A DNA stretch of 64,000 nucleotides, taken from NCBI GenBank assembly GCA_054600435.1, contig BAAIJX010000005.1, positions 310,001 to 374,000 of the forward strand. Direction: 5' to 3'. The stretch comes from Neophaeotheca triangularis (lineage: Eukaryota). A program made the position numbers and the translations under genes. Below, one piece after another: positions 1 to 64,000 of this stretch. A model generated the notes under the pieces. The model had not been told where the DNA came from. It was given only the letters and a program-made list of their open reading frames with translations, and ran no database searches. Each line of letters begins with the position of its first letter. Position 1 is the first letter of the stretch.

Positions 1-649
1 CTCGCGTGGCAAAGTGACTAGCGGAGGTGACTGCAGTGACAGCCTCAGGGTGAGTGAATCAGGAAGCTGAATCTAGTTCTCACGTACTGACTTCAAGACA
101 TAGGCCACCAACCAGCTCCTCACGGCACTCGACAGGCTTCGCGATGCCAAAAACGTCTTCGTCTTGTGCACCAGCAATCTGATCGAAGCCATCGACCCGG
201 CTTTTGTCGATCGGATGGATGTAAAGCAGCTCATCCCTTGTCCGTCCCCGTCAGCTATCTATGAGATTTTTCGCTCGTGCCTTAACGAGCTCATCAGGAG
301 TGGCACCATCGAAACTGACGCCACACCAACTTCGCCTGACCCACCAAGCTCGCCGTTCGCGGACGGTCGCCCGGATGGACACCGGGCAAGCTCGCCATGG
401 ACCGTCCTTGACCACGTTCCCGAATGGGCTGAGATGCGTGAGCGGCTTCCTTTGCAGCCAGATTCTCCGGGTAGCAAGGCATGGGCTCTGGCTCAGCGGT
501 GCGTCGGCTTGAGTGGCCGTGCTCTGAGACGTCTTCCTGTGCTAGGCCTCGCTAAATATACTTGGGGTGGAGCTTGTTCACTGTCTAAGGCTGTTGCTGC
601 GCTTACGGCGGCGGTGGAGCAGGAGTTGCTAGTTGTTGTCCGTACGTGA
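1..649 (+). CDS. PCH2: Pachytene checkpoint AAA+ ATPase (Pch2/TRIP13 family), 3' part; 5' end lies outside the window
   Basis: Removing intron 50-103 (GTGAGT...TACTGAC...TAG) gives DSLR|ATNQLLTALDRLR...VLCTSNLIEAIDPAFVDRMD, followed by GLSGRALRRLP. These are typical Pch2/TRIP13 AAA motifs. Confidence 0.8.
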
Positions 650-836
650 GGGGCGATCAAGAGAAGCGAGTGAAAGAGGATGTGGAGCTGCGACTGATGC
701 CAGGGGGAAAAGGTGGCTTGCTGGTGACTTGGTGGTTGGGGTTGCTGTCAGATCAGATGTCGGCGGGGAAAACCGTTCGCTCAGAACGCTTATACACTGA
801 TCGCTAGAAATACAAGGTGCACTTGCAAAGTGCGTG

Positions 837-2402
837 CTATTCGTCTTCACTGCTTCCGCCGTCTTCTTCCCCTTCCTCCTCAGCAGCACCGACCTCAATG
901 GTCGCATCGTCCTCCGTGTTGTTCGCATTGCCATCCATCACAAAAGCGCCGAGGCATGTGATGCGATCCCCTGTCTCTTGCGTGCCCACCAGCGAGCCGA
1001 CTTGCTTGAGTGCTGCACCCTTCTGAGAGTCCGTCTTCAAGAGCTCATCTGCCTGCAATGTCCACAGCCTCACTGCACCGTCGCTGCTGCCTGTGACCAC
1101 CAACAAAGACTTCGCGTTGCCTTCCTGAGCCGGAAGCTGCAAAGTCTCGAAATCCTTGACGCGACCACTCGTTCCAGCAGCAGTACCACCAAGCTGTGCA
1201 ACACAAGCGCATTGAGGTAGTTTGCCATCGCTACTGGCCGCAGTCGCCTCGGTAGAAAAGAAGAGAATGCGACCGTCCTCGGTAGAGACGGAAAAAACGC
1301 CTCCCTCTCCTTCCCCCAAACCCTCAACAAACCGCATCTGATGCCACTTCGTCGGCTGTGGCGCCTTGAAGACCGCTTTCGGCTCGGAGTCAAGACCAAA
1401 AAGCACCGCGCCTCTCTCAAAGCCCACGACGTAATTCTCTCCCGCCGCATCCCAGAGTACTCGCCTCCCCTCCCCACTACTGAACCTCCCCTCGCCTACT
1501 TGAGCAAGCAAGTCGCGGTCGAAATTCAAAACCCCGGCCTTTTTGCCCGTCATCAAGTTCCACAGCCTCATACACCGCTCACCCTTTCCCACGCTCAGCA
1601 TCAGCTTTTGAGAAGGGTGGATGGCGAAATCATTCACCCCAGCCGGGACCTCGCCGGGCCCTGCCGTGTCACCCGAAGGCCGGCCTTGGACTTTGGGAAT
1701 CGGGGCCTTGATGGTGGATAACACGGTCCAGTCTCGTGTCCGGGAGATGGCGACGGTGCTGTCCTCGGCGGAGCTGAAGAGCTTGCCCTTGGCGGGGAAA
1801 TGCAACCGCGTGACGGCGCGATCGTGGTGGACCAAGCTGCCGAGGGAGCGGTTCTTGGAATTCTCGACGATTGCGGTGCGGGAGAGGGAGGGAAGGGCTG
1901 GGCCGTTGTTCTGGGAAGCTTGCGGGGGCGCCGTGGAGATGCTGTAGAGGTTTATGCGCTCGTCGGCGCCGCCGGTGGCGAGGATGCGTTTGTCGGCTTC
2001 GGTTGGTGGCGAGACTGCTAGACAGCGCACTGCTGCTGTGTGGGCGGCGAAGAGGAAGGTGTCGGAAAAGGAGGCTTTAGGTGCATCGTCTGGCTGTTCC
2101 TTGGGAGTTTTGGATTGCTTGGAAAGAAGAGATTGCGGGATGGTTGCGGCCAAGCCGTGGAGGACGCGTTCATAAGATCCGGTGACTATTTGGATGCTGA
2201 TACTGCAGTTGGGATCTTGCGCTGAAGGAACCTCTGCAGCCCTGGAAGCAGCGGGTTTCGAGGAGGATGCCTTGGGCTTTTGCTTGAGATTTTCCTTTGT
2301 AGCATTCCCGGGTTTGGGTTTGAAGGCGGCAGATTGTGTCGCGACCTTTTTGACCTTGGAGGAATTGCCGTTGGCCTCTTGCAGTTTTCTTTTGACTGCC
2401 AT
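837..2402 (-). CDS. MAK11: 60S ribosome biogenesis WD40 protein Mak11/PAK1IP1
   Basis: Intronless 521-aa ORF with IQIVTGSYERVLHG, FLFAAH, HPSQKLMLSVGKGERCMRLWNLMTGKKAGVLNF, RVKDF and RITCL motifs and an acidic tail. Confidence 0.9.
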   Translation of the reverse strand: MAVKRKLQEANGNSSKVKKVATQSAAFKPKPGNATKENLKQKPKASSSKPAASRAAEVPSAQDPNCSISIQIVTGSYERVLHGLAATIPQSLLSKQSKTPKEQPDDAPKASFSDTFLFAAHTAAVRCLAVSPPTEADKRILATGGADERINLYSISTAPPQASQNNGPALPSLSRTAIVENSKNRSLGSLVHHDRAVTRLHFPAKGKLFSSAEDSTVAISRTRDWTVLSTIKAPIPKVQGRPSGDTAGPGEVPAGVNDFAIHPSQKLMLSVGKGERCMRLWNLMTGKKAGVLNFDRDLLAQVGEGRFSSGEGRRVLWDAAGENYVVGFERGAVLFGLDSEPKAVFKAPQPTKWHQMRFVEGLGEGEGGVFSVSTEDGRILFFSTEATAASSDGKLPQCACVAQLGGTAAGTSGRVKDFETLQLPAQEGNAKSLLVVTGSSDGAVRLWTLQADELLKTDSQKGAALKQVGSLVGTQETGDRITCLGAFVMDGNANNTEDDATIEVGAAEEEGEEDGGSSEDE

Positions 2403-2599
2403 AGTGTCTAGTAGCGATGTAGTTGTAATTGTAATTGTTAGTTGGTAATTGCAGACAAAAAAATCGATAGATTATTCCATCCCGAGCGAGCTTCATTAAA
2501 AAAGTTCAGGGCAAATCCGCGGCGGGGGCCAGCTAACGGGGCTTGGCAAGCGGACGTGGACGTCGCGTTCGCTGTGCACTTTCGCCGCTGTGCACTTTC

Positions 2600-2718
2600 G
2601 CTCTGCTGCTCTGCTCTGCTCTGCTCTCCCTCCCAGTCCACACTCCTCACCCCCGGTCGCAAACAGCCGACTTCATCATCGAGTTCGGCACAGCACCAAC
2701 GACACGACACGACACGAC
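2600..2718. repeat. Short microsatellites (CTCTG)n and (ACACG)n in the divergent MAK11/EAF1 intergenic region
   Basis: gctctgctgctctgctctgctctgctct at about 2600-2627 and cgacacgacacgacacgac at about 2700-2718. Confidence 0.6.
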
Positions 2719-2900
2719 AACGGGCGACCGACAACAAGACAAACAATTAATCAACCCCTTTCTCCATCTTCACGTTAATTCACACCTCTCTCGCCATTCC
2801 ATCACCCTCGACGCGCTCCCTTCACTCGACGCAACTTCACACATTGCCGGCCTGCGCATTGTGTGGGAAAACCGATGAGGTGCCCACGCGACAGGCTTTC

Positions 2901-5900
2901 ATGTCGGACGTCCTGAACCTCGACAGCGTCTTCAACAAACAGCATGAGATAACGTGAGTCTTGACCCGATATTCACCATATTACCATCAAAACACAGCCC
3001 TTCCTTCGCTCTATGCCTGAAGCCGCTTCAATTGATGGAAATGTCGCGTGTAACCATGTTCTGATGCCCGACTGCAGCTCCATCTTGTCGCAGCGCCAAG
3101 CCTCACTTCGCGCCCTCTACGCAGTCACAAGCCTCGTAGACAACAACGCCGATCTGTCAGCGCTATGTGACCCGGGCACCTCGCCGCCGGCCGCTTCTGA
3201 TGAAGCTGCTTGGTTAAAGGCGAACAGTATTTCCAGGTATGTCTAGTTGCTCCCCCCGATACAATCCATGTCATTGCCGTCGCATTCGACACTAACGTCG
3301 CTCGCAGCGGCTTCAACGACGATACGCTGCCTTACCCAAAGATACCCCACGATGCCCCCATATACGACGCAAACCGTAATAGATCATCCGAGCCCTCCAC
3401 CGGGCAAGCGCAAACTGATGCGACCGCCCATGCGCTCGCTAGTGATGCCCCCGTAACTGCGTCGAACACCCCCGGTACTGCTGAGGACGCGATGTCCGCC
3501 CCGATCTTGCAACAGCCCAGCGATGTGCTGTCAGGAAGCGAGAGGCATGACATTCTTACGTCGCGCGCCACTCCCAAGTCACCCACCCCTAAGGAGGTCT
3601 CTACCGCCATGCCGGCCCAGATTGCGCAGCCCGAGCCCGAAGAAGAAGCTCAACTATCTTCGGCGACAAAGCAGCTGCTCGACCTTGAGACGCCCAAGTC
3701 CTCAGCTAAGACGGTTCACCTGCCACCGCAAAAGGTCCAGGAAGAGCGTCTGCGCGAGCGCGAGCGCGAGCAGGAACACGAAAAGAACAAGCAACCGGAG
3801 CCAGAGCCTGCAAAAGGGACACGCTTCGCGCCGGCTTCATCACAGACGCACAACGAGCTCGCCTCATCTCCATCTTCAACCGTCGGAGCGTGGTCTGCCA
3901 CTACGCCCATGCCAGCGCAAGGTTCTCCCGATACTTCCCCTGACTCTGAGCCGGGCCACCTCGATGTCGAGCCTCCAAAGGATCTTAGGCCAAGTCCGAG
4001 GGAGCAACTGGAAAAGGAAAGCCATGACAAACATCTGGCAGCTCAGAAGGAGATTGCCAGGCAGCAAGCGATGGGGGATGTCACGACACCTGACGATCAG
4101 CTCCGATGGGAGGAACGCGAAGCAGCCGCACGGGATGCAGAGGAGACAGCGGCAAAGGAAGATGCCAAAGGTCCGGAGCCAGACCGTGACACCGTAATGG
4201 GAGATACGGAGGCCGAGCAGGTTACAGTAGCATTGGAGGCTGAACCGTCGGTCGGCGACTCGCAACCTCCCGCGCCAAGCAAAGAACCATTACAACCTAA
4301 GCCCTCTTCAGAGCATTCCTTGAACCAGGACCAAGGTTACCATTCCCAGGCAGCCGCCGAAGATGATGACAACATCACCGTCACCCCTCGAACACGCGCG
4401 CCACTGGAGGCTGACGTGCGGAGCAAACAAGAGACAAATGCGAATGAGACTTCTGATATGGCACCGCCAGCTCAAACACCTTCCGCGCCGTTCAGTGGTC
4501 AATTACGAAAAGAATCAAGCTCCGGTCTGTTGGCCCCGAGCCCTCACATTTCACCTGCTCAGGCTAGGAGAAGTTCGTCGGATGCCTCACAAACGGAACC
4601 GGCCCCTTTCATGACTGCACGCCACCCTCAAGACAGACCTTCGAGCTCGCATGCCATGCAGACTCCACGCAAAACGAGGCGAACTTCTTTGCCGTGGTCC
4701 CCGCCAAAAGTCACCCCTGACTTTAAGACCTTGTCTGCTCTTGAAGGCGCCGAGAACGATCCCGATCGAGACTATCTCGAGCCTCTGTTCAGAACGCAGG
4801 CCCATGATTCTGGTAGCATTCCGACCAAACGATTGACCGACTTGGTCCGATCAGCCTCCAAGACTCTTGGCACCGAGGACCACTTTACTCAACTACACGA
4901 GCGTACCGATTACAACATCTTGAAACGTATCTACCATCTCCAGAATGCCAACAAGTGGTCGTTGAGACAGATGCAACACTGCAAGGAGCCTGAGCAGCCA
5001 GCCAGCCATCTGGACCACATGATGGCTGAGATGAAGTGGATGCGCAAGGATTTTAAGGCCGAGCGAAAGATGAAGAAGAGCATCTGCGCATGGCTTGCAC
5101 GTAGGTGTCAGGACTACGTGACAGCTACGCCAGAAGAACAGCAAGAGATGCGGGTATGCGTGAAGCAATCTCGGTCGCAGAAAGCCGCTGCATCCCAGCA
5201 ATCTCAAGAACAGGACTCGTTGCCAGACCTGGACTCATCCGCAGAATCGGCACCCGAGGACGAGCATCTTCCGACAACACCAGCCCAGGTAGATAGCTTC
5301 CCCCAGGGGCTCATCGTCGAGCCAGATCTTGTCGGAACTGTGGCGGATCTCAAACGAGCAGGGGTATTGACCAAAACCATCAACGACCTACCCATTGCGG
5401 AGAGGTTCCGGACCGTTCATAATGAACCTGTTCCACCAGCCCAGGCCCTCAGTCTTGTTTCGAAATTTGTGGATGGCAAGGTTGTACCGAAAGCGCCAGG
5501 GCCGCACAAGAAACGGAGCAGATACGACTACCAAGACGAAGATGAGCTGGAAGACATGGAACCACAGAACAAGCGGATCCGCAGAGAGCGTGACTTGCCA
5601 CCGGAAGAGCAAGATATATCGCTGTTTTTGCCGGAGAATAAGCACATACGCGATCGTCTTCATGCCAATAATGCCTTCAGACCACCATCTGCGGATTTCC
5701 CCATGCCCACTACAGCCTTCTACGAATCTCGTTCCGGATCCCAGTGGCTTTTCGAGGATGACCAGAAGTTGCGGAATCTCGTCAAGGACTACAGCTTCAA
5801 CTGGACTTTGATTGCGTCAGAGCTTTCCATGCCTTCAAGGTACCAGAGTTCGGCCGAACGGCGTACGCCCTGGGAGTGTTTTGAACGCTATGTCGAGATG

Positions 5901-7706
5901 GAGACGTTGCCAACAGAGATGCGGAAGACTGTGTATTTCAAGACTTGGTACCAGCGCCTGGAACAAAGTGCTCAAGCCGCAGAGCGTAAATATCAGGCTC
6001 AAGTGGCGGCGGCCCAACAAGCTCAGAACGGAGGCCAAGGATATACGCCCGTGCGCAAGAGAACCGTGCCAACTCGGGTCGAGAAGCGCCGTAGCTCACG
6101 ATATATCCGACTTGTCGATGGTTTCCGTAGAGCAGCTCGCAAGAAGGAGACGCAGGCTGCGAAGCAAGCAGAGCAGGCGCGCAACGCCAGCCAGAGGAAA
6201 TCGCAGGCAGAACCTCCGGCTCCCAGGCAATCTACCATGATGACGCCTCAGCAATTCTCTCAAAAGAGACACGAGAGAGACATGGCAGCGATAGAACACG
6301 AGCGGCAACTCCGTGTTCAGTTCATGAAACGTCAACAAGAGCAAGCACAGCGACAAAGGGCAGCGGCGCAGGGCGGTGTGCCTGGGCAGCAGCAGCAGCA
6401 GCCGCCGCAGCAGCAAAGGCCTGGAAACCCACCCGGACAAGTACCACACCCGCAGCAGCAGCCTCATGGAGGTCAAGCAGCACAGGCCCCTCGGCAGAAT
6501 GTGCAGATGGCTCAGCGTAACGGCCATCTGGCGGTTCCCCACATAGGTGCCAATGGGGTTCCTCAGGCACAAATGCGGCCAAATGGGCAAATGGCACACC
6601 CGACAGACATGCAAAGACTGGCACACGCAAACATGCAACGGAACGCTCAGCAGTACCCCAACCAACAACAATATCCGATGCCGACACCGAATATGCAAAG
6701 CCCAGGTAGCGGTGGGATGAACAACCAACAGCAACTGCAAAGCAATCAAGCTCTTCTCTCGGCTATGCAAGCTTCGCAGCGCGGGCAGGATGGCAGCAAT
6801 AACATGGCCCGCGGCGTTGCCCAAGGTAACAATCAAGATGTGGCTGCTTCGCCTAGCCAGATGCCGCCGCCTCCAACACCAAATCAAATGCCTCCTCAGC
6901 AGCTCTCGAGTGGTATGGTACCGGCAGTGGTCGCTATACGTTCGACGTTGAAGCAACAGCACCCGAACATCACCGACGAACAGTTGCAGCAACTCGTCAG
7001 CCAACAACTCAAGATGCAGTCACAGTCGCAATCTAGCAACCAACATGCGCGACAGCAGCATCAGTCAGAACAGGCTAGGATGAGTGCCATGAACGCAGCC
7101 GCTGGCTACCCCCCATCTTCTGGTGCTGGTCAAGGTTCCGTACAACAAAACCACGCGCAAGCGCCAAAGATGCAGCAGCAGTATCCTCCGAACCAAGTGC
7201 CCTACCAGAACAACCAAAGGATGCCCAGCCAACAAGCCAGTCCGTACATGAACGGCGACAGCGCAAACCAAAACGGCATGAATGGAGCCCATTCCTCTCC
7301 CCAACAACAAACCCAGCACAACACCTACGCGCGGATGATGCAACAGCAGCAGCTGCAACAACGCCAGATGAACCAGCAAATGCAGAACCTACAATCCCCT
7401 AACTCGGCAAACACACAGCTCGCTGGCAGCCCAGGGTCCCACCCGAGCCCAAACATGACAGCGACTGCGGAGTCTCCGCAGATGCAGTACGCTGGTATGA
7501 ATGGAGTGGCTGGTGGCATGAACGGGCAGCAGCAGGCTCAGCGTCCTCCGAGTCGCGGCAGCAATACGCCACAATTGCAGCGTATGGGCAGTTCCGGATC
7601 TGTGCCGCCTGCGGCCAGTATCGGACCGCAGGGTATGCAGAGCCCGAACGCGCAGCAGCAGCTTCAAGGGAGTCCAAGGAACATGCAAGCTGGGGTGGCT
7701 AGGTGA
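2901..7706 (+). CDS. EAF1: NuA4 histone acetyltransferase scaffold Eaf1/Vid21
   Basis: Exons 2901-2953, 3078-3236 and 3308-7706 join in frame across GT-AG introns. The protein has an HSA domain (RIYHLQNANKWSLRQ...HLDHMMAEMKWMRKDFKAERKMK), a SANT/Myb domain (WLFEDDQKLRNLVKDYSFNW...RRTPWECFERY) and a Q-rich C-terminus. Confidence 0.9.
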
Positions 7707-8613
7707 AGTGGTGATTCTAGAGAAATGACACCTCGTTCGAGAGGACCCGAACGCGCGCGCGTGTTCAAGGGGAGGAGCGAGGCGGAGTAGTTGCGAAGGC
7801 GCGAAAAATACTGCGGCGCTACACGATGTTTTATAAGGCGGTCTTTCGACCAAACTCGAGCCATCGGGAAGTAGTAAGGTAGCGTAGACAGCTACTAGTA
7901 TATACCAAGAGTAGCAAATACCTATTCGTTTTGAAGATCGCACCCCATGAATCTGTGAGTAGCCCAAGCCATTAGAGCAACGAGCGGAGTGTGAATGCAA
8001 ACACATACACTCGCCCACAATCACCACGATACAGCACCTCGAACCGTAAACATGTTGACACTGCGGACTGCAAGCAAGTCATGCCTCAAAACTGACCATC
8101 GTGCAGCTAACCCGACCGACCGAGAGGTGACAAGTTGAGAGCGAGCACGATCAAGTCATGTGACTCGATCCTTCCTGGACGACATGTCTTGGCAACCCAA
8201 TATACCCCTATCGCCAACATGCCCAATCCCTTCAATCGCACCAAATGATGACAGGCGAAAAGCTCCAAGAACCACCTCACCAATATCAAATTGATGCTCG
8301 CGAGCGAAGGTCATGTGCCGAAAACCCTCATGACCCATTCTCCACGCCCGTGGCCGGAATCAATCCGGCCAGGCAAATCACAAAACATGGAGTTACATGA
8401 TGGGATTTCCAGGCTCAACAAAGCTGGCCGGAACCAAACCGGCCACGGCTGTATATCAACGCGCCAATTCCCCCAAGCCTGAAATCCGTTTTCTGCTTCC
8501 TTTCATCATCCTCTTGATATTGTTCAGCTTTTGGAAGTACTGGAGCACGTGACCTTGCCAAGACTTTCATCACTACCTACCTACCTACCTACCTGACAAC
8601 CACTCTAGTCACC

Positions 8614-10291
8614 ATGAGCCCGCACTTCGATAAAGACTTTGTCGACGATGCCGCAACGCCGCCGACCACCAGCAGCGTCAAGCAGACCTTCCCCCACATG
8701 CGTGCCGATGCCGCCGCCCTGCCATCGTCGCTGGACCCGGTAAGTCCTTACTCAACCCACCTCGACTCCGCGAACATCTTGACTTAACATTCAAACCCCC
8801 AAAGTTCACAATCACAACCTCCAACGGTTTCCTGCCCTTCAAAGCCCCCTTGATCAGTCTACCTCCCGCCTTCGATGCTTTGACCAAGCTATTGGAAGAC
8901 ATGCCCGTCGTCAGGGCTGACGGGACTCCCGGCTTGCTGGCCACCTATGATTTGGGGCCTTTGATTGATGGCGGAAAGGTCTTGCCGGACTTGTTGGCCG
9001 AGGTCGATGGTCTTGTTACCGGGGACGGGAGTCCCGATATGTTCGCCATCACTGCGGCGTTTAGGGATTATGCTTTTTTGGCTTCGGCTTATCTGCTTGA
9101 GCCTTGTTGGGAGAGGTGGTGTCAAGGTATGCTCGATGGTGGTTTCTTATTGTCTTGATGGCTTGTTGCTGACAATTATTCATAGGTCATCGGGATGGGT
9201 ACGGTGTTGGGAGGGCAGTGCTGCCGAAGGAGATTGCTGGCCCACTGGTCAAGACTGGTGACATGTAAGTCAAGACCAAACGTGCTGCTGCATTATTTCC
9301 CATTGCTAACCATGGTACTTTTAGCCTCGACATCCCTCCTTTCATGAGCTACGCTGCCGCCTACGCGCTATTCAACTACAGCTTCAAAGACCCCAACATC
9401 GGCACAGACACCTACGAAAACATGCGTCTCATCCGCGCTTTCGAGAAAGGTCTCGACCCAGTCAGTTCCGAAGCGGGCTTCGTGCTCACGCACATCGACA
9501 TGGTCAAGCACACGCCGACGCTGGTGCAAGGGGCCACTGATCTCCTCGACACCGTCGCCATGAACGGCGGCAAGACCGCCACGACCGAGGCCTTCGGCCA
9601 TCTCCTAAGTGCCATGAAAGTCATCGAAGCCTCAATGGAACGCATGTGGGCGCAGTCGAAACCGGCAGATTACATCAGCTTCCGCACTTTCATCTTCGGG
9701 CTCAAAGACGACAAGCTCTTCCCGCAAGGCGTCACTTACGAGGGCCAAGACGACAAGGCCTTTTACCGCGGCGAGTCTGGCGCCAACGACAGCATCATCC
9801 CGTTGTTGGACAGTTTGCTCGAGATACCCATGCCCAAGAACGCGCTCACGGACCACCTCGTCTCCTTTCGATCGTACCGCCCACGTCCTCACCGCGAATT
9901 CCTGGCCTACGTGAGGTCCCGGGCGTCGGAGATTGGCGTCAAGGACTACTGCTGCTCGGACGTCGACACCGCCGTGCTGTACCTGCGTCTTCTCGACCAC
10001 GTGCGGAGTTTCCGCTGGAGGCACTGGCTCTTCGCCCGCGAGTACATCATCCGCAGGAGCTCGCACCCAACGGCTACGGGCGGCAGTCCCATCGTCACGT
10101 GGTTACCAAACCAGCTTTTCGCCGTCATGGACCTGATGTGTTCGGTTTGGGATGATGTTGGCGAGGACCAGAGGGTCGGCTTGGATAGCAAGGTGCGGGA
10201 GATGATGAGTGATGTTGAAGACCAGCGGGAGAAATTGGCCAAGGAGGTCACGAAGTGGTGCTCTGAGCGGGGTGTGCCGGAGGGAAGGTGA
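8614..10291 (+). CDS. Indoleamine 2,3-dioxygenase family protein (likely fungal IDO-gamma/IdoC type)
   Basis: Introns 8740-8804, 9127-9185 and 9265-9324 splice in frame. Motifs: FTITTSNGFLP, SEAGFVLTH, FRTFIFG, RGESGANDSIIP, FRWRHWLFAREYII, ATGGSPIVTWLPNQL. Confidence 0.85.
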
Positions 10292-10309
10292 GGGGACTGC
10301 TGTTTCTCT

Positions 10310-12323
10310 CTAGAGTTTGACTTGCCCGTTCTCGAGTCTCTGCCAGTCTTCTCGTCGATAGGGAACATAGCATTGTTCCCCGGGTGGGAGCCAGTACAGT
10401 TGATCGTTGCTGCCGCTCTTCTCGATGATGTCCCAATTAGCGCCCTCCCTCTTGGCCACACCTTTCTGTATCTTGAAAGTGCCAGTATAAGACAATCCCG
10501 GCGTGATTCTCAGGAACATCGGCACGGCATATCGGGGCAGCGACGTTAGCACATGCCGCGACAGAGCCGCGAGATCGAGATTGTCCGTCGTCACGGCATT
10601 CTTCAACACGATAGCGGCGCAACCACAACGGCCATCGGCATTGGGCACAGCGACCCCGTAGACGTTGCACTCGTCAATCTGCCCAAAGGTGCCAAGAACA
10701 TCGCTGACCTCGTTTGTGGAAACGTTTTCACTCCGCCAGCGGAAAGTGTCACCCAGGCGGTCCACGAAGAAGACGCGGCCATCGGCATCCTGACGCATCA
10801 CGTCGCCGCTCCGGAACCATAAATCGCCAGACTCAAAAACATCCTTCATCCACCTCTTCTCCGAAGACCCCGGATTGTTGTAGTAGCCGAGAAAAGCGGC
10901 CGCCTTCATCTCTGCATCAACTTTGTGCAACACCTCCCCGGGCTCGCCGGCTGAGCACTTGATAGCAAAGCCGTCCGGGCCGCGAACAATCTCTTCGGTA
11001 TCTACATCCATCCTGACACGGACTTCTGCGCCACCGTTACGAAAGCGCCAAACGAGGCCGCGAAGACCAATGGCATTTCTCGTGAACTCTCCTTGGTTGG
11101 GGTTGAACATGGAGCCCATGCCATCCGTGGCAGCGTAAAGCTCGTTGATGGTACGAATGGCGAAACGTTGGCGAAAATGCTCCCACACGTCGGGTCTCAT
11201 TCCGTTACCCCAGGCCATGCGTATGTTGTGTTGACGCTCCAGGGGATGCGTCGGCGCGTTGACGAGGTAACGGCAGAGCTCACCGACGTATTGCAAGATG
11301 TTGGCGCCGCTGGCGGAGACTTCGGGCCAGAAGGTCTTGTGGCTGAATTTGCGGCCTAGAGAGATGGAGGAGCCGGCATGGACGCTTGGCCACAGGCAAA
11401 GGCCTTGAGCTGCGCCGTGGTAGAGAGGAAGGCAGGTGTGCATTTTGTCTCCGGGCTTCAGTTTCAGATACTCTGCCATGCTCTGCGCGGTGTTGAGGAT
11501 GCGGCCGGTGGGCATCATGGTCGCTTTTGGTAATCCGGTCGTGCCGGATGTGTAGATTAGAGAACGGAGAGACATTGGGTCCAGGCTTGATGTCCTTGCT
11601 TGTGGGATGGGGGTGCTGTCATTGAGGGATTTGAAGAAAGCTTGATCGTAATACCGGATCGCACCGCCGTAGTTGCCTATCTCGTGGCTACAGGGCTCGA
11701 CCAGGTATTCTATTGATCGATCTGAGATCAGAAAGCGCGCCTCCACCACCTAGACAACCGGAAGTCAGCAGTGACCTCGGGAGGTTGTGGTAGCATATGG
11801 GTCATCACCCACCTTGACGCAATGCTCCAACGCATTACCAGTAAGATTGCAGTTGATGAAAGAAGCAACAGCACCAACAGCATTCAATGCAAACAGCAAC
11901 ATGAGATACTCGGCACTGTTTGGTCCATTGAGAGCAACGATTTCATCCCGTTGCACACCAAGCTCATTCATCAGCCAATTCCCCACCTTCTGCACCTCGT
12001 CGTAAAAAGCCCGGTAGGTCCAGCTCCGGCCTTCGAACTCTAGGAAGAGATAGCTCCCTCGGTCGGAAAGGGCGTGGGTTTCCAAGTCATGGTAGACGAG
12101 CATGCGATCCTGGAGCACTCTTCCTTCGAGAAACATGTACGCGGCGGCTTTGGCTGCGTTGCCAGTCTTTGGCACTGCGTAAAGGTCATGGCGAACGTGG
12201 TATTTTGCATCCATGTACGCTGATGCTGCTGCGGTGCCAGCAACAGCTGCTGCGAGGGTTGTGACTGTTTTTCAAGTTAGCAGGTGGCTGCCATAGTAAG
12301 CCATGATTCTACTGACGAGCCAT
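10310..12323 (-). CDS. Very-long-chain acyl-CoA synthetase / fatty acid transport protein (FATP/Fat1 family)
   Basis: 7-nt first coding exon (12323-12317) and introns 12316-12265 and 11812-11750. AMP-binding motif YTSGTTGLPK, FATP signature DRLGDTFRWRSENVST, C-terminal -VKL. Confidence 0.9.
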
Positions 12324-13019
12324 GCTAAGGTTTGGCTGCCGTTGTTTCGTGACTGGCCAAAGGCAAATTGTGCAGTTTAGTCGATGGGCGTCAAAAACGA
12401 CGTGCCTTTTATATACATACCTCTTTGACCATCTCAAGGACATCAACGGGTACCTCTGTACCCCTTCCTCTACCTCGGGAATGCAAAGCGTTTGCTGCGG
12501 GGGGGACGTAGATATATACAACAACATTCATGCATCAAGTCGATGCGGTACTTATGCGACGCCTTCGAGGCAGCAATAATGATTGACATGACGAGTCTAA
12601 ACAATCAGAGAAAAGCTATAATAGGCAGTCTGCACTGGATTAGAATTTCATGTGGTTAATACTGGAGTACCCTCCGGTCTCGCGTAGTGTACTCAGCTTG
12701 CGTCGCAGGAGAAGGGCCGGAGTGCCTTCTCATGAATCATCATGGTATCCTTAGCTATTTGCTCGATAGAAAGTGCCGCCTGCGCATCACTGATACTACG
12801 ATTCACTGCCCCGTGCTGCGTGTAAAGACAGACATGTCTCGGTTATCGTCTTGTCTTGATATGAGCAGGGAACAGCTGAGGTTGCCGACCCTTGAATCGT
12901 CCCATCCCGGCAAACCCTCGGATCACTCGGCCGAACAAGCACTCACTCCCTCATCGATTTACCCGCCACCGTCCCTGTCTTTGCCTGTCTACATCTGCCA
13001 CAAAAACCGAACCAACACC

Positions 13020-14402
13020 ATGGAAGAACAAAAGATACTTCACCAGGAGTATGACGGACCTCTGGTCGAGTCCACCGTCTACACCGACCAACGCGAACCA
13101 AGAACCAGAACCCTCATAGCCAGCTTCATGCTCGTAATCTACAGCCTCTACCACCTAAGCCTCGGGATCAAACCCTCAACGGCACCATGGGAAACCACCG
13201 CCACACCATCCCCATCCCTCTCCAACGCCACCAAAATCCTCACCGAAACCCCCCTGATAGACGGCCACAACGACCTCCTAATCCTCCTCCGCTTCGCCTA
13301 CCCAGACGGAATCTACACGCCCAACTTCACCCACGCCTTCGAGCACGGCAACGCAACAGGCATGGTCGACCTAGCGCGGCTCGAAAGCGGCCACGTCGGC
13401 GGCGCCTTCTGGTCAGCCTTCGTCCCGTGCCCGGCCAACGGCAGCGACTTCTCGTCCGCCGCCTACGAACCCTATGTGAAAATGACGCTGGAGCAGCTCG
13501 ACCTCTTCGCGCGCTTGCGTCAGCAGTACCCGCGCTACTTCACACCCGCCCCGGACGCTGTCGCGGCGGAACGCGAGTGGCGCGAGACCGGCCGCTTGGT
13601 CTCGCCCCTGGCCATTGAGGGCTTGCATCAGATCGGCAACAGCCTGAGCACGTTGCGAGCCTACCACGCCCTTGGCGTGCGGTATGCGACGCTGACGTGG
13701 AATTGCCATAACCGGTATGCGGACGCTGCGATGACGGGGGATGGGAACGGGGGGTTTGGGGTGGCGGAGCCGTTGCATCATGGGGTAAGTGAGGCGGGGC
13801 GGGAAGTGGTCTTGGAGATGAATCGGTTGGGGATGCTGGTGGATCTGAGTCATGTCTCGGTCGAGACGATGAGGGATGTGCTGGGACGAGGGAAGCCGGG
13901 GTGGAAGGGCAGCGTGGCGCCGCCGATTTTTAGCCATTCCAGTGCCTATGCCGTTTGTCCGCATCCGAGAAATGTACCCGACGATGTGCTGTGGATGGTG
14001 AAGGAGAGGGGCTCGTTGGTTATGGTGAACTTCTCGCCAGACTTTGTGAGTTGCAAGGCCGGGGATGCTTCGTCGGGTCTGCCGGATTTCGTCGAGGAGA
14101 CTAATACGCTCGAGCACGTGGTGGATCATATTACTTACATTGGCGACTTGATCGGTTATGATCATGTTGGGCTGGGGAGTGATTTCGACGGCATTGAAGC
14201 TGCTCCTCGGGGTTTGGAAGATGTGTCAAAGTACCCCGACTTGGTGGACGCTCTTCTCGAGAGTGGTATCAGCGAAGAAGATGCTGGAAAGATTGTTGGA
14301 CGGAACCTGCTGAGGGTTTGGAGAGAAGCGGACGAGGTTGCGGTGCGCTTGCAGAAGACGATGCACCCGATAGAAGACAAGCTGGAGGCTCCTTGGCTTT
14401 GA
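13020..14402 (+). CDS. Membrane dipeptidase, peptidase M19 (GliJ/renal dipeptidase-like), probable type II membrane protein
   Basis: Motifs LIDGHNDL, AIEGLHQIG, TLTWNCHN, VDLSH, FSHS and GSDFDG, plus an N-terminal hydrophobic anchor. The ATG at 13020 (CACCATG context) is preferred over the ORF-track start. Confidence 0.88.
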   Translation: MEEQKILHQEYDGPLVESTVYTDQREPRTRTLIASFMLVIYSLYHLSLGIKPSTAPWETTATPSPSLSNATKILTETPLIDGHNDLLILLRFAYPDGIYTPNFTHAFEHGNATGMVDLARLESGHVGGAFWSAFVPCPANGSDFSSAAYEPYVKMTLEQLDLFARLRQQYPRYFTPAPDAVAAEREWRETGRLVSPLAIEGLHQIGNSLSTLRAYHALGVRYATLTWNCHNRYADAAMTGDGNGGFGVAEPLHHGVSEAGREVVLEMNRLGMLVDLSHVSVETMRDVLGRGKPGWKGSVAPPIFSHSSAYAVCPHPRNVPDDVLWMVKERGSLVMVNFSPDFVSCKAGDASSGLPDFVEETNTLEHVVDHITYIGDLIGYDHVGLGSDFDGIEAAPRGLEDVSKYPDLVDALLESGISEEDAGKIVGRNLLRVWREADEVAVRLQKTMHPIEDKLEAPWL

Positions 14403-14765
14403 TGGCGCTCAAAGGTAGGGCTGGCCAAGGCCTTGTAAGTATGTACTTCACTATTGCGTCTCAAATTTGCAACCTTCATGAATCACGAAAACCACCTACA
14501 TACGGTTTACAAGGTCTGCTAAAAAGGGAGCCGGCTGTCTCAGATTGCCACTAGAAGCATTTCACTTGAAATCCGAGAAAGATTGAGGCAGTCATCAGCT
14601 GATACTCGAGTTGCTACTTGCAGTACAACTGACTAGGCGAGCTGCTCATGTCAGCCACTCCCGCTGTGACCGGAAACCTCTGAAAGACACCACCATTTCT
14701 CTGCGCCCGTATAGCACGCCTTCATATCTTTGCACTCTTGTCCCTCTGAGCAAAGTCGAAGCAGC

Positions 14766-15568
14766 TCAGCACGGCTTATCAAAATTCGGGTCAAAGTACC
14801 ACTGAACACAGTCCTTGAAGTAAAAGCCGCCCTGCCAATCAGATTAGCTCAACGCAATATCTAGAAGACGCAAAGCAAACTCACCTGTTTGCCATTCTCG
14901 CCACGGGTATTGCACTGGTCCACGGGGATCCTCATGTAACTGGCACACCAAGCGTACGAGCCGACAACGATAGGGTAGTCGAAACAAGTATGCGTCGTAT
15001 CCCGCTGCACGACTAGACGAATTACGCCTTGCTCTTTTTTGCCGAGTTTGCCGGAGTACGTGCTGTTGGAGACCACACAAGTCAGCAAAATCAACTCCCC
15101 GCAACAAGGGCTTATCATTCAGGTACCCTCCTGATTGATGTCAGGGCAAAAGACTCACATGTAACGATCATAAGCCGGCTCGACGTCGTCGAAAATACGT
15201 CCGTCGACGCCCTTGCAGAATTCATGGATGGCGGGGATGATGTGCGAGCGCTTGATGCCGTTGCACTGGTCGTTGCAGGAGAGGTAGGTGCGGACGAAGC
15301 GCTGCTGGGCGTCGACGGGCGAGGTATCGGAATCCTCGTATTCATCGGCCTCCTCGTCGTCGTCATCGAAGGAGGTTTGGCGGCTGCGGGCTGGCCAGTC
15401 GATGACGGGCGCGTCGGTTGGGGGCTGATTGACAAAGTACGAGACTGTTTTGTCGTCACGGAGGTTGGTGAGGCTGCCGATTGCGGTGTCTTCGGCCATG
15501 GCGAGGGCGGCGGCGAAGGTGGCGAGCAGCAGGGCGATACTAAACGTGATGATCGTGATGCGCGCCAT
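14766..15568 (-). CDS. Small secreted cysteine-rich protein (candidate effector)
   Basis: Exons 15568-15159, 15062-14885 and 14831-14766 join across two GTGAGT...CAG introns. Signal peptide, acidic pro-like region and 8 Cys; the protein ends PVDQCNTRGENGKQ|GGFYFKDCVQWYFDPNFDKPC. Confidence 0.8.
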
Positions 15569-16952
15569 TATGGAGGGGAGTCTTGACTGTTCGATCAGGG
15601 GTGTTGAATGTGTGGCGGAGGAGGATGAGGTGTGGTGAAGTAAGGTGGAGGTATGATGGAGAGTGGAGGCCGCTGGATTTTGAGCAGTGCAGGGGGAAAA
15701 GCCCAGACCGGTCCAAGCCCTTCGTCACTCGACGGTGACCTTGGTGGGCGCACTTGAGGCAAGTAATGCAGCGGACGTGCCTTCCTCTTTCGACGTTGCC
15801 AGTCCGTTGCGTCCGACTCGTCATGCCAACCACAGCAAGGTCATGGCAGCAACGACACAATGCCTGCCAAGTCTGAGGCTTGCATTGTATTCTCTGTGCT
15901 CGGCCTTACCTAGGTACTATTTACGAATGTCATGTGAGTGGAACAATCTCCGAAAGAAAGAGTAGCTAGCAGTGTACTTATCCCCGACAGCGACCTGCCA
16001 GACAAAGGGGCCCCCTTATGCAGTCCACCAGACCTGCCATTGCGGCGGCGACGACCAGTGTCAACAGCCAGTGTCTTCGAAGAATTTGGAAGATGCACCT
16101 AGCATCCCCCTTATACTACCCGGCGAGTCCACAACACCACTTCGCGGTGAGCACCGCAGCGCCGGAGCGAGCTCTCAAGCTCGCCTTTGTCCGTCCATCC
16201 CGCGTCAAAACCAGCAGCAGCAACATAGGCACCTGAGGTAGACACGAAAGCGAGCCACATGAAACACTCAGCCCACAGCGAGTACTCACCACCCGATGCA
16301 GCGACACAATCCATAGACGAGACCGTCCTTTAGCATCCAAGCAACACGCAGCAGGGAACACACGCAGAACGCCGTGGAAAAGAAACCCCTAGGCCACGAC
16401 CGAATGGTCCTCGAGCACACCTCAGCCGAAACCTCTTGGTGAAAGAGGCCTTGACACGAGAGGGCAGGAATCGACGAAGGCACAACCAAACAGCAACACT
16501 CAGTGCCCTTGCTTTTACGACTGCCAAAGGTGGTAGACTACCTGCCGCTCACTCGCCTGTGCGACTGCAGGTGGTACAGAGCGTGGCACACTGTGCTCGA
16601 GCATGGGCGATGCAGTGAGGCGAGATGCTTGCAATGTGTGATTGCTTTGCTGCGGTAATCCATTTTCTGGGACGAGAGATTCGTTAGCTGAGGTCTTGTG
16701 AGATAGGTTGTGAGAGGTTGTCAGCGGGAGGGAGGGTCAAGAGATACAATGTTCCCTTCTGATCTGCTAGGTGGGACCGTTGTAGACGACATTGTGACTT
16801 GGAGACACGGGTGGGGTTGAGGATCCAAGCGACAAACAAGAGGTAGCACCTAGGAGACGTAAGAGACCGCGCTGCCCACGCTTGCATGACAGGAACAAGT
16901 CACATCATCTCTTCTTAATACCATGAGTATCGTACGTACGGACGGAAACCCC

Positions 16953-16983
16953 ATAGCATAGCGTAGCATAGCATAGCATAGCA
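16953..16983. repeat. (GCATA)n microsatellite downstream of GFA1
   Basis: catagcatagcgtagcatagcatagcatagca. Confidence 0.7.
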
Positions 16984-17442
16984 GCCCCACCGCACAGTGC
17001 GTATGGCCACAAGCACACCGCTGATGAAAACAAAAACGCCACCCGCTCAACACCCCCCTCTTCGTATCCATCGCACTCTCTCGCCGAAAACATGCTTCAT
17101 CTTGCTGGTGGGGGGTAAAAACAAAAACGCCGATGCCGTCAGTCCGTCAGTTGCCAGCTCGCTAGCTCGCTAGAGGGAAGAGTGGAAGCAAAGGGTACAC
17201 CCGCCTGACGCAGGGGTACGATATCGATTCCCTTCTTCCATCAAGCTAGCAGGTCGTCTCTTTCGATGCTCTTGGCTTGGCGGATCCAACGGTTGTAGAA
17301 GACTCTTCCGCCTTGACTTTATGCCACGAGGGTTTATTAGTACATGCTGTCTTCTCTCGCAATGCATAGTGCCGCAATTCCACCCCTTTTCCAGTCGATG
17401 GAAAAGGGGTGGTTAATTGGGTAATCAGTCTTGTTTTTTTGC

Positions 17443-19882
<2,440 letters not shown>

Positions 19883-21298
19883 GGCTGCTGTTGGCAGTGG
19901 GTGTTGAGACGAGGGACGGGCAGCTCGCGCTTGTGTCGGAGGAGGGGTTGTCGTGGAAGGTAAACTGGCGGTTGCTGATTGATGGGTGTAGGCGAAGGAG
20001 ATGGAGATGGGAGATGTGGAGAGAGAAGCTGGTGTAGAGATGGAAAGGTAGTAGGATGGAGAGTGTTGTTTGTGGAAGAGTAAAGTGTGGTGTTGAGTTG
20101 AAGAAGAAACGAAGGTGAGTGAGGTGAGGTTTCGAGGGGTTACTACAGTAGGCAGCAACAGAAGTACACCTTATTAGCTTGTTGATGCAGAAGCCCAGGG
20201 AACGCTCCGGTTCCATGTCACCCGCAAATAAACGGCGCTAATCGACACGCAGCCCACTTTTAGCCAATGGGCGAGACCCGACCGCCAGACCCTGGGGGCG
20301 TGGATACAACCACGCTCCCGGCTCTAAATCACCTGATGCTCCGATTTTGGCAAATTCACAAAACACAACACTTTCCATTATTGGATACACTCCACACGGT
20401 ATGAATGCATATAACTCAGAAGCCAACACAGTTCGCAAGACACCTATTTGTGCTGCGGTTTAAACCAATGCTCCCTTCAAGACTGTAGCGAAAAGTGCAG
20501 AAAAGCTCCAATGCCCGCCCAAGCGTGTGGCTTAGGTTGAGCGGTAGTACCTTATCCCCGTCCGTGATGTGGACTGCGAGAAAACGAGGCTTGGGCATGA
20601 CGGTACCTGCAGCGGGAGCGTACGTAGCTGGGCATAAACCAACTATTTATGAAACACGACCTTCTTTTTTCGTAGTGCGACACGTAAAGCACGGCGCGGT
20701 TGTGCTAGTCCTGTACCCGCCCGAAGCCCGTTTACGCTCTCTACTATTTTATTATTATAGTGGTAGGCTAGAAGGAAGGCTGTATTGTGCTAGAATAATA
20801 ATTTCCCGTCGGCGATGGCGCTATCATTTGCAAAAGTTTGGGTGCACGCAGCACGTGGGCCGCGGCGATACCTGTAGCCCTGATCTGAAGACTCCAGGGC
20901 TGATAGAGCACCAAAGAAAGACGGACCGACCGACCTTCTCAACTGCCGCAGCCTAGCGAAACCCGACCCAGCTCTGCCATGCCTTTGTTAGAAGGAACGG
21001 CTATAAGTATCCACCGTAGTACTAATCTTCTCCCGGTTCCGTGTTTCTTCTACTCACCCATGCATGCCCACGAGGCTTCCAAGTTCTTCCTATTCGCAAA
21101 AGGCACGACAGCAAAAATCTTTGTTGCACTATTGGAGACTAGAGTCCCACGGCATGCATACAACTATACTCGCAAAGTTCACGCGAGCAGGCGATAGAGG
21201 GTCGGTCCATTGAGAGTAGCAATTATCGGGTGCGAAAACTATGAACCAGGACCACGGGCATGGCATTCTCATATCCAAATTTCACATACCCATTCCCC

Positions 21299-23096
21299 CT
21301 ACAATTTCGCTTTAACTCCCTTCTTAACCTCCTCGGCATGCCTCACCTTCAAAACCCGTCTCAGAATTTTCCCACTCGCGCTCTTGGGAATCTCGTCCGT
21401 AAATTTGACCCCACCCCTCAGCCGCTTATGGTTGGCGACCTTTGAGGCAATCCAGTCAACAATCTCCTTCTCCAGCTGTGGGTTCGCTTGCACGCCTTGC
21501 TTGGGCACAATGTACGCGAGCGGCACCTCGGTGGCTTGGGATTCTTCGTAGACGCCTAAGACGGCGACGTCGTCGATTTTTGGGTGCGAGGCGAGGTAGC
21601 CTTCTAGTTCGGCAGGGGGAACTTGGAAACTGTGGTATGCGTGTTAGCTGGAGGCTGCGCTATCTCGGTAGGGAGTGATAGGGTTTCTTTTTGTGTACCC
21701 CTTGAATTTAATCAGTTCCTTGACGCGGTCTGTGATGTAAAAGTTACCCTCCTTGTCCTGGTACCCGACGTCGCCGGTCTTGAAGTAGCCGTCCGATGTG
21801 AGAGCGTTGGCGGTGCCCTCTTTGTTGTTGTGGTATCCCTTGAACACATTCGGTCCCTTGATCCAGAGCTCGCCGACTTCTCCTGTTGGCACCTCTTTCT
21901 CCTCTGGAGACATGTATTTGGCTGTCTGGTTTGGCAACATGACACCCACACTGCCGATCGTGCGTCTCCAGTCCTCCCATGGCTGTGTGTGTGTTGTAGG
22001 GCTCGTCTCGGACAGTCCGTACCCTTGCTTGATTTTCAGCTGCAACCGCTCGTAGACAGCATCAACAATCTCGCGCGTCAGTGGCGCGGCCCCCGAGTTC
22101 ATCATGCGGATGCTGCTGAGGTCGTACTTTTCAACCACAGGACTCTTGGCCAGTTGCAGCGCAACAGGCGGCACGACGTAGGAGAAGGTGATTTTGTGGT
22201 CTTGGACAATGCGGCACCAGGCCTCGAGCTCGAACTTCGGCATCACAACGCACTTGTAGCCGTTGTAGACGCATTGGTGCAGGATAACCGTCAGGCCGTA
22301 AATGTGGAAGAAAGGGAGGAAAGCCAGCAAGCTGTCGCCTTCAGGGCGGCCAGGTGCGGGTGCGCTAGACAAGTTGCCGGCTTCGTTGGCTTTGTTTTGC
22401 AGGACGTTGGCGACAATATTGCGATGGCTAAGCATAACGCCCTTGGGTAAGCCAGTAGTGCCGCTGCTGTAGACGAGGAAGGCGAGGTCGGTGTCAGGGT
22501 TTACTTTGGCGCGGCGGTAGCGCGAGGTGCCTGCGAGGTTGCGGATTGAGGTGAAGTGTTTCCTCTTCATCGTCGAGTCTTTCTTGTCCCCCATCAAAAT
22601 CACACGGTCTTCGGGTATGCCTACTTTGGCGGCCGCGGCCAGCGCATTGTCGAGCATGTCCCATTGTGTAACTATTCCTTTTGCGCCCGAGTCTTTGAGC
22701 TGGTAGGACAGTTCGTCAACAGTGTAGCCTGGGTTGGCTGGCGAGACGATGCCGCCGGCGAAGTGAGTGCCCCATGTTACAGCAGGTGTGTCTATGCAAT
22801 TGGGTGTGTAGAGGCAGAGCACGTCGTTCTTCTCCCAATCCCAGACGGACCGCAAGCCCTTGCCGAACGAGGTCGCGGCTTCCTTGAGCTGCGCAAAGGT
22901 GTACGAGCGGTCGGTGTACGGGTCGATGAAGAGCTCTGGGTTGTTCGAGTTAGCTAATATGGTTTTATTGGGCTTAGCATTAGATCAGCGGCATACTCTT
23001 GTCGTCAGGAAATGCGTTTTCCGACCTCTCGAAAAGGAAATCCCAGAGGCCAACGTTTGGGATCTCGACAGGCGGGAACTTCGAATCGGCAGGCAT
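21299..23096 (-). CDS. Peroxisomal 4-coumarate/phenylacetate-CoA ligase-like adenylate-forming enzyme
   Basis: Introns 22996-22936 and 21698-21630. Motifs YSSGTTGLPKG, QGYGLSET, FKTGDVG, DRVKELIKFKG|FQVPPAELE and IPKSASGKILRR; C-terminal PTS1 -AKL. Confidence 0.92.
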
Positions 23097-24952
23097 GATT
23101 GGAGGCCAAGATTAATAGATATGGTTTGAATACTTGGGATTAATGCACGGCGAAGGGTAGGGACGATAAGATGTTAGGAGGAACAATATCATTAGCAATA
23201 GCGAAACAGAAGAAGTACATCATCGTCACCACGTAGAGCCTCCGAGGAACCTTGGAAGGAAGAGGATGACAACCGAGGTATAAGGTACCTATCGTGGACG
23301 AGATCTTGAGTTGTCGTGGAAGCTCTAGCACCTGGGACGGTCACTCAAGCATACCCAGCGCCATTTTCCTGTCAGAAGTTCAAGCGGGGACGTAGGACAG
23401 GAAAATGGCGCTAGGTATGCTTAGATGACCGTCCCTGCAACCCGGAGCAAGCAACAAACTGCAACGTCCGTGACATAACTACATCACCAGCACCTCGCCC
23501 ACGATATGGCTGCCTCGAAAGCGCGATATCTTCGATTGCAACTGCGCCCTCCTTGCGCCCTGGCTTATGGCCTCCATGGCCCATGGGCGTCAAACGCCCA
23601 GGCAAGAGAAGGGACGGTGCACGGCGTGCGGGTTTGTGCTACGAAGAAAGAGTTGTAATGGAGATATCATGCCAATCATACCTGTTATACCAGAACGTCA
23701 TCAGCTTCTACCACAGCCGGCTGCAACACCGTTGAGCCATCTGCACAGAAGGCTTGGAAGCGTCTTCACTGCCGTTGCCAAAAGGAAGTACCCAGAGCTA
23801 GGCCGCCTCCCCCGACCACAGCTTCGCCTTGTAGGAAGGCGTGCCTGCGTCCATTAGGCAAAATAGCATGCTGTGGTTGTTTTCCACGTGCCAGCGTGCA
23901 TCTACACGTACCCATTCTTCGACCCTACCGACCACTTCCTCGGCACTCGGAGACCCCGGCGCGCTTTGTTCATCAATGTATTCGCGCCCTGTGGAGGCTG
24001 GGGCTTCTCGAGGGCGACTGAAAGAGCTGGCACACAAAGCCATGTGAGGGATTTTCATTTCACTGGCGCTTTTGCGGTATCCGTCAACGTGATGGAAGCT
24101 CCGCCCTGTTGCTCTTGGGCCGTCAACGAGACCCGTAATGCCAAAGATCTATTGGTTACGGGTAGGAAATTGCCATGCCCCCAGACTACTGGAGGCATGC
24201 TCAGTTCCACACCGCAGCATCTCTAGCGAGCGCCCTTGTACTCCTAGGTCGAGCCTTAATCAGCTGGTAAGTCGTATGTTCACGTCAGTCTGGACCATTC
24301 TCAGTAACATACTGGTGGCGAAGTATCCTCATGTAGCCGACTTGTCTACCGTTCCATCTTGGAGGTAGCCTCTCTCTGAACAGCCTATGTCGATTTTGTT
24401 GTATCAGCCCTATCTTGAAGAGATTCAGATTACCTCCATGGCCTCGGAGCGGCTGTTCAAAATCCACATTTGCTCGACCGGGGAGTCTGCTATACACTCC
24501 TGTGTAACGGAAAGACTTTTGTAGGCATGCATGAGCTAGGCAATCTCGACATAGCCCGCCTCGCCCTCTTTATACTGCGGACGTCCTCAAGGAAATGTCA
24601 CGGGCGAGTGGGCCCGACGCATCGCCTCAATTTGACCGTCCGATACCTTATTTAACATCGAATACAGATCCTCGATTGGCTTTCTACGAGGAGTTCCATC
24701 ACGGCAATGGCTGTCATTCGACGCCTCTTTGAAAAGTGGCCCGTCACTTGTAGACCTCAGTATAGCCAAAACCCACAAGCCCCAATTCAGCGGACGGTCA
24801 GAAAGTATAAGAAGCACTCACTACTTGGTATGCTCCTCTCAACTAGCTTTTGCACCTCAAGCAGTAGACTACAAGCATTCAACGCACATTATCCCTGAAC
24901 TTATTCTACGAGGATCAACCAACTTCCGCTAAAGCCTTAACAATCCTTCAAC

Positions 24953-25660
24953 ATGACAGCCGTGTCACAGCCTCGCCTACAGGAGTTTGGACCTAAGTCG
25001 AACCCCAAGCCGCCAACCTCCCCATCCCCTTGGCCGCGCGATCCCAGCCTTCGACACTACCTCCACCAACACTTCCTCGCGAACGAAGTAATTGCTCAGA
25101 GCGTGTGTCATGTCCACCTACTCGCTGAAGCGTTGGGGCCAAAAAGCGATCCCTGGCCCAGGGATCCTCCCAATGGTCGCTACTTGATCTAAAAAGGTAA
25201 GAAATTACATGGCGTCACAGTGGTATACCAAGGCAAAGGTATTAAAAAAACTGGCTTTAGGCTCAACCTCAGCCATAAAGGCGCCCGACGATTGCAAGGA
25301 CAACGGACCCACGCGCGCAACGTTACAGTCTGGGCGCCTATACGTCGTAACGATTGCACATCGAGTTTGAGGAGGAAACTCAAAGATGATGAGATATAGA
25401 TCGGGCCGGTGCAAAACCATGAGGGAGTGTTTGACTGAGGCAAAGCGAGGTTTGAGCATGTTGGCGGCGTGCATGGTTGTGGTGGAACTCTAGACGTTCA
25501 TTCAACTTTGGCTTACCAGGCACGCTTCGGCGGAGAGATATACAGTATCTGCAAACATTGTCGACAGTACGACGATTCAGAGGTCTTTGTCGGCGCTCCT
25601 TGCTCTTTTCTCAGGCTGGGAGATCGATTCGGTTACGCGGGTTTTGGATACTGCTTCTAG
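24953..25660 (+). pseudogene. Probable decayed gene of unknown family
   Basis: One frame runs about 235 codons from CAACATG with only three internal stops (TAA 25190, TAG 25397, TGA 25436). It contains an internal peptide repeat GPKS..PWPRDP and a CKHC motif. Confidence 0.45.
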
Positions 25661-26004
25661 GTAGCGTTTTAGGATATGTTTTGAAGAGTTTATAAAGCTA
25701 GGTATTCGCATACTAACTTGCACACTAACTTGGAGTCTCGTACATGTTGTTCGCGGAGTTTAACGTCTTCGACCTTCTCAAAACGGCAACTTCCGCCGAA
25801 TAAGTAGGTAGTGAGCCTGTGTGTGTGTACCTAGGTATACCTAAGTATGCACATGATACTCAACGAGACACATACGAGGGAGCCCGAGGTCGAGGAGGGA
25901 ATGCCATTGATACCGGATTCTTTGGCATACGTATACTTTCGAGGACGAAATGCGCGGCATCTCTCGAACATAGGTCGGACTAGTACTACTCGAAATATCT
26001 TCGG

Positions 26005-27376
26005 TCATGTTGGAATCACGCTTCCCAAAGGCGTCTCACGCAGTGCCGCCGCAGTCTCTTTCTGAGCATCGTAGCCGTAGAGGTACGGCTGAATGACCGG
26101 ACACTGCCATCGGCTGGGAAACTTGCCTTCTATGGCACCCCTCCCCAGCTGCGACAGCATAAGTTCGTCTCTGGCTTGCTGCTCCGGTCCGTCTGGCATG
26201 TGGAAGTCTTGTCGCTGGGCGAATGTTTCCCGAACGATGGCTTCCCCTCGTTTCTTGCGTAGACGCTCGTACAGTTTCAGCGCTGCAGGAAGCTGGCTCT
26301 TGGCCTCCATAGCGGCGAGGATGTTGCCTAATACCGCTCCGTCTTCCATTGAGGAGTTTGCACCCTGAGCCAAGTACGGAAGCATTGGATGGCACGAGTC
26401 GCCAATGAAGACAAAGTTCGATTTCTCGCTGATCCAGCTTTCGAGCTCTGGTCGGTGCATAAGCTTCCACTTATCGACCGACTTCACCTGGTCGAGGAAT
26501 CGATTAAGCACCGGATCCCAGTCCTTGAAGAGCTCTCGCATTTCTTCGATAGAGCCAGCCTGACGGGCAACATTGGCCGGGAGGTTGTCGGGCACCAAAA
26601 GAACTATGTTGAACATCTCGCCATTGCGCAAAGAGTAGGCCACCACATGTGATCCAGGCCCTATCCAGAACTGGCATGAAGGCTTTGCCACCCACTCTCG
26701 GAGCTCGGGATCGTCGATGTCTTGCAGCTTCAACACAATCCTGTAAGCAAGGTCGCCAGTCGGTAGAGGTGAGTCTGCCTGCCGGGTGCTCGCGAGGAAC
26801 TTCTCTCGACATCGTGACCACAGACCATCCGCTGCGACGAGCAGGTCGGCATCTATAACTTTCCCACCTTCTAGTACAAGCGACGGTTTGTCGAAATCGA
26901 TATCCGTAACTTTCGCATCCAATTGAAGCTTGACGCCTAGTTCTTTCGCTCGGTCTACCAGAGCCCACTGCAGGTCTACTCTGTGCATGTCCCAGAAAGG
27001 AGCCCCATATTTCCCACGCATATCTTCATTGAAGGCGTCCGTACGAGACAATATCTTGCCATCTGCATAGCGGCGTACTTGGAGGAAGGTGGGTTCTGCC
27101 GCCTTCGACTCGAGAGCCTTTTCAATTCCCCAGTGTTGAAACAGCTTGCTTGCGTTAGGCGTTATTTGGAGGCCTGCCCCTATCTAGGCTTCTGTTAATA
27201 TTGATTGGGATTTTCACCATAATGCTATTGCTCACCTCGGCGAGTTCTTTCGCACCCTCGAGGACGAGCACACTGTGTCCACCGAGAGCACATGAGATGG
27301 CGGCACTCAGCCCGCTCAGCCCAGCTCCGACAATGACAATGTCCAGCGGTGCCGGAGACACCTGTTTCGTCGCCAT
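26005..27376 (-). CDS. FAD-dependent monooxygenase (salicylate hydroxylase-like)
   Basis: IVIVGAGLSG Rossmann motif. Intron 27235-27184 joins ELAE|IGAGLQITPN. Also AADGLWS and IGDSCHPMLPYLAQGANSSMEDG. Confidence 0.92.
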
Positions 27377-28472
27377 TCCCGGTGTTGATGGTGGCTTCGA
27401 GGCTTCAGTCTCGTATATGCCATGTTGGCCGAGGTGTCGCACTGCGGACGATAGGTGAGGTAGCTGTCAGAGGATGATGCGGGATACGACGGCAGGCATT
27501 GACTTTGGGAACGGCTCTTGATGTCGGAGGACATGTGCACGGCATCTGCGGGGCCAAGTGTTGCCGATCCCACGCACGCCTTTCCCGCGACCACACTCAG
27601 CCGTCGACTATCAAGTTAAGTTATTAGGCATTACCAGGCACGAGTTTCTAACTAGACGGCGGTAGGTGTATCATACCAGACATCAAGTACGCTTGCTGCT
27701 CGACAACGATCCCCACTCGTAGACTGATTGATGATTAATTCGAAGAGCCTTGCAATCGGTGCATTGCATCATGACAGAGCAAAAGATAAGGCATTGATCA
27801 TCCGCCACGAAGGAGTTACGAAATGATGCTTGAGATATTGTTGCAAGGACCACCTCCGTTGTATACTAGAGGCTATTAGTGCGATGCGTGCTTCGTCTAC
27901 CAACTTTCGCTACCTATTGTACATACCTTCCCTACTACAGTATGTACCCACGATCATCCCAAATCATAAGGTATACACGCCGATTGAGCGGCCGATAGCT
28001 GGTAACGACACCAGCACACCCCGCTACATATAAGCGATTCTGAACGCACGAGAGGAGGCGCAGGATGAAGTCACACTGCTGACTGCCAAGTTCGGCCACT
28101 CGATAGTCATATGCGGGTAGCTGAAGATACGGAGATAAGTCGACCTTTGTTTATCTTTACACTTCAAAACCGGCCGACCACTACTGTCGAGTTACTACTG
28201 AAGCTTTACGATGCGCAGTAGTTAGTACTCATTGGTTCGCAAGACGGGAACGAAGAAAACACCCAGCACTTGGCCGACAACTGTTGTTTCGGCGTGATGA
28301 TAGCAGAGCAGCGGCGAGATATGCGCATAGCAAGTATAAGTAGGTTAATGCTCATCGCTTCAGTCGTCTTGTTTTCTCACAACACTTCCGTCTTCCTTTG
28401 ATTTGGACTGGCAACCTTGAAGCAAACGAATCATTCCGGCTGTTTGGTTGATCAATCTTACACTCGTCCACC

Positions 28473-29696
28473 ATGTTCTCAGCCTTCTCCCTCCTCACAG
28501 TCCTGGCTACGGCTAAGGCAGCTACTATTCCGGCAGCTTTGATGCCTCGCCAGGAGATGGAACAACCCATCAATGGAAGTCTCCCTAATATTACCATTTT
28601 CGCGACGGGCGGGACCATCGCTGGCTCAGCTGGATCCAACGTCGCAACATCTGGCTACACTTCAGGGGCCATTGCTGTCCAGGCTCTTATCGATGCTGTT
28701 CCAGAGCTGCTCAACATCTCCAACGTGGATGGTGTACAGGTCTCGAACGTGGCGAGTGGTAACATCAACGACACCATCCTCCTTACGATGAACAGGGAGA
28801 TCACTGAATCTTTGGCCGTGGACTCTAACCAAGGAGCGGTTGTTACTCACGGGACCGATACACTTGAGGAGACTGCTTTCTTCCTTGATCTCACGACACC
28901 TTCGAAGAAGCCAGTCGTTGTCGTGGGCGCCATGAGACCTGCGACTGCGACGAGTGCAGACGGTCCTCTGAACCTCTACCAAGCCGTCACCCTTGCCGCG
29001 TCAGAGGAGGCCATTGGACGCGGCGCCATGATTACCTTGAACGAGTTCGTCCTATTCCACTGCGAAAGACACGAACGACCTGCTAACCACACCATTCAGC
29101 CGCATCGGCGCCCCATGGTACGTGCAAAAAACGCACGCCAACGCTTTGGACACCTTCGACGCCCCTGAACAAGGCTACCTCGGCTTCTTCACCAACAGCA
29201 TCCCGCAATTCTATTACGAGAGGGCAGCTGTGACGGGCAAGCCTTTCTTCGACATCTACCCCCTCAACCTCACCTGCCTGCCCCAGGTCGACATTCTCTA
29301 CTCCCATCAAGGTACGCATTCCATAGTCTGCAGACGAAGGAGACAAAGCTGACTCCCATCTCAGACCAGAACCCGGCTTTGATCCAAGCCTCCATTGACT
29401 CCGGCGCCGAGGGGATAGTTTTCGCAGGCGTCGGCGCCGGCGGTATCACGTCTGAGTCTTCCGAAGCCGCCCGAGAGATTTTCAACGCTACCAACGTGCC
29501 GATGGTCTTCAGCACCCGGACCATGAACGGATTCGTCTCGGGCTCTCTCGGCAGCTGGAGGATCGGTGCTTCTGACTTGAACCCTCAGAAGGCGAGGATC
29601 ATGCTGCAGTTGGCGCTTGCTACCGGGCACAGCACTGAGGAGATTGGCGAGCTGTTCTATGGGTTGCAGTCGCATGAGAGCGAGTTTGCGGGATGA
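28473..29696 (+). CDS. Secreted L-asparaginase (type II)
   Basis: Signal peptide; motifs FATGGTIAG, THGTDTLEET, GAMRP, SADGPLNL and LNPQKARIML. Introns 29045-29099 (GTTCGT donor) and 29312-29364. Confidence 0.93.
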
Positions 29697-30054
29697 GGTG
29701 TTTAAGGATGAAGTTGGTGATTGACGCTTCGACGCATATAGTAATGTTAAACGTATGATTAGTTTTTTGGTAATTCGACATATACAAAACTGATGACAAA
29801 CATTGTGCTGATATGTATGTTGTGTTCATGCCCTCTTGAGTCTTGCAGATAGCGTTGTGGGCGTCCAGTGCCGGACCAAATGCCGAACTTCACGTCAACC
29901 CAAGGAACTGCAACAACCGACTTCTCTATCTGACAAAACAACCACCGAATGTAACATCCAATATAACTCTTCAAATCCGCGGACGCTCTCGGTCAAGGCA
30001 AAGTCGTGGATCAAAGCAAGGAAGTGAAGAGAAGACTCCAAACAACCGTCAGCC

Positions 30055-31341
30055 ATGGCCAACGACCTCGCCTCCCACAACAAGATCGTGGAGACCTCGG
30101 GCAACTTCAGAGACTACTTGATCCCCCTCGACCATCCACGCCTACACCCGAGTGACCGTGATGCCCGCACACACTCAAAAGGAGTTCTTTCAACCGAAGA
30201 GATTTTCCTGACACCCGTAGCCCGCGGCTGGAAGCAAAACTACCAAGAACCTTACCGGGGCTTCACCACTGACGGCAACGTGGTGCCTGACATCTGGCGC
30301 TTCAATTCATCAGCCAACGGCCCAACAAGCGCCATGGTCCAAGCAGCCCGAAAGCTCCTCTCTAACGCCGGTGAAGCTCAAAAGAAAGCTTTCCGCTACC
30401 CCGTTGACGCCCGAGAATGGCGCTCTTGGTCTAATCCCGAAGTCATCGTCGTCGACAGCGGTATGCGTGTTGACGAGATGCCGCAGGCCTTGCGAGAAAG
30501 CATCCACGACCTTCTCAAAGCGAGTCTGTCACCTGAAGGCTACGAGAAAGTGCATACGGCGATGATTATGAACGGTTTCCTTGGCGAACTCACGCAGTTG
30601 ACGAATGTCATGAATGAGCACAGTTATCATTTCTGTTTGTTCGGTGAGCCCTCGGAGTCTGGACCCTGGGGTTTCAACCTCTTTGGCCATCACTGCTGTC
30701 TCAATGTCTTTTCGCTCGCTGGAGAAGTCGTAGTTGGGCCTTTCTTCGTTGGCGCCGAACCGAATGTCATCGATGAGGGACCGGCTAAAGGACTGGATGT
30801 CTTGAGCAAGGAGGAAGCTGCGGGTCTGGCATTCATGAAGTCTCTGGACGTAGAGCAGCAGAAGCAAGCGACGTTGCAAGGCGACATAAACGACATCGAC
30901 GGCTCGACCATGCCTCCTGGACGTTTTAATCCCGCAGACCTTCGTGGCTTGGGCGGTGCGCACCAAGACAACCGTATCATACCTTTCGAGGGTCTCCACG
31001 CAACCGGAATGTCCGAAAGCCAACAACAGGACTTGCTAGGCATCATCCGCATTTACAACGAGATCCTCCCACCGCCTACGCTCGAACTCTTCATGAAGCG
31101 AGTCGAGACACACCTGAATGAGACATATTTCGGTTGGATTGGACCGGTGAATGATCAGACGCCTTTCTATTATCGAGTCCACAGCCCCGTTGTTATGGAT
31201 GAGTTCGACCACCACAACGGCGTTTGGCTGGCCAATGCGTTGCCGAAGAAATATCACATCCATACTATCCAACGGTTGCCCAACCGTGGAGACTACGGTA
31301 CAGCATTGTGGGAGGACTATAAGGGCTCAATTCAGCACTGA
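30055..31341 (+). CDS. DUF3500 domain protein
   Basis: Intronless 428-aa ORF with EWRSWSNPE, SLSPEGYEK, FGEPS...WGFNLFGHH, FFVGAEP, FYYRVHSP, EFDHH and HIHTIQRLPNRGDYG motifs. Confidence 0.8.
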   Translation: MANDLASHNKIVETSGNFRDYLIPLDHPRLHPSDRDARTHSKGVLSTEEIFLTPVARGWKQNYQEPYRGFTTDGNVVPDIWRFNSSANGPTSAMVQAARKLLSNAGEAQKKAFRYPVDAREWRSWSNPEVIVVDSGMRVDEMPQALRESIHDLLKASLSPEGYEKVHTAMIMNGFLGELTQLTNVMNEHSYHFCLFGEPSESGPWGFNLFGHHCCLNVFSLAGEVVVGPFFVGAEPNVIDEGPAKGLDVLSKEEAAGLAFMKSLDVEQQKQATLQGDINDIDGSTMPPGRFNPADLRGLGGAHQDNRIIPFEGLHATGMSESQQQDLLGIIRIYNEILPPPTLELFMKRVETHLNETYFGWIGPVNDQTPFYYRVHSPVVMDEFDHHNGVWLANALPKKYHIHTIQRLPNRGDYGTALWEDYKGSIQH

Positions 31342-31936
31342 AGGACCAGCGTCACATGGGCATATATAGCAGGCATTGCGTGATTTGAACTCTCCAGCAT
31401 CGGAAGCCTCCTCCCGGGTAAAGGGATGCTCACACGCTTTGCCAAAGTCCCTGCTACGAAAACTTTGATGATGCCGCTAGTCGGCGCACAAGAGTCGATG
31501 GCAGCAGGCATGAGTGATTTCGTGCCGCCAAGGAGATGGAGCAGCGATTAGTATGTAAGTAAAAATATCATGGCACCGAGTCGGTATCGGACACTGCTGT
31601 TCTCGTTCCGGGTGAAGCATCGTTGTAGCTCTAGTCGCCGTACATCACATGATGCTTTTCGAGGCAGCACACGCTGCACGGTACCCGACCACTTACGACT
31701 TTTGATAATTCAAAGTCTGCAATTCTGCCGCGAAAGTGAGGGAATGGCTAGAACAGTGCACAAAGTTCACGCTCCCGGTGGATTTGATTCTTTTGCCAGA
31801 GAAACTCTCCAATCTTGCGTCTCGACGCGCCGCAAACCCATCTCCGACAAGGTCGGAACCCACAAGCCTCGTTCTCTGGTGGCCAACAACAGCGCCGAGA
31901 AGACTTCAAAGAAACGATGTTACATCAAGAGACCGT

Positions 31937-33700
31937 TCAAGATTTGTGGCACCATCCTGCGACCCAGTGTGGTGTACTTGTGCGGGTCGTTGTACGCTTT
32001 GGCCAGGGATGCCGTGGCGAAACAGTCTCGACCCCCGACAGCCATGTTCCTGGCAAATGTCTTTTCGATTCCCCAGCTACCTTTCGAATCCTAGTGCTTG
32101 ATCTAACATGAGGTGTCAGGCTTTTTAGGTGCCTTCGAAGTGACTTTGGGGTACGGTTGAGCCGCCGGGAGAACGAGGGAGCAAATGAAATATCCACCCG
32201 ATGGTGGATTCTAGGCGCTGAGTCCAAACGAAAAACATAGTAGTCTTGCTCCCGGCAGATCCTGCTCATCGTAGGTGAATCTCGTCAACACCAGGATGTC
32301 ATGACGGCGCACTATCAGCAACCACTCGGTAAACTGATTGCTCGCTTGTCGTTGCGGATGTCGTAAACATGGCTGTAGGTAGGAAGGAGCATCTTCAACT
32401 TGTTGTGGCAGCTGTCACATACTAGTCTGCCAGACGGGAAACACTTGCAGTCCTTTATCGAGACAGGAACCCGGACACGGTCCGTCACAAGCTCCCCCCA
32501 GCCCTTAGAAGGCCTATCATTAGGATCTGTCATAGTGATATCGCATAACAGACAAGCCTGGCTTAATGCGATTGAACCGTGGCGTACGTGATACGCTCGA
32601 TTCCGAAGCAGCTAGTACTCTTCGACGCTAGTACATTGCAAGGCTTGCTCGTGTCGCTTGGGGTGAGGGACATCGTACTTGTGGTCGACGTAGTACCACT
32701 CATAGCAATTAATGCACATGAGTTCTGCCTGCAACCAGTCGACCTGCCCATAAAGGGTGTTCTCTCTGTACTTGGCGACATCGAGCCAGATCTCGGGCAT
32801 CTCGTTGCCACACGCGCCACAACAACAATCTTGGCGTTCCCAGGCTTTCAAACGCTCGAAGGACCGTCTACCTGCGACTTCAGCCGAGTTCGTCTTTCTG
32901 AGAATGGAGAGTATCGGCGACAGAGGATACATCTTGTTGAGGCCAAGGTACTCGTTCGGCTGTCCGCCTCGGGTATTACATCGGTATGAAGGCATTGCAG
33001 GAGGCGTCGAACAGCATCAGATCAGTGAGAATATGGCCGAGAGGGTAATCGAGGTGAAGAAAAGTGCGTGGTATCGCAGACGTTTCGCTATGTTGATGAA
33101 CGTAAGTTGTGCTTAGGTGAAAGTCTCAACGTCGTCGGTGCTCTGGCTGCGTCGGTCTGCCATAATGGACGGCCGAGGGGCTTGGTCGGGGAGCTGCTAG
33201 GGGGCCTTTGAGTCTTAGGCTGGCAGGTCGGGGAAAGGCAGGAGAAGCTTTGGGAACTGTTGGCGGAGAGGTGGCTGGTGGCTGCTCGTATCAGAGTCTT
33301 GTCCAGATTCTCGGCCGGGGAAGTGTAGGTGACTCTTCAAGTTTCCGGCGTGGGGGTGACTCTCCGAGTCCTAGGGAGGGAAACGGCCTGGAAGGTCGTG
33401 GTCGGGAGACTGCTGGTTAGCCGAGGCAGGTGCGGCTTATGGGGTCTGGGGCAGTTGCCGGTTGACACTGGCTCCTTCTTGGGTTGTTCCCTGGGCTGTT
33501 CGTGACACCTGGCGAGGTGTGCTCCGGCGTACCGATCGCCGGCTCTATATAGCGTCGTGACCTAGCGGGTGCCTAAGAGCGAGGAGACTTGATGAGTAGG
33601 TGAGCGTACTTGGTCGTGAATTCGCTCTGAATGCGGCGTCTCAAGCGGGTATCGTCGAGCCACTCTGGTGGGTAGACTGTGTCCTGCGGAATAGGGAAAA
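31937..33700 (-). pseudogene. Probable decayed gene with repeated CxxC (zinc-finger-like) motifs and a Pro/Ser-rich N-terminal region
   Basis: ORF-track fragments 32612-32995, 32315-32533 and 31937-32269 are in one frame, separated by four stops. The CGAC, CINC, CLLC and CDSC motifs form pairs. An upstream Pro/Ser-rich frame needs a frameshift to join. Boundaries are approximate. Confidence 0.5.
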
Positions 33701-34206
33701 GCTCGTATCAACACCCCTAGCGGGCTCTCTTCCTCGTAAGTGACCCGCCTTCATGATAGGAATCGCCGGCGCTGTGTAGGCATCTTCTTCTGGAGAGAGT
33801 GGTAGCTGTGGTCGTTAGTGTCACCTTGCGGCCGAGAAGCCGAAGATTGCAAATGCGATATCCATTACCGTTAGTAGTAGGTTGTTATGGATTCGGTGTG
33901 ACGCCTGCTTCAAGTTGTCCTTGGCGACTATATGTACTTCCAAAGTCCCATGCCAAAGCTTTCAGACATCGTAGGCCTCATGCCAAGCGATACAGCCTTA
34001 TATGCAAATGAAGGTAGTGGTGCCGGGAAGGAAAAACCTGAGACATTGAAGTGATATTTGTGTAAGTAGCAGTCTCGTATTTCATGGAGCTATTAATATC
34101 TCGCAGCGAGACAGGCTGTCACTACGCCCATCTCACAGTGCCAAACGCTAATTAGAGCTGCAGGGCCGGCGAACGCGAGGTGGTATAGGCGTAGGCGCTG
34201 CCTAAT

Positions 34207-35550
34207 TTAAGCTGCACCACCACCGCGGCCACGGCGGGGATTCTCTCTCGCCAGAATCGGATTTTTGTCGAAGGCGCTATCACTCTCCGCTTTCTGCCCC
34301 CTTTCGTGGTCCTGCATTGCCTCACGCCTTCCCATGAAACTATGATACCAGGTTGGCTCGCCATGACTGGTGCGGCAGTCCTCGTCCCACGCGAAGACTT
34401 TCTTCGAGTGCATCCAGTAGTCCTCATTCGAGTCTCCGAACTTTGGCTTCGACTTGTCCATGCAGTCTGCGTGCCGAAATTAGCTTGCCATATCTTTGCT
34501 GGGGGAGTCAACGTAATGCATACCAAGGCATAGTCCATCAAAGTACTTCCGAGTGTCATCCACAGCTTTGCCGACAGCCCCGATCTGTTTCTTGCTGAAG
34601 TCGGTGTCGAAGTGGGTGGATTGGCTGGAGATAGGATTGAACTTTCTGAGTCTTCCGAGCGTATCGTTCATCGACTGGTTGCCCATGTGCTTCTCGAGCG
34701 GCCAGGTGCCAGTGACAGCGAGGCCTTTCTCGTACTGAAACAGCGCGTGCGCCCAGCGATCACTCTCCGGCTTCTCCAGCACCTCCTCAATAGGGCCGTG
34801 GAGACCATGGAAGAGGACAGTCCTCAGTCTGCCCTTCGCGGCATTGACCTGCTCTTTTTTGTTATCAGTAGAATTTTAGCAAACACATTAATATTCAATT
34901 TACTTACGAATGGCTTCTGAGGGTAGATGGTGCTTGTCGTGGAAGTCGTTGAAGCCATTAACCCCCGGACGCGCCTCTGTGATGTGCCTTTTGGCGTTGT
35001 AGACGAGGAAATGGGTGATTCTCTGGAAGCCTTTCGCACAGTCAAAGGCCATGCAAGGGAAGAGTAGCATCTGACAAGTTTTGTAGTCCAGCGACGTGCG
35101 ATGCGGGTACTTCTGGTTGAACCATGCCAGAAAGAAGCGCTTCGTGGGTTCGCAAACGAGGTTGAAGAAGTATTTGTCCGCCGCGGCCAGCGTGCCCCAA
35201 AATTCTTCAAGGGACATGCTCATGAGGTATTCTGGAACCTCAACATCGTGGCAGTTGTAGAAAATGAATGCCAGAGATCGAACGCGATCATAGTGCAACT
35301 CAACCACGTGCTGCTTTGCCTCGGCGAAGTCCCCGTTCATCATTCTCTGAAGCGCCTCCGAGCTGGAGGTCATGACTGCGCGGGACACTGCGAAGTCTGT
35401 TGCTTTGCATGGTTCAGCAACATGCTGCCACTTGCCTGAGACATTGCGCTGAACGCTGTGGTATTCCACCACGCGAACGGTGAGGTCGGAGTGAGGCGCG
35501 ATCTCCACGGCATCGACCTCGAATGGGAAATCCGCGCTGAAGGGCGCCAT
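34207..35550 (-). CDS. BTB/POZ domain protein (fungal family)
   Basis: Introns 34907-34854 and 34523-34467. BTB-like FAVSRAVMTSSS...FAEA...VELH..AADKY region, then QQVNAAKGRLRTVLFHGL, YFDGLCL|DCM and HGEPTWYHSFMGR. Confidence 0.82.
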
Positions 35551-35639
35551 GTCGTCTCACCGTGCGGAGAGGGATGGTGTGCTGTAAATAGTGGGACGTC
35601 GCAGCAGTATAGCCTGCTGATCGAGAGCGTTTGAGTGGT

Positions 35640-35750
35640 GCGAGGTGGAAGAGGCAGAAGCGGAAATGGAGGTAGAAGGCGAAGTAGAAGTACAGGCGGA
35701 GGTAGAAGCGGAGGTAGAAGCGGAGGTGAGGTGAGGTGAAGTGAGGTGAG
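35640..35750. repeat. Degenerate purine-rich tandem repeats (GGAGGTAGAAGC; GTGAG) upstream of the BTB gene
   Basis: gcggaggtagaagcggaggtagaagcggaggtgaggtgaggtgaagtgaggtgag. Confidence 0.65.
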
Positions 35751-36587
35751 ACTCCTAATGTCTAGTTTGTTGTCGTGCTCTAGAGTGAAGGCATTCATCT
35801 ATTTGAATAGTAGGGATACTTTGATCTCTTTGGCTACCTGAAAAAGCGAGTGAGTCAATAACTAGGCTTGTTTCAATAACTAGGCTTATTTCGAATTAAC
35901 CCTACCTTTAATTTTTGTACGGGTGCTTTTGGCTCTAACCTTTATAGGCGTAGGTGTGATTAAACCCCCCGGCCTGAGCTTGTTAGAGAAATGCCTTAGT
36001 TAGGCGAGGTAGTGAAGGTGGCCTAGAGGAACTGACTGGTACAGCTTCCGCCACTGTCCAGAGCCCTCTCCTGCTGCTTTCGGCCGGGAGTAGTCCAAGA
36101 CGGCTTCGGGCACTGCCATGAGTGTCACCCGGGTTCGAAAGCTTGTATGTAAGTCCCACTCCCTGAGCTGGTTGCCGGCATGCATTAGGCACGTGAGGCA
36201 TCGAAGTGACCTGGGCTACTAACTGGTAAAGCTATCTTCAGTACCGAGAGCCTTCTCCTGCTCCTCAAGCGGTTAATCGATGAGCGCTGCCGGCATTGCG
36301 TTGTGGCCTGTCTTGGTTTGGGGGCCGGCATATCTAGCATCGTGAGTTTTCTTGTTTGTGATAAGTTGACCGACTCTGCAAGCCTCAAGGAAGGCGAACG
36401 ACATAACGTGTAATAATGAAAACCCAGCTCATCTCGTCATAAATGAACTTGTGATGGAAGCCGCAAGGATTTACTTCGCAAATCATATAGTACATGTCAT
36501 ACTTGCCTCAGCTTCGGCCGCAGCATCACCGCAGGCTCGCTATGCTACCTAACGCCGGACGCCACGCGCTCCCTGTTCGTCTCCCGC

Positions 36588-37313
36588 TCAAGGCGCTCTC
36601 ACCGGCTTGTCATCGTCATAAGGCTCTTCCCTGATTCCATCCTTGTCGATGACCTTGACCAACACACCCTTGAAGTCGATCGGCAGTCTCCTCTTCAGCT
36701 CATCCGTGCACATCCTCAAGATCTTCATGCCCTCATCGAATGAGATGTCGGGGTGATGGTGCTTGTCGAGGGTTGAAAGGCAGTAGTACTGGGCGTAGCC
36801 GTGCGCGGCGTAGGGGACGGGTGCCGCTGATGCTAGGTAGTCGATCCAGAAGAGCTCGGGCTTGTCCTTGATGGGGTCGTAGCCTCCGAGGAGCAAGTTG
36901 ACGGTGTAGGGGTTGCGGCTGCGCAGAGCTTTGGCAAGTTCACTGCGGACAAAAGAGGAGACTTCGGCGGGGGAGAGGTCGAGTTGGTTGCGCATCGTGT
37001 AGAGTTGGATGTTGGCTTGGATGTATTCGGCGAATTGAACTGGCAGGCAATTGGTCAGTGAAGCCGCCCTGGCCACAGGCTAAGCAACATCCGCTCACCT
37101 GTGTCTCCTGCCTCTCCGCTGAAAGCCATCAAAGTGTTCTTGTTGAGTTGCTTGGTCTTGTCATCGCTGGCCTTGAGGATGGTGGCACCTCTCATGGCAG
37201 CTTTGGAAGCCGCTATGATGGTGTAGTCTTTACCAGTGATGCCGAGTAGTACCTCCCTAAGACAGTACGTCAGTATCGCGCCATCTCGAAATCGACCTTT
37301 GCTATACTCACAT
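36588..37313 (-). CDS. PRE1: 20S proteasome beta-4 subunit
   Basis: Spliced protein reads MEVLLGITGKD...RGATILKASDDK...GEAGDT|VQFAEYIQAN...ELKRRLPIDFKG. Introns 37311-37257 (inside the ATG) and 37098-37040. Confidence 0.95.
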
Positions 37314-37689
37314 TTTGTTGTGTTTGGTAGAGGGAATGTGACAGCTCTCAAGCTATCCCACGTTTCTCTAGAGCTCGCCTGAGGTCGACGCTGACGCGAA
37401 CGCTCGCGCCGCCTAAAGTTCAGTTACCGATACGGAAGGTAAAGCGAGCCGAAGGCGGAAAAGTCGCAAGCCGACGACATAGCTAACATTTTCAGATTGA
37501 ATATTAAAGATCGAAGGAACCTCTAGCGACAACAACAACGATAAGATTCCGAATGAGCTTTGTGACATCTTACAGCTCTGCGTAAACAATTCCAAACAAC
37601 CCAGATTGATTGCGCCAATTCATCGAAATCGTTGGGGACAAGCCAAGGGCATGCTTGAGTAAATTCAATCCTCCAAATACCGAGACGAG

Positions 37690-40600
37690 ATGGCATACAA
37701 AGCGGATGTCAGGACGACATTCGAGCCCAGCCGGGTCATACAACCAATCTACACAGGAGGCAGTGTAGCACTCAGCGAAGATGGCAGAGTTCTGGCAACG
37801 TGTCTGGGCGAGGAGGCACTACTCACAGACTTGAACACAGGGGCACACCTAGCTCGCATTGAAGGGGTATGTTGATTCTGCAGCTCTGCCTTGACCGAGG
37901 ACTGACCGTTGACAAGTTTCTAGGACGGTGAAGCTATCACTACACTCGCGCTGACACCTGACGCCTCATTCCTTATAATATGTTCGAGATCGCTTGCCAT
38001 GCGTGTGTATATGCTGCAACAGTCGCAGACGCTGGATGAGGGGCTTGAACCGAAGCTACTTCGAACGATGAAACCGCACACTGCACCGGTAGTCACCGTA
38101 GCCGTGGATGCGACAAGCTCGTTGCTTGCTACCGGAGGCGCGGATGGTGTGGTCAAGGTCTGGGATATCAGAGGCGGATATGTTACGCACACTTTCCACG
38201 GCCACAGCGGGGTCATCTCTGCGCTGTACTTCTTCCAGGTACGAGCAGAGGAGTCTGAGCAATCGACAAAGAGCAAGAAGCGAAAGAGTAGATCGCGGAA
38301 TGAGGATGCTGAGGAGGCACAGGGCGAGGGCACAATAGGCTTCAGGCTGGCATCGGGAGCCGAGGATGGAAAAGTGCGTGTATGGGATCTTCACAAACGA
38401 AAGAGCGTCGCTACTTTGGACTCGCATGTCTCTGTCGTGCGTAGCATAAGCTACTCTTCAGAGCAGCGTCTACTGCTCTCAACCAGCAGAGACAAGACCG
38501 CGATCATGTGGGATTCCCGAAGTTGGGAGGCCAAGTCGACGATCCCTGTGCTGGAAGGTGTTGAAGCGGGGGGGTTCGTGCAATCTGGTCGCTTCTTCTA
38601 CACGGGAGGAGAGAATGCACGTCTACGGATATGGAGTACCAACGCAGGGGTTGAGATCACACAAGAACAGGGTCCTGGAGTAGAAACGGAGGCTATTCTG
38701 GATGTAATACATCACGTGGATTTGCCTTATATCCTAACGGTGCATGCTGACCAGACGCTGCAACTGCATTCTTTGGCCCCTCTGCAAGGTTCGATCACTC
38801 CCAAGGATCTACCACTCTCTCCACTGCCCGTGGTACGCCGAATCTCTGGCACGCACGACGAAGTGATCGATTTGGCATATATCGGGACGGAATGCAACGT
38901 TCTCGCGCTTGCTACCAACCTGGAAGACATAAGGCTTGTGTCGCTTGAGTCGGCGCGTCAGACAAGCCAAGCGGATGGCTCGTCTCCCTATTTTGGGGCA
39001 GATCTTGCACTCCTCAAGGGCCACGACGATATCATCATCACCATTGACACCGACTGGTCAGGCCACTGGCTTGCAACGGGCGCCAAAGACAACACTGCGA
39101 AGCTTTGGAGGCTTGATCCGGCCAACGAAGACTACAGCTGCTATGCGACACTGACCGGACATGCAGAAAGCATTGGAGCTGTATCCCTCCCAAACGCAGC
39201 TCCCCAATTTGGAAGCGCAGCCTACAGTAAGCCGCTTGAGCACCCGCCTAAGTTCATGATTACCGGTAGTCAAGACAAGACCATCAAGCGATGGGATCTC
39301 GGTGCACAGGGTAGAAGCGTGCGAGCAAATTACACTCGCAAAGCTCACGACAAGGATATCAATGCTATCGACACTTCTTTCTCGACCACATCACCAATGT
39401 TCGCGTCTGCCAGTCAGGACAAGACCGTCAAGATCTGGGATGTTGAGACTGGAGAAACCCTTGGTGTGCTTCGCGGGCATAAGCGAGGTGTTTGGTCTGT
39501 CGCATTCGCAACGCTTGATACCCCGGCCTTGACGACGTCTGAACAGGGTGGTGCAAGTAGCGCAAGAGGCATGGTCGTGACCGGAAGTGGTGACAAGACT
39601 GTCCGGATATGGAGCTTGGCAGACTATAGCTGCTTGCGCACATTTGAAGGCCACGCGAACAGTGTCTTGAAAGTAATTTGGCTTCCGGCGCCTAAAGAGC
39701 AGAACACCGCCTCCAACAAAGTGCGGAGAGGCGTCCAAGTCGCAAGCGCGGCAGGTGACGGCCTCGTCAAGGTCTGGGATGCCCAGAGCGGAGAATGCGC
39801 TGCAACTCTCGACAACCACATTGACCGCGTCTGGGCACTGGCAACCAAGCCCCAACGCAACCTCTCCCTCGAACCAACCAAACAAAAAGAAAAGCCCTCA
39901 GACACCGACATGGCCGACGCCAGCGACGAAGAGGACCAATCCACGACCGACCTGACTTCCCAATTAACCCTCGTCTCCGGCTCGGCAGACAGCACCCTTA
40001 CCTTCTGGACCGACACCACAGCCCTCACCGCCCGCGAAACCACCACCCGCGCCACCGCCCGCATAGAACAAGACCAAGCCCTGCAAAACCAAATCCGCGC
40101 CGCCAACTACCGCGAAGCCATTGTATTAGCCCTGCAACTCGACCACCCGCGCCGGCTGCTGGAACTCTTCACCGCCGTCGTCAATACCCCCGAACCCGAC
40201 GAGGCAAGTCTCACTGGCAAAACCGAAGTCGACGACGTTCTCGCCACCCTCGCCGACTCTCAACTCTGGGCCCTGCTCCGGCGCCTCAGAGACTGGAACG
40301 CCAATGCCCGCACCTACGCCGTAGCCCAGCGCGTCCTCTACGCTCTGCTGCGTCTGCATCCGAAAGAGCGGCTGGTGAATTTGCGCCGGAGACGGCAGCG
40401 CGGTGTTCAGCCTAGTGGCGGTGAGGGAGACGTGGACGCGGGGCTCGCGGAGTCGATGGCCGGGCTGAGCACGGACAGCGTGAAGAGTAAGGAGAGTGTC
40501 AAGGATGTTTTGGAGGCGCTGAGGGCGTATACCGAGCGCCATCAGGCGAGGGTTGAGAGGATGGCCGAGGAGCGGTTTGTGCTCGCTTGGGCTTTGGGCG

Positions 40601-40710
40601 AGATGGGAGAGGCGGGGGATGGTAGTGGACTGCTGTTGGGTGATGGTGGTGGTGGTGTTGGGCTGGGTGTGGAGAAGGGAGCCGAGATGATGGCTGTGGA
40701 TGGTGTATGA
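37690..40710 (+). CDS. UTP13: SSU processome WD40 protein Utp13/TBL3
   Basis: N-terminus TTFEPSRVIQPIYTGG; intron 37867-37923; many WD40 repeats (AHDKDINAID, LRGHKRGVWSV); C-terminal Utp13 domain (LRDWNANART, AYTERH). Confidence 0.93.
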
Positions 40711-40941
40711 TATAGGTCTGTCTCTTTTCGGTGAGAATTGCGGAGTGCAATAGCAAGGCCCATGAAATGTTTAGCACTGTACTTGTAGACGTGCGGTTTC
40801 CCACGTTTCTATTGACTTTCGTGCAATGGGTTGTAGGAGATTTGCTCCCCCAGCGTCCAGTTGACGGATCTCCCTGTAAGATCTTCAAGTAAAGCCATAA
40901 CAACACCCACAAGAAACCCTCCACGCCCCCCTTTTTTTTTT

Positions 40942-42531
40942 TTAATTCCTCCAAATTCTAACCGCCTTATCCTGACCCCCACTCCCCACCCTCTCGCCAT
41001 CGGGACTCCAGTCAACGGCAAAAACTTCATCCTTATGCCCGGGCAAATTCTCCGCCAGCTTCCCCGTCCTTACATCCCAAGCCTTGAGCGTCGTGTCCTT
41101 GCTGCCAGAAACCAACAACCGGCTATCGGGGCTGAAGCAACACATGTAAACCGCGCCGACATGTCCGCGCAGCGTGTGCAAGAACTTGCCGTCGCTCGCG
41201 TTCCAGAGTTTGATGTGGTTGTCGAAACCGGCCGAGGCGATCAGGTGGCCTGAGGGCGAGAAGGTTACGTGGTTGACTTGTTTTTGGTGGCCGAGGAGAC
41301 GGGTCAATGGGTTGGGAGTGCTGCCTGTATTTGAGGAGGAGAGGGAGGGCCAGAGGTACATGGTGCAGTCGTCCGAGGCGGAGACGAGGCGTTCTTGGCC
41401 GCTGGCGGCGCCGGCGGAGAGGGCGGCTTCGTAGCGTTGGCGGGCTTTGGCGCGGCGGTCTTCAGGGGTTGAAGGGGCCGCGGAGGCGCCTTGGTGGTCG
41501 TAGTAGCCGGTTCGGAGCGCTGTGTCGGTGCTGAGGGCGAGGTGATTGACCCAGTGGGCGTGCGCGGTGAGGGTGTGGAGGAGCGTGCCTTTGGAGGGGT
41601 CCCAGACTTTGATCGTCTTGTCGTGCGAGGCGGTGTAGATTACGCCTGAAGGGAGTGCGGTTGTGTCTAGGCCGCCACCGCCCCATTTCACGCAGGAGAC
41701 GTTGCCTTTGTGGCCGGTGAGCGCCATGTCGGTGTGGCCCGATACGGCGTCCCAGATCCGCACTGTGAAGTCGCGACTACTGGATGCCACTCTCGGCCGT
41801 CCCGGCTGCCTCAAATGGAAAGGTTCCCAGGCTAGAGATGTAATCCACTTGGTGTGACCTTTAAGAGCATTGCCCAAAGGCTTCCCAGTCGCCGGATCCC
41901 AAAGCCTAACCGTGTTATCCATACTCCCAGTCGCAAGTATCCCATTATCAGGCGACCACGCCACAGCCAACACCCACCCGGTATGCCCCTTTAAAGTATG
42001 CATCGGGGTGCCGGTATCGCAATCCCAGATCCTCGCAGTCTTATCCCCACTCCCCGTCGCCAGCCGATTCGAGCTCGCAGGCGAAAACGCCGCGACTAGA
42101 ATGCTCTCGCCATGCCCGCTCACGCTCGCCGAGCACCTCGTCACCGCCTTGACTTTGAAAACCGCTTCCGCTCTGCAGGGAATATCCAGCTGCAACTCGG
42201 TCGTCGTCTTGCCATCCACGTACGCTTTCACGACCGCATCCTGGCTGAATTCTCCTGTGTCGCCGAAAGGGTTGTAGAATCTGTACGGCACGCGGTCGGA
42301 GGGGTCTTCGTGGCCCAGGAGACTGTTGAGGAGGAGCGAAAGATTTTTCGGTGTCAGGTCGGAGAGCGAGACGCTGACGACGGGACCATGGGGGGCGCCG
42401 GTGTCTGCGTCTCGGAATTGGATGCGTTGGATGCCCTCTGGTGGCGGTGTTGGAGGTTGGAAGGGTTCGGCTGCTTTTGCTTCGGCCTCGCGTTTTTGCC
42501 GCTTGGACGGCGGTGGAAGTACGGTCGTCAT
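40942..42531 (-). CDS. RSA4: Ribosome assembly protein Rsa4/Notchless (NLE/UBL + WD40)
   Basis: Motifs TVLPPPSKRQK, AVFKVKAVTRCS, HAHWVNHLALSTD, GHQKQVNHVTFSP, LPGHKDEVFAVDWSPDG and DKAVRIWRN. Confidence 0.95.
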   Translation of the reverse strand: MTTVLPPPSKRQKREAEAKAAEPFQPPTPPPEGIQRIQFRDADTGAPHGPVVSVSLSDLTPKNLSLLLNSLLGHEDPSDRVPYRFYNPFGDTGEFSQDAVVKAYVDGKTTTELQLDIPCRAEAVFKVKAVTRCSASVSGHGESILVAAFSPASSNRLATGSGDKTARIWDCDTGTPMHTLKGHTGWVLAVAWSPDNGILATGSMDNTVRLWDPATGKPLGNALKGHTKWITSLAWEPFHLRQPGRPRVASSSRDFTVRIWDAVSGHTDMALTGHKGNVSCVKWGGGGLDTTALPSGVIYTASHDKTIKVWDPSKGTLLHTLTAHAHWVNHLALSTDTALRTGYYDHQGASAAPSTPEDRRAKARQRYEAALSAGAASGQERLVSASDDCTMYLWPSLSSSNTGSTPNPLTRLLGHQKQVNHVTFSPSGHLIASAGFDNHIKLWNASDGKFLHTLRGHVGAVYMCCFSPDSRLLVSGSKDTTLKAWDVRTGKLAENLPGHKDEVFAVDWSPDGERVGSGGQDKAVRIWRN

Positions 42532-42847
42532 ATTTGTTCGAGAACGATGTTGTTTGGTTGGTCTCTCAATCTATTCTCGATAGCTCATCAACCGCTGTCG
42601 CGATAAATTATTCCTGAGACTCATAGCGATAAGAGATTCTGCCGATTTTCTTATCTTTCACCGCTCAGACCGATAAAGAGAGAGTGGCACGGGTGGCACT
42701 ATTCTTTGTCCAGGATACTACCTATGAAACGTTCTTCTCCTGAACCATGGAATCACACAACCGGACTGTACAATCCCTGGCTAACCCAAACATACTCAGT
42801 GAGTAATGCGATCAGATCTACGCATGTAAAAAGCACTACTTCACCCC

Positions 42848-44332
42848 TCACTGAACACTCCTATTAATTTGCACCCTCTGATCCTCACCACCACTCACGA
42901 TCCCCACATCCCGATCCCAGCACACGCCCATCACTTTCACGCCCTCACCGGCCGCACTCTTCGCCTTCTCCTTTGCACTCTCCCGTTCAATCACATAAAC
43001 ACTATCGCCCACCCTCTCAGCACCAAGCTCGTTACGGACAGACCGAATGTCCCAAATCCTACAAGTCCCATCGTGACTCCCGGAAAGCAGCTGATACCCG
43101 GAGCTGGGATCGCGAGCGAGCGACACAACAGCGTTGGTGTGGCCGCGCAGAGTCATGGCCGACACGGTGGCGGCCGAAGCCCGCGGGTCGATGAGCGTGA
43201 TGTGTCTGTTCACTGTGCCGGTGGCTAGGAGCGAGACGGAAGGGAGGTGGCAGAGAGAGAAGAGGGATTGCGCTGTTGTGCGCGTGTCGACGCATTGAGA
43301 CGTCGTCAGGTCCCAGGTTTTGACCGTGTGGTCCCAGGAGCTGCTGTAGGCTACTGTGGCGTCTTTTTCGTCGAAGATGGCTTCGGAGACTGGGGCGCTG
43401 TGGCCGCGGAGTGTGCTGAGCGCGCCGCGTTGGGGGACGGCTTTACCAGGGTTGCTAATTTTGCGGCGCTTATTGCTGCTGCTGCTAGAGGGGAGGAGTT
43501 CTTCAGGCGCTGCTGGTGCGTCGGCTTTTTTGGGTGACCAGAGTCCGATTGTGCTGTCCGAGGAGGCGGTAAGGATGCGGGAGGAGGGTGTGTGAACGGA
43601 GAGCTTGTCGATCGAGGCTGTGTGGCCGTAGAGCTCGAGTGCTGGGTTCAGAGAGCCTTGGCCGACTTCTGCATCGCTGAAGTTCCATAACCTTACGCAT
43701 CTGTCGACACCGGCAGAGGCGATTTGGGTGGGGCTGAGGAATTTGGCGGTCTTGACAGCGGAAGTCTGCGCTTGGCCTGTGGCAACGACTTCGGAGCTCA
43801 GGTTCCATACTCTGAGGGCGCCGTCGTAGCTGCTCGACAGGATGCGTTGATTGTTGGTGCCCTCCTTGGACCATTTGGATGCATTGGAGGAAGGAGAGAG
43901 GACGTCCACGGAGGAAACCCAGTCTTCGTGCTCGAAGCTGGTCGAGTAAAGTGGTGGAATCAGAGCCTTGACGTATTCAACAGACAGGGTGGTTTCAGCG
44001 CTGATGCCGTTCTGCGTAAGAAACTCGTCGAGTGATGTGCGTAGAAATTGGCCGTTGATGAGGAATTCTAGCGGTATAGGCTTCTCCGTGTCAAGAAGTC
44101 GATTGACTAGGGTAGAGAGCTGGTATCGTTTGGCCTCTGTAGGGGGGAGTGAGTACTAGACACACGAAGAAACAAAGACGCTAGCATGTCTGCCAGTAGG
44201 GTACATCTTACCGGTTGGGACAAGGATGGAGCCAACATCTTGTGGAAGTTCAATGTCTTGATTGGTAGTGGTAAGGTGTATCCGCACTTGCGAGGTGCGG
44301 CCTTCGCTGGTGGTAGCGACCTCTGTAGCCAT
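42848..44332 (-). CDS. YTM1: Ribosome biogenesis protein Ytm1/WDR12 (UBL + WD40)
   Basis: Intron 44211-44137 joins ILVPT|EAKRYQLSTLVNRLL. Also EFLINGQFLRTSLDEFL, EYVKALIPP, HEDWVSSVD, SSSWDHTVKTWDL and RHITLIDPRASA. Confidence 0.93.
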
Positions 44333-45339
44333 ATGGGTTTGGCTTGCACTGTGTGTCTAGGTAGCGACTGGCAGAGCTGGACGAGGCGTAAAAAGTTGCC
44401 AGCGGAAGCTTGTGAAGAGGAAAGATCCTTCAGGGCGATTAACGGATGACGGCGACGGCGAGTGGTGGACTGGAACAGTTTCAAAGGCTTCGAAGGTTCC
44501 GGTAGCACTTGCAGTGTAACATACAGTTAGTTAGTTGTTGGTATGGCTATAGGAATGCTAATCTGAGCACCTGCGGAGAGACGATTTGAACATTTTCTCC
44601 AACTTCACTGCCCTGCCCAAGCCTGCCCTGCCCTTCAAAAGTCCTTCTTTCCTAATGCGGAACTAGCGCGTGGATGTACCCGAGACGGCGGCCACCACAC
44701 CCATTCTGCCTCTTATCATAAGGTAAGCAAGCTATACATGTAAGTTACTAGTAAGTAACGTAACGTGCACCTTGAGTACGATGTAAGCGATACCGATGTC
44801 TTCCGATACCTACACAAACCTCACTCACTCTCTACCTCCTACAGGCCGGGAGAGTGATAAGGTACCTTACCTACCTACCATTAATATTTAGCCAGCTACC
44901 GGTAGCCAGCACCAGCCCCGAGCAAGCCGAAGAGAACAGCTGCAGCTTCTCTCAGCTTGCGGCGTTTTGTTCTCAGCTTCCCTTCTCCTTTTCCAAGCAT
45001 GTGAAAATGCAATGCTTCGGATTGTCTTCGTGCGTGGTGACTTGACATGCAACCTGCTCGACGACCCACCAAGCCTTCTCCCCTCTTCTCAACGTCCTCT
45101 CACCTCGACCTCGACCTCCTCCTTCTTTTTGCTCTCTTCTTGATCCTCACAAAACTTCAAACTGCCATCGTCGCTTTGTCCCGCTTTGTTCCGTCGAAAC
45201 GCCGCAGAATACCCCGAGCATTGACCAGGAACGAACAACTCCTTTGTCACAAGACGCCCGTAGCATATATCCGTCACCTCCGCCGCAGTCAGCACACCCT
45301 CCTCAACCACCAGCAGGCCACCGTCTGGCAAACAGCAAC

Positions 45340-46494
45340 ATGAGCCACCCGGCCTCACACGAAGACAATGGCGGCGCATCCCTCAAACCGCAACCCCGAC
45401 CCCGTCGACCCTTCGAGCTGGGCTCCTATAGCACGCCCTCGTCCGCACCCTCCACACCACCTGCCGAGCCCTCATCAGGCGGACTCCAAGCTCCCGACAA
45501 CTATGTAGACGGCGCCACCACCCCGGCCAAAACCAAAAGCATTTTAAACCTCACCAGCTCCACCCTTCTCGGCATCTACAGCCCCACCGGCTACGCAGCC
45601 GACAGAGACGAACCTAGCACACCCTGGGGCACTGGCGCCGAAACCCCCGTTGACTCCCGTACCGGCTCCATGGACGTCTCGCGTACAGACATCCCTAACA
45701 CGGTCTTACAAAAGGGGCCCAACGGCACGCACAGAAGGAGACGGAGTACAATCACCCCGCAGAGCTTCGCGCACCACAAACCCCGACGCGGTTTCAAAGG
45801 CTACTTCCTTCCCCTCGCCGGCCGCACGATCTCGCTCTTCGCAATCGGCATGCTGTACGGCCTGCTCGTCAGCCACTTGCACGACAAGCGCGACATGGCG
45901 CCCGTCAAAGTCGAGGGCATCGACCGCTCGAGCTGGCTGTACATGGCTTTCTGGGGCGTGGCGGGCGTGGCGCTCGGGCAGGCACTGCCGTGGATCGACT
46001 GCTTCTGGGCGGCGGAGGAAGACGGTGAGTGGGAAGCTGTCGAGGACCGCGAGAAGAGCAGCAGCAATGTAAGGGGTACAGGAGGTTGGAACGACGTGGT
46101 CAGGAGCGTGGGAGCTTTCGTCGGCATCGCTTTCGCTATCCGCAAGCTGCCCTGGCAATCTACGCTGCAATTATCCTTGACGCTGGCGCTCGCCAACCCA
46201 GCCGTATGGTACCTCATTGACAGATCACCCCCGGGGTTCTTGCTCTCAGCCACCGTAGCTCTCAGCGGAACGGCGCTGCTGCTGGGCATCAACCCGGCTT
46301 TAGTGCCCTCGCCCGGCCCAGCAGAAGCGATGCGCGGTCACATCGGGGGCACGCAATTGGGAAGCGAGGAGCTAGTCTTCGGGCTTTTCAGCCACGAGTC
46401 CGTGGGCGTCGCGACGTGGATTGCGAGCGTGCTGTTCGTGAGCTCGGTGTGCTTTGGCAATATCGGGAGGAGATTGGCGCCGCAGAAGAGCTGA
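45340..46494 (+). CDS. INSIG/Nsg family sterol-regulatory membrane protein
   Basis: Motifs SILNLTSSTLLGIY, VRSVGAFVGIAFAIRKLPWQSTLQ, LANPAVWYLIDRS and WIASVLFVSSVCFGNIGRRL. First ATG is at 45340. Confidence 0.88.
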   Translation: MSHPASHEDNGGASLKPQPRPRRPFELGSYSTPSSAPSTPPAEPSSGGLQAPDNYVDGATTPAKTKSILNLTSSTLLGIYSPTGYAADRDEPSTPWGTGAETPVDSRTGSMDVSRTDIPNTVLQKGPNGTHRRRRSTITPQSFAHHKPRRGFKGYFLPLAGRTISLFAIGMLYGLLVSHLHDKRDMAPVKVEGIDRSSWLYMAFWGVAGVALGQALPWIDCFWAAEEDGEWEAVEDREKSSSNVRGTGGWNDVVRSVGAFVGIAFAIRKLPWQSTLQLSLTLALANPAVWYLIDRSPPGFLLSATVALSGTALLLGINPALVPSPGPAEAMRGHIGGTQLGSEELVFGLFSHESVGVATWIASVLFVSSVCFGNIGRRLAPQKS

Positions 46495-47208
46495 TGGCTG
46501 GAGTATATAGATTGGCTATGGTATTCATATCGATACTACGGCCGCTGACATGGCGGATGCAATTTGGTCCAGACCTCTCTCTCTGCCCGGAGAAGCTGCT
46601 TGCCACGAAACTCTCACCCTTGCACCCCATGATGAAGCGCCCCGAGCCGGCCGGTTGATACATGTTGGGAATCACTGTGCAATACCCCGTCGATACATGT
46701 TGTCCACGCCATCTCCCGGGCTTCTGCCACGCTGTCGCCCGTTGTAGTATTATACAACATGACCGACAAAAAGTGCCTACCCCTCTCCCACCAAGGCTTA
46801 CGGCTACAGTATCGACCGCGAGTTGAAAAGCCACCGCCGAGAGAACGAAGTACTCGAGGCAACCAGGTTGAATACAAGCGTCCCCAGCAGATACCTGTCT
46901 CTCTTGATGTGAAACCTACCTGTGTCCACAGGGGAGCCCTTGGACTTGTAATGGTTGGCTTAGCTCAGTCGCTAAGAGGTGAGAAGGCACAAGCATGGCC
47001 GAGAGGCTGGAATCCAGGCAACAGACCGATCGTTGCCTTTTCCGGTTTACCTCATTCTTCAGTCTCGAAGACAATTGTCCCTGTAGTGCAATACAAGAAC
47101 GAGAAAATTTGAGCCGGAAACCAAAAGATAATCAGCCCAAAGTGAGATATGATGCTCAATCGACAGCTCAAGCACACACGCTGAAGAGTCGGAAGAAACA
47201 CAAAAAAG

Positions 47209-47215
47209 AAAAAAA
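47209..47215 (-). terminator. Pol III poly(T) terminator of the tRNA-Val gene
   Basis: T7 run on the minus strand about 15 nt after the discriminator base, followed by a T6 run. Confidence 0.75.
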
Positions 47216-47229
47216 GAGAAGTATCATCG

Positions 47230-47402
47230 TGATTTCCGGCGGGTTCGAACCGCCGACCTTCTGCGCCCACATTGCTGCTTTGGAATCGCGGCTTGATATG
47301 TTAGGCAGACGTGATAACCAACTACTGTGGCGATTTGTTAGTTAACTGTGAGACTTAAGTTTGTATGAGGGTGGTTGGGAGAGTACGAACCACCAGGAAA
47401 CC
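47230..47402 (-). tRNA. tRNA-Val(AAC) interrupted by two introns (33-nt canonical anticodon-loop intron; 66-nt spliceosomal-type D-stem intron)
   Basis: Joining 47402-47391, 47324-47299 and 47265-47230 gives a 74-nt cloverleaf: GGTTTCC TG GTGT AGTTGGTTA TCAC G TCTGC CTAACAC GCAGA AGGTC GGCGG TTCGAAC CCGCC GGAAATC A. Anticodon AAC is at 47302-47300. Confidence 0.9.
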
Positions 47403-47727
47403 CGTGTCGCAACTTGAGATGTGTTGCATGAAGACCCAGGGGGTGCCAGATTGTATATGTTGATCAAAAAACAATTGTGCCGAGATCTGGCCGTGGGTTG
47501 TGGAGACGTTCAAAACGTGCCTTTCGTGGGATGGGTTTGAACAGGGGTGGGGATGTCAGGCTCTGACAATAATGTGTTGGTTCTTCTTTCCTTGTCGCTG
47601 CAGTGGGTGGTTCCTTTTTTTCCCGTTGCCGTTGTCCCTCGCATTCCAGTCGCTGTGCTAGCACATCCCTTTCAAGCTTTGCGAGATGGAGCGATGCATT
47701 TTTCCACGTAGCAATAGCAGTGAGAAT

Positions 47728-47960
47728 GTTTGGAGATGTGAGGTAAGGAATGAAACAGAAGTGAGAGCGATGGTGAAAAAAGAGTTAACGTTGGTATTGA
47801 GGTATGGGTAGAGTAAAAGTGAGAGGAAGAATAGCGTGAGGGCTAAAGTTGAGGTTGGGGTACATGTAGAGCCAAAGTGGTAGCAACAATGAGACAGGGG
47901 TTGTTCAAGTTGGCATTGAGGTACGGGTAGAGTTGATTGTTGGAAGAGAAGAGGCAGAGA
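47728..47960. repeat. Degenerate ~60-bp tandem repeat (3-4 units)
   Basis: gttggtattgaggtatgggtagagt (47790) and gttggcattgaggtacgggtagagt (47909), with more diverged units at 47848 and 47728. Confidence 0.55.
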
Positions 47961-48128
47961 AAAAGCACTCTACTCCGCTCCCACGGTAAGCTCATTCACC
48001 CAGTCCTCTTTCAGGATATCTACCCCAGGAACCAGTGAGAAGGCGTAGAGTAGTATCGTGGTTCATCTTGGCTCTGTTGATACCATGAGATTAAAGCACG
48101 TCGTCGTCGAAGCATGGTATTCACGACC

Positions 48129-49160
48129 TCAGCTAAGCATCACAATGGCTATGTGCAAGAAGCCGTCGCTGTAACTCGCAGCTCTACCCAGTTCGGCCAA
48201 ATTGGCAGCCATAGGTACCCCAGCTCCATGCAACACGGGTGTAGCAAGAAGAGGGTTCCTTCGACTGGGAAAAAGAGGTCGAAGGGTGTCGTTCAACGCC
48301 GTGCCCAGCGTTTGGGGTTGTTTCGAGGGAAGATTCAGCGGAACCAGGGATTGCACGACTCGAATGTGACCAGCCGTCGGGGCGCTTTCGGCCGCTGTAT
48401 CGGAGGCCGCTTGGTTGGAGGCACTCGGGAGGTAGATTTTCAAGGGCACGTGGCGAAGCTGGACTCCTGGGGGGTTGAGCAATTTGTTGTTGATGGAGTT
48501 GAATAGCTTCATGTCGTCTTTGCTTGTATTAGTAACGAATAGGTGTTCACATAGGGGCTGCTAGATGAGGAGAATAGTCTCACGTTCAACAATTGACCGC
48601 CACAAGCTATCGGAATCCTCTTTGCTCATTGACATGATAGTCTTGGCATTTCCGTTTCGGATGAAGTCGGCCTCCTTGACGCTGTTGATGTACGAATCGA
48701 GCATGGTTCTTCCTTCAGGATCAAGTTGCACAAGGACATCGTTGGGGAATTCGGTGTAGTGAACCGTAAGCCTAAAGGGCAGCTGCTCAATTTCTTTGCC
48801 ATCCTTCTCGATAGGTTTCGCTCGTCCTAGTGCCTCAACTTCCTCAGCGCTCACGAGCTCAGCTCCAGACAGCAGGTCGTAGAGCAGACCGACTGGATAG
48901 TGCCACTTTAGAGGTATGTCTTCGAACGAAAGCCAGGCATCGTACGGTGAAGCTTCCGGATCGATTAGGGAGGCCTTGAAGAAGGCATGCAATTTCGGTA
49001 AAAGGAAGGAAAGATAAGACAATCGCGGATACTGGATCAGGTATGCTTCTGATTCATCATATGTCCGGCAGTCTGAAGGTGATAAGCGTATTTCCAAAGG
49101 CAGCGAACCATCCCATATCTTGGCCTGTAGCGTCGAAATGGCCGCGGGTGAGGCTGACAT
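48129..49160 (-). CDS. ATG5: Autophagy protein Atg5
   Basis: Motifs IWDGSLPLEI, PRLSYL, PLKWHYPVGLLYDL and YINSVKEADFIRNG. Intron 48583-48518, then LRHVPLKIYLP, QTLGTAL and DGFLHI. Confidence 0.95.
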
Positions 49161-49424
49161 TACCGCGGGTAATGGGTATTGTCTTCTAAGTACATCGATG
49201 CCGGGGTCATAGAGAGAGGAGGAGGCATCATGTTTCCAAGGTTGGAGTGAGGTTACAGTGAGACCGATTGCGTGAAGGTCGTCGCCAGCAGCGTGGAAAC
49301 AAATGGCCTGAGGCAGGAACGGCGGTTAGCGCGTAAAGTGGCAGCTTGCCGACGTCGCGTCGCCGGAGAAGCTGTACGCGTTTCTCACAAACATCGCAAA
49401 AAGAAAGCCATACGAGCAGATACG

Positions 49425-50978
49425 ATGGCAATCACCGACAATGGAGGAGATGGTGTTCTACTGTCGAATCCAAGGTGGGTGCGAATTCACAACCAAATCT
49501 AGTATGCGCCGCTAACAACGCTCAGCAACGACGGTCATGAGCTACTCGAGCGAACACCTTCAGCCTACAACCCGTTAACGACATTTCTGCTACCGAGAGG
49601 CGAAAGCAGGCATTATCAGCAACAGTATGCCGACATGTACTTTGCGCGGCTCGCGCAGCTGAAGCCTGCCGCAGAGAGCATAGCGAGCGAAGCCTTCCAG
49701 GATCTAGACATTGGCGGAGACTCCCCACATCATGTCGACAGAGTGCTGGATGTGCGGCAAGGGGAGCTATGCTGGGTGATTGGTACAATTTACATGGAGA
49801 TGCCGTTGAAACCGAACATTCTGGACGACATAGGAAAAGAGCATTGGATCGCAGCTCCACCGCAGAGAGAGAAATTCACCAGTGAGGGCGATGTGGATCA
49901 AATCATGCTGGAGGACGAGTCCGGTCGTCTGAGGCTTACTGGGAATGTTCTGAAGTCGTTTCTGCTAGTCACGGGTTGTATCGTTGCCGTGATTGGCACG
50001 GAGAATGCAGATGGTGATTTCGAAGTCTTGGATATAAGAGTCCCGGATCTCCCGCGCCAACCGCAGAGGTGGGAGCGCGACGACGGGGACGCAGCCACCA
50101 AAGGAAAAAGCACTACGAAGATGCACGGCGAAGGTGGCAAGGTAGCCTTGATGTCAGGACTCAGCATCAGCGGTGATGCTGGCGACACTTTGACCCTCGA
50201 CCTCTTGATGGAGTATCTTCTGGGCGAATCCACCTCACCTTCGGACCAAGCTACAGCTGCTACTATATCTCGCCTGATCATCGCGGGCAACGCTCTCGAG
50301 CACGCCTCACCTATCCCTTCCAGAGACGACATGGCAGCTGCAGCGAAGAAGTCAAAGAAGACCTACGGTTACGACAGCGCAGCCTACAACGCAGCACCCA
50401 CCGAACGTCTCGATACCTGGCTGGCAAATCTCCTACCCTCGATGCCAATTACTCTGATCCCTGGCGCACACGACCCAACCTCTGTCCAACTCCCACAACA
50501 ACCCATCCACCCAGCCATGTTTCCTCACTGCCGTTCATACATCGAGCCTCCTGACAGCAAAACGCAAAGCTGGTTCGACAATGCCACCAATCCATTCGAG
50601 GCCGACATCGACGGCTACCGTCTTCTCGGCACCGGCGGCCAGACCGTCGACGACGTCTTCAAATACGTCCAGGGCGATGAGCGACTCGAGATGATGGAGG
50701 CCATGATGCGCTGGCGTCTTACGGCCCCAACGGCCCCGGACACCCTATGGTGCTATCCTTTCCAGGATGGCGATGCATTTGTGATGAAGGAGAGCCCGCA
50801 TGTGTATTTCGTGGGCAACCAGCCGAAATTCGAGACAAGACTTATCGGGGGTCCCGTAGGCCAGACGATTCGTTTGATCGCTGTCCCGAAATTCAGAGAG
50901 ACTGGCGAGATCGTGCTGCTGGATATGGAGACTTTAGAGCCTGAGATTGTCAAGTTTCAGCTTTTCGAAGGCGAGTGA
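49425..50978 (+). CDS. POL31: DNA polymerase delta small (B) subunit
   Basis: Intron 49475-49525. Motifs QQYADMYFARL, MLEDESGRLRL, LPQQPIHPAMF, APTAPDTLWCYP and PHVYFVGNQPKF. Confidence 0.95.
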
Positions 50979-52139
50979 AGGGAGCGGTGAACACTGATCG
51001 ACCTTAGAGGAGGGGTGTGTCTCATATTCTGGAGTCATTCTCAGCGAGCTGCTCTGCCACTATGCTTCGCTGTCATGCCTCCGGGCAAACTTGCGGCGAA
51101 CACGCGCTGAGGAATGGGAACTGGAAGGCAGGGAGAGTGAGTTGGTCACCAGAGCCCTCAGTCGTATGCCTCTAATAGTAACGCTCTGCTAGACCTCGAG
51201 TACCCCCTGTCGTAAATTCGCTGCACAACACCAGGGGGAGAAAACCGAGAGCAGGGTCAGACGCGCCCAATCTGTAGCATGTGCCTTTTGCCATGGCACT
51301 GTCCGTCTCAGTATCACTTTTAGCCTCGGAAACAGCAGCTATAGACTTGGTATTGCTGCTCCCGGCGCCAGGTTGGCCGACAAAGCCGTTAACCTAGTCA
51401 CTCCCAGGCGCCTGTCATTACAGAATTCCACGGCTCAGCTGCGTACGTGCTATGTAAAATTATTTTCATCTTACCGAGAGACATACTCTAATCACTCGGA
51501 TCCTTGGACTGAGACATTACCGTCCTTGGATGGCGGATGATGAAGATCAATGTTACGTAGGATGAGAATGAGGCTTCCGTGTACGACAGACTATGGAGCT
51601 TGAGGATGTGCCAACCAAGTCTTGGTGACCTCTAGGCGACGAAGCCTATGCAGGGAGCACGCAGATCACCCTACCAGCCAACCCTGATCACCTTGAGGGT
51701 ACTTCATGAGGAATTCGGGGGCTGAGTAGGTGCCTTGGTGATCGTTTTGATGACCTTTTATCAGAACGTCACCAAGTATGGTGTGCAGACCGGCCAATCC
51801 AGGTTGCCTTGATCGCATCTTATGAAGGGTTCAGGAGCTTCGTAGTACTACCTCAAGTCGGCTTGGGCAGCTTGGTTATCGAGGGAGCAGGGTATGCTTG
51901 GACGTCTCTGTCAAAGCTAGAACCAGTCACTGCCTGTGGACCAGGGGGAAATCTGTGCTTGAGACTCCATCAGTGCTTGGCAGAGTGGGTAGTACCGCAG
52001 TACACGAGTCTCGAGCATCACGCACACAAGGCAAGGCGCTCGCGTTAGATCAGCACACCATGGCGAGATCCGGCCGAACACTACCTTCCTAGTATGGTAT
52101 GGGTGCAGAGACTTAAGCGGCTGAGGAAACAGTCAAACA

Positions 52140-52778
52140 CCGACGGAAGCTTGCTCTTGAGGAGTAGTACTACTGTATTGAAGCGCGTCCTTACCACGAA
52201 GACGCCACCGGTTCATGCAGGGATCCACCTGCGTCGACCACGGTCGACCTACGTCCTAACTAGTGGTAGGACCATAAGTTAACGATGAGCTGACGATCTG
52301 TGAAGATTCAAGGCGGATGGCTGCAGTGATCTACAACAGGATCACCACGCCTTCTCCATGTTCTCTCCGCACTCTCGCGAGCTTGTTCGACTACAAGCAG
52401 TGTGACTCGTGTGAGCCTCTGTGTGAGAAGCCTTGCACCTCGGTGTACACTCCAGCGGTATCGACTCCCGTCTGCTTCCAAGGTTGTCTTATGGGTTTCT
52501 TTCAGAATGAACCTCTTCGTCGACCCCTCACGATGCGTGCAACGGTCAGCCAAGCGGCTAGCCAGCGGACGCGAGGAAGATCAGGGCACGACTCCTCGGT
52601 CTCCCAGCTGGTCCGTGCCACCACCTTTCTTTCGACTACATCTCTACTCTGTCGCATTTGCACACTAATAATTGTGGATAAGATTATTGTTGCCCGGGAG
52701 CAGGTAACGGGCGACGTCATTTACAATGTCTCGTGTGATCTCGGACGTTGCGGGTACAGTCCAGAACTCTTTTCGTGA
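52140..52778 (+). pseudogene. Possible decayed F-box-type gene with Cys cluster
   Basis: ORF 52317-52778 contains L..L....CDSC...VYTP....VCFQGCL...PLT, resembling the Cys cluster of fungal F-box proteins. Upstream frames are broken by stops and shifts (KLALEE*YYCI). Confidence 0.3.
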
Positions 52779-53309
52779 GTTCGTAGTCAGCTGCGCGATT
52801 GGAAAGGCGGCTCGAAACAGACGTGTAAAAGCAACCACAGTTCTCAGCGGGATAGGCTTCCAGAGTGAGTAGGGGGTCTCAAGATACCTAATACCATGCC
52901 GGGAATGGATTAGTCACATCCTTGCCGTGTGGTCCAAATCTTCCAAAGTGCTACGCTTTCTCCACGCCCTAGCCCCATCTACCGGAGGTAGCTTCAAAGA
53001 AAGGGAAATGCAGGGCCACAAAAGCCACCCGACCGGTGCTTACCCTTCTTGGTCATGTCTTAAACTCACACCTTACGGGGAGGCCTTCTCTGTCGCAATG
53101 CCAAAAGATGTCGATCTTACGGGTAGGTTCAACACTCCCTCATCGGCCACTTCGACCGAGGAGTCCTACCATTCCTTCTTTGTCCCTGAGCCACTAACGC
53201 GAGGAATGTGGCTCTTGGCGGGTGCGTATAAGTATCACATCGCAGCAGGAATGCCTGTCCCGGGCAATTATTATTGACTCGAATCCATCTGCCATCACCA
53301 GTCACCACC

Positions 53310-54533
53310 ATGAAGTTCTTCACCCAACTTGCCCTTCTCCCCCTAGCTCTGGCAGCTCCCATTCTCGAATCACGCCAGGATGCGCAACTCATTCCCAACA
53401 AGTGGATCGTCGTCCTAAGAGACGATGCCGACGACAACATCCTCAGCTCGACCGTCCAGGCTGTCACTGACGCCCTTGGCGGGTCATCCCCTGACCGTGT
53501 CTACAACATGGCAGGCTTCAAGGGCTTCTCCATGACACTCGAAAGCGCCTTGCTCAACACCGTGTCCAACCTGGCAAACATCAAATACATCGAGCAGGAC
53601 TCGCGGGTTTCCACCAACGCTCTTGTTTCGCAACAAGACCCGCCCTACGGCCTTGCGAGGATTTCTCACCGCGACAACGGCGCGAACGAATACGTCTACG
53701 ACGACAGCGCGGGCGAGGGTACCGACATCTACATCATAGACACGTGGGTGTGCCGTTTAATAATGAAAGAATTGATCCGTGCTTAGCTAACAAACTTCAG
53801 GGGAATTTATGCCGAGCACAACGACTTCGGCGGCCGAGCAACCTTCGACGCAAACTTCGCGGATGATGGGATTGACACCGACTGTAATGGTCATGGCACG
53901 CATGTAAGCGGAACTGCTGGTAGCACTACCTACGGCGTATCGAAGAAGGCCCGCCTGCACGGCGTCAAGGTCCTGAGCTGCGACGGATCGGGAGCTCAAA
54001 GCGGCGTAATCGCCGGAATCGAGTATGCTACCAACGCAGCCCGCGGCAAGAGGGCAACCGCCAACCTGAGTCTGGGGGGACTGTTTAACCAAGCCTCCAA
54101 CGATGCCGTCGAAGCCGCTGTTGCGAACGGTCTATTCATGTCGGTCGCCGCCGGGAACTCAGGTTTACCGACCTTTACGTCCTCGCCCGCAAGCGCGCCA
54201 AATGTTTGCACAATCGGCGCCATTGGCGAGGACGACAGGAAAGCTGCTTTTTCCAACTTCGGTCTCCTCATCGACGTTTTTGCACCCGGCGTTGACGTAG
54301 AATCTACCTGGATCGACGGACCCGACGACACCAACACCATCTCCGGCACTTCGATGGCTGCGCCGCACGTAGCTGGTCTCGCCAGCTACCTCTTGGCTTT
54401 GGAGGGCGACAAGAATCCTGTGGATCTCTGCCAGCGGATCAAGGACTTGTCATCGAAAGGCAAAATGGGTTTGGTCGGGGGTCTGCTTTCTCTTTCGAGG
54501 GATCGTATTGCCTTCAATGGCGCTGGGGAATAA
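53310..54533 (+). CDS. Secreted subtilisin-like serine protease (S8A, proteinase K family) with I9 propeptide
   Basis: Signal peptide; intron 53744-53800; catalytic triad motifs IIDT|GI, GHGTHVSGT and SGTSMAAPHVAG. Confidence 0.95.
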
Positions 54534-55449
54534 GATATCCGTGATACATGGATGGTAGATCAGTAGATTGAGACGACAATAACGAATTACAATGATGATC
54601 TCCCTGAGCACCTCTTGGCATTTCCACACCCTCTCGACTCGATCCTGTCTTGATCCCACAGCCTCCAAGACTGACTAATTTTCCCTTGTAAGTATCTTTC
54701 ATCCAGCTACAGCATCGGTCTCAGCTCGCCGAGGACAAACCTCAGCTTTTCTCGAACAGACCGGTAGGGGATCGAATCGAGCCCGCACAAACTCGTCGAC
54801 TACCGAGGATCGCTTCCAAACGCGACCGAACCTGGACAACCTCCCTTCAGCCTACCCTCCCGGTCAGGATCGCACCCAAAACCGGCCATGGCCAGGGGGT
54901 CAGAACGTTTTGGGGGGCGGACCTCTCTGCCCCTAGACATATCTTCGCCGTTCTTTCGGAAACAGAGATTCTTGGCCGGAGCCTGCTAGTGGGCCGCGAC
55001 ACGGCATTTCCATTCTGTCTCCACCGCCTTTTCCGACTTTCACGGCCATGCTAGCTAGCTAGTAGTACGGCGGCCTGGGTAGTGCTAGTGGCGTACTGCG
55101 GGTCTGATTTTGGTCGTGCTACTTCGAGAGGATCACCCCTGGGATTGCCACCAGAAAGGCGATGAGACAATGGGAGTGAACGAGATGAGCAAGAAAGACG
55201 ATAGAAGAAAAGCAGTCCAGGCTAGAACGCTTTAACAGAACCCCAAGTCCAGGTATCTACACCGTGCGATGCAAGTCGGCAGCCCACCTACATCAACGAA
55301 CGATCTCAAAAAGCTTCAAGCAACATATACCACCAATGCCATGACCCGAAGCCTCGTTTGACTTCCTGTCGTACGGGATACCAATGCCGCGCTTTTTCAC
55401 ACACCCCTTATCCTGTCCCATTCCCCTCTTTTTGTTCTAAATAGAGACC

Positions 55450-58400
55450 TCAAACCTCCGTCTCAATATCCGGCTGCTTCTTGGTATGATGCTTGAACAG
55501 ATCCGAAACATGGTGTTCGGCCGACTCAAGCTTCGTGTGCATCCACTCGGCGGTTCTGGGGAGCTATTCGAGCGAGAAGGAAAGGAAAAAGTCAGCTGCA
55601 AACCGCACGTAAAGTCGGGAAAGAGGACAAGAAAAAGGCGCAACTTACCCGCCACTGCAAAACTCCCCTATTCCTCCGATGCATCATGCGCTGATGGTGT
55701 CTATAATCCTTGATACGATCGATCGGCCCGGCGTGGCCGTTCCTCACGCGTTCCTTGGAATCCTCGTCCTGGCCTTTGCCGTCCTCGGCATCCTCCTGCT
55801 CCTTGGTGGCGGTGGTATCGGGTCTTGTGCCTCGGTTAGCGCGGGAGCTGTGGTGCGGGTGTGCAGGGTCGGTACCGTACTTGTCGTCTTCGTTGGCATC
55901 GTCGGAACTGTCGGAAGCGTTGCCGGTGCTGGCGTCTTCGTGGTCTTCGACACCCACGAGAGCGTCTTGCTCGTTACGCGCTTGCGCGTAGTGGTCTTGG
56001 GCTACTTCGAGCACTTCGTAGATGTCGGTTAGGTTGCGGTCTTTCATCGCCCAGTGCTCGTGGGCCGTGCCGAGGCCGCTGAAGAATTGGCATTTCATCG
56101 TGATGGTGCCGACCTTTTCGCCGCATTCTTCGAGGCAGCAGGCTGTGGCGCGGTCGTAGTCGCCTTTCCATACGGGAAGGGTAAGTTCTTGTTCGATGTC
56201 GTCGGGGATGTCTTTGAGCCAGAGGACGGCGAAGGCGGGGACATTGTCCTTTATGCGGCCTTTGTGCCGGAGTTGGATGCCTAGACAGCTGCTGTAGCGT
56301 TGGTGGACGGCGAGTTTGAGCGAGCGGTCCTTTTTGCCGTGCCAGTAGGACTTGCCGTCTTGGGTGTTGGGGTACATTTTCGCTTTGGAGAGGTTGGTGA
56401 GGAAACGCATGCGCAGACCTTGGTATTCTTTCGGAACCTCGCTCGCCGAGATGGTGCCCTTGATCTCGAGCGTCCCGACGCTCCAGCCCAGTGCTTGCGG
56501 CGGTGCTTGTAGTTGCACACTCCGCCAAACCATTGAGATGCGCACCCTTCCGTAGCCCACACCACCAGCTAGAGGAAATTGGCCATCAATTTGAGATCGC
56601 TTTGCGAACAGCTCGTGCAAAGGTAGGTGGACAATGCCAAGTAATGGATCGTTTTCGTGGACTCTGTTGTCTCGTACAGACACATAGACCTCTGCATTTC
56701 GCCAATCGGGTACGAAGCGTTCAGTGCCGGCGTTAAAGAAAGGTTTCGAATTCTTGGGCTTGGTACGGGATTTGAAAGCTTTGCGATGATTAACGATGAC
56801 AGTGCAGAAGGCTGAAGGTAGCGAGTCGCTCTCCTCTTCCTCCTCACTAGCCTCGCCTTCGACCTCTGCGTGACGCTTGTTCAACCGCTCTAAGCCGAGG
56901 CCTGTAATGTTGTGAACCGTAATGGCCAGGATGCCGCTCGGATAGTTGTCAGGCGGAGGCGATGCGATGATCATTTCATCCTGGGTCATCTTGAGCTCCT
57001 GCGCCTTCTGCTGCTCAAGCTCGCTCTCATCGCGCACAAATTTATCGCCCTTGACTTTGGCCTCGCGTAGCTTCTGATGCGTCGTCGACTCTACCTTGTC
57101 ATGCAGCTGCTGCATTGACCGAACTTCAGGGTCGTAGTTTTGCTGCTCGAGCTGACACTTTTGTATACGAGCTTTCGAAAAATACCCCACCGACCATTCG
57201 AGCTGGCCGGGCATGTCGTCGCCGGCTTTGAGTGCTCTAAACCCATCGCAGCGGTCTTGCATCTTGCCGTTGCTCTCCTCGGCCTTCATGACGGACTTGA
57301 GGTCGAGCTCGATGCGGCCGAGGTCGTTATCCGCGGTCCATCGATCAGAGTCCCAGAGCTGTACACGAATGCGTTCGTCGACGTCTAGTTCTTGCGGCGT
57401 GACGAGAAGATAAGCAGTCTCCTGCCACGAGGGGTTCATTTCGTCCATGATCAGGCGAGTACTCCACAGTGGCTTACCGAATTTTGCCCAGGCAACGGAG
57501 ACGTACGGATCAGAACCGCCTTCCTTGACGAGAGGAATACCCTGGTCGCCAACCTTGAAGTCGTAGCCACATTTGATCGTTATAACAACAATGCCACGAG
57601 CCGAAGTGTCCTTTTTGAAATCGTCGCCGGCCAACATGCCTTTCAGATCCAGCGCGAGACTCTTTGGCGCGACGTACTCGGCCAGAGCCGCATCAACAGA
57701 CGCTTGGACGAAGTTCGAGATCAAGGGTATGTCCATAATGTTGAAAGCTTTCCTGGACAGTGGAATGCAGCTCAGGTCGACTTTGGGTTGGCCGAGTAAG
57801 GTGACCGTTGCCAAAGCGAAGAAGGGAGGATCAGGCGCGAGCTGCAAACGCACGCGCAACGTGCCGACAATGCCTCGCAAGTCAACCCAAACAGGGACCT
57901 TGACATTTGATGGGAGGTAAAACGCCAGCATCATGTGCATATCCTTGGTACGGTCTCTGAATGTCTTTGCCGTCGAGCGAGCCTTGTACGCGAAGGCAAT
58001 CTCGCAATTTACAAAGTCGCCTTCCTCAGCCTCCATGCCCTCCTCTTGACCTTGACCACTGTCTTCACCGCCTGGCTGGTTTACATTCTCTCCAGTGTCA
58101 TCGTCTTGACCGTCTCCGTCCATGTCTCTGCTTGTGCCTGTGCCTTTACCCTTCTCATTCCCGTTCTGGTCCGCGTACTCTTTGCCAAGGTTGCCTTCGG
58201 CATCTACAGAGCGTGAAGCAGCGCCCGTTGGCAACCATCTGACGCCCAAGATTCGAAGGTTCTCGGAACCCTGGCCAATATCGTCCACGCTCACCATACG
58301 CACCACCTTCGGGAGCGAGGCTTGCATGACGTCCTCCAGCATGTCGGCCAGGCCGGTGAAAAGATCGGGGTTGATCAGCGGCCAGACGGCCGAGACGAGC

Positions 58401-59434
58401 GAGTTCAGCCAAACGGTGGATTCGGCCTTGTGCATGTCCGCTTCTTTGGCAGCGCGCTGGCTGTCGGCGTACCACACCTCTTCATCCCAAACGTCTTTGA
58501 TGCGGTTTGAAGTCCAGTCCCGCACGCCTGCGACTATCGCCCAGATCCCGCCAGCAGCGAGCCCGCTCATGCCCAGCCAGACACTCATGCGACCCCACGG
58601 TCTGCCAGTTTCAGGAGAGGCCCGCGCGCCGAGGAAGCCGTCCAGTCCCATGACCCTCCACATGGCGAGAACTCCTACCATTATGGCCAAAGACCCGCCC
58701 AGACCAAACCATATACCCTTGTTCGTAATACGTTGTAGCTCGTCCCTAACAACATCGTACGCAGGAGGCGGAAAGAGCTGATCGAACCCCTTGGAACCCT
58801 TGCGCATTTCCTCTGTTTCCTTTTTCAGCTGCTCATCCGACTTGTCTCTGTTCTTAATTCCAGTAGCAGTCTCATCGGTCTCGCCGTACGCGGCATCATT
58901 CTCCTCTACATCTTCGAGCGCTTTGTTGGTGAAGTCGTGAATCGTGACTGGCAAATGGGTGATGGGGTCCGTGACTTGGCGCTCAGCCCGCTGCTGATTC
59001 TGCTTTTTGTTCCTCCTCTTCATCTGCTTCCTCCGCTGCTTCGGGTCTGCCGATTGACCTCCTGTCTCCGAAGTGTCGGTGGGCCCCACCTGGTTCTGAT
59101 TTTGGTGTTGGCCATCTGCCGCCTTCTCATCGCCGCCAGTGCTCTGCTCTTCTGAAGCAGGTGCTCGGCCTTCATAATCGTCGTACTGGTCGTCGTCGTC
59201 CTCGTCGTCCTCCTCCTCCTGAACATCATCCTTGCGTCGATAGTACGCGTCCCATGCCCTTTGACCTCTCGATTCCGCGCCAGTGTTGTCATCGTTCAGA
59301 CCAGCCTTCTGCTGGCGAGCCTCCTTTTCCTCGCGATATCCTGCGATGGTGGGAATCTTCCTCCGAGCATTGTAGGGTTTCTTGTACCGTCTTTCGGGGC
59401 TCTCGGCGTCCTGTTGGCCGTGTCCATCGGACAT
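55450..59434 (-). CDS. SMP + C2 domain membrane-contact protein (Mug190/tricalbin-like)
   Basis: Two TM segments; ESTVWLN..VWPLINPDLF..LEDVMQASLP (SMP-like); C2 motifs SDPYV and QLWDSDRWTADNDLG. Intron 55648-55564 joins to the last exon LPRTAEW...DIETEV. Confidence 0.88.
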
Positions 59435-59970
59435 GGCGTCGGATACTGCCTATAGTAACGTCAAAGCTTGCTGCCGCAGCTTCTTCAGAGTCCGATTTGA
59501 CGATTCCCGAGGTCGAACTGGAAAGAGAAACTTAGGGAAGCTTCCTTCAACCTTTTTGGTTGCAGCCGGGTACAGAAGATGAAGCCAATGCGTCAAATAT
59601 GAAGGACCACGTGCAAAGCTGGGGAAGTGGCTTGGTTTGCGGTGACAAGCAGTTAAGCTCAAGGAAGCCTACGAGTAAAAAGAGGGGGGACCTGGGGGCT
59701 GGAATACCTAATGATTAATGAAAAGGCGTCACCAGCTTGCGGTTGGATTTGGAAGTGGGCAGCAAAAGCCCAAACGTCACTGGCAAGCTATAAGTTATCC
59801 AAGGTACGGTATCTAGCCTAGCTACCTCATAGGTATACCGTACGGTACAGTACCTTATTCTCTGATTCCTGATGCCTTAATTACCTCACAGGTTAAAGGT
59901 AAGTTAGGGCAACGACCGCAATGACCAGCAACCTAAAGTGGGGGGTTTTGCTGTTAAAAAGCCATCTCAA

Positions 59971-60004
59971 CCTTACCTTACACTTACCTTACCTTACCTT
60001 ACCT
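59971..60004. repeat. (CTTAC)n microsatellite
   Basis: ccttaccttacacttaccttaccttaccttacct. Confidence 0.7.
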
Positions 60005-60779
60005 AGGTACGGCCCAAAGTCTTGAAGCACCGCCCCTCCGAGGAGTGGTCAGTGGTCATTGGTCTGTAATATGGAAGATAAGATGAAAAAGTTGGCAAGC
60101 TTCACCTCCAACTTGCCCAATACCTACTTGCCCCCCCCTCCGTCACCATCACCATCACCGCTTACCTAGGTATTGATTGACAGGACCTTAGAACAATAGA
60201 ATCAATCCCGCCCCACGGCTGATATCAGGTCATGATCATCTGTCGATCCTCAGGAGAAGTAGGAAGCCAAGCTCTCGGCGACGCGTTTGCGACTTCGTGG
60301 ACCATGTCGTTGTTGTTGTTATTATTACTACCTGTAGTCCTGACCATGATAATAATACGTCTGATGAAACCATTCATGAGACACACTTCTTAGCATGCAT
60401 CGGCCGCGTCAACGCTTATCTGTTTGGTCGTAGCGGTCCATTGAGCAGGACGAGTGATGACAGCATCAACACAAGCTCAGCCAAGTCCCGTCTTTGAGAG
60501 TGGTGGACACGGCTTGACTTGCTGCCTTTGTTGCCGGCCATTTGCTGAAGAGACACGGATGCTTCTCCATAGACAAGACGGACAGTGAGGAATGATAGAT
60601 AGTGTATATACGAACGACTGCCTGCCCGCCTACAGCAGTAACGCCAAAATACGCGAATATGGTATCATCCAAGAAAGATAGAACCGCTCCAACCCTCTCC
60701 CTAACCCCTAGTCGTAACTACCTTCCCCTGAAGAAAAGGGCAATGAGCCAAAGAAGGAGGGAACTTCCATTTCTCGCCC

Positions 60780-63700
60780 TCAGTCACCCGAATGCCCACT
60801 AACCCCACTCAACTCCAATGCCACGTTCCCAATCGTGCTCACGACCCAGACGGCAATCAAACACCACCCTATCTTCTTACTCAGCACCCAGCGATTCAGG
60901 GGCACAACGACCAGACACCCGACCAGCGTCACCAGCAGCGTGACGCCCGACACCACGAGCGTCTTCTCGACCTCGATCGGGTAAGCCTTGAACCCGACCT
61001 CTTGATGCGGGTGTTTGTGTTGCCGATGCGCGTGGCCGGAGATGAGCAGGTAGCTGCCGCTCAAACCCACGCCGAGCAGGATATTGAGCATAGGTCCGCC
61101 GAAGCAGGCCGAGAGCGCCATGACGGGGTAGCCGAGGCGGGCGACGGTGATGTCGGCGACGAGGTCGCCGAGACTGTTGCCCACGGCGAAGATCGTGAGG
61201 CCCATGATGGCGTGGGAGATGTTGAGGACGACGGCCAGGGCTTTGAGCGCGCCGACGACCTGGGCGGCGATGGTGGAGATCCAGGCGATAGAGACGAGGA
61301 AGCCTGCCAGGGAGAGGATCGTGCGGTAGTAGCTGGGGCGGTGGGTGGGGGTTGTCGTTAGTAGGAAGGGGATTAGTAGGAGGGTGCTGATGAGGAGGCA
61401 GATTAGACTTGGGATTAGTAGCCAGGAGGGCTTGGTGTCAGTGGGGTCTAGCTGGCTGTAGATGCTGAGGAGGATGAAAAGTGGTCCCGTGTAGAGGTGG
61501 ATGAGCGTGAGCCAGCGATTCCAAGGTTGGGGGCTTGCGTTGTCAATACCACCGGGGGCGCTGTTGGTTCGGCGCAGAGTCTCTGCTGGGAGGAGTGAAG
61601 CCGCTTCGTGCAAGTTGTCAGTGTCCAGGGTTATCGATGGGACGCTCGAATTTGCTGATTTCGTGCGTTGGCTGTGCGCCCTCGAGCCGTAGTTGTGACG
61701 CTCCGTCTGTTCGGTGTTCATCGCCACCCCTGCAGACCCACCAACACGATGGGGTCCGAGATTAGCGAGGCTGGCGTGATGGTGCGACCCAGGCTGATAA
61801 TGTATACTCTCCACAGGGCCTTTGACATCCGTGGTACTCTGCGTGCGCTGGGGTCGTAATGGAGCACCCTTGGCTGGCACGGAATCGTAGCTTGTTCCTA
61901 CTTGCTCTTGCTCGGCTTCTTCACCATCGTCTTCATCCTTTTCAACGACGGGCAGTGTGATAGTTAGCAGAAATACACTCGGCGCAGCAACGATACCCAG
62001 AAGTTTCTCCCATACTGTTTTCTCGTTGAAGTTGTAAATCGTCGGAAACAGCGTTGACATCAAATCTCCAGGCGCCGGGAGGACATTGTATGGCCACCAT
62101 CTGATTGGCTTGCTTGATCTTGGTCCTCCTTCATCTCTCTGTTGAATGGTAGGCAGGGACTCGGGTGAGGCCATCGCTGCGGGCAAGTACAGGCTGGGTG
62201 GTCTTTCTAAGAGTGGCGAGGGCTGGTAAGGGTGTGCGGAAAGGTAAGGCGAGCCACTTCCGGATGAACGCGAGGATGCACGCGATCGGTCTCTGGGAAT
62301 AACAATTCTTGGCAAAGTCCGCGAGCGCGGGACTTCACTTGGTGACCCAGGCGGGGAAGGATGAAGCCGCATGCCAACGGGCGACGATGGAGTCTGTGAA
62401 TTTGGTGAAGAAGGAAAGAGCCGCGTCCCATCAAGGGTCGTAGGAATCTGTAAGCCTGGTGAAGGAGGATGTAGCCGCACTCCGACCGCCGACGTTGGAG
62501 TTTGTTGACCTGGCGAAGGAGGCTGTAGTCGCATCCCAGCCGGCGATGTTGGGGTCACTTGTTGGTCATCGAGACTGCCGAAGTCCGGGAACGGCTCCGG
62601 TACAGCAAGGTGGCCACGACCCGATGGTGAAGGGCGCTGGGGCTCGAGCAATTCGGGCGCCGGTCCAAGCATAGGCGAGGGCGGTAACAGCGAAAGTGTA
62701 GGTCCTTTCGTGGACCTGTTGCCCTCGCCCTCGCTTTCCGCCGCCGGCACGTCAAGAAGAGATGGCTGTGGACGATGCTCGCGGTTAGTCGATGGATCTG
62801 CGCTTGCACTACGTGCGGCTTGCCCTCGCCTCACCAGATCTTGATCTATGCGTAGCCCTGTCGCATCGTTTGCCGAGACTGCTCTTATTCTCGCAGGCGC
62901 ACTGTTGGGCACCGAAAGAGTTGGTGTCGTGGGAAGGCTAGGACTGGTCTGCGTCTGTTCGTACGACGGACGTTCGGCAGGATCTGAGTGGGTACTCATC
63001 TGATCCTGTTGCTGTGCGGTTGTAAAAGCTGGCTCGTCACTGAAACGTCTCGAATGCAGAGGATAGGTCTGAAGGTTCCTCGACTTTTGAAGCGAGCTGA
63101 GAACCGATTGAAACTCGAGTGCTCCAACCAAAGAAGGGCGTACGCGGGTAACGGTGTTCCGCCTGTTGCCAGCCACTGGGCGTGAAAGGCGCATATTGCT
63201 GTTCAAGTCTGCGATCCATCTGTCTCGCTCCTCTTCCTCCTCGTCTTCGTCTGAAGACTGGTGGCCGTAAGGTGTGCTCTGCCCCGTTCCAGCGTTCCTT
63301 TCGAGGGCCGAAAAGTCATCGGCTGAAGCGCCTCGACTGAGAGCAGGTCTGGGTGCCTCCTCGGGATCGTCATGGTAGCCCTCGTCTTCCGTCTCCAGCT
63401 CGTCGCCAGGCTGCGCATATTGTCCTCTCGCGGCAAGCTCTTGTTCCCTTCTACGTCTCTTTTTCCCAAGCCACCAATGCCAAGCCACCACCACCGCAAC
63501 ATAGAAGCAGTAGTACGCAACCATGACCAGACATTCCCACAATCGAAGCTTTCCATCGCTCAAGAACACCATGCTAAACGCAGCTGCCACCACGAAGAAA
63601 CCGACATCTCGTACAAAAGCCTTGCGCGAGACTCTGAAGGGCCTGATAAGCGCCATTGACCCGGCGACCACGGTTGTAATAAAGCCAGCAGCACCGATCA

Positions 63701-64000
63701 ACTCCCCTATTGCCAGGCTGCCACTGTTCGTGGTCATCGCGGCGAAAGTGCTGAACAAATCAGGACTTCCATTACCAAAGGCCAGAAAGGTCACTCCAGC
63801 CATAGACTCGCTCATGCCTAAGATCGCTGCTATCGTCGATAGGTTGATACAGAAAAAATCGCTTGCGGCGATGCCAATAGTGCTGAACAGCAAGCCCAGC
63901 CATGCTATCAGAATGCTAAAGCCCAGTGGTTTGGCATGTTCTAGGCGGCAATAGTAGAGATCGAGATAGGCGCTGAAACCGGGTTCGTCGGCCGGACAGT
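60780..64000 (-). CDS. Cation/Ca2+ exchanger (CCX/NCLX, Ecm27-like); 5' end lies outside the window
   Basis: Alpha-1 repeat AGVTFLAFGNGSPDLFST and alpha-2 repeat GLTIFAVGNSLGDLVAD...GGPMLN. The frame stays open to the window edge (CPADEPGFSAYLDLYYC). Confidence 0.92.
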   Translation of the reverse strand, partial: CPADEPGFSAYLDLYYCRLEHAKPLGFSILIAWLGLLFSTIGIAASDFFCINLSTIAAILGMSESMAGVTFLAFGNGSPDLFSTFAAMTTNSGSLAIGELIGAAGFITTVVAGSMALIRPFRVSRKAFVRDVGFFVVAAAFSMVFLSDGKLRLWECLVMVAYYCFYVAVVVAWHWWLGKKRRRREQELAARGQYAQPGDELETEDEGYHDDPEEAPRPALSRGASADDFSALERNAGTGQSTPYGHQSSDEDEEEEERDRWIADLNSNMRLSRPVAGNRRNTVTRVRPSLVGALEFQSVLSSLQKSRNLQTYPLHSRRFSDEPAFTTAQQQDQMSTHSDPAERPSYEQTQTSPSLPTTPTLSVPNSAPARIRAVSANDATGLRIDQDLVRRGQAARSASADPSTNREHRPQPSLLDVPAAESEGEGNRSTKGPTLSLLPPSPMLGPAPELLEPQRPSPSGRGHLAVPEPFPDFGSLDDQQVTPTSPAGMRLQPPSPGQQTPTSAVGVRLHPPSPGLQIPTTLDGTRLFPSSPNSQTPSSPVGMRLHPSPPGSPSEVPRSRTLPRIVIPRDRSRASSRSSGSGSPYLSAHPYQPSPLLERPPSLYLPAAMASPESLPTIQQRDEGGPRSSKPIRWWPYNVLPAPGDLMSTLFPTIYNFNEKTVWEKLLGIVAAPSVFLLTITLPVVEKDEDDGEEAEQEQVGTSYDSVPAKGAPLRPQRTQSTTDVKGPVESIHYQPGSHHHASLANLGPHRVGGSAGVAMNTEQTERHNYGSRAHSQRTKSANSSVPSITLDTDNLHEAASLLPAETLRRTNSAPGGIDNASPQPWNRWLTLIHLYTGPLFILLSIYSQLDPTDTKPSWLLIPSLICLLISTLLLIPFLLTTTPTHRPSYYRTILSLAGFLVSIAWISTIAAQVVGALKALAVVLNISHAIMGLTIFAVGNSLGDLVADITVARLGYPVMALSACFGGPMLNILLGVGLSGSYLLISGHAHRQHKHPHQEVGFKAYPIEVEKTLVVSGVTLLVTLVGCLVVVPLNRWVLSKKIGWCLIAVWVVSTIGNVALELSGVSGHSGD

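Follow-up and report, generated by a model that had tools for sequence, protein, structure and literature searches.

A spliceosomal-type intron in the D-stem of a fungal tRNA-Val(AAC) gene

Can a nuclear tRNA gene carry, and live with, an intron of the kind that interrupts mRNA genes? This question is raised by a tRNA-Val(AAC) gene found on the minus strand (47230..47402, 173 nt) of a 64-kb stretch of DNA from a black-yeast-like fungus, the whole of which is called the window here. The gene consists of three exons and two introns. Exon 1 (47391..47402, 12 nt) covers tRNA positions 1-12, which include the 5' strand of the acceptor stem, U8, G9, and the first three bases of the D-stem. Intron 1 (47325..47390, 66 nt), of the spliceosomal type, lies within the D-stem between positions 12 and 13. 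Exon 2 (47299..47324, 26 nt) continues with positions 13-37, containing the remaining part of the D-arm, the 5' strand of the anticodon stem, the anticodon AAC, and A37. It is followed by intron 2 (47266..47298, 33 nt), which exists at the canonical 37/38 position and is of the tRNA-endonuclease type. Exon 3 (47230..47265, 36 nt) encodes positions 38-73: the 3' strand of the anticodon stem, the variable loop, the T-arm, the 3' strand of the acceptor stem, and the discriminator A. Intron 1 was noticed in an initial annotation, which stated that the other arms of the tRNA are intact. This is correct after the 33-nt intron at 37/38 (47298-47266) is also removed; that second intron had been overlooked.

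The gene has some of the signals expected of Pol III genes. An exact B box, GGTTCGAACCC, is found in the T-arm part of exon 3 (47241..47251, minus strand). Runs of seven and six T residues resembling a Pol III terminator (47202..47215, minus strand) begin 15 nt past the 3' end of the gene. By direct reading, the sole TATA-like element upstream is weak evidence; it is found within ACATATACAA on the minus strand (47454..47457) at -55..-52. The A box is split by intron 1 after position 12, and the sequence adjoining the downstream half of the A box makes a poor substitute, with only one of four matches at positions 8-11 (direct reading). With the A box split and so poorly replaced, normal start selection directed by TFIIIC is doubtful.

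As for its neighbourhood, the tRNA gene begins 727 nt past the stop codon of ATG5 (49325-48129, minus strand), which shares its strand, and is convergent with INSIG (45244-46494, plus strand); both protein genes were identified by Pfam. The protein of the Utp13 ORF (37999-40710) has a 100% identical NCBI counterpart under the name Neophaeotheca triangularis; the second-best hit, from Cladosporium, is 72% identical, and the remaining hits are from Capnodiales-like Dothideomycetes. According to ARAGORN, the B-box search, and a screen for a T-arm with an acceptor stem, the 64 kb contain no tRNA-like gene other than the tRNA-Val gene. The B-box motif has seven matches at one mismatch or fewer (7.9 expected); the only exact match is the one inside the tRNA-Val gene, and the others are not tRNA-like. 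The T-arm and acceptor-stem screen gives this gene as the single candidate in the window, and when the metagenome loci described below are included, Val genes alone are recovered.

The initial annotation suspected that standard tRNA scanners would miss the gene, and they do. ARAGORN reports no tRNA across the 64-kb window and none on the whole uncut gene. Rfam finds no tRNA in the window at the gathering score or at E<=1. The lone Rfam match at E<=1 is a weak and unrelated snoRNA. The insertions were then cut out by coordinate in a script and ARAGORN was rerun. With intron 1 cut, a tRNA with a 33-nt intron in the anticodon loop is detected. It is named Pro(tgg) because the program puts the 33-nt intron at 34/35; the canonical 37/38 placement gives Val(AAC). 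With both introns cut, tRNA-Val(aac) is called. Cutting intron 2 alone yields a poor Val(aac) model in which a stretch of intron 1 stands in, with mismatches, for the acceptor strand.

The in-silico product is a canonical Val(AAC) cloverleaf. By direct reading it keeps U8, A14, G18G19, A21, U33, A37, G53, T54-C56, A58, and C61, together with the G15-C48 pair and the discriminator A73. Conserved tRNA positions and stems show no decay, and the gene has its terminator. With intron 1 taken out, the precursor reaches minimum energy as a cloverleaf plus an anticodon-intron helix. A cloverleaf whose anticodon stem extends into an anticodon-intron helix is the typical substrate of the eukaryotic tRNA endonuclease. 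When the complete precursor is folded, most of the 5' splice site and of the branch site is base-paired at minimum energy, with unpaired probabilities of 0.20 and 0.02, respectively.

What kind of intron is the 66-nt insertion? It opens with the 5' splice site GTTCGT (47385..47390), which fits the GTNNGT consensus of the window. It contains the branch-site consensus ACTAAC (47337..47342) with the branch A at 47338, from where 13 nt remain to the 3' end, and it closes with the 3' splice site CAG (47325..47327), separated from ACTAAC by 9 nt. All of these are on the minus strand, and the coordinates and signals given to the insertion at 47390-47325 in the initial annotation are confirmed. Two boundary placements yield the same product, one of which is GT...AG. 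For comparison, 12 candidate mRNA introns were taken from the window as GT...AG segments joining long open frames. Nine of them are 51-77 nt in length, and the convincing ones have GTNNGT, a CTAAC or CTGAC whose branch A is followed by 10-18 nt, with 10-15 nt for CTAAC, and YAG. GTTCGT also opens the candidate mRNA introns at 29045 and 46434. The exon preceding the former (29045-29099) encodes asparaginase (Pfam PF00710, E 4e-42). The donor shared with this asparaginase intron had been pointed out before, and the agreement goes further: GTTCGT, CTAAC, 13 nt, and CAG occur there exactly as in intron 1. The similarity to the mRNA introns of the window that was first claimed for the insertion, in size and in signals, therefore holds against the 12 candidates.

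Among 200,000 random 66-mers of window composition, only two had GTNNGT...CTRAY...YAG at either placement, a chance of about 1e-5. Given the matching size and the low chance of the signals, intron 1 belongs by its sequence to the ordinary mRNA type of this genome. The comparison with host mRNA introns was made in the window; the mRNA-intron candidates of the metagenome loci are too few and uncertain for comparing their signals. It is nearly certain that intron 1 is spliceosomal-type in sequence and origin. Note that the lack of a T4 run in the insertion, although correctly observed in the initial annotation, is uninformative because only two of the 12 mRNA intron candidates have such a run. 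Its use as a sign of Pol III compatibility was dropped for the same reason.

The reading that we favor, with a probability of about 0.6, is that the 66-nt insertion is a real spliceosomal-type (U2-type GT-AG) intron in a working and probably Pol III-transcribed tRNA gene, from which it would be removed by splicing. On this reading, a Dothideomycete fungus acquired the intron in a nuclear tRNA-Val(AAC) gene. Several features of the gene itself count against this: the A box is split, the TATA-like element upstream is weak, pairing in the fold of the precursor hides much of the 5' splice site and branch site, and exon 1 provides just 12 nt plus the leader, which is short for recognition of the 5' splice site.

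Similar split genes are found in metagenomes. The scan pattern consisted of exon bases only, on both sides of a 45-75-nt gap, with GT, AG, and the branch site left unfixed. Seven loci were obtained, and all are tRNA-Val(AAC) genes. The same exon-base pattern has no match in 596 Gb of prokaryote genomes, and each of two patterns has no match in viral contigs. Four contigs (L001, L002, L004, and L007) represent a single locus. There are at least three distinct loci: the L001-type, L003/L006, and L005. Contig ends truncate L006 and L007, and five copies are full-length.

All seven copies have a 52-55-nt insertion at 15/16 of the form GTYAGT...CTAAY...TAG, with 9-13 nt between the branch and the end; its boundaries can be placed in four equivalent ways, of which one is GT-AG. 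In five of the seven (the four L001-type contigs and L005), a second insertion of 54-55 nt is found at 28/29 in the anticodon stem. Its signals are GTATGT, AACTAAC or TATTAAC, and CAG, and there is no ambiguity in where it starts and stops. None of the seven copies has a 37/38 intron. ARAGORN calls none of these loci, so that its detection rate for split genes is zero of eight when the window gene is included. Scripted excision, however, turns each of the five full-length copies into an identical 74-nt Val(aac). Exon 2 of the window gene is identical to the metagenome tRNA-Val genes at 25 of 26 nt. In the alignment, a TATA box is found at -37..-30 in all four distinct upstream flanks of the metagenome copies; the TATA-like element of the window gene is farther upstream than these. 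The three metagenome gene types that are complete each have runs of T4-T8 within 20 nt past the 3' end. The genes are adjoined by 5'-truncated and inverted partial copies, which indicates that these loci do rearrange.

The best named homologues of the UCH/Ubp12 ORF in L005 are from Dothideomycetes and allied Pezizomycotina. They are only 41-50% identical, implying a different and divergent ascomycete lineage. A basidiomycete assignment of L005, hinted at by the Protein Atlas (phylum known for two members), was set aside in view of these homologues. In relation to the window gene, the metagenome genes are not orthologues but analogues, which belong to another lineage and have their introns elsewhere, a point against the favored reading. 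The different positions point to independent gains in the window and metagenome lineages.

How the metagenome loci have changed gives an indication of whether such genes are used. The exons of the three distinct loci have no differences in 74 nt. The interiors of intron 1 (15/16) are 50-63% identical among the three, intron 2 (28/29) is 58% identical between distinct loci, and the flanks are 47-57% (60 nt upstream) and 53-61% (40 nt downstream) identical among the three; these intron and flank values come from optimised alignments and are near the level of unrelated sequences. While the intron bodies are thus near saturation, the distinct loci have kept their 5' hexamer, branch motif, and 3' YAG as well as the length and position of the introns. 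The introns of L003 and L006 are 91% identical, and their differences spare the splice signals. L001 and L002 have two differences, both of which are intronic. This pattern is the one expected of expressed genes that need removal of their introns and not of dead copies. Selection seems to maintain the split tRNA-Val genes of this other fungus, and this suggests that in some fungi the making of a tRNA depends on the spliceosome.

The most serious rival explanation for the window gene is that it is an insertional pseudogene. An intron-like element, either introner-type or reverse-spliced, would recently have killed one of many redundant tRNA-Val(AAC) genes, whose exons have not yet decayed and any transcript of which is not matured. 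A recently disabled copy would look identical to the window gene. The split A box fits this explanation, and so do the rearrangements seen around the metagenome genes. Only one instance is known in the lineage of the window, which also counts against the reading that we favor. Moreover, insertions in the D- and T-arms of eukaryotic tRNA genes are mostly regarded as marks of pseudogenes, the affected gene usually having many synonymous copies beside it, according to the available part of a review (PMC4090602). On the other hand, the window gene still has undamaged exons, an undamaged B box and terminator, and two undamaged sets of splice signals, and the other fungus keeps such insertions in at least three loci with unchanged exons. 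The persistence of intact split genes there means that such genes are not necessarily dead. The initial annotation had named splice signals lost from a decaying tRNA as the mark of an insertional pseudogene; in the analogous, though non-orthologous, metagenome tRNA-Val genes the signals are kept and the tRNA stays intact. Taken together, we consider the pseudogene unlikely, but it is the alternative to be taken most seriously.

Another explanation keeps the gene alive but changes the polymerase. The tRNA would be part of a Pol II precursor, made either from a TATA promoter of its own or as the tail of an upstream mRNA, and would be spliced co-transcriptionally and released by RNase P and RNase Z. 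In all three contexts that can be judged, a protein gene in the same orientation lies upstream of the tRNA gene, which is 727 nt past the ATG5 stop codon in the window, 240 nt past the UCH/Ubp12 ORF in L005, and 705 nt past an ORF in L001. The A box is broken in every copy, A54 of the metagenome tRNA weakens its B box, and the TATA boxes at -37..-30 would suit either polymerase. However, three same-strand placements out of three have a chance probability of 1 in 8, and a fungal 3' UTR of 700 nt would be long, which counts against an origin from an mRNA tail. The B box of the window gene is exact, and the T4-T8 runs within 20 nt of the window gene and of the three complete metagenome gene types are like those of ordinary Pol III tRNA genes. 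We therefore regard transcription by Pol II as quite improbable. Even a Pol II precursor would still require the spliceosome.

It is very improbable that intron 1 is a non-canonical tRNA intron, cut by the tRNA endonuclease at a bulge-helix-bulge (BHB) motif as in Cyanidioschyzon merolae and nucleomorphs. Introns of a non-canonical kind within the D-arm and anticodon stem do exist in those eukaryotes, as described in the available part of PMC4090602. The motif, consisting of two 3-nt bulges with the cut sites, a 4-bp helix between them, and flanking helices, was scored at every equivalent boundary. Intron 1 of the window gene forms three of the four central-helix pairs, but it is without flanking helices (outer 0, inner 1 bp) and is located at 12/13, not at the canonical 37/38. 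For comparison, the outer helix at the 37/38 site of intron 2 is the 5-bp anticodon stem, as expected. In the metagenome genes the central helix has 1-3 of 4 bp except in L003, where one placement gives 4 of 4; the paralogues of L003 have 2 of 4 at the same site, and the motif is not conserved. What is kept (GTNNGT, CTAAY, and YAG) is what a BHB intron does not need. The BHB reading of intron 1 was rejected, since no conserved motif is found at any of the GT-AG insertions. Finally, an assembly or contig artefact, or an unrelated insertion resembling an intron by chance, is hardly credible: the window is one single assembly, but its splice signals would match by chance at only about 1e-5, and the L001-type gene was independently assembled in four metagenome contigs that are polymorphic in introns only.

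Returning to a spliced and working tRNA gene as the preferred reading, we infer from the sequence features the following course of transcription and processing. The precursor, most likely a Pol III product, would be roughly 200 nt long. Its start would involve binding of TFIIIC to the B box, which is intact, and its end the oligo-T runs. Because the A box is split, the placement of TFIIIB must lean on its remaining 5' part or on the upstream sequence. A role of an upstream TATA box in this step is plausible for the metagenome copies and weak in the window. Upstream TATA elements are used by the tRNA genes of Schizosaccharomyces pombe. The spliceosome would then excise intron 1 in the nucleus by way of GTTCGT, the ACTAAC branch, and CAG, by which the D-stem is rebuilt, and the tRNA body would fold only after this loss. 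The tRNA splicing endonuclease and ligase would subsequently remove the 37/38 intron, and the ends would be processed. The eukaryotic tRNA endonuclease is thought to measure from the tRNA body. Since formation of the body needs intron 1 to be gone, removal of intron 2 should come later. With a 37/38 intron beside intron 1, this pre-tRNA would need two different splicing machineries.

Several known systems resemble the window gene in part. In the available parts of two papers (PMC5855946; PMC5832005), fungal spliceosomal introns are described in the genes of U6, which is a Pol III gene, of the U1, U2, and U5 snRNAs, of the U3 snoRNA, and of rRNA. The hosts include U6 of S. pombe and other fungi and U1, U2, and U5 of Rhodotorula hasegawae (PMC5855946; PMC5832005). 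The window gene shares with these a short intron of the host type (GT...branch...AG) in the gene of a small structured RNA. As in those fungal non-coding RNA genes, the introns are lineage-specific and their positions vary. With U6, whose Pol III transcript the spliceosome processes, it further shares Pol III signals (an exact B box and oligo-T in the window) on the host gene. In S. pombe, the U6 intron contains the B box of the gene. Unlike in the U6-type cases, the intron of the window gene splits the internal promoter at the A box, and the precursor also holds a tRNA intron of the type removed by protein enzymes. The host is also different from U6, U1, U2, U5, U3, and rRNA: it is a tRNA, which is listed in the available part of neither PMC5855946 nor PMC5832005. 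Reverse splicing is the argument made for U6, U2, and U5; it does not carry over to a tRNA, which does not lie close to the spliceosome's active site.

The tRNAs of C. merolae and of cryptophyte and chlorarachniophyte nucleomorphs are another point of comparison. As far as described in the available part of PMC4090602, they too are interrupted in the D-arm and anticodon stem, sometimes by more than one intron. Like the genes reported here, these split tRNAs are missed by standard scanners. Their introns, however, are 3-24 nt in length, or depend on a BHB and are cut by the tRNA endonuclease (PMC4090602, available part), while those of the window and metagenome genes are 52-66 nt in length, have GT, branch, and AG, and lack a conserved BHB.

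Where could an intron with complete signals have come from? Introner-like elements in Dothideomycetes were reportedly described by van der Burgt et al. in 2012. Introner-like elements and recent intron gain in this class are also treated in the available part of PMC5647799. These elements come from the same fungal class as the window gene and are described for protein-coding genes. As with introner-like elements, a short direct repeat, TAG...TAG, is found at the junctions of the 15/16 intron. By analogy, introner-like elements are a plausible origin of intron 1 with its complete set of signals. No second copy of the 66-nt intron was found by blastn-short in the 64-kb window or in the metagenome loci.

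An mRNA-type intron in the gene of a small Pol III RNA is already known; the tRNA as host is new and unexpected. The initial annotation knew of no such system, and our search found no description of spliceosomal introns in tRNA genes in the full-text literature, a coverage outside which subscription journals mostly fall. In the parts available, a 2023 tRNA review (PMC10275265) and a 2025 paper (PMC12530127) treat spliceosomal introns and tRNA introns as separate classes. There and in the available part of the 2014 tRNA-intron review (PMC4090602), tRNA introns are described as removed by protein enzymes and contrasted with spliceosomal splicing; the string 'spliceosom' is absent from the available part of the 2014 review. 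The U6 review (PMC5855946), in its available part, gives snRNA and rRNA hosts only.

The general phenomenon may be stated as follows. Spliceosomal introns would form a fourth class of tRNA intron, having entered Dothideomycete-like tRNA-Val(AAC) genes in independent events at no fewer than three positions (12/13, 15/16, and 28/29) and being kept by selection, so that the supply of a major tRNA would depend on the spliceosome. Mainly on account of the metagenome paralogues, we hold the odds to be slightly in favor of this view. Because scanners miss the split genes, tRNA repertoires and inferences on codon decoding for such fungi may be incomplete, and, if the phenomenon is real, current scanners systematically under-call fungal tRNA gene sets. 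Intron gain could then be studied, if the gene is spliced, in a setting where every exon base is constrained and the internal promoter is disrupted. Splicing of intron 1 would also mean that the spliceosome contributes to tRNA biogenesis, that U6 is no longer its lone known Pol III client, and that one small RNA passes through both eukaryotic splicing systems. In the window gene, the spliceosome would then process a Pol III transcript that also goes through the protein-only pathway of tRNA splicing, the two being arranged in series.

The tRNA-Val(AAC) genes of the metagenome fungus (L001:2584-2764; L003:352-480, minus strand; L005:625-807, minus strand) have an unusual T-loop, ATCGAGC, in which A54 is found in place of T54. 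This T-loop is identical in all the metagenome copies. Because of the A at position 54, the B-box consensus is weakened in these genes. In the window gene, the junction of exon 1 and intron 1 (47382-47392, minus strand) reads like the opening hexamer of a B box, with matches at 8 of 11 positions of the B-box consensus. The GTTCGT donor probably produces this likeness by coincidence. A run of six Ts (T6) is found at 47465-47470 on the same (minus) strand, 63-68 nt upstream of the window gene. This run would stop Pol III read-through arriving from upstream.

It is also possible to imagine a precursor made by RNA polymerase II, for example as the tail of an upstream mRNA. In all three contexts that can be judged, the split tRNA gene shares its strand with a protein-coding ORF and lies downstream of it. 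The distance from stop codon to tRNA gene is 727 nt for the window ORF (48129-49325, minus strand), 240 nt for the ORF at L005:1048-4725 (minus strand), and 705 nt for the ORF at L001:674-1879 (plus strand). This placement bears on the Pol II explanation, but three cases are too few to mean much.

Elsewhere in the window, a 521-aa ORF encloses a weak Rfam match (1300-1356, minus strand; 23.3 bits, E 0.39) to sR53, an archaeal family of C/D-box snoRNAs. Its score falls far short of the gathering threshold of 49. The match is almost certainly due to chance.

A retrotransposon Pol-like ORF (L001:3636-5987, plus strand; Pfam Pol_BBD, E 4e-10) begins ~870 nt 3' of the tRNA gene and may be a tRNA-associated retroelement insertion. 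The same locus, represented by four contigs, carries an inverted 40-nt partial tRNA-Val copy (L001:2497-2536, minus strand; L002:827-866; L004:2397-2436; L007:167-206). In all four, it corresponds to the 3' portion of this tRNA-Val, from the 3' strand of the anticodon stem to the 3' end, reaches as far as the stretch with the TATA-like box, and is located 48 nt upstream of the full gene in head-to-head orientation.

Partial dead copies also exist alongside intact tRNA-Val genes in L003 (943-1028, plus strand) and L006 (581-660, plus strand). These copies are truncated at the 5' end: exon 1 is missing, as is the 5' half of the 15/16 intron. They retain the last ~27 nt of that intron (including the branch site and TAG), exons 2 and 3, and the T-run flank. 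They show that the tRNA-Val gene has been duplicated together with its intron at the DNA level.

Follow-up and report, generated by a model that had tools for sequence, protein, structure and literature searches.

Organization of the locus

Inspection of the window (i.e., the whole 64-kb stretch of DNA that was analysed) indicated a predicted tRNA-Val(AAC) gene on the minus strand at 47402-47230, with two introns that appear to be of unrelated kinds (Table 1). The gene sits in a 1.6-kb spacer between convergent genes for an INSIG-family protein and for ATG5. As read from these coordinates, the unspliced form of the tRNA is 173 nt in length, the form without the 66-nt insert 107 nt, the form without the 33-nt intron 140 nt and the mature form 74 nt. 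Both the coordinates and these four sizes had been given in a preliminary description of this DNA and were found to be exact when the sequence was read again. No CCA is encoded at the tRNA 3' end. The genes that surround the locus, namely those for the INSIG-family protein, ATG5 and DNA polymerase delta subunit 2, are ordinary housekeeping genes. The window is of ascomycete origin, as judged from the DNA polymerase delta subunit (encoded at 49527-50975), which falls in protein clusters found most often in Ascomycota.

Table 1. Predicted features of the tRNA locus and its surroundings, in window coordinates
Feature	Position	Strand	Remarks
DNA polymerase delta subunit 2 gene	49475-50978	plus	neighbouring gene
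ATG5 gene	48129-49325	minus	frame end 48129, 727 nt upstream of the tRNA, same strand
ATG5 intron	near 48585-48520	minus	starts GTGAGA; TACTAAT branch motif
T6 run	47471-47466	minus	upstream; would halt Pol III read-in from upstream
Exon 1, 12 nt	47402-47391	minus	tRNA positions 1-12: acceptor 5' half, U8, G9, first three D-stem bases
66-nt insert (I1), spliceosomal-type intron	47390-47325	minus	between tRNA positions 12 and 13, in the D-stem
5' splice site of insert	47390-47385	minus	GTTCGT
Branch motif of insert	47342-47337	minus	(A)CTAAC
3' end of insert	47329-47325	minus	CACAG; branch-to-3' distance 13 nt
Exon 2, 26 nt	47324-47299	minus	position 13 to A37: rest of D-arm, anticodon stem 5' half, anticodon AAC
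33-nt intron (I2), canonical tRNA type	47298-47266	minus	position 37/38
Exon 3, 36 nt	47265-47230	minus	C38 to discriminator A73: anticodon stem 3' half, variable loop, T-arm, acceptor 3' half
B-box-like element GGTTCGAACC	47251-47242	minus	T-arm, pattern match
Pol III terminator-like site	47202-47215	minus	T7 (47215-47209) then T6 (47207-47202); starts 15 nt past tRNA 3' end
INSIG-family gene	45046-46494	plus	frame end 46494

Identification of the tRNA

A regular 74-nt cloverleaf, called as tRNA-Val(AAC), was returned by ARAGORN at default settings when the three exons were joined. The raw window gave no tRNA by the same program, with the intron option either on or off, and the clean 74-nt cloverleaf appeared only after the 66-nt insert had been taken out. 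Nothing was found when the whole window was compared with Rfam at the gathering threshold; the sole Rfam match at E values up to 10 over 47000-47700 (SCARNA21, 13.3 bits) was dismissed as chance. The anatomy put forward in the preliminary description, i.e., a spliceosomal-type intron in the D-stem and a canonical intron at 37/38 of a single tRNA-Val(AAC), was borne out by the ARAGORN call on the joined exons and by the splice signals of the insert.

The 107-nt form, from which the insert alone had been removed, was read by ARAGORN as a 74-nt tRNA with a 33-nt intron at 34/35 and as Pro(TGG), a register that is enabled by the intron end TGGG (47266-47304, minus strand). Removal of 47298-47266 leaves the anticodon loop CTAACAC. 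With two registers possible, the sequence by itself is ambiguous, and both the placement of the intron at 37/38 and the valine identity of the tRNA are assigned here from the 37/38 rule and from the body of the molecule, which we take to resemble that of a valine tRNA. The choice between Pro(TGG) and Val(AAC) registers constitutes an annotation trap for intron-aware tRNA finders.

In the minimum-energy fold of the 107-nt form, acceptor, D, anticodon and T arms were all present and the anticodon arm was extended by the intron. The extension consisted of pairs C32-G(-1), U33-G(-2), C36-G(-3) and A37-U(-4) and of three intron-intron pairs. Thus, the pairing of the 3' end of the 33-nt intron with the anticodon arm that had been claimed previously is present in the minimum-energy fold, and by shuffling it lies within chance: at least four loop-intron pairs were formed by 12.9% of the shuffled versions of this intron (n=1000), and the energy z-score was -1.26. 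An anticodon-intron pair C32-G(-3) is also possible from the sequence, the minimum-energy fold having picked another register. A clean bulge-helix-bulge motif was not formed in the 33-nt intron, and no other copies of this intron were found within the 64-kb window, beyond chance words of 8-15 nt.

Splice signals of the 66-nt insert

The 66-nt insert was compared with coding introns predicted in the same window, which were defined as GTNNGT...CTRAY...AG segments that join two long open frames, the best candidate being taken at each of 11 sites. The 11 introns predicted in this way by joining of open reading frames were 44-96 nt in length, began with GTNNGT and contained CTRAY 10-19 nt before YAG. 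In its 5' hexamer, its branch distance and its length the insert fits these introns, and GTTCGT itself is the 5' hexamer in two of the 11.

The likelihood that such signals arise by chance was estimated from all 127,868 66-mers of the window (both strands), of which 515 begin with GT and end with AG and two carry GTNNGT, CTRAY at 8-20 nt and AG together. The insert can be placed in either of two registers (12/13 or 11/12) that give an identical joined sequence, with GT-AG in one only, and the resulting chance of ~1.6e-5 must therefore be doubled. Even so, chance falls far short of explaining the spliceosomal signals found here. From these signals we infer that the insert is an ordinary U2-type spliceosomal intron and that it would be excised as such.

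The alternative of an archaeal- or red-alga-type non-canonical tRNA intron, cut out by the tRNA endonuclease through a bulge-helix-bulge, has in its favour that introns of this kind exist in some red algae according to the available sections of PMC10485636. When the junctions of the insert were read by hand, three of the four central pairs of such a motif could be drawn and both the outer and the inner helix were absent; nor did the motif appear in the minimum-energy fold. The fungal four-subunit enzyme, moreover, is described in the same sections as one that removes only 37/38 introns, and the GT, CTAAC and AG signals of the insert would be left unexplained. A non-canonical tRNA intron is for these reasons considered very improbable.

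Within the 64-kb window, no second copy of the 66-nt insert was found beyond chance words of 8-15 nt. The junction of exon 1 with the insert (47385-47398, minus strand) reads GGTGGTTCGTAC and repeats the GGTTCG core of the B box in the T-arm; in the predicted fold of the 173-nt form this junction pairs with the 3' half of the T-arm. The repeat could be due to chance, or it could be relevant to TFIIIC binding or to keeping the precursor unfolded.

Predicted transcription unit

The transcription unit looks compatible with Pol III as judged from its sequence features. No run of four or more T residues was found on the minus strand between 47465 and 47216, and runs of T stand on either side of this interval (Table 1). 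That the insert contains no T4 run is uninformative, nine of the 11 predicted coding introns being likewise without one. GGTTCGAACC was assigned as a B-box-like element by its match to the B-box consensus. Over the window, a B-box-type pattern gave four matches against 2.3 expected, two of these being the tRNA-Val gene itself, which was matched on both strands because the motif is palindromic.

The A box, which by its consensus would occupy tRNA positions 8-19, is interrupted by the insert after position 12 and before position 13 and is not contiguous. Normal TFIIIC-directed choice of a start site is uncertain as a result, and this predicted split of the A box is the main anatomical argument against normal expression of the gene.

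A different view of transcription would place the locus within a Pol II transcript, arising for example by read-through from ATG5, in which the insert would be spliced and from which the tRNA would be released at most as a by-product of RNase P and RNase Z. In the available sections of PMC12530127, Pol II transcripts are the normal setting of spliceosomal introns, and the tRNA does lie downstream of the end of the ATG5 frame, with both on the minus strand. The unit is nevertheless bounded to a size expected for Pol III by the upstream T6 run and by the T7 and T6 runs that follow the tRNA. A distance of 727 nt, as found between ATG5 and the tRNA, is also long for a fungal 3' UTR, and an origin of the tRNA from Pol II read-through is considered quite improbable.

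Comparison with related sequence data

Four DNA sequencing runs (designated X2-X5) were aligned to the window at 80% likeness, and two of these (X2 and X5) bear the gene. The comparative sample is thus small and consists of two related data sets that are 3-5% diverged. Both introns were retained in each. The flanks of X2, which carries the same organism label as the window, are diverged by ~4%, with 36 differences over 47299-48199. Among the changes listed, those within the gene comprise seven substitutions (at 47342, 47343, 47345, 47356, 47363, 47365 and 47374) and a 2-nt deletion at 47350. All eight fall at positions 17-49 of the insert, i.e., in its middle, and none of the listed changes falls in the first 16 nt of the insert, in the part that extends from CTAAC to AG, in the exons or in the 33-nt intron. 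Three bases just 5' of CTAAC are altered while CTAAC itself is intact. An 85-nt contig of X2 over 47244-47328 showed no differences. For a further X2 contig (47021-47246), positions are listed for six of nine differences, and the other three could lie in exon 3.

The X5 data, which carry another organism label, provided a 151-nt contig (47238-47388) that includes both introns, at a depth of only 2.5 and with five differences. Three of the five are listed, all in the middle of the insert; the other two could touch exon 3 or the region of the 5' splice site. At ~4% divergence, the probability that none of the 74 exon bases would differ is ~0.06, which is only weakly significant. The clustering of the eight listed X2 changes within 33 of 173 positions is the stronger signal. 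Among the changes listed, the splice signals therefore appear conserved while the interior of the insert drifts, a pattern that derives from one diverged lineage and from the partial X5 contig.

Additional X2 contigs were noted over the 3' part of the gene. One of these aligned across the 33-nt intron, from which it lacked 9 nt in five small deletions, and, by bin arithmetic, stopped aligning at the boundary between exon 2 and the insert. The depth of the 85-nt contig was 157.8 as compared with 82.8 and 102.9 for its neighbours, although contig depth in X2 does not equal copy number, and extra depth was also seen over exon 3 (47230-47265). The shorter-intron contig and the extra depth over exon 3 are likely to represent paralogous valine tRNA genes with a related 37/38 intron.

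Elsewhere in the spacer, two X2 contigs of about half depth each, which differ in their counts of differences, covered 46500-46638 and 46719-47013, and a single full-depth contig covered 47299-48199. The X2 sample seems to hold two haplotypes or strains. The remaining runs lay off the gene: X3, from an air metagenome, covered only 47771-47946, and X4, from a marine metagenome, covered only 46866-47055 together with a 36-nt piece. The short contigs of both matched parts of the spacer at 90-97% identity and are probably from low-coverage relatives.

A scan of metagenomes for a valine tRNA with the split D-arm pattern gave no matches and is uninformative, the collection holding almost no relatives. 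A control pattern in the same metagenomes (exon 2, intron and exon 3) gave one match, L001, a tRNA-Val(AAC) that is unrelated and unsplit and has an intron at 37/38. In L001 (1371-1445, minus strand), the D-arm and anticodon arm are as in the window gene and the acceptor stem, T-arm and 37/38 intron differ. A scan of a collection of prokaryote genomes gave no matches, as expected.

These comparisons bear on the main rival explanation, which is that of a disabled or dying copy in a multi-copy family. According to this explanation, a spliceosomal-type intron or an intron-like mobile insert hit one member of the tRNA-Val family, split its A box and silenced it, and tRNA-Val is supplied by uninterrupted paralogues. 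The split A box would fit such a history, and so would the X2 contigs on exon 3 and the 33-nt intron, which suggest paralogues free of the insert, since one of them has an intron 9 nt shorter and ends at the boundary between exon 2 and the insert. The sequencing runs listed for the locus, furthermore, are all of DNA and none of RNA. An intron that is inserted precisely restores the tRNA sequence on paper whether the gene is in use or not. The distribution of changes in X2 is, however, unexpected in a dead gene, with no change listed in the exons, the 33-nt intron or the three splice signals as against eight in the middle of the insert. The cloverleaf is also intact and the terminator-like T runs are kept. 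Silencing of the gene is on this evidence considered unlikely, if less so than the other alternatives weighed here.

Proposed order of the two splicing steps

In the preliminary description, the SEN endonuclease was said to recognize the folded tRNA, and removal of the insert was argued on that basis to come before that of the 33-nt intron. The statement on recognition agrees with the available text of PMC10485636, in which the four-subunit eukaryotic endonuclease recognizes overall tRNA structure and in which TSEN54, TSEN34 and TSEN2 touch the D-arm. In the predicted fold of the 173-nt precursor, the acceptor stem and the anticodon-intron helix persisted and the D-stem and T-arm were lost, being replaced by pairing of exon 1 and the 5' end of the insert with the T-arm.

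A second argument for order comes from the location of the two enzymes. The endonuclease is described in the same source as residing on the outer mitochondrial membrane in Saccharomyces and in Schizosaccharomyces, and its presence there in both yeasts makes it reasonable to assume this location for further ascomycetes. Given a nuclear spliceosome and a SEN enzyme that would be at the mitochondrial surface, removal of the insert would come first by compartment alone. This argument is stronger than the earlier one from structure, and the spliceosome may reasonably be expected to act before SEN.

Removal of the two introns in no fixed order, with SEN able to excise the 33-nt intron from a precursor that retains the 66-nt insert, would draw on the predicted fold of the 173-nt form, in which the acceptor stem is formed and the anticodon-intron helix is that of the 107-nt form. 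The loss of the D-stem and T-arm from that fold speaks against it, and a misfolded tRNA precursor is unlikely to be exported. It is the D-arm, moreover, with which the three TSEN subunits make contact, and the ascomycete enzyme is cytoplasmic according to the part of PMC10485636 available. Processing in no fixed order is considered rather improbable.

The reading preferred here, held with somewhat more confidence than doubt, is that of a live tRNA-Val(AAC) gene whose precursor would need the spliceosome and then SEN. The sequence data establish the anatomy of the gene, its splice signals, the match of these to the coding introns predicted in the window and their retention in two related DNA data sets, whereas transcription of the gene, probably by Pol III, excision of the insert by the spliceosome and the order of the steps are inferred. 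In the proposed mechanism, the 66-nt insert would be removed in the nucleus by the spliceosome, the RNA probably being a product of Pol III like the fission yeast U6 snRNA, which is spliced in this way, and the D-arm and the L-shaped body of the tRNA would form only after this removal. The resulting 107-nt pre-tRNA would be the substrate for excision of the 37/38 intron by SEN/TSEN, in an ascomycete most likely at the mitochondrial surface following export, and tRNA ligase would join the halves. The expected path would thus run from ~173 nt to 107 nt to 74 nt. The more specific proposition is that of a nuclear tRNA unable to mature without the spliceosome, its D-arm being rebuilt first in the nucleus and its second intron being removed afterwards by the tRNA endonuclease, probably in the cytoplasm, so that two unrelated systems act in a fixed order; for this proposition we consider the chances to be about even.

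It had also been suggested that such a dependence might couple the supply of tRNA-Val to the activity of the spliceosome. This coupling is speculation, and it is weakened because the extra X2 contigs look like paralogous valine tRNA genes. Should there be paralogues that lack the insert, the supply would at most be coupled in part.

Comparison with known systems

The nearest described case is the intron of U6 snRNA in S. pombe. According to the available sections of PMC5855946, this Pol III-made RNA contains an mRNA-type intron that the spliceosome excises, unrelated introns (up to four per gene) occur in U6 genes across many fungi, and introns are found in U1, U2 and U5 genes as well; most of the fungal U6 introns are described there as being without experimental validation. 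Introns have also been described in fungal U3 snoRNA (PMC5832005, in part). Like the fungal U6 genes as these sections present them, the tRNA-Val gene is a short gene for a structured non-coding RNA with an internal Pol III-type promoter element, and its putative intron has canonical 5', branch and 3' sites, beyond which its sequence is not conserved, and breaks up a region critical to the function of the RNA. Unlike U6, the host of this intron is a tRNA and not a component of the spliceosome, and the origin proposed for the U6 introns, by reverse splicing in the active site, is not obviously applicable. The tRNA-Val precursor differs further from the snRNA cases in that it carries a second intron for a different enzyme.

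Canonical eukaryotic tRNA introns are removed by TSEN/SEN and tRNA ligase (PMC10485636, in part), and the 33-nt intron resembles these in its position, 37/38, and in its capacity to pair with bases of the anticodon loop. Unlike canonical tRNA introns, the 66-nt insert lies at 12/13, forms no bulge-helix-bulge and has spliceosomal signals. More than one intron per tRNA gene, with one outside the anticodon loop, is a feature shared with archaea, some red algae and nucleomorphs (PMC10485636 and PMC3978253, in part), and such genes escape standard tRNA finders. The introns of these organisms are cut by the tRNA endonuclease at a bulge-helix-bulge, whereas the extra intron of the tRNA-Val gene has GT...CTAAC...AG and no such motif. 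Introner-like elements of fungi (PMC5647799, in part) could have given rise to a short spliceosomal intron of recent origin in an ascomycete. Such elements occur as many near-identical copies, however, and the 66-nt sequence is single within the 64-kb window.

Full-text search of the literature returned no paper on spliceosomal introns in nuclear tRNA genes, in a collection outside which lie most subscription journals and ~1.7 million PMC articles.

Significance

According to the available sections of PMC12530127, spliceosomal introns belong to mRNAs and to further products of Pol II and are unrelated to the introns of tRNAs; in those of PMC10485636, tRNA introns are tied to position 37/38. 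The tRNA-Val gene described here would be a case in which a small RNA gene of Pol III type has a spliceosomal intron, the RNA being a tRNA that also bears a tRNA-type intron. If confirmed, a tRNA that requires the spliceosome would break the separation of intron types by RNA class, and tRNAs would join the small group of Pol III-type RNAs that contain mRNA-type introns, at present essentially U6. The precursor would then also provide a natural substrate for study of spliceosome recruitment to an uncapped and very short transcript, and its two-intron layout would allow the order of nuclear and cytoplasmic steps to be read from the sizes of intermediates. Confirmation would mean, in addition, that tRNA gene counts in fungi are underestimated, because ARAGORN and Rfam both missed the tRNA-Val gene.
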